NCBI GenBank assembly: GCA_031119195.1
Contig: JAVHYG010000002.1
Span: 3,892 to 32,508, forward strand
Length of the DNA stretch: 28,617 bases
From: Rickettsiella sp.
GTDB lineage: Bacteria > Pseudomonadota > Gammaproteobacteria > Diplorickettsiales > Diplorickettsiaceae
Reading direction: 5' to 3'
In this document: positions 1-28,617 of the stretch, piece after piece
How positions within the stretch are numbered: the stretch's first letter is position 1
How the letters are laid out: the number at the start of each line of letters is the position of its first letter
Made by a program: the position numbers and the translations under genes
The notes under the pieces: model-generated
What the model saw: only the letters and a program-made list of their open reading frames with translations
Told to the model about the DNA's origin: nothing
The model's database searches: none

Positions 1-78
1 CTATAATTTTCTATTAAGGGATAATCGTTAACTTATAATGGCATATTAAATAAACCTTTAACAAAAACTAAAAGTAGC

Positions 79-108
79 ATAGTAATGGCAGCTAGCTGCC
101 ATTACTAT
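79..108. repeat. Perfect 30-bp palindrome upstream of dnaJ (possible terminator or cruciform)
   Basis: ATAGTAATGGCAGCT|AGCTGCCATTACTAT is its own reverse complement; T/A-rich flanks. Confidence 0.85.
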
Positions 109-185
109 TTATAAAAAATTTATTCCACTAACATTTAAAGTCCCAATTTACTCCAAGGGATTTTTTTATCTTTGGCTCTTTATTT

Positions 186-1325
186 ATGGCAAAACATGAT
201 TATTACGATGTATTAGGTATTTCTCGAAATGCCAGCGATAATGAATTAAAAAAAGCGTATCGTAAGCTCGCGATGAAATATCATCCCGATCGAAACCAAA
301 AGGAATCTGACAAAAAAAACGCTGAAGAAAAATTCAAAGAAGCAAAAGAAGCCTACGAGGTTTTGTCCGATCCCAAGAAGCGTGATACCTATGATAAATT
401 TGGTCACGCGGGTATAGAAGCAGGTATGGGGTCTGGTACCGGAGGTTCACGTGGTTTCAACTTCAGTGATGTCTTTGGTGAAATGGGCGACGTCTTTGGT
501 GATATTTTTGGGGGACGAAGCGGACAACAAAGTCAACGTGCCCAACGTGGCGCAGATCTACGTTATACCTTAGAAATTGACTTAGAATCAGCGATTCATG
601 GCACATCAGTAGAAATCCGTATTCCTCGCCTTACAACGTGTAAAAGTTGTGGGGGTTCGGGTGCTCGCAAAGGCAGTCAACCTATCACTTGTAAAACGTG
701 TGAAGGACAGGGCAAAGTTAGAATTCAACAAGGATTTTTCACAATTGAACAAACCTGCCCTGATTGCCATGGCTCCGGTCACACAATTAAAGATCCATGC
801 CCCGTTTGTCGAGGACAAGGTCAAGTACAAGAAACAAAAACCTTATCTGTCAAAATTCCTGCTGGTGTTGATGAAGGAAATCGAATTCGTTTAACCGGTG
901 AAGGTGAAGCGGGATCACAAAGCGCTCCTGCCGGTGACCTTTACATACAAATACATATAAAACCGCATTCATTATTTAAACGTGAAGGTAATCATTTATA
1001 TTGTGATGTACCCATCAGCTTTACACTGGCAATACTAGGCGGTGAAATAGAAATTCCCACGTTAACTGGTGTCGTAAAACTTCATATTCCTCCAGAAACA
1101 CAAAGTGGAAAAATTTTACGTCTACGCGGTAAAGGTGTACCTGGACGCCCTGGTGTAACCGGCGATTTGCTCTGTCGTGTTTTTGTCGAAACGCCTATCA
1201 ATCTCAATAAACAACAAAAAGAATTAGCAAAAGCGCTGGATAAAGAGCTATACAACGGAAATCATTACCCCAAGGCACGTCATTGGTTTGCCAGTGTAAA
1301 ACAGTTTTTCACCAAACAAAATTAA
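186..1325 (+). CDS. dnaJ: Molecular chaperone DnaJ
   Basis: J domain with HPD, G/F-rich linker, four CxxCxGxG zinc-finger repeats, C-terminal substrate-binding domain. Confidence 0.99.
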
Positions 1326-1409
1326 CGTGTTGTCTAAACGTTTAATGCTAAAGGCAGGTAAAACCAACATTTGGTTTATTGTCTAGATAGATTATTTTTG
1401 AGAAACTGA

Positions 1410-1580
1410 ATGTATATAAAAATACATGCCTCCAGCAATAGTCAAACACATATAAGTTATGCGCTCGAAAAACTTATTCAAAACGGGTATGATGAAATAA
1501 ATTTTCGAGCACAAAAACACAAGCTGAATGAAATAGAGAAAAATCATGAAGAAAGTTCCTATGACAAACACCGGCGCTAA
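1410..1580 (+). CDS. Possible 56-aa small ORF overlapping the greA start (below the ORF-track cutoff)
   Basis: Hand translation from ATG 1410 gives [56 protein letters not shown], stop TAA 1578-1580; no homology recognised. Confidence 0.2.
1463..1510 (+). promoter_or_regulatory. Stem-loop in the greA leader
   Basis: GCTCGAAAA (1463-1471) pairs with TTTTCGAGC (1502-1510), 35 nt before the greA ATG. Confidence 0.4.
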
Positions 1581-2022
1581 ACATCTAGAGCGAGAGTTAC
1601 ACGAATTAAAAACTATAAAACGCCCGCAAGTAATTGATGCCATTGCGGAGGCACGTGCGCATGGTGATCTCAAGGAAAACGCAGAATATCACGCCGCTAA
1701 GGAATCGCAAAGTTTTATTGAAGGACGCATCGCGGAAATTGAAAATAAATTGGTTGCTGCACAGATCATAGATGTTAGTAAAATTCCGAATCATGGCAAA
1801 GTTATCTTTGGTGCCACTATTCAGCTGATTAACACCAAAACAAACGAAACATTCGCTTACCAAATCGTTGGCGAAGATGAAGCAGATATTAAGCAAAGTA
1901 AAATTTCGGTTGCATCTCCTATAGCGAGGGCACTCATAGGAAAAGAAGAAGGCGATACTGTGGATGTAAAAACACCTGCTGGTTTACTTAATCTAGAAAT
2001 TGATAAAGTCGAATATATTTAA
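1546..2022 (+). CDS. greA: Transcription elongation factor GreA
   Basis: GDLKENAEY motif, N-terminal coiled coil, C-terminal [14 protein letters not shown]; 158 aa. Confidence 0.98.
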
Positions 2023-2058
2023 TTTTATTACTATTCAATTCTTTAAAAATATTACTAA

Positions 2059-2089
2059 TCAAAAAGAAAGGTATTACCCTCCTTTTTGA
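2059..2089. terminator. Probable bidirectional intrinsic terminator between convergent genes
   Basis: TCAAAAAG..GGT/ACC..CTTTTTGA imperfect hairpin with A-run and T-run arms, between the greA stop and the convergent ORF stop. Confidence 0.6.
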
Positions 2090-2107
2090 CATATAAACTT
2101 AAAAAAA

Positions 2108-2791
2108 TTATCTCTTGAGACCAAGCATAGTAACATTATTATTATAATCTTGTTGTTTTTTTAAAATCTCCATTGTTTCTTGTTGCGTTAACGTAACCCG
2201 TACATATCCACGACGGCTAAGTGCATCTTTTATAAGCTTTGGGTTAATTTCTTTTTTTGCTTCCGCAAAGGGATGTCCTGCAGGTAATAAAATTTCATTC
2301 CTATTTTTATAAAGACGATATTTTTCAATCGGACTAAAAGAAGATGACGTTGGTGTTTGCTTATGAAAAAAAACAGAAGCTACTGAACTACAATTGCTCG
2401 CTACAGAATCTTTTCTCTCTCTTTTTATCGGTGGTACCTGAAGATTTTCAGGGCATACTTGAGATTGTGTGGCTTGATTTTCATCCGTTTTTGTAGAAGA
2501 ACTTATCTGCGGAGAGGCAGAAGGAGTTAACGAATCTTGAACAGATAATTCTTTTTTAAGCTCCATAGGAACTTCTGGCTCAACACCTTTTTTTCCCGAT
2601 TGCACCCAACCTACATAACCCCAATAGTAAGCTCTATATTGGGTAGGTAGACCATACCATTTCTCATCAGATAATGGAAAATTTTGACCTTTTTCTTTTG
2701 CCTGCTTAATGTCTGAAATTTCTTCATCAGTAAATCCTAACCTTTCTTTGAAAGCTGCTTCTATATTAAGCTTTTTTTCTTGTTCTACCAT
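2108..2791 (-). CDS. Hypothetical protein, 227 aa (candidate secreted effector)
   Basis: Intact ORF; aromatic N-terminal motif (WYGLPTQYRAYYWGYVGW), Ser/Thr/Gln/Pro-rich linker; PmrA-like box upstream; no family recognised. Confidence 0.75.
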   Translation of the reverse strand: MVEQEKKLNIEAAFKERLGFTDEEISDIKQAKEKGQNFPLSDEKWYGLPTQYRAYYWGYVGWVQSGKKGVEPEVPMELKKELSVQDSLTPSASPQISSSTKTDENQATQSQVCPENLQVPPIKRERKDSVASNCSSVASVFFHKQTPTSSSFSPIEKYRLYKNRNEILLPAGHPFAEAKKEINPKLIKDALSRRGYVRVTLTQQETMEILKKQQDYNNNVTMLGLKR

Positions 2792-2869
2792 AAAAAACCT
2801 TATAACAAATTATTTTTCATAAACTCCTTTTAATAAAAAAAATAAAAAATAAATTAAGAAATCCTTGTA

Positions 2870-2907
2870 ATGCTAGATTAACGCTTTATACTTAAGCGGA
2901 TATTAAA
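2870..2907 (-). promoter_or_regulatory. PmrA-type direct-repeat box plus -10 hexamer for the 2108-2791 gene
   Basis: Minus strand tTTAA-ta-tc-cg-cTTAA (2907-2892) resembles the Legionella/Coxiella PmrA consensus cTTAA-N2-TT-N2-cTTAA; TAGCAT (2875-2870) lies 16 nt downstream. Confidence 0.55.
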
Positions 2908-3079
2908 TATAACAATTAATTTTTATATAATGAAAACGGTTTTAATAAGAAAATGATGTTGCTGCATAAATAGCTCACAAGTCTCGTCGTCTTACGCAAA
3001 ACCTTAGACGGCGAATGAGGAAGAATTACAGATACAATACTTGTACTATTTAATTTATATTATAAAAGGATTTTAAATT

Positions 3080-3817
3080 ATGGGTATGCTCGCTTCCGCT
3101 GTTATTGCTGCTAGAACCAGAAAAAACAATCAAAATTACGCTTTCTCTTCTCAGTTTAACAAAGAAAAAGTTTCCTCAAACACTAACTGGCTCAAAGAGC
3201 ATTCACCACAAATATTACTTCATGTAAATGAGACTCTTCTTAAAAATATTTACTCTGAAATTAATTGTATTTTAGCTAAAAATATAAGTGAACCTGAATT
3301 AAAAAACGCTTATTTAACACTTATTCATAGTTTATCTATGTATCAAACTAAAGCTGAAAATATTTTTTTTAAAAAGAACTACTTAAAATCTCACGCATTA
3401 TTCTTTACTATTATGTTTGCATTATCCCTACTTATTTTTTTCTGTATATCCATAATCTACCCTGTTATGTTTCCTTTAATGGGGCTTTCTTTTTTATTTT
3501 GTGTCGGTTTTATTGGTGTATCGCTTTATTCAAGCTATAAGCTGCAAAAAAAACATCCTACAAATGAAAGTGAGCTCAACATGCACTTTGAAACTTTTAT
3601 ACATACGTTTGAAAAATTCGCAAATAAAAGGCCAAATAACTTCCAAGCTGATCTAGTACAACTGAATGAACCTAAACATTCACACATCAACACACCAGAA
3701 ATCAGTATCAATGCAGCAAATTTAAAAAATAAAACTTCGTTTTTTAAATTTAGCGATTCAGCTGAGGAATGTCCAACAGTAATGGAGCAAGAAAAAATAG
3801 GGTACAAATTAAGCTAA
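3080..3817 (+). CDS. Hypothetical membrane protein, 245 aa (two adjacent TM helices; candidate effector)
   Basis: AAAGGA SD before ATG; hydrophobic hairpin ALFFTIMFALSLLIFFCISIIYPVMFPLMGLSFLFCVGFIGVSLY; Glu-rich C-terminus TSFFKFSDSAEECPTVMEQEKIGYKLS. Confidence 0.8.
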   Translation: MGMLASAVIAARTRKNNQNYAFSSQFNKEKVSSNTNWLKEHSPQILLHVNETLLKNIYSEINCILAKNISEPELKNAYLTLIHSLSMYQTKAENIFFKKNYLKSHALFFTIMFALSLLIFFCISIIYPVMFPLMGLSFLFCVGFIGVSLYSSYKLQKKHPTNESELNMHFETFIHTFEKFANKRPNNFQADLVQLNEPKHSHINTPEISINAANLKNKTSFFKFSDSAEECPTVMEQEKIGYKLS

Positions 3818-3955
3818 TTGAAAAACTTAACCCAAATTGCCGTGCTTTACACCTAAAGTTTGCTAGTTTAATCTTACTGGAAATCGTTGCCCCGGTTGAC
3901 GTGGCACGGAATTGTCATCTACTGGCTTCGAAGAATTAGGAAAAAAAATAAACCT

Positions 3956-4750
3956 CTAAACTGCCACAGCTGCTTTAATCGAAGGATGGCATTGATAATT
4001 CAGTAATTCGAAATCTTCAAAGCGATAAGCAAAAATAGATGCGGGCTTGCGGTGAATTCTCAATTGAGGTAAACAATACGGTTGTCGCGATAGTTGTAAT
4101 TGCACTTGTTCAAGGTGGTTATTATAAATATGACAATCTCCACCTGTCCAAATAAATTCACCCACCTCTAAATCGCACTGTTGTGCAATCATATGTATTA
4201 ACAATGCATAAGAAGCAATATTAAACGGCACGCCTAAAAACGCATCGGCACTACGCTGGTAAAGCTGACACGAAAGCCGCGCATTCGCGATATAAAATTG
4301 AAAAAGTAAATGACAAGGTGGAAGGGCCATCTGCTCCAAATCCCCCACATTCCACGCACTAACAATTAAGCGACGTGAATCTGGATTTGTTTTTATTTGA
4401 TCCATGAGCTGGCTAATCTGATCAATCACTTGATTACCTGCCGTTTGCCAAGCACGCCATTGTTTACCATACACCGGACCTAAATTTCCCGAAGCATCTG
4501 CCCATTCGTCCCAAATAGTCACGCCGTGCTCATTTAAATAATGCGTATTCGTATCACCTTGTAAAAACCAAAGTAACTCATAAATGATACTTTTAAGATG
4601 TACCCTTTTAGTTGTCACCAAAGGGAAGCCCTGGGTCAAATCAAAACGCATTTGATAAGCAAAACTACTAATAGTACCTGTTCCCGTTCTATCCGTTTTA
4701 CGAATACCGAACTGCAGAATATGACTCAAAAAATTAAGGTAGGTTTTCAT
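3956..4750 (-). CDS. thyA: Thymidylate synthase
   Basis: DRTGTGT, ALPPCH (catalytic Cys), [15 protein letters not shown]; 264 aa. Confidence 0.99.
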
Positions 4751-4804
4751 AAGCGCATTTTATAGGTTACTATCACATTATTTCTAGTCCTCGTTAAATT
4801 TTTT

Positions 4805-6142
4805 ATGCGAATTAATCTTTTTGGAGCTGGTTATGTTGGTTTAGTCACTGCCGCCTGTTTCGCGGAACAAGGTAATCAGGTTCTTTGTGTCGATATTGAC
4901 CAAGAAAAAGTCAAACGCTTAAAGCAAGGTGAATGCCCTATTCATGAACCCGACCTTCCTTTTTTATTGCAAAAAAATCTAAAAGATGGCCGCATTAATT
5001 TTAGCAGCGATCCTGAAGAAGGCGTTCATCATGGATTTTATCAATTTATTACTGTAGGAACACCGCAAGATGAGGATGGCTCAGCTGATTTAAGCCATGT
5101 TTTAGATGTCGCTGATACCTTAGGTAATATGCTGACCGAACCAAAACTGATTATCAATAAATCTACAGTTCCTGTGGGAACTGCTGATAAAGTAAGAACG
5201 ACTATACAAGAAAAACTTATAAAGCGAAAACTTTCAATTCCATTTGACGTTGCTTCCAATCCAGAATTTTTACGCGAAGGTGCCGCTGTCAGTGATTTTA
5301 TGCGTTCGGATCGCATAATCATTGGAGTAAATAACAATGAAGCGAAAAATCATTTATATCAACTCTATAGACCTTTCAATAGGAACAATGATCGATTGAT
5401 CGCTATGGATGTACGATCTGCAGAACTTACGAAATATGCAGCCAATAGTTTTTTAGCAACCAAAATTAGCTTTATTAATGAGATAAGCCAATTAGCAGAA
5501 CGTTTAAATGCTGATATCGAACAAATACGAATCGGTATTGGCTCTGACCCACGCATCGGGTATCACTTTATTAATCCGGGATGTGGTTATGGCGGATCGT
5601 GCTTCCCTAAAGATGTACTCGCTTTAGAAGCAACAGCTAAAGCAGTTGCTTATACACCGTTGTTAATTAACGCAGTACATAAAGTTAATGACGCACAAAA
5701 ACGTGTCTTATTTAAAAAGATCTCTCGCTATTTTAATAATCACTTAAAGGGAAAAGTGATCGCCTTATGGGGACTCTCTTTTAAGCCAAACACAGATGAT
5801 ATGCGTGAAGCACCAAGCCGTACACTGATCGATGCTGCACTGAAGGCAGGTATGTTTATCCAAGCCTATGATCCAGTCGCTATGCTAGAAGCGCAACGTC
5901 TTTATCAAGCAAATTCAAATTTTAGTTGTTATGAGACTCCAGAAGCTGCCTTGGTAAATGCCGATATTTTGGTTATTGTTACAGAATGGAGTGAATTTTT
6001 TAATCCTGATTTCCAACTTATCAAACGCCGTTTAAAAGAACCCACTATTTTTGATGGAAGAAATCTCTATGATTATCATTATCTAAAGCAGCTAGGCTTT
6101 AATTATTACGGTATTGGAAGAGGAGAAGCATTTATCACATGA
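4805..6142 (+). CDS. ugd: UDP-glucose 6-dehydrogenase
   Basis: GAGYVG Rossmann motif, SNPEFLREG, GYGGSCFPKD catalytic Cys, FKPNTDDMRE. Confidence 0.96.
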   Translation: MRINLFGAGYVGLVTAACFAEQGNQVLCVDIDQEKVKRLKQGECPIHEPDLPFLLQKNLKDGRINFSSDPEEGVHHGFYQFITVGTPQDEDGSADLSHVLDVADTLGNMLTEPKLIINKSTVPVGTADKVRTTIQEKLIKRKLSIPFDVASNPEFLREGAAVSDFMRSDRIIIGVNNNEAKNHLYQLYRPFNRNNDRLIAMDVRSAELTKYAANSFLATKISFINEISQLAERLNADIEQIRIGIGSDPRIGYHFINPGCGYGGSCFPKDVLALEATAKAVAYTPLLINAVHKVNDAQKRVLFKKISRYFNNHLKGKVIALWGLSFKPNTDDMREAPSRTLIDAALKAGMFIQAYDPVAMLEAQRLYQANSNFSCYETPEAALVNADILVIVTEWSEFFNPDFQLIKRRLKEPTIFDGRNLYDYHYLKQLGFNYYGIGRGEAFIT

Positions 6143-7005
6143 AAAAAATTAGCAAAGCTATTTTTCCCGTAGCAGGGTTAGGTACTCGTTTTTTACCTGC
6201 AACTAAAGCAAGTCCAAAGGAAATGCTACCTATTGTTGATAAACCCTTAATCCAATATGCCGTAGAAGAAGCTATTGCCGCAGGCATTACCGAATTAATC
6301 TTTATAACCAGTAGTAGCAAACGCGCTATCGAAGATCATTTTGATTCTAATTACGAATTAGAAGCTAAGCTGGCTAAAGCCGATAAAAATGATTTATTAC
6401 AGATTGTTAAAAATATACTTCCCAAAGGGGCTAGTTGTATTTATTTACGTCAACCCGACACACTGGGTCTTGGTCACGCTGTTCTATGCGCGCAACCTCT
6501 TATCAATGACGAAGCATTTGCCATTTTACTTGCGGATGATCTTATTGACTCTTCTATTCCCTGCTTAAAACAGATGCTAGCAGTTTATAAAGAAAAACAA
6601 AACTCAGTCATTGCGGTACAAGCAATTAAACCACAAGCCAGTGATCAATATGGAATTATTGGCTATAAAACAAAAAAAGATAAGCTCAGTGAAATCGATA
6701 ATATTATAGAAAAACCAAGTATTGAAGAAGCACCTTCTAATCTAGCAGTCGTAGGACGTTATATTTTGACGTCATCTATTTTTTCGTATCTTGCTAAAAT
6801 TAAACCCGGAAAAGGTGGAGAAATTCAATTGACCGATGCTATTTCACGTTTATTAGCCTATGAAACTATGCATGCTTGGGAGTTCGAAGGAACGCGCTAT
6901 GACTGTGGAAGTAAATTAGGTTATCTACAAGCTACCATTGCTTATGCGTTAAAACATCCTGAAATTAAAAAGGAAATTAGAACTTATTTAGAAAATTTTA
7001 AATAA
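6139..7005 (+). CDS. galU: UTP-glucose-1-phosphate uridylyltransferase
   Basis: FPVAGLGTRFLPATKASPKEMLP, LGLGHAVL, EIQLTDA; ATGA overlap with ugd. Confidence 0.98.
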   Translation: MKKISKAIFPVAGLGTRFLPATKASPKEMLPIVDKPLIQYAVEEAIAAGITELIFITSSSKRAIEDHFDSNYELEAKLAKADKNDLLQIVKNILPKGASCIYLRQPDTLGLGHAVLCAQPLINDEAFAILLADDLIDSSIPCLKQMLAVYKEKQNSVIAVQAIKPQASDQYGIIGYKTKKDKLSEIDNIIEKPSIEEAPSNLAVVGRYILTSSIFSYLAKIKPGKGGEIQLTDAISRLLAYETMHAWEFEGTRYDCGSKLGYLQATIAYALKHPEIKKEIRTYLENFK

Positions 7006-7037
7006 TATAATTAAATTTAAAGTTTGAGCTAGGTACC

Positions 7038-7079
7038 AAAAAAAACGAGAATAATGGCGTTTATAGCCATTATCTCGTT
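7038..7079 (-). terminator. Intrinsic terminator for mltD
   Basis: AACGAG(A)ATAATGGC / GCCATTATCTCGTT stem; the A8 run on + gives a U-tract after the stem on the minus strand, just past the mltD stop. Confidence 0.8.
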
Positions 7080-7088
7080 CTGCATCCT

Positions 7089-8354
7089 TTAAGAAAGCAT
7101 AATCCTTAGTTTTTCTCCAGGCTTTAATTGATCCGTCGCAAGCTGGTTCCATTGTTTTAATTTTTTTACCGATACATGATACTGCTTGGCAATTCCCGTT
7201 AAAGTGTCCCCTCGTTTGACGAGATGGACTTGAGTCGAAGTATCAGCGTTTTTATCTTTGGTTTCTATTGTAGACTGATTACTTACTAATTGAACACTCC
7301 CTTTTTTACTTTGCTTTAAAACAGAACCATTGCTAGATAATGCGGCCAAGTGTTTCCTATATAGTGCAACCCTATCAATAGGTAAAGTTAGCTGTCCCTG
7401 TGTCAAAGTAGCCGAGTTATTTTTAACACCTGGGTTTAGCTGCTTAAGCTCTGATAAGTTCATATTTGCCAACTTAGCGGCATGCGTTAAACTTATTGCC
7501 TTTTTCCCTACATCTACTAATTCTAGATAAGGCTTATCACTAATAGCAGGTAAGTCTACTCCATATTTAACAGGATTTTTAACGATCGCAGCCAACGCTA
7601 ATAAACGCGGAATATATGAACGCGTTTCAAAAGCCAATGGCAGTGCCCAGAAATGGGTATTTTTATCGTGCTGCGTATTATGGCGTATCGCATTCTGCAC
7701 GTTACCCTCACCAGTATCGTAAGCTGCAATAGCCAATAACCAGTCTCCACCAAAAAAGCTCTTTAGATAAGTCAAATAATCTAAAGCCGCATTGGTTGAA
7801 CTATAAAGGTCACGGCGACCATCAAAACTTTTATCTTGATGAACACCACGCGCACGTGCTGTACTAGACATAAGCTGCCATAGTCCCGCCGCCCCTGAAG
7901 AAGCATTAGTAGCCGATGGATTATAACCACTTTCAATTATAGGTAATAACACTAATTCGGTCGGTAAATTACGTTTTGTGACCTGCGTATAAATATAATA
8001 CATATAAGGAGCGGCACGGCTAACCGCATCATTCAGGTAAGCCGGATTTTTAACAAACCATCGAATCTGCTCCTGGACGGCAGGCTGATTTTCTTCAGCT
8101 GCTGTTAACTGTAAATGATCTCGAATTGGACCCCACAGCGTTCCTTTATTCACTGCACTATAAAGGGCTTTAGCACTACGAGATTCTAAATTGCCCCCAG
8201 TCGAAAAACTTTGAGCGGCTTTGTCAGGACCGTTTTCGTCCGTCGTCGATGTTACACCTAAAGGGGGAAACTCAACACAAGCTGTTATACCTATTGCTAA
8301 AACAAGCAATAAAGATAATAATAATGTATAAATTTTAAGCGTTTTATAAGTCAT
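7089..8354 (-). CDS. mltD: Membrane-bound lytic murein transglycosylase D-like lipoprotein (SLT + LysM)
   Basis: Lipobox-like IGITAC; SLT motifs LPIIESGY, AAGLWQ, AIAAYDTGEG; C-terminal LysM HLVKRGDTLTGIAKQY; typical position opposite the YafS-like gene and rnhA. Confidence 0.9.
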   Translation of the reverse strand: MTYKTLKIYTLLLSLLLVLAIGITACVEFPPLGVTSTTDENGPDKAAQSFSTGGNLESRSAKALYSAVNKGTLWGPIRDHLQLTAAEENQPAVQEQIRWFVKNPAYLNDAVSRAAPYMYYIYTQVTKRNLPTELVLLPIIESGYNPSATNASSGAAGLWQLMSSTARARGVHQDKSFDGRRDLYSSTNAALDYLTYLKSFFGGDWLLAIAAYDTGEGNVQNAIRHNTQHDKNTHFWALPLAFETRSYIPRLLALAAIVKNPVKYGVDLPAISDKPYLELVDVGKKAISLTHAAKLANMNLSELKQLNPGVKNNSATLTQGQLTLPIDRVALYRKHLAALSSNGSVLKQSKKGSVQLVSNQSTIETKDKNADTSTQVHLVKRGDTLTGIAKQYHVSVKKLKQWNQLATDQLKPGEKLRIMLS

Positions 8355-8398
8355 AATTGAATGTTACGGGGCCTACCTACAGAGGTCAAGCCAAAAGG

Positions 8399-8433
8399 CT
8401 TACATATAGAAAAGGAATCAGCCTATATGTAAG
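8399..8433. repeat. 11-bp inverted repeat with 13-nt spacer in the mltD leader / divergent promoter region
   Basis: CTTACATATAG (8399-8409) and CTATATGTAAG (8423-8433). Confidence 0.7.
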
Positions 8434-8631
8434 TTAAACGCCTACATTTTAATCTTCTCTTTTTTTCTAGCAATAAAGAATAAAAAAATAGCAAAAAAGA
8501 TTTTAAATCCAAGAAAATCCATAAACCTACTCAGCCCTACTAAAGAGCTTTTCGCGTAAGTCTGGCTTGTGCCATAATAAGGCATGGATCTCTTCCCTCA
8601 ATTAAGCTCTTGCTAAAATTGGAAAAATGCT

Positions 8632-9345
8632 TTGAATTACGATAACGCCCTCAAACTTGAGGAGAATCGATTAACAGCTTTGCTGCCTAATTATTCAGGT
8701 CAGCATTTACTACAGCTAGGGGGCTGCAATTTGTTAAGTCTAGTAAAAAGCCCAATTTTACATAAAACCTACATTAGCCATCTCTTCCCACCGAACCTTC
8801 TCAACTACTCTTGCCTACAGAGCACCTACACTGATTTACCCTTTGCCAGCGATAGTATTAACTTTGTTCTTTTACCCCACACTTTAGAATTTGATAAAAA
8901 AAATGCAAAACTTATTCTGAATGAAGCCTGGCGAATATTAACCCCAAATGGCCATTTAATGCTTTTAGGCATTAATCCTTTTAGCCTGTGGGGACTCTAT
9001 CGCCTTTTTTCTTTTAGGAGTTCTTCTGCTTGTGATGGTTACTTTTATAGCATACAAACTATCTGTCAGTGGATTCATTACCTTGGCGGTCAAATATCTC
9101 ACATAGAAAGCTTCTTATTTCGCCCCCCATTTACAAGTAATCCTGGAAGATGGCTATTTTCCAAACTTCTATGGTTAGAGAAATTATCCCCCTGGCTATT
9201 CCCCTACTTAGGAGGAATCTATTTAATTATCGCTCAAAAACAAGTAAAAGGGCTTAATAAATTAGGTCTAATTTGGCAGTTTCCTCAAATCCTAACTGAC
9301 AAAACGGCGCTAGCTCCCAATGCGAGAGGGGTTCACTTTGTCTGA
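8632..9345 (+). CDS. Class I SAM-dependent methyltransferase, YafS-like (5' end possibly interrupted by a stop)
   Basis: [19 protein letters not shown] and [24 protein letters not shown] match the family found next to rnhA; an in-frame ATG at 8584 is cut off by TAA 8614-8616. Confidence 0.85.
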
Positions 9346-9796
9346 ACAAGCTTTCGTAGAAATTTTTACAGATGGGGCCTGTCGAGGGAATCCAGGTCCT
9401 GGGAGTTGGGCAGTACTTCTACGTTATAAGGACAAGGAAAAAATGCTATCCGGTACTGAGCTCAACACTACCAATAATAGAATGGAACTCATGGCCGCAA
9501 TTCAGGCTTTAATAACATTAAAAAAATCCTGTCATGTTTCTTTGAGTACCGATTCGCAATATGTAAAAAAAGGGATTACTGAATGGTTACCACAGTGGGA
9601 AAAACGAGCCTGGAGAACTGCAAATAATCGTCCTGTTAAAAATTGCGATCTTTGGAAACAATTGGTGAAGCAAGCGAGTAGACATAAAATTCAATGGAAA
9701 TGGGTAAAAGGACACAGCGGACATCCTGAAAATGATCGTGTCGATAAACTTGCAAACTTGGCATTAGATAAAATTCTAAAAAAAATCTTAATCTGA
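9338..9796 (+). CDS. rnhA: Ribonuclease HI
   Basis: [38 protein letters not shown] catalytic residues. TTG 9338 (GAGGGG SD upstream) preferred over ATG 9320. Confidence 0.98.
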
Positions 9797-9797
9797 C

Positions 9798-10838
9798 TCA
9801 ATAGTTACATGAAGTCTCAATAGAGCCGCAAGATACGACTGCCCTAAGTTCTGGAATGAATAAATCAAAAAATTCCTCTACTTGAATTTCCTTTTCAGAT
9901 ACTATTATTTTATTTATAGGCTTCTTTCTACCGAAAGCCCATTCCCATAGTTTACCAATACAGACACTTTTCGCTTAGTTACCCTGTATCGCATTGTGTA
10001 AAGATTGTATAATTGTCTGATATTAGTAGAAACTTTAAATGCTTCATAATTTTTTTCAATAAAATTAATAATTCGATGCACAGCAATATAGGCCAAACTA
10101 CGAAGTGCCATATCTAAACCACCAGAAATCTCAGCGTACTCAATATTATTTATGCCTACTTCATATTGCGAAAAAATACTATTAGCCGTTTCTCGCAATA
10201 CTCCCTGAAAATCACTCATACGAAAAGCATTAGTCGCATAAAGCACTCTTTTCTGTTTTTTCCAAATTAGATTTAGAAATACAATTAAAACTTGCCAACA
10301 AATAAAAAATTACAGATATAAATGGCATTATTATAAGTGGGATAATAGTTAATATTGCTTCAATATCACTTATTTCTTTTTCATTTTATTGTCAGTAAAG
10401 TGAGATTTTAAATGATAAGGTGCTACCCCCGCCACGATTAAATTTAATAAATTTCTTACAAAAGCTATATAAGGAGAGATCCAATGAGAATGCTCTTTAC
10501 CACTTAGCACTACTTTACTTTATTTTCCATTTCTTTATTCATTTTTTCAAAAAGAATCAATAAAAATATCCTTACGCGACTTAGCTTGCTCATGATATAT
10601 TCCATCATTAAGCAAGAATATATATATTCATTATCACTATCAGTTGATGTTTGATCACTACTAACATCATTAGTTTGATCTGCAAAAACAGATGAACAAA
10701 ATAACTAGACGTACCATCATAAGAAATTTTAGCATCCCACGAGTAATTTGAAGAAGCTTGCAACGGACACGAATAGAAGAGATTCGGTAAAGAAGCGCTT
10801 TTCTTTTTCCTTTTTAGATCCGATCTAAAGTTAGGCAT
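9798..10838 (-). pseudogene. Multiply frameshifted ~345-codon hypothetical gene
   Basis: AGGGA SD then ATG 10838 (MPNFRSDLK...); protein-like segments continue in alternating frames, include a TM-like stretch and the track ORF 9914-10246, and end at TGA 9800-9798 next to the rnhA stop. Confidence 0.65.
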
Positions 10839-10882
10839 TATTTCCCTAAATTTATTTTTGTATATTCTATAATTATATGCCA

Positions 10883-10922
10883 AATGCACTTGAAATTGCG
10901 AATTTGCAATTGCAAGTGCATT
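10883..10922. repeat. 40-bp near-perfect palindrome / hairpin
   Basis: AATGCACTTG-A-AATTGC-GAATTT-GCAATT-G-CAAGTGCATT; lies downstream of lpxC and the small ORF; T-rich tract follows on +. Confidence 0.8.
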
Positions 10923-10967
10923 CTTTTCGCGACGGGAGTTTTTAACAGGAGAACCTCAGTTCTTTCC

Positions 10968-11150
10968 TTATTGGGGCACGTAAGCTTTTGCGTCCCATGC
11001 AATTGGAATACCGCTCGTAGTGTATTTAAAAAATTCGCTGTTTAAACTAATAGCAGTATTTAATTTTAAATAAAATACCTCACAATAAAAATATAACCAA
11101 GATGCAGAAAACTTAAAAGAATAAAAAGTATAAATAAGATACACAGCCAT
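10968..11150 (-). CDS. Small 60-aa aromatic-rich ORF translationally coupled to lpxC
   Basis: TAATG stop/start overlap with lpxC at 11148-11152; no family recognised. Confidence 0.35.
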   Translation of the reverse strand: MAVYLIYTFYSFKFSASWLYFYCEVFYLKLNTAISLNSEFFKYTTSGIPIAWDAKAYVPQ

Positions 11151-12106
11151 TAATTAGCGGCTAACGGAACTCGTCGATAGGCCAAAGGTGCTTCTACTTC
11201 ATCTGCAAATTCAACATATTCCCATGCTGCAGCATTATCTAATAAACGACGAAGCAATAAATTATTGAGTGCATGACCTGATTTATATCCACTAAAAGAA
11301 CCGATGAGACTATGACCAAGTAAGTATAAATCACCGACGGCATCCAGAATTTTATGCCTCACAAACTCATCTTCATAACGCAAACCATCTTCATTCAACA
11401 CTCTATATTCATCAACAACAACGGCATTATCAAGACTACCTCCTAAAGCCAAACGAACTTCACGTAGCTTTTCATAATCTGCCATAAAACCAAAGGTCCG
11501 AGCCCTACTCACTTCTTTAATATAGGAAGTTTTCGAAAAATCAATGCTTGCTTTTTGACTACGATTTTGAAAAAGCGGATGATCAAACTCAATTTCAAAA
11601 GAAACTCTAAAACCGTTAAATGGTTCAAAGGAAGCCCATTTATCCCCATCTGTTACTTTTATAGGCCGCTTTATACGAATAAAACGCTTTGCCATACTTT
11701 GTTCTTCAATACCCGCTGATTGAATAAGAAAAATAAAAGGCCCAGCACTGCCATCCATAATTGGAATTTCTGAAGCAGTAATGTCGACATAGGCATTATC
11801 AATGCCTAAACCTGCCATAGCAGACATTAAATGCTCAATCGTCGCAACGCGTACACCATTTTTTAATAAGGTCGTTTGTAAGGTAGTTTCACCTACATGC
11901 TCAGCCCGGGCTTGTACTTCGACAATGGGATTGAAATCAATTCGACGGAAGATAATACCCGTATTAATAGGAGCAGGCCGTAAGGTCAAAATAGCCGTTT
12001 CACCACTATGTAAAGTAATTCCAGCTGCTTTAATGACATTCTTTAATGTACGTTGCTTTAAAGCACGTGAAATTAGAGCTGAGCTGTATTTTTTATAACT
12101 AGACAC
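11150..12106 (-). CDS. lpxC: UDP-3-O-acyl-N-acetylglucosamine deacetylase
   Basis: [41 protein letters not shown] motifs; GTG start 2 nt after the ftsZ stop gives a ~14-aa N-terminal extension (start uncertain). Confidence 0.98.
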
Positions 12107-12108
12107 CC

Positions 12109-13275
12109 TTATGAAACCTCTTCTTGTCTACGTAAAAAAGCAGGAATATCAAGATATTCAATATCTGAAGCATTTGAATCAACCACAGGTTTAGCAGAAG
12201 GCACAGCTGTGCTCTGTTTTCGCAACACTGCGGGTCGTTCGAGTTGATGATAATCCAAAGAACCATCAGCTGCTCTTACAAGACTCGCTGTACCTGTCTG
12301 CGTTGAATAAATAGCGCCTAATCCCGTTACTACAATTGTAACCCTCAATTCATCACTTATATCCGGATCAATGACAGTTCCAACAACGACTGTCGCACTT
12401 TCAGAAGTAAAACTCTTTATCACTTCGCCTACTTCCTCAAATTCCCCAATTGATAAATCAGGACCTGCTGTAATGTTAACTAATACACCGCGAGCACCCG
12501 CCAAATCAATATCTTCTAACAACGGACTTGCAATTGCTGCTTCTGCAGCTAAACGCGCCCTATCCTCACCAGAACCAATTCCGGTTCCCATCATGGCCAT
12601 ACCCATTTCCGACATAACCGTTCGAACGTCAGCAAAATCAACATTGATTAAACCCGGACGCGTAATTAATGCCGCGATTCCCTTAACGGCGCCAAATAAT
12701 ACATCATTTACCGCCTTAAATGCATCTAAAAGGCTAACATTTTTACCTAAAACGTTCATTAGCTTGTTGTTGGGTATAGTAATTAATGAATCAACATACT
12801 GGCTAAGGTGTTTTATGCCTTCTTCAGCTAAGTGCAAACGTTTCTTTCCTTCAAACACAAAAGGTTTTGTCACAACGGCTACTGTTAAAATTCGCATTTG
12901 TTTAGCTATTTCTGCAACAACAGGCGCAGCACCTGTACCTGTACCACCACCCATACCTGCGGTGATAAAAACCATATCAGCGCCTTCTAGCGCTGCTCGT
13001 ATACGCTCCCTGTCAGCTTCAGCCGCTTGACGACCTATGTCTGGATTTGCACCAGCCCCTAATCCTTTCGTAATTTGCTGTCCTAGCTGTAATAAGCATT
13101 TAGCCGATGAGTTTTTTAAAGCTTGTGCATCTGTATTAGCACAAATAAACTCAACGCCATCAATATCTTGCGCTAACATATGTTCGAGCGCATTTCCGCC
13201 GCCTCCACCCACACCAATGACTTTTATCACTGCATTTTGTAAAGGGGTATCGACTAAACCAAATAGGGAACTCAT
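12109..13275 (-). CDS. ftsZ: Cell division protein FtsZ
   Basis: GGGTGTG tubulin signature, INVDFADV, C-terminal LDIPAFLR; GAGGAG SD. Confidence 0.99.
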
Positions 13276-13439
13276 GATGATATCACTCCTCAGACCTTCT
13301 ATATTATTTAGGGACTAACGACATTCAAACCATAAACTTTAGATTTCTGCATTTCATTTACTCGCATAATTTGCTTTATGCTTTTTACACGACTGGAAAG
13401 CTATAATTTTTCATTCTTCTAGTCATGTATAATCCCTGA

Positions 13440-14669
13440 TTAAAAATTTTCACGTAACCAATTTTTCATACGGGCTAATTTTCCACGAAACATCGCATGA
13501 TTAGGTTGTTTACGTTGTTCACATTGTTGCTGATAACCATAAAGTAATAGGCCTGTACCCGTCGCGTACATACCATTATTAGTAACTTCATTATTTCCAT
13601 TGACATATTGCGGATTACCTAATCTAACTGGTAACTTGAAAATTTTCTCAGCCAACTCAACGGATCCATTAACATTCGAAGCACCCCCAGTCAATACAAT
13701 TCCTGCTGCAAGAAATTCTTCAAAACCACTACGGTGCAATTCAGTTTTCACTAGGCGAAAAAGTTCTTCATAGCGCGGTTCCACTACTTCCGCTAAAGCA
13801 CGCTTAGATAATGTTCTGCCGGGACGATCGCCAACGCCAGTTACCTCTACCAATTCATCAGAATTCGCCAACTCAGCTAACGCACATGCATATTTTCTTT
13901 TGATTTGTTCAGCACTTTGCGTGGGTGTTCTCAAAGCAACCGCAATATCATTAGTCACCTGATCGCCGGCTATAGGAATAACGGAAGTAAAACGAATAGC
14001 ACCTTGTGTAAAAATAGCAATATCGGTTGTTCCTCCACCAATGTCTATTAAACAAACACCTAATTCTTTTTCATCTTCTGTTAATACAGACTGACTTGAA
14101 GCTAATTGTTCTAAAATAATTTCTGAAACCTCTAAACCACAACGTTGTATACATTTGATAATATTTTGAGCAGCACTCGCAGCGCCTGTTACCATGTGTA
14201 CTTTAGCTTCTAATCGTACACCTGACATACCTATCGGTTCACGAATACCTTCTTGACTGTCAATAATAAATTCCTGGGGTAATATATGTAATATTTTTCG
14301 ATCCGCCGGAATAGCTACTGCTCTTGCTGCATCAATAACCCGTTCAACATCAGCATGTGTTACCTCTTGACTTTGTATCGCTACAATACCATGTGAATTT
14401 AAACTACGAATATGATTGCCTGCTATGCCTGTATATACACTTCGAACAGGATAGCCTGCCATAGCTTCAGCTTCACCCACTGCTTGTTGAATTGAATTAA
14501 CTGTTGCATCAATATCAACAACTACTCCTCGCTTTAATCCTAGTGATGGATGAACGCCTAAGCCAATGACTTCAATCCCATCTGGCTTTACTTCGCCGAC
14601 TAAGGCATTGACCTTAGAGGTACCGATATCTAAACCTACAATTACATTTTTAGTCGGTTTTCTTGCCAT
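13440..14669 (-). CDS. ftsA: Cell division protein FtsA
   Basis: VGLDIGTSKV, IDIGGGTTDIA, GIVLTGG, C-terminal amphipathic MKNWLRENF. Confidence 0.99.
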   Translation of the reverse strand: MARKPTKNVIVGLDIGTSKVNALVGEVKPDGIEVIGLGVHPSLGLKRGVVVDIDATVNSIQQAVGEAEAMAGYPVRSVYTGIAGNHIRSLNSHGIVAIQSQEVTHADVERVIDAARAVAIPADRKILHILPQEFIIDSQEGIREPIGMSGVRLEAKVHMVTGAASAAQNIIKCIQRCGLEVSEIILEQLASSQSVLTEDEKELGVCLIDIGGGTTDIAIFTQGAIRFTSVIPIAGDQVTNDIAVALRTPTQSAEQIKRKYACALAELANSDELVEVTGVGDRPGRTLSKRALAEVVEPRYEELFRLVKTELHRSGFEEFLAAGIVLTGGASNVNGSVELAEKIFKLPVRLGNPQYVNGNNEVTNNGMYATGTGLLLYGYQQQCEQRKQPNHAMFRGKLARMKNWLRENF

Positions 14670-14726
14670 ATTTACCTTACCTTTAAATAACTACGGAATT
14701 ATTGATAAGCATTAACTTATTAATCT

Positions 14727-15521
14727 TCACGCCAAAAATCTCTGCTTAAACTTTACCGCCATACCATGGGTATAACGAAGATCTACATAATCTATCATAG
14801 TTGCTTTATTGGCGATAACATCTGGATAAACCTCAACAAAACGTTTTAATTGGAGCTCAGGTTCTGTTCGATTCAAATAAAGTGCTAAACCATTATTTAA
14901 CTGTAAATACCAGTATTGTTGATCAACTAATTTTAATAATTTGATTTTTAAACCTAAATCCAAAACAAATGGTTGCATTGTTTGGAACGCTTGTAACAAG
15001 TATTTTTGTTGACCTAAAGGAGCAATAAAAAGTGGAAGATCAAGTAATGAAGGATCAATTTGACCGGCACTAAAAATATTGCCTTGTTCATCTAATAAAT
15101 CATTTTTATCTATCAATGCCACAGGTTTTTTCGTAGTAAAATTCACCGCTAAGATGTCCGGCCAAAAACGTCTTATCGTTACTGTGTTTACCCAAGGTTG
15201 TTGTAATAGTCTTTCTTTTAACCCTCGGCTATCCAAACGCAAAAAACCTTTATTGGTAAATGGTAAAATAACTTGTTGCAAACTTATCCGATTAACATGG
15301 TTTAAATCACCTGTAATTTTAATATGTTTAATAGGAAATACTTTAGGATCGCCACATTTTTGCCAAATTAATATTCCACTCAATAAAATAAGTAGTACCA
15401 GTGAACTTCTAAAAAACCAGTGTCTAAAAGCATGCAAAAAGTTGAAGTAAATCCTATGTGGTTTATTAGATTGCCTTTGAAACCTTTGATTTTCAATTAC
15501 CTTTCCATCTTTGTGCATCAC
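14727..15521 (-). CDS. ftsQ: Cell division protein FtsQ
   Basis: Single N-terminal TM, POTRA-like region (FPIKHIKITG, QPWVNTVTIRRFWPD), C-terminal YVDLRYTHGMAV; upstream of ftsA. Confidence 0.93.
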   Translation of the reverse strand: MMHKDGKVIENQRFQRQSNKPHRIYFNFLHAFRHWFFRSSLVLLILLSGILIWQKCGDPKVFPIKHIKITGDLNHVNRISLQQVILPFTNKGFLRLDSRGLKERLLQQPWVNTVTIRRFWPDILAVNFTTKKPVALIDKNDLLDEQGNIFSAGQIDPSLLDLPLFIAPLGQQKYLLQAFQTMQPFVLDLGLKIKLLKLVDQQYWYLQLNNGLALYLNRTEPELQLKRFVEVYPDVIANKATMIDYVDLRYTHGMAVKFKQRFLA

Positions 15522-15691
15522 TTAACCATTCAAATGCAAATCAAAAAGAGATAATAATCTATCTGTAGTGTTTCCGCCAGTTTTACGCTTTATGCACTTG
15601 GCAAAAACATTTATCTATGTTAGTCATTTTTTACTTCTGTTCTTAAAAATGAGAAGATATATATCCTCCAAAAGCACCTTTTTAGGACATA

Positions 15692-15817
15692 TTGACCATT
15701 GTACAATGATAGCTAAAAAGAGTTGTTTTTTTGTGTTTCGTTATCCACATATTATAACTATGGCCGTTACAATACTCATAAACAACTCTTTCTCTCGCAT
15801 CCTAGAACAATGGTCAA
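15692..15817. repeat. Long interrupted inverted repeat (11-bp and 12-bp stems separated by a 14/15-nt bubble)
   Basis: TTGACCATTGT (15692-15702) pairs with ACAATGGTCAA (15807-15817); AAAGAGTTGTTT (15717-15728) pairs with AAACAACTCTTT (15780-15791). Confidence 0.85.
15741..15756 (-). promoter_or_regulatory. Consensus DnaA box adjacent to a TATAAT hexamer upstream of ftsQAZ
   Basis: TTATCCACA at 15741-15749; minus strand reads TATAAT-A-TGTGGATAA. Confidence 0.55.
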
Positions 15818-15834
15818 CACGGCTAAGTATGATC

Positions 15835-15850
15835 TTACCTTATAAGGTAA
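15835..15850. repeat. Perfect 16-bp palindrome just downstream of the dnaE stop
   Basis: TTACCTTA|TAAGGTAA. Confidence 0.7.
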
Positions 15851-15856
15851 TAATAT

Positions 15857-18800
15857 TTATTGATATTGGATAACAACACTTTCCTCTCCCAAAAGTTCTC
15901 GGAGAGTTATGAGAAGATCGTCCGAAGGTTTTACCGTCCATACATCTCCCAAACGAAGATGCAGCTGTGTACTAAGTTCAGGATGGTGATATTCTATTGT
16001 TGTAGTGCATAATCCGGGACAAAAAATACTCAGCTTTTCTTTTAATTGTTCAAGAAAATTTGGCTGAATTAATGGTTTAGAAAGCTTAATAAGCAATCGT
16101 TTTGCATAAATTTCTCTCGCATCAGCAATATCTAAAACCTTTTTAGCCAATATACGAACGTTGCCAGTTAATTCATCTTGCTGACTTTCTCCTTCAATAA
16201 TTAATAATTTATCTTTATTTAATTTATCTCGATATGCATTATATATATCACTAAACAAGGTAACCTCTAAACGGCCACTTGCATCTTCTATATTTAAAAT
16301 AGCCATGCGATCCCCGCGTTTTGTCCATAAGGATCGAATATTTAGCACCCAACCCGCTATCGTTAATGAGTGGCCTGTTTTTAAAGCACATTCGCTCAAA
16401 TTTGATGTTATAAAACAATTTAATTCTTTTTCATAATTCTCTAGCGGATGACCACTTAAATAAAAACCTAATACTTCTTTTTCTGCTTGTAAGCGTTGTA
16501 ATTTTGGCCAATCAGTTCGCTGGATTAATTGTTTTTGTTCGACAACCATAGCTAGACCAAAAAAATCTTGTTGTCCTGAATTATTAGCCAATAGTTGCTG
16601 CTCAGCAGCTAACAGTGCATCCTCTAAATTACCCACAAGAGTAGCTCGATTAAAACCAAATCCATCTAAAGACCCTGAATAGATAAGTGCTTCTAAACCG
16701 CGACGATTTAATTTATGTTGATCGGCACGCTGACACAAATCAAATAGATCATTAAAAGGCCTTTCCTCACGCCTTATAATTAACATCTCAATAACAGAAG
16801 CACCTAAACCCTTGATAGCACCTAGGCCATAACGAAGTTCACCTTTTTTACTTACAGTAAATTTATAGCAGCTAGTGTTGATATCAGGTGGTAACACCTT
16901 TAGTTTCATTAACCGACATTCTTCTAAAAAAAAGACGACTTTCTCAGTATGCTCCATATCTGACGATAAGACCGCCGCCATAAATTCAGCAGGATAATGT
17001 GTCTTAAGCCAAGCAGTTTGATATGAAACAAGTGCATAAGCCGCAGAGTGCGATTTATTAAAACCATAATCTGCAAACTTTTCCATCAAATCAAAAATTT
17101 GATCGGCTAAATAGCTTGAAACTCCTTTGTTTTTTGCACCTTCTGTAAAGATAGCCCGTTGCTTCGCCATTTCTTCCGATTTTTTTTTCCCCATAGCTCG
17201 GCGTAATAAATCTGCCGCCCCTAAGGTAAAACCCGCTAAAACTTGCGCAATCTGCATTACTTGTTCTTGGTAAAGAATAATTCCATAAGTAGAGCGTAAA
17301 ATAGGCTCTAAATAGGGATGGGAATATTCAACTTGCGCCCTACCATGTTTACGGTTAATAAAATCATCCACCATTCCTGACTGCAGCGGACCCGGGCGAA
17401 ATAAGGCAAGTAACGCAATGATATCTTCAAAGTTATCTGGCCTTAATCGTCTCACAAGGTCGCGCATCCCGCGCGACTCTAACTGAAATACAGCAGCAGT
17501 TTTACAGGCTTTTAATAAAGCGAAGGTTTTTGGATCATTTAGTGGAATCGTTGTAATATCTAAAAAAGAGTTATCTTCTGATTTTTTTGCATTGATAGAC
17601 CGTATTGCCCAATCAATAATCGTCAAGGTACGCAAGCCAAGAAAATCAAACTTTACTAAACCTACTTTTTCAATATCATCCTTATCAAATTGTGTAATAC
17701 AATGTGTTGCGCCAATTTCACAGTAAAGTGGTGTAAAATCGGTAAGCTTAGATGGTGCAATTACAACACCTCCCGCATGTTTTCCCACATTACGTACGAG
17801 TCCTTCTAATTTTTTAGCCAAATCAATTAATACTTTTATCTCGTCTTCATTCTCGTAATGGTGTTTAAAATCTTCTTCCTGATTAAGCGCTTTATCTAAT
17901 GTAATCCCTAATTCAAAGGGAATTAATTTTGCAATTTTATCGACCATTCCATAGGGGTAACCCAAAACGCGCCCCACATCTCGAACAACCGCACGTGCAG
18001 CCATACTACCGTAAGTAATAATCTGGGAAACTGATTCACGTCCATAACGTTCTGTTACATAATCAATAACACGATCACGTCCTTCCATACAAAAATCAAT
18101 ATCGAAATCCGGCATGGTAATACGTTCTGGATTTAAAAAACGCTCGAAAAGTAAACCATATTGTAAAGGTTCTAAATCAGTAATTTGCAAGGCATAAGCG
18201 ACCAAAGAACCTGCTCCCGAACCCCTCCCTGGACCTACTGGAATACCTTGTTCTTTTGCCCAACGAATAAAATCCGCAACGATAAGAAAGTAACCTGCAA
18301 ACCCCATGCTATTTATAACTTTGAGTTCAGTATTAAGCCTTTCCCAATAAACTTGAGAAGAATTTACGCTTTCTGCTCCAGAAGCGTTTAAGGACGTCAA
18401 CAACTTTGATTCTAACTGTTTAGAATCTGGATTTACCGTTATCTCAGCAATAGATATTTTTTCTAAACGTTTCAATAAACCCTTTTGAGCTTCTTCCACC
18501 AAAAAACTTTCTGGGGTCATGCCGGCAGGAATAGGAAAACTAGGTAAAAAAGCTTTACCAAAAACTAACTCTAAATTACAGCGTTTTGCAATCTCTAAAG
18601 AGTTAACTAAAGCAGATGGGATATCAGCAAATAACTGATACATTTCCTCAGTAGAACGAAGATATTGTTGTTCACTAAAGTGTTTGGGTCGCTTAGGATC
18701 GTTTAAGACATGTCCACTATTGATACAAACCCGCGCTTCATGCGCATCAAAATCTTCACTGTATAAAAACCGCACATCATTACTTGCAACGACAGGTACA

Positions 18801-19381
18801 TGACATTCAGCAGCCAATGTAGTTGCAGCAACGATATATTCTTCTTCATGTGTTCCACCTACACGTTGCAACTCTAAATAAAAGCGATTAGTAAAAAATG
18901 ATACCCAAGTTTCTAGCAATTCCTTTGCTAATATCAACTTATTCTTAAGTAATGCTTGGCCTATATCGCCTTCTCTACCACCTGATAATGCAATTAATCC
19001 TGCTGAATGAATTGATAACCAACTTTTTCGAAGTACGGGTTTATCTGCTTGCTGACCTTCTAGATAAGCCCTAGAAATTAACTGGGTTAGATTTCTATAA
19101 CCTTGTTGATTTTGACATAATAAAACTAACCGAAAAGGTTGCTCAGAAAATTGACTATTCTCAATCCAACATTCAGCACCTATAATAGGTTTAATCCCCG
19201 CATTAACTGCAGCTTGATAAAATTTTATCGCTGCAAACAAATTAGATTGGTCCGTAATACCTATAGCAGGCAATCTTAAGTCCACCGCCCTTGCAATTAA
19301 TTCATCAATACGAATTAAACCGTCGCTCAACGAATATTCGGTATGGAGATGAAGATGAATGAAAGGAGAAGGCATAGACAT
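15857..19381 (-). CDS. dnaE: DNA polymerase III alpha subunit
   Basis: PHP domain (HLHLHTEYS), GPGRGSGAGS, MPDFDIDF catalytic Asps, KFDFLGL, FNKSHSAAY, OB fold; 1174 aa. Confidence 0.99.
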   Translation of the reverse strand: MSMPSPFIHLHLHTEYSLSDGLIRIDELIARAVDLRLPAIGITDQSNLFAAIKFYQAAVNAGIKPIIGAECWIENSQFSEQPFRLVLLCQNQQGYRNLTQLISRAYLEGQQADKPVLRKSWLSIHSAGLIALSGGREGDIGQALLKNKLILAKELLETWVSFFTNRFYLELQRVGGTHEEEYIVAATTLAAECHVPVVASNDVRFLYSEDFDAHEARVCINSGHVLNDPKRPKHFSEQQYLRSTEEMYQLFADIPSALVNSLEIAKRCNLELVFGKAFLPSFPIPAGMTPESFLVEEAQKGLLKRLEKISIAEITVNPDSKQLESKLLTSLNASGAESVNSSQVYWERLNTELKVINSMGFAGYFLIVADFIRWAKEQGIPVGPGRGSGAGSLVAYALQITDLEPLQYGLLFERFLNPERITMPDFDIDFCMEGRDRVIDYVTERYGRESVSQIITYGSMAARAVVRDVGRVLGYPYGMVDKIAKLIPFELGITLDKALNQEEDFKHHYENEDEIKVLIDLAKKLEGLVRNVGKHAGGVVIAPSKLTDFTPLYCEIGATHCITQFDKDDIEKVGLVKFDFLGLRTLTIIDWAIRSINAKKSEDNSFLDITTIPLNDPKTFALLKACKTAAVFQLESRGMRDLVRRLRPDNFEDIIALLALFRPGPLQSGMVDDFINRKHGRAQVEYSHPYLEPILRSTYGIILYQEQVMQIAQVLAGFTLGAADLLRRAMGKKKSEEMAKQRAIFTEGAKNKGVSSYLADQIFDLMEKFADYGFNKSHSAAYALVSYQTAWLKTHYPAEFMAAVLSSDMEHTEKVVFFLEECRLMKLKVLPPDINTSCYKFTVSKKGELRYGLGAIKGLGASVIEMLIIRREERPFNDLFDLCQRADQHKLNRRGLEALIYSGSLDGFGFNRATLVGNLEDALLAAEQQLLANNSGQQDFFGLAMVVEQKQLIQRTDWPKLQRLQAEKEVLGFYLSGHPLENYEKELNCFITSNLSECALKTGHSLTIAGWVLNIRSLWTKRGDRMAILNIEDASGRLEVTLFSDIYNAYRDKLNKDKLLIIEGESQQDELTGNVRILAKKVLDIADAREIYAKRLLIKLSKPLIQPNFLEQLKEKLSIFCPGLCTTTIEYHHPELSTQLHLRLGDVWTVKPSDDLLITLRELLGEESVVIQYQ

Positions 19382-19558
19382 GGCTTACCAATAACAGAAG
19401 TTTCGTGTACTTTTCACACTTGAATTTTCGTATGTGTTGCTGCTCAACTCGCAATCCTCTTGTATATACCGCCGGTACTGAAGCTGCGATGTTTAAATTC
19501 ACTGCGAACGATATTTTAATCACATGACATGCACAAGCAAAGCGTGGCATGCCATCTA

Positions 19559-19583
19559 AGGGGAGAATCACAATGTCTCCCCT
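19559..19583. other. GC-rich hairpin in the long non-coding region upstream of dnaE
   Basis: AGGGGAGA-ATCACAATG-TCTCCCCT. Confidence 0.55.
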
Positions 19584-19959
19584 AAAAATTTCCATCGCAA
19601 AAAGAAGACACCCTTAAAAAGGCTAATTAGCAATTTTGGGGGTGCAATGAGTATATTATACACTCCGGTTGCTCATCTTCGCAGCCTTATATAAAACCCA
19701 ATTACTGTGAGTATAGTTTGCCATAGATAGCTTAAGAAAGAAGATTACTTCTACCTTTTAATATCATTTTAGTCATTATAGGAAGAAAGACAAACGGAAT
19801 TGCCGTGGTATATTTCATCACACAAGGGTGAAAAGCAAAGTTTGTTCCCCACCGTTTTTAAGGGAAAAAACGCCTTCTTCCTTTGAATTCTCGTCGCACC
19901 AAAAAAACTTTAAATGTAATTTCGCATTTTTAAAAGTAATGGTATTCAGTTATTGAAAT

Positions 19960-21681
19960 TTAAAACGATAAGTCTCTATCCTTAACAAAATAATTTTTTA
20001 GCTTTTCTAGCTTTTCTTTGGTTAAAGGCTTTGACCACACCTCGTTAATACCTGAAGCCAAACATTCCTGTTTGAATGATTCATTTATGTGTGCAGTTAA
20101 GGCAACAATAGGAATGGGTGACTTTTTGGTAAATCGTTCCCAATAACGATATAAGATTGCAAATTCATTACCCTTTATCTCTGGCAATTCAACGTCAGTA
20201 ATAATGACATCAAAAAAATGAGTTTTTGTTAATTTAAGCCCTTTAATGGCAGTTGTTGCTATCACGACATTATAACCTTCACTTTGAAGAAGATTTTCTC
20301 CAATTTTTAAAGCAATGGAATCATCTTCAATAAATAAAACTGATTTTCTTTTCTTAGATAAATTCAATTCATCCACATTTTTACATACAGCTTGCGTATC
20401 CTCTGCTACTGCTTCTTCTATAGCATATTTTTTATCTTTTTTAACAACAGATACGACTTCTAAGCTTTTCTTTTTTTCAGGATTATTTTCTTCAAGCGGC
20501 ATCAGTAATGAAAAACTAAAGGTCGTACCTTTTTCCAACTTACTATTAACGTGAATTTTTCCTCCCAATAAAGTAACAAATTTCTTAACAATATAAAGAC
20601 CCATGCCATAACCTGGACTAACTCCTGCATAAAAATGCTTTCCGTGATAAAATTGATCGAATATGTACGGAAGCTTTTCTGGTAAAATTCCCTGCCCCGT
20701 ATCAGCGACACTAAATTCAATATAAGCGTTATTAGCTTCAGATGTTGGTAAAGGTAATTCCTTAATTGATAGAGTAATTTTTCCTTTTTCAGTAAATTTA
20801 ATTGCGTTGGTAATCAAATTTAATAAAATTCTTTCGAGCTTAATTCGATCACAGATAACTCGTTTCGAAATACTTACGTCAATATCCCAATCAAACATTA
20901 ACCCTTTTAATTTAATAGCCGGTAAAAAAAGACCTTTCAGTGACTCGAAAAACTCTAACAATGAAAAGGAATTTTTTTGAAGATCCTCTTCATTGACTCG
21001 CTCTAAGGAAGCCACATCAAGTATACTATTAAGTAAAGATAGCAATTCTTTAGATGAGTGATAAATAAGATTTATATCTACGGCATCTTGGCCTTTTAAA
21101 TGCTTTTTAAGTAAATCAGCTAAACCAATAATTCCGGTAAGTGGGGTACGTATATCATGACTCATATTAGCAAGAAAAATTGTTTTAGCTTGGTTGGCTA
21201 TTTCCGCAGCAATTTTAGCTTTTGCCAATGCTCGCTCAGCTTTTTTTCTTTCCGTAATGTCTGTTGATATACCTAATACACCAATAATATTATTTTTTTT
21301 GTCATATAAAGGCACTCGACTTGATAAATAATAAAATGTTCTTCCTTCAGGATTAGTTATAGGGGGTTCTTCGTGATTTAATTTAGCGATTCCTGTTCTC
21401 ATAACCTCTAAATCATCCTTTTTAAAGCAAGCGCCTTGACCATCTTCCCAATGTGCGCGATTAGCCATTTCTTCATAGCCCATGCCTTTAAAATCCTCAA
21501 TTGATTTCAGACCCAGTAACTTAGCTGTATTTAAGTTACAACCTAGTCCAATACAATTTCTATCTAACCAATAAATATTATTAGGCAAAGCAGCTAAAAT
21601 ACTTTTATAATAAAAATGGACTTCTTCCATGCTAGAAAACTTTGGCATATCCATTATATTTTTCCCCAAAAATTTAGTCAT
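19960..21681 (-). CDS. Soluble hybrid sensor histidine kinase (PAS/PAC-HisKA-HATPase-REC)
   Basis: PAC end [12 protein letters not shown]; H-box [10 protein letters not shown]; N box [12 protein letters not shown]; G1 DTGQGI; G2 GYGMGL; receiver IEDD...TDVELP...ALTAH...SKP; no TM segment. Confidence 0.95.
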
Positions 21682-21838
21682 TGTGAAATACCTTAAAATT
21701 TACTACCGCTTGCTATAGAAAATGCAAAATTTTAAAATACCAGTGTGATTCTAGAATCTAGCTCCAAAGAAAAGCATAGCTTCCCTAAAGCAAGCTCCAC
21801 CTCTCCCTTTGAAAATCAACAATGCGGCAAGTAAGAAC

Positions 21839-21864
21839 TTGAGGTTGCAAATTTGCAACCTCAA
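21839..21864. terminator. Perfect 26-bp palindrome 17 nt past the NRPS stop (possible terminator or operator)
   Basis: TTGAGGTTGCAAA|TTTGCAACCTCAA. Confidence 0.6.
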
Positions 21865-21880
21865 ATACAATGGTTATAGT

Positions 21881-24800
21881 TTATCTTACTAAACTAATTT
21901 TTTCAGTTTTTCTATCCAAAAATTGATTTTTTAAATCAATTTCATCTAAACACTCACACACTATTTTTGCTAGTTTCGAAACATTTTCTACTTCAAATAT
22001 CGTATCATGCCCGCCTTCTACATCATGTATTTCCAAATATTTGCAGTATTTAGTCCAATGATTATCGGAAGAATTTATATCACGATAGACTGGCGACACT
22101 TCTTTAGCTTTAAAAAGCGTTAACGTTTGATCAGTAAACGGAAGTTTATAATTTGCATTTTGTTGTGCACGTTCCCACTGAAGTTCTAATAATTTATCAG
22201 CCGATTCGATTTTTTTATCTGAAAATTCTCTTTTCCACTTATCATATTGAGCTCTCATAATAATATCAAATAAATTCTTATTTTTTTTCAACTGAGCAGG
22301 ATAAGGCGCCCAACCATCAAATAAACCTATGAATGCTACTTCCTCGCTAAGACGTTTAAATTCTTGCGCCATTGCAATACTGGTTGTAGCACCTGCAGAA
22401 GCACCGCCTATTAAATAGGGTCCGTGAGGTTGAATAGCACGTATGGCGTGCACATACGCTTTTGCCATCTCCTCAACTGATTGAAAATGTAAGGCTAATG
22501 TTTCTATAGCTACATCCTGAATTCCATAAAGAGGTCGCGCACAATCCCATGTCTTTGCAAAAGCCAATTTAAGAAACCAAAATATTGCACCTCCTACGGG
22601 ATGAACCAAAAACAACGGCGTTTTATCTCCTGAATCATGAAGAGGAACAATACATTGTTTGAGAAATATACTTTTTCTCTTTTCAAAAAAGTTAAAAGGT
22701 GTACTTTCACATTTTATCTGTAATTGCGTTAAATAGTTAGCCAACTCTCTAATAGTGGAATAACGATATAAGGCCTTTAAATTTAGTTCTACTTTAAACT
22801 GACTTTTTATTTCTCCTAATAGTTGTAAAGCAAGTAGTGATTTTCCACCTAAATGAAAAAAATTATCTGAAATACTAATAGGCTGATTTATTCCTAATAC
22901 CTTAGCCCAAATAGCTTCCAATTTTATTTCCATTGGAGTGTTAGCACCCGTTATACTCTTTCTAAAAGAAGTTGCTTGCATCCCTAATGCTAACAAAGCT
23001 GTTCTATCAATTTTACCATTAGCAATTAAAGGAAAATGGGAAACAAAAGTGATAGTAGGTATTACAGATAATCTAGAAGTATTCTCTAAAAAACTTCGTA
23101 GCTCCGTTTTATTGAGTTGACTTCCTTCTTTTCGTATAACATAAGCTACTAATTTCTTAACGCCATTCGGTAATTGATGTACGAATACAGTAGATTTAGA
23201 AATTTGTGGATGTTCTTCACATGCGAGCGCTACTTCCGCTAAATTTACAAACGATCCATCAATTTTAACCTGATCATCGCAACGCCCTACATAGATGAAA
23301 TGTCCTTCAACTGTTTGATACCCATGATCCCCAGTGGGATACATGCGATCAAGGGGGTTATTACTATAAGGGTCTTGGATAATTTTTTCCTGAGTTAATT
23401 CAGGATGTTTCCAATAAGCTAATGCAACACCCGGACCACTCACCCAAATTTCTCCAATACATAAAGGAGGAAGTAAGCGTCCCCATCCATCTCGTATGTA
23501 AATTCTGGTATTGGCTACGGGTTTACCAATAGGACATTTTAAAGGCCATACAGGCATTGAGCTATCTAAAGTATAAGAAGTCACTACATGGGTTTCAGAG
23601 GGGCCATAATGATTAGTGAGTTTTATATGCTTATTTCTTTTAAAAAAAGCTAAGATTTCTGAATATAATTTTAGCTCTTCCCCAGCCACAATTATTTCAA
23701 GTAAATCCGGCCAACAATAATGTTGCTGTTGATTAGCGAATTCGCAAAAAATAGAAAGAAACGCGGTAGGCAAAAATAATATATTAATTTCATGTTGTGA
23801 AACATATTCGATCAGTAACGACGGTGTTAATTTGATATCATCTGGAATAAAATAAAGTGTGTGACCATTAAGTAAACTAAAAAATATTTCTTGTTGACAT
23901 ACATCAAAGCCGTAACTTGCAAATTGAGCCACTTTTAAGGTACGTCCAAGGTATTTTTTATTTTGCCATCTCACTAAATTAGTAATCGTTTCATGCGATT
24001 GTACCACTGCTTTTGGATTACCGGTGGTCCCGGAAGTGTAAACATGAAAAAGTGATTTTATATTTACACTTTTATTGTCAGCACCGTAATAAGGTCCATC
24101 AGTCTCTCCATTGACTCGTTTAAAACAAAACATCCGTGGATTTATTAATGAATTTCCTATTCTTTTTAATATTTTATCGATAAAAACTGTTTTTTCCTTA
24201 GGAAATTCATAGCCGATTTGGGCCTCTATCGTAGATTCAGTCAAAATCAAGCTAGGTTCACAATCTTCAAGAATATAATTGGTACGACGCTCAGAGTTTT
24301 TAATATCTAACATGACAATAACAGCTTTTGTTTTCACTATCGCTAATTGTCCAATTAACATTTTTAAATTACGGTCTACACAGATAGCAATAATATTTCC
24401 TGGACGTATTCTTTTTTTAAGTAAATACATACTTAAATAATTAGCACTATCATTAAGTTGTTTATAACTTAATTGTTTATCTTGATAAATACCTACTAAC
24501 TGATCTGGCGTCTTTTTAACTTGCTCTTCAAATAATTCAAGGATTGATTTAGGACTGCACTTATTTTCTGTTGCTCTCCAATCAGCAGCCATTAACTGAT
24601 ATTCATAAGAGCTTAGAAAATTCAAGTGATTAATAGGTTGATATGGCTTAGTGAGAATTTCCTGTAATACCGTTTGTATATGCCCTATTAATCGTTTAAT
24701 AGTTGTTTTATCAACACGATTATTATCGTAGTTGAATTTTAAACGTAATTTCTTATCAGGAATTGCTATTAATGTAAGTGGATAATGAACTGGATCAATA

Positions 24801-27800
24801 ATTTTTAAATCACCAAAGTCCATCCTTAATCCAGCACTAGTAGATTTAGGATAATTTTCGGTTACTACTAAGGTTTCAAATAAAGGAGAAGCAGAAAAAA
24901 TTCCACTCCACGTTTTAATATGCTCTAAAGGTGTATAAGCAAACTTGAGCATATCAAATATCTGGTCTTGTAATGCCCTGAAATATTGAGATACAGTCAT
25001 GTTATTCATGTGAACACGCAAAGGCAATGTATTAATCATTAAACCTAATGCCTTTTGAAAGTTTGGCGGCCTATTAGATACAGTAATTCCAAATATAACA
25101 TCTTCATTTCCAGCATGGCCGGCATAATAATGCAAAATTAAACCCCATACACCTTGGATAAAACTATTAAATGTTAGGTTCGCTAAATTACAGAAATCGT
25201 TTATTTGAGTTGTTAACTCCGTTGATACTTCAACCGTTTGACTTTGATGATCGGGTGATTTAAAAAAATCTTCCTTATTTAAAGGTTTTATAATGGGACA
25301 TTCTGTTGTTGATTGTATTTCTTTAAAGTAATCTTTCCAGAAATCACGAGCTTCTTTCAAATCACCCATAGATAACCATGTTATATAATTTTGATAAGAC
25401 ACAGGAATTGATAAAATCTCGTTAGCTTGCTCTAAAGACTGATAATATTGTCCCAGCTCTTGAAATAACAAAGATAATGACCACCCATCAAGTAAAAGAT
25501 GCGATACTGTAAGAACAATCTTATACTGACCGTTAGGTAACAAAATAGTATTTATACGTAATCCTTGTGGTTTATCCGGTCTAAAACCCAATTGTCTATC
25601 TGCCTGTAAAAATTCTTGTAATTCTTTATCTAAATCTTTTTCTGAAAAATTATCCCAATTATGATTCTTCCAAATAAGGGAAACGTCCTTATAAACATGT
25701 TGTAATGGTTCGGCTAAACCTTCCCATTCAAAAGCTGTGCGTAAAATCTCATGCCTTGCTACGAGATATTTAAATGCTTGGTGGAGTCTAGAAATTTCGA
25801 CGTGAGCATCGAGATCCCAAAGCAACTGTACAACATAGGATTCAGATTCAGGATTAACAAGATAATGAAACAGTAATCCTTTTTGCATAGGGCTTAATTG
25901 ATACGATTTTTGTATGGAAGTTGCACGGGACAATGAATTTTTATTAATTCCTAATTTTTTCATTTCATCTTTTTTGGATTGAGACAAATATTCTTCTAGA
26001 AATGCAAAATAATCCTTTAAAAATCTATTCATCGTTGTTTGATAAAAATGATTCTGGCTATAGTTACAATTCATATGCAGCTGTCCTTTTATCACTGCGG
26101 CTTCGATAACTATCAAGTGGGTACGTTCATTTTTTGGATGAGAAATTAAATTAAGACCTTTAAATTCAAAAGGACTATCTTTTGAAAATAATTGATCAAA
26201 TTGACCCCAGTAATTAAAACAAATTGCACTGCTGCCTATTAATTTTTTATCATAAAGATTCAGATACTTTTGTACGCCATAATCCAGCCCATTATTTGGA
26301 ATAGCGGCTAATTGCTCCGTCACTTGTTGAAGCAAACTATTTAAAGATGCTGGGCTTTTAATAGTAAACCGAAGAGGAAATAAACTTGTAAACCAACCCA
26401 CAGCACTCTCTAACTTCAAGGTAGGATCAATAGCTGATTCTCTACCATGTGTTTCTATATCTAAAATAATTTCTTTATTACCTGTACAACCAATAATTGA
26501 TTTAAGTAATATCGTAATTAACAATTCACGGGGACGAACTTCATTTTGTAACAATTTTTCAGTAAATTTTTTACTTAGAATTTGTGTTACATTACCGCTA
26601 TACCTTTCTGAATTGGCCCCCCTGTTATAATCACAGATTAGAGTGGGTGGAATAAAACCTTTATCATCTTTCTTCCAAAAATGACTAGAGTCAGTATCTA
26701 AAATTTTTTTAAATTTTTGTAAGGTACTTGACCATTTTCTAAAAGAACTCGCATGTTCAGAAAGAGAAAAACTCGGCAAAGAAAAATTTTTTAGTTTGTA
26801 AGCTGTTTCTAAATCTTGTAAACAAACTCGCCAAGAAATACCATCCACTACTAAATGATGAAGCGCAATTAATAAATAAGAATTTCTCGATGTAATGAAA
26901 TTTAAGTTTTTTAAAATGACAGCACCCATTACTGGCCCTGTTTCTATGTTAAAATTACTTTGTAACCGAATACTCCAATCCGTAACAATGGTTTGTAATT
27001 CACTTTCATTGGACCAACTTATATGATGAATTTGGGTTACGTCATTATTGTGAAATTCGTCCGGCTGCACATAGGTTTGCTGCCATCCTGATTCAGCTTG
27101 TTTAAATCGAAGTGAAAAAGTAGGGTACGAACTAGTCCATTTTTCCAAAATTTTTAATAAGCACTCAATATCAATGTCTGACTTCAATTCAATTAAACAA
27201 ACTTGACTAAATTGATTAGGCTTTTTTAATTTTTTATCAAAAAACCAGTGCTGTATCGGCGTCAATGGAAACGGCATCAACAATTCTTCACCTTCTTCAT
27301 AGAAAGAAATTTTCTCTAACTTAGTCGCTAATTCTGCAATGGTCGGTGTTCTAAAAAAGTCTTTAATTGATAAGTAATATCCACGTTGCTGCAATTCCGC
27401 TGAGATTTGCATCGCTAAAATGGAATCTCCTCCTAAAGCAACAAAACTCTCATGTATACCAACTTGTTCTCTATGCAATACTCGACACCAAAGGTTGGCT
27501 AGTAAAATTTGTTCCGAATTTTCAGGAGATATTTGCGCAGCTGCTGTTACAGGCAACATTAAATAGTCTTTTTTAATCAGTGCCTTTCTATCAAATTTAT
27601 CATGTCGAGTCCTGGGAAAATCTAAATCCTTCAAATCATAAAAAATATTGGGAACTTCATAATGCGGAAGTGTTCTCTTTAAAAAACATTGCAATCCTTC
27701 TACTGTTAAAGGGTCATTAATTGACGCTAACCCCTCCACTTTTTTTATATAAGCTACTATTTGCTTATGTTCACTGTCACCTATATGTTTAACTGCAACA

Positions 27801-28617
27801 GCAGCTTTTTGAATATAAGGGTGATTCTCAAGGGTCGCTTCAATACCTGCCATATTTATTCGTAAACCCTTTACTTTTACGAGGCTGTCAATGCGATCTA
27901 CATATTCGAAACTAAGTTTGTCATACTCATTAACCAAAAAGCGCACCAAATCACCTGTGGCATAGATATATTCTTCTGGAATAAAAGGGTTAGGGATAAA
28001 TTTTTCATCAGTCAGTTGTTTTTTATTTTCATAACCTCCACCTAGGCATATTCCTCCAATAAAAAGCTGACCCTCTTGACCTATACCCACAAGTTGTAAA
28101 TTTTCATCTAAGATATATGTTTTCACATTAGGTAAAGGTAAACCTATATCACTATGTAACCCAAAACTTCCAGGGGGGTGATAGGATACAAGCGTGTAGA
28201 TTGTTGTTTCAGTAGGCCCATAAGCATTCACTAGATGAAAATCTTTCCATAGTATTAAAACTTCTTCAGTGCATGGTTCACCCGCTGCAATCACATAACG
28301 TAAAACGGGTAAATTTGCAGGGGGTGTCAGTTGAAGCACTGAGGGCGGAAACCCTGCTATGGTTACACCATATTTCCGTAATGTATTAGCAAGGATCGGA
28401 CCAGGAGAACGCTCGCCCGGTGTGGGAATACGCAATTGCGCGCCATGTATCAAAGGAGCAAATATCTCCCAATAAGCAACATCAAAAGTAGATTCAGCAT
28501 AATTTAGAAATACATCTTTGGTATTTATCTCTAATTTTTTGGCTAAAGAAAAAACTAAATTAGTAACACCTTTATGTAACACTTTAACTAATTTGGATTT
28601 ACCCGTAGTTCCGGAAG
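21881..28617 (-). CDS. Non-ribosomal peptide synthetase, 5'-partial: A-T-E-C-A-T-TE
   Basis: Frame is open to the window edge (SGTTGKSK, A3 motif). T1 LGGDSI (27422-27433); E domain HHLVVDGISW (26840-26860), ETHGRE, VGWFTSLFP, FNYWGQ; C domain SHLLLDGWS (25484-25504); A2 YTSGTTGNPK, YGPSE, NGKIDR; T2 LGGKSL (22838-22849); TE GASAG (22391-22405) with LFD and GGH. Confidence 0.97.
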   Translation of the reverse strand, partial: SGTTGKSKLVKVLHKGVTNLVFSLAKKLEINTKDVFLNYAESTFDVAYWEIFAPLIHGAQLRIPTPGERSPGPILANTLRKYGVTIAGFPPSVLQLTPPANLPVLRYVIAAGEPCTEEVLILWKDFHLVNAYGPTETTIYTLVSYHPPGSFGLHSDIGLPLPNVKTYILDENLQLVGIGQEGQLFIGGICLGGGYENKKQLTDEKFIPNPFIPEEYIYATGDLVRFLVNEYDKLSFEYVDRIDSLVKVKGLRINMAGIEATLENHPYIQKAAVAVKHIGDSEHKQIVAYIKKVEGLASINDPLTVEGLQCFLKRTLPHYEVPNIFYDLKDLDFPRTRHDKFDRKALIKKDYLMLPVTAAAQISPENSEQILLANLWCRVLHREQVGIHESFVALGGDSILAMQISAELQQRGYYLSIKDFFRTPTIAELATKLEKISFYEEGEELLMPFPLTPIQHWFFDKKLKKPNQFSQVCLIELKSDIDIECLLKILEKWTSSYPTFSLRFKQAESGWQQTYVQPDEFHNNDVTQIHHISWSNESELQTIVTDWSIRLQSNFNIETGPVMGAVILKNLNFITSRNSYLLIALHHLVVDGISWRVCLQDLETAYKLKNFSLPSFSLSEHASSFRKWSSTLQKFKKILDTDSSHFWKKDDKGFIPPTLICDYNRGANSERYSGNVTQILSKKFTEKLLQNEVRPRELLITILLKSIIGCTGNKEIILDIETHGRESAIDPTLKLESAVGWFTSLFPLRFTIKSPASLNSLLQQVTEQLAAIPNNGLDYGVQKYLNLYDKKLIGSSAICFNYWGQFDQLFSKDSPFEFKGLNLISHPKNERTHLIVIEAAVIKGQLHMNCNYSQNHFYQTTMNRFLKDYFAFLEEYLSQSKKDEMKKLGINKNSLSRATSIQKSYQLSPMQKGLLFHYLVNPESESYVVQLLWDLDAHVEISRLHQAFKYLVARHEILRTAFEWEGLAEPLQHVYKDVSLIWKNHNWDNFSEKDLDKELQEFLQADRQLGFRPDKPQGLRINTILLPNGQYKIVLTVSHLLLDGWSLSLLFQELGQYYQSLEQANEILSIPVSYQNYITWLSMGDLKEARDFWKDYFKEIQSTTECPIIKPLNKEDFFKSPDHQSQTVEVSTELTTQINDFCNLANLTFNSFIQGVWGLILHYYAGHAGNEDVIFGITVSNRPPNFQKALGLMINTLPLRVHMNNMTVSQYFRALQDQIFDMLKFAYTPLEHIKTWSGIFSASPLFETLVVTENYPKSTSAGLRMDFGDLKIIDPVHYPLTLIAIPDKKLRLKFNYDNNRVDKTTIKRLIGHIQTVLQEILTKPYQPINHLNFLSSYEYQLMAADWRATENKCSPKSILELFEEQVKKTPDQLVGIYQDKQLSYKQLNDSANYLSMYLLKKRIRPGNIIAICVDRNLKMLIGQLAIVKTKAVIVMLDIKNSERRTNYILEDCEPSLILTESTIEAQIGYEFPKEKTVFIDKILKRIGNSLINPRMFCFKRVNGETDGPYYGADNKSVNIKSLFHVYTSGTTGNPKAVVQSHETITNLVRWQNKKYLGRTLKVAQFASYGFDVCQQEIFFSLLNGHTLYFIPDDIKLTPSLLIEYVSQHEINILFLPTAFLSIFCEFANQQQHYCWPDLLEIIVAGEELKLYSEILAFFKRNKHIKLTNHYGPSETHVVTSYTLDSSMPVWPLKCPIGKPVANTRIYIRDGWGRLLPPLCIGEIWVSGPGVALAYWKHPELTQEKIIQDPYSNNPLDRMYPTGDHGYQTVEGHFIYVGRCDDQVKIDGSFVNLAEVALACEEHPQISKSTVFVHQLPNGVKKLVAYVIRKEGSQLNKTELRSFLENTSRLSVIPTITFVSHFPLIANGKIDRTALLALGMQATSFRKSITGANTPMEIKLEAIWAKVLGINQPISISDNFFHLGGKSLLALQLLGEIKSQFKVELNLKALYRYSTIRELANYLTQLQIKCESTPFNFFEKRKSIFLKQCIVPLHDSGDKTPLFLVHPVGGAIFWFLKLAFAKTWDCARPLYGIQDVAIETLALHFQSVEEMAKAYVHAIRAIQPHGPYLIGGASAGATTSIAMAQEFKRLSEEVAFIGLFDGWAPYPAQLKKNKNLFDIIMRAQYDKWKREFSDKKIESADKLLELQWERAQQNANYKLPFTDQTLTLFKAKEVSPVYRDINSSDNHWTKYCKYLEIHDVEGGHDTIFEVENVSKLAKIVCECLDEIDLKNQFLDRKTEKISLVR

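What the first reader, a model, noticed from the sequence alone, without database searches (positions are those of the whole stretch)
21881..28617. NRPS predicted to end in D-(Phe-like)-L-Pro in a Legionellales-type host-associated bacterium
Seen: one polypeptide with A-T-E-C-A-T-TE, all phosphopantetheine Ser and catalytic His/Ser residues present. Reading the ten pocket positions by hand against GrsA-PheA, A2 gives D-V-Q-F-I-A-H-V-V-K. Established: this is the Pro code type, and the local FDVCQQEIF resembles the Pro-activating GrsB1/TycB1 domains. A1 gives D-V-W-G-I-A-A-I-Y-K, closest to the Phe code DAWTIAAICK but with G278 and Y331, so its substrate may be unusual. Established: GGDS-type T plus E gives a D-residue, and D-Phe-L-Pro on GrsA/GrsB1 cyclises to a diketopiperazine. 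Inference: this gene is a fused version of that pair with its own TE. It would release cyclo(D-Xaa-L-Pro) or a longer peptide ending D-Xaa-Pro, as a possible host-modulating or signalling metabolite embedded in housekeeping DNA.
Basis: partly seen in the sequence, partly recalled or inferred. Interest (0 to 1): 0.88.

Follow-up and report, generated by a model that had tools for sequence, protein, structure and literature searches.

The report
Formyl-dipeptide synthetase beside a sensor kinase
A Rickettsiella-like leaf-litter bacterium carries an apparently intact two-module peptide synthetase that most likely makes a small N-formyl-D-(Phe-like)-L-proline dipeptide, not a cyclic diketopiperazine, and relatives of this enzyme almost always sit next to a soluble sensor kinase, which suggests an untested "make a molecule and sense it" signalling unit.

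Summary
Window 21881-28615 (minus strand) is one open frame of 2244 residues reading (partial A)-T-E-C-A-T-TE, with all catalytic Ser and His residues present. The two hand-read specificity codes were reproduced exactly.

The frame is cut by the contig end. Its start lies on a 2.7-kb contig of the same genome and adds an N-terminal formyltransferase domain and a half condensation domain. About 66 residues are unassembled. Full-length homologues (2914-3030 aa) show the gene has exactly two modules.

- A2 is a proline domain: 9 of 10 code positions match TycB1 and GrsB1.
- A1 is a derived Phe-type pocket of unknown substrate.
- The E domain and a D-specific C domain predict a D-residue at position 1.
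- N-formylation blocks the amine needed for diketopiperazine closure, so the likely product is linear N-formyl-D-Xaa-L-Pro.

In 19 Legionellales-type loci with otherwise different neighbours, such formyl-NRPS genes adjoin a cytoplasmic PAS hybrid histidine kinase, as here (19960-21681). No characterised orthologue was found in the literature searched. Legionella one-module relatives have only been predicted (Tobias 2016). This scan has already reported the same synthetase-kinase pairing on other DNA. It is a new variant of a known kind, and the proposed function is inference.

The parts
21881..28617 (-). NRPS gene, C-terminal 2244 codons plus stop. It runs off the contig and window end. The first 663 codons (F, half-C, A1 N-terminus) are on contig C159 (locus L002: 2-1990, minus strand). 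About 66 codons are unassembled.
   Evidence: Homologue P0003 (2980 aa) aligns to the C159 piece at residues 7-670 and to the window piece from residue 737. Condensation domains occur nowhere else in the genome.
27566..28615 (-). A1 adenylation domain from core motif A3 (SGTTGKSK) onward. All ten code residues are inside the window. Code DVWGIAAIYK, a derived Phe-type pocket.
   Evidence: Asp235-equivalent at 28481-28483, Lys517-equivalent at 27596-27598.
27311..27520 (-). T1 carrier domain with GGDS motif. Ser398 at 27422-27424.
   Evidence: The GGDS motif is kept in 11 of 12 family members (one has GCDS).
25961..27280 (-). Epimerisation domain (HHLVVDG). Second His587 at 26855-26857.
   Evidence: The best solved relatives are all E domains: PvdL, GrsA 5isw, BacC, TycA 2xhg. 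The motif is conserved in the family.
24590..25912 (-). Condensation domain of the D-donor (DCL) type. It has the LSPMQKGLLFH motif at its N-terminus and SHLLLDG with His1039 at 25499-25501.
   Evidence: The best solved relatives are C domains that by my knowledge follow an E domain or take a D-donor (McyB-C1 1.5e-77, PvdL, BacC, TycB1, SrfA-C at 4e-45 or better). The next hit, the TycC C domain (2jgp, an L-donor type by my knowledge), is at 2.6e-17.
22982..24532 (-). A2 adenylation domain. Code DVQFIAHVVK, proline type.
   Evidence: Asp at 23903-23905, Lys at 23012-23014.
22721..22930 (-). T2 carrier domain (GGKS). Ser1926 at 22838-22840.
21962..22618 (-). Thioesterase domain. Ser2073 in GASAG at 22397-22399, His2203 at 22007-22009.
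21837..21866 (-). 13-bp-stem hairpin 15 nt after the NRPS stop codon, with a T-poor tail. It could be a terminator or attenuator between the NRPS and the kinase.
   Evidence: This is a consensus scan only; one such site was found where 1.8 are expected by chance.
19960..21681 (-). Co-directional cytoplasmic hybrid histidine kinase of 573 aa: PAS_4 (30-146), HisKA (166-227), HATPase_c (278-393), receiver (448-560). No transmembrane segment by inspection.
   Evidence: Formyl-NRPS genes adjoin a kinase of this kind in 19 distinct Legionellales-type loci, counting this one.

Best explanation
The window holds the larger part of a single two-module NRPS with the full order F - half-C - A1 - T1 - E - C(DCL) - A2 - T2 - TE, about 2970 residues, split over two contigs by an assembly gap.

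Inferred mechanism:
1. A1 loads a hydrophobic or aromatic, Phe-like amino acid on T1.
2. The FMT/ArnA-like F domain formylates its amine using N10-formyl-tetrahydrofolate.
3. The E domain epimerises the residue.
4. The D-specific C domain joins it to L-Pro held on T2.
5. The TE hydrolyses the thioester and releases linear N-formyl-D-Xaa-L-Pro.

The diketopiperazine is at most a shunt product of unformylated intermediate.

The gene is functionally coupled to the soluble PAS hybrid histidine kinase just downstream. Most likely this is a make-and-sense (autoinducer-like) pair. Less specifically, the kinase may control the synthetase.

Shown here: domain order, catalytic residues, the Pro-type A2, the E and DCL types, F-domain conservation, and the recurrent kinase neighbour. 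Inferred: the chemistry, the identity of residue 1, the release mode, and any signalling role.
For: Gene structure
- The F domain (Formyl_trans_N 1e-19, Formyl_trans_C 3e-07) and the A-domain N-terminus are on C159. They are colinear with the 2980-aa homologue, leaving a 66-residue gap.
- This is the only NRPS in the genome. GC content and codon usage of the two pieces agree.
- Eleven full-length homologues of 2914-3030 aa share the architecture.

F domain
- F-domain residues N100, H102 and D138 are invariant in 12 sequences.
- The model (pLDDT 81) superposes on whole Met-tRNA formyltransferase (TM 0.81). Its second half matches C-A didomain structures.

Other domains
- A2 matches TycB1 and GrsB1.
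- The E and DCL assignments rest.
- Two Sfp-type PPTases are present in the genome.

Kinase link
- The kinase is adjacent in the window, in all 6 contexts fetched by protein identity, and in 13 genome loci. All carry gammaproteobacterial or Legionella-type labels, and their other neighbours differ.
- None was found in about 57 loci from other phyla.
- One database protein (P0225) fuses F-A-T-R with PAS-PAS-HATPase.
- A codes differ between family members (Phe-Pro, Phe-Ser-like, Val-Gly-like and others), as expected for diversifying signals.
Against: - No product, expression or kinase-ligand data exist.
- 66 residues of A1 are unassembled, so intactness of the whole gene is not proven.
- The A1 code (G278, Y331, V236) matches no code of known specificity in my sample.
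- The NRPS-adjacent kinases are not one exclusive clade. Paralogues from this genome nest among them, and label clustering is not significant (6 changes against a shuffled mean of 7.8).
- The sister NRPS clade (Rickettsiella) uses a different kinase paralogue in divergent orientation. The pairing has therefore been re-made or swapped, and strict co-evolution is not shown.
- In this window a hairpin and 200 bp separate the two genes.
- No response regulator or HPt partner lies nearby.
- The fusion protein comes from a single assembly record.
Confidence: 0.55

Rival explanations
1. First reader's reading. The enzyme behaves like a fused GrsA/GrsB1 or TycA/TycB1 pair and releases cyclo(D-Xaa-L-Pro), a diketopiperazine, as its real product.
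For: D-Phe-L-Pro thioesters on GrsB1 and TycB1 cyclise spontaneously (established knowledge). The A1-T-E / DCL-A(Pro)-T logic is the same.
Against: - The N-terminal F domain has catalytic Asn, His and Asp conserved in all 12 family members. A formylated amine cannot attack the thioester.
- A dedicated TE is present.
- The same genome has a separate cyclodipeptide synthase with its own kinase, so diketopiperazine production would not require this NRPS.
Confidence: 0.12
2. The N-formyl dipeptide has another role, such as antimicrobial, host-directed or metal-binding. The neighbouring kinase is then only a cluster-situated regulator responding to an unrelated cue, or an unrelated neighbour.
For: - Adjacent kinases are polyphyletic within a larger PAS-kinase family.
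- The kinase partner differs between sister NRPS clades.
- A hairpin separates the two genes here.
- Biosynthetic clusters commonly carry regulators (general knowledge).
Against: - Adjacency recurs in 19 distinct loci with unrelated surroundings. This genome has only about 8 kinase-like loci in 1.56 Mb, so the chance of a flanking kinase is about 1% per locus (rough inference).
- Genes are tightly spaced or overlapping in several loci.
- A fusion protein exists.
- A parallel CDPS-kinase pair exists.
Confidence: 0.25
3. The gene is a decaying pseudogene or an assembly or binning chimera, and the C159 fragment belongs to another organism.
For: The genome is a 171-contig MAG. The join is not assembled, with no terminal overlap and the missing 66 residues on no contig.
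Against: - 2244 + 663 codons carry no stop.
- All catalytic motifs are intact.
- The gene is colinear with a same-genus homologue whose downstream genes (kinase, dnaE, ftsQAZ) are syntenic with the window.
- It is the single NRPS in the bin, and composition is matching.
Confidence: 0.05

Closest known systems
TycA/TycB1 and GrsA/GrsB1 (tyrocidine and gramicidin S initiation: D-Phe then L-Pro)
   Same: Same logic: A(Phe-type)-T(GGDS)-E followed by a D-donor C domain and a Pro-activating A domain. The A2 pocket segment is most similar to TycB1 and GrsB1, and 9 of 10 code residues are identical. The A1 segment is most similar to TycA and GrsA.
   Different: Here there is one polypeptide, an N-terminal formyltransferase domain, and a terminal TE directly after module 2. 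A1 has V236, G278 and Y331. N-formylation should prevent the diketopiperazine side reaction for which those pairs are known.
LgrA initiation module (F-A-T) of linear gramicidin synthetase, PDB 5ES5 / 6MFZ
   Same: An N-terminal formyltransferase domain is fused to the first A-T of an NRPS. The expected chemistry is formylation of the aminoacyl thioester before condensation.
   Different: The F domain here is a full FMT/ArnA-type two-lobed enzyme (ArnA E 2e-16, against LgrA F 2e-07). It is separated from A1 by about 260 residues that fold like the C-terminal half of a condensation domain. LgrA has neither (my knowledge of LgrA; the weaker match is).
Legionella 'cluster C, G, I' monomodular formyl-NRPSs (Tobias et al. 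2016, PeerJ 4:e2720, PMC5126622)
   Same: Same F - half-C - A - T starter. Examples are L. drancourtii F-A-T-R and L. bononiensis F-A-T-TE. They fall in the same proteobacterial clade and also have a kinase neighbour. The paper predicts N-formylated amino-acid products and suggests signalling roles for NRPS clusters B-D, which are linked to a regulator gene.
   Different: Those enzymes have one module. This one adds E, a D-specific C domain and a Pro module, so a D,L-dipeptide is expected. The paper's text does not mention a kinase (0 occurrences). No products are characterised in either case.
Synthase plus sensor-kinase signalling cassettes: RpfF/RpfC (DSF), LqsA/LqsS (Legionella LAI-1), CqsA/CqsS
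   Same: A small-molecule synthase gene lies next to a (hybrid) histidine kinase gene.
   Different: Those kinases are membrane sensors and the signals are fatty-acid or hydroxyketone derived (my knowledge). Here the kinase is soluble with a PAS sensor and the signal would be a non-ribosomal formyl peptide. The resemblance is by gene arrangement only and was not tested.

Membership tests
Modular type I NRPS | A, T (with phosphopantetheine Ser), C and TE domains in collinear order | tested here: met
   Pfam domains; catalytic residues.
Modular type I NRPS | A PPTase is available to make the holo-enzyme | tested here: met
   Two Sfp-type PPTase ORFs (AASDHPPT_N + ACPS) on contigs C13 and C60. 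Activity on this enzyme was not tested.
Formyltransferase-initiated NRPS (LgrA-like) | N-terminal formyltransferase fold with catalytic Asn, His and Asp | tested here: met
   Pfam and NCBIfam hits. N100, H102 and D138 are invariant in 12 sequences. The fold matches FMT and ArnA.
Formyltransferase-initiated NRPS (LgrA-like) | F domain fused directly to the A domain, as in LgrA | tested here: not met
   An FMT C-terminal lobe plus a half condensation domain (residues about 318-580) lie in between.
Formyltransferase-initiated NRPS (LgrA-like) | Formyl transfer from N10-formyl-THF to the T-bound amino acid | not testable with these tools
   Needs an enzyme assay.
D-Phe-L-Pro diketopiperazine-forming pair (GrsA/GrsB1, TycA/TycB1) | Pro-specific second A domain | tested here: met
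   Code DVQFIAHVVK. TycB1 and GrsB1 are the top hits.
D-Phe-L-Pro diketopiperazine-forming pair (GrsA/GrsB1, TycA/TycB1) | Phe code DAWTIAAICK in the first A domain | tested here: inconclusive
   7 of 10 positions are identical (V236, G278, Y331 differ). It is the nearest code but 3 mismatches away. More distant family members do carry the exact Phe code.
D-Phe-L-Pro diketopiperazine-forming pair (GrsA/GrsB1, TycA/TycB1) | E domain plus D-donor C domain | tested here: met
D-Phe-L-Pro diketopiperazine-forming pair (GrsA/GrsB1, TycA/TycB1) | Free N-terminal amine on the dipeptidyl thioester, needed for cyclisation | tested here: not met
   An apparently functional F domain heads the protein. This rests on sequence only.
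Legionella monomodular formyl-NRPS clusters (Tobias 2016) | A single module F-A-T ending in R or TE | tested here: not met
   Two modules with E and C between them. The starter part is homologous.
Autoinducer synthase / sensor kinase pair | Conserved adjacency of synthase and kinase across genomes | tested here: met
   19 distinct loci, counting the window.
Autoinducer synthase / sensor kinase pair | Kinase and synthase co-inherited (congruent trees) | tested here: not met
   The kinase tree mixes adjacent kinases with paralogues. Sister NRPS clades use different kinase paralogues.
Autoinducer synthase / sensor kinase pair | The kinase senses the synthase's product | not testable with these tools
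   Needs binding and phosphorylation assays.

The most novel reading that the evidence does not exclude
Legionellales and other intracellular bacteria may use a so far undescribed class of chemical signals: N-formylated amino acids, amino aldehydes and D,L-dipeptides made by formyl-NRPSs. Each would be read by a cognate soluble PAS hybrid kinase encoded next to, or even fused to, the synthetase. A-domain specificity would diversify between lineages like pherotypes. Cyclodipeptide-synthase-kinase pairs in the same genomes would form a parallel channel.
Probability: 0.3. Interest if true: 0.85.

Novelty: new variant of a known kind. Interest (0 to 1): 0.6.

Why it matters
The best-known small-molecule signalling system in Legionellales is Lqs (my knowledge). 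A second, peptide-based family of signals with dedicated cytoplasmic sensors would change how regulation is viewed in these host-associated bacteria, which have reduced genomes. This genome is only 1.56 Mb, yet it keeps a roughly 9-kb synthetase.

The prediction is concrete. It names a product class (an N-formylated D,L-dipeptide ending in Pro), a candidate receptor, and culturable Legionella species that carry one-module versions. It can therefore be tested directly by expression, mass spectrometry and kinase assays.

For this finding itself, the main correction is chemical. The N-terminal formyltransferase domain, invisible in the window, makes a linear N-formyl dipeptide much more likely than the proposed diketopiperazine.

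Tried and rejected
- **Joining the contigs.** There is no terminal overlap between C43 and C159. The missing 66 residues are on no other contig of the bin. Read laying was not used, because a single reference cannot span the join.
- **One orthologous kinase clade.** The tree does not support this. I therefore dropped a claim of strict synthase-kinase co-evolution.
- **PPTase and hydrolase queries.** tblastn with the PPTase and the alpha/beta-hydrolase from related loci found nothing in this genome. A Pfam-family search then found two Sfp-type PPTases. The hydrolase remains not found with this query.
- **Unknown neighbour proteins** (588, 507, 598 and 610 aa) next to kinases in this and related genomes are not homologous to each other.
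- **Literature.** Five full-text searches found no characterised orthologue and no paper that links formyl-NRPSs to histidine kinases. Only Tobias 2016 is relevant.
- **A1 substrate.** No code in 553 sampled A domains comes closer than the Phe code, so the substrate stays open.
- **Iterative or cyclising TE.** I considered this and set it aside on chemical reasoning. A formylated N-terminus leaves no nucleophile for head-to-tail closure.

Full report
**What is in the window.** The only long frame at 21881-28617 is on the minus strand. It is 2244 codons without a stop and open at its 5' end. The window is G000:C43:3892-32508 and the contig ends exactly at the window end, so an assembly break cuts the gene.

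Pfam gives two Condensation-type domains, two AMP-binding, two PP-binding and one Thioesterase domain. The order is (A1 from core motif A3)-T1-E-C-A2-T2-TE. The key residues are present and were mapped to window coordinates:
- T1 Ser398 in GGDS
- E-domain HHLVVDG
- C-domain SHLLLDG
- T2 Ser1926
- TE Ser2073 in GASAG
- TE His2203

**The missing start.** tblastn of the protein against the whole 171-contig genome found one further NRPS-like piece, at the edge of the 2.7-kb contig C159. Its single ORF (663 aa, ATG start, open at the 3' end) has four parts:
- Formyl_trans_N (E 1e-19)
- Formyl_trans_C (E 3e-07)
- a weak match to the second half of the Condensation profile
- the first 79 positions of AMP-binding

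A protein search with the window fragment returned 11 full-length proteins of 2914-3030 aa carrying exactly these families plus those of the window. The best of them (2980 aa, 71% identical) aligns to the C159 piece at residues 7-670 and to the window piece from residue 737. The two contigs are thus two parts of one gene, with about 66 residues (about 200 bp) unassembled.

Several checks agree with this. Condensation domains occur nowhere else in the genome. GC content and codon usage of the two pieces match. There is no terminal overlap, and the missing stretch is on no other contig. The gene has two modules and no more.

**Domain types.**
- *A2.* The pocket segment hits the proline-activating TycB1 (E 3e-22) and GrsB1 (E 1e-20). 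The next group is at 1e-9, and a stand-alone prolyl-carrier-protein ligase follows. The alignment shows the same residues at 9 of 10 code positions (D-V-Q-x-I-A-H-V-V-K).
- *A1.* The segment is nearest to TycA and GrsA, but only marginally (5e-11 against 2e-10). Its code DVWGIAAIYK differs from the Phe code at three positions. Among 553 A domains from homologues and related loci, nothing outside its own clade is closer than the Phe code. More distant family members carry the exact Phe codes DAWTIAAICK and DAWTIAAVCK. A1 is therefore a derived Phe-type pocket whose substrate cannot be named.
- *E domain.* Its best solved relatives are all E domains: PvdL, GrsA, BacC and TycA.
- *C domain.* It matches C domains that by my knowledge follow an E domain or accept a D-donor: McyB-C1, PvdL, BacC, TycB1 and SrfA-C, at E 1.5e-77 to 4e-45. 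The next hit, the TycC C domain (2jgp, an L-donor type by my knowledge), scores 2.6e-17. It also has the LSPMQKGLLFH N-terminal motif, which I know as typical of D-donor C domains.

A D-residue at position 1 and L-Pro at position 2 are well supported by sequence.

**The formyltransferase domain changes the chemistry.** In an alignment of 12 family members, Asn100, His102 and Asp138 are invariant. These are the formyltransferase catalytic triad by comparison with ArnA and FMT. By sequence the domain is closer to ArnA and Met-tRNA formyltransferase (E 2e-16) than to the F domain of LgrA (2e-07).

An AlphaFold model of the 663-residue piece (mean pLDDT 81) superposes on whole FMT (TM 0.81 to the target) over its first 310 residues. 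The remainder matches C-A didomain structures such as McyB-C1A1 and Txo1. The starter is thus F (two lobes) - half C domain - A. I saw no HHxxxDG motif in this piece by inspection.

If the domain is active, the amine of residue 1 is formylated while bound to T1. A formylated dipeptidyl thioester cannot close to a diketopiperazine or cyclise head to tail. TE hydrolysis to linear N-formyl-D-Xaa-L-Pro is then the simplest outcome. This step is inference from established NRPS chemistry and was not shown here. Two Sfp-type PPTases exist in the genome.

**The neighbour.** Two hundred bases downstream and co-directional lies a 573-aa soluble hybrid kinase, PAS_4-HisKA-HATPase_c-receiver. The other genes in the window are housekeeping (dnaE, ftsQAZ, lpxC).

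I fetched the contexts of six family members by protein identity. All six have a kinase of the same architecture beside the NRPS, although the remaining neighbours differ: dnaE/ftsQAZ, T4SS genes, ankyrin proteins, toxin-antitoxin genes. In five related loci overall (three of these six, plus two genome loci) an alpha/beta-hydrolase lies in between. One locus also carries a PPTase and a LuxR-type regulator.

A scan of species-representative genomes with the F/half-C/A N-terminus found 407 relatives. I domain-scanned the best 80 loci with my own queries. This showed a kinase beside the NRPS in 13 of them, all labelled Legionella, Rickettsiella, Gammaproteobacteria or 'proteobacterium'. They include one-module versions:
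- L. drancourtii, F-A-T-R
- L. bononiensis, F-A-T-TE

None of about 57 loci from cyanobacteria, Acidobacteriota, Chloroflexota and other phyla has a kinase neighbour. This genome has only about eight kinase-like loci. A flanking kinase by chance is therefore roughly a 1% event per locus (rough inference).

One database protein of 2346 aa fuses F-A-T-R with PAS-PAS-HATPase_c. It comes from a single assembly record.

**Limits of the kinase argument.** A tree of adjacent kinases together with this genome's other kinases does not make the adjacent ones an exclusive clade. In the NRPS tree the window's clade is sister to the Rickettsiella clade. Yet the Rickettsiella NRPS-adjacent kinases are divergently oriented and group with two other kinases of this genome (contigs C75 and C104, both with HPt domains), not with the window's kinase. 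Partners have therefore been exchanged or recruited more than once. The association is one of gene classes, not of one co-evolving pair.

A 13-bp-stem hairpin follows the NRPS stop codon here.

Between the two congeneric genomes, FtsZ and FtsA are 95% identical, DnaE 84%, the NRPS 71% and the kinase 61%. Both genes evolve fast but stay open.

**Diversity in the family.** A-domain codes differ between bimodular family members. They include Phe/Pro, Phe/Pro-like, Phe/Ser-like, Phe/Gly-like, Val-like/Gly-like and others. The one-module Legionella forms carry a Val code (R-terminated) or a Gln code (TE-terminated) (amino-acid assignments are from my knowledge of published codes). T1 keeps GGDS and E keeps HHxxxDG throughout (one member has GCDS).

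**Organism.** The genome is a 1.56-Mb MAG, 92% complete. Its best DNA holder is a leaf-litter metagenome run. It shares a family with a genome whose locus is identical to Rickettsiella sp. Oerr (Legionellales, Coxiellaceae), and a genus with the 'Pseudomonadota bacterium ADI_H2L1' MAG. Only 5 of 31 genomes of the family, in 4 of 9 genera, have the gene with this query. It is an accessory gene with a patchy distribution.

**Literature.** Tobias et al. 2016 (PMC5126622) described Legionella clusters C, G and I bioinformatically as monomodular NRPSs predicted to give N-formylated amino acids. They suggested signalling roles for NRPS clusters B-D, which are linked to a regulator gene. The text does not mention a kinase. 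I found no characterised product or orthologue. Subscription journals are not covered by that library.

**Earlier notes of this scan.** Other windows have already yielded the same formyl-NRPS plus PAS-kinase pairing, in two-module and one-module forms, and a CDPS-kinase operon. These are AI notes, not independent evidence. I re-derived the pairing here. I took two leads from them, to look for fusions and for a CDPS, and both checked out.

**Verdict.** The reading is partly supported: D-(Phe-like)-L-Pro yes, diketopiperazine or a longer peptide no. The best explanation is a two-module formyl-dipeptide synthetase functionally tied to a soluble sensor kinase. Function is untested. It is a new variant of a known kind, of moderate to good interest.

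Noticed in passing
Same genome, contig C31 (L099:3688-4485 +, then kinase at C31:23483-25006): A 266-aa ORF, interrupted by a 10-N run in the assembly, is a cyclodipeptide synthase homologue (PDB 5ocd E 1e-13; Pfam CDPS only E 0.028). A PAS hybrid kinase follows 14 nt later. A homologous CDPS (5ocd E 2e-54) plus kinase plus receiver lies just upstream of the formyl-NRPS in locus L005. The genome thus has two 'small peptide synthase + PAS kinase' pairs, and a real diketopiperazine enzyme exists apart from the NRPS.
   Followed up: partly
Protein P0225 (2346 aa, one Logan assembly record): A natural fusion of F - half-C - A - T - reductase with PAS-PAS-HATPase_c in one polypeptide. It could be a true fusion or a lost stop codon or assembly error.
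   Followed up: partly
L007:11476-12594, L008:16854-17885, L009:16779-17804, L012:18968-20026, L013:18780-19814: A conserved alpha/beta-hydrolase of 340-370 aa (weak S33 aminopeptidase / Abhydrolase_1 hits) lies between the NRPS and the kinase in five related loci. It was not found in this genome with these queries.
   Followed up: partly
Same genome, contig C13 (L103:544-8487): A second small biosynthetic cluster: TauD-family dioxygenase, ATP-grasp, an A-T-reductase protein (940 aa), a methyltransferase, an aldo-keto reductase and an Sfp-type PPTase.
   Followed up: no
Loci L017, L021, L036, L043, L050, L055, L062, L076, L080 and this genome's C159: Many MAG contigs carrying formyl-NRPS genes break at nearly the same place, about 590-720 residues into the gene, in the N-terminal part of the first A domain. 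This suggests a systematic assembly problem there. The cause was not examined.
   Followed up: no
Same genome, contigs C75 (L100:2923-4935 -) and C104 (L101:2117-3904 +): Two further PAS-HisKA-HATPase-receiver-HPt kinases group with the Rickettsiella NRPS-adjacent kinases in the tree. Their neighbours are unannotatable proteins of 588 aa and more than 507 aa with no Pfam match and no mutual similarity.
   Followed up: partly
window 21837-21866 (minus strand): A perfect 13-bp-stem hairpin 15 nt after the NRPS stop codon with a T-poor tail. It may be a terminator or attenuator before the kinase gene.
   Followed up: no
L081 (Rickettsiaceae chromosome), L087, L017, L021, L022 (Caedibacter, Paracaedibacteraceae, Holosporales): Alphaproteobacterial intracellular bacteria carry homologous formyl-NRPS starters, with three or more modules where the gene is complete. 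This is compatible with gene exchange among amoeba- or host-associated lineages. No kinase neighbour was visible in the flanks held.
   Followed up: no
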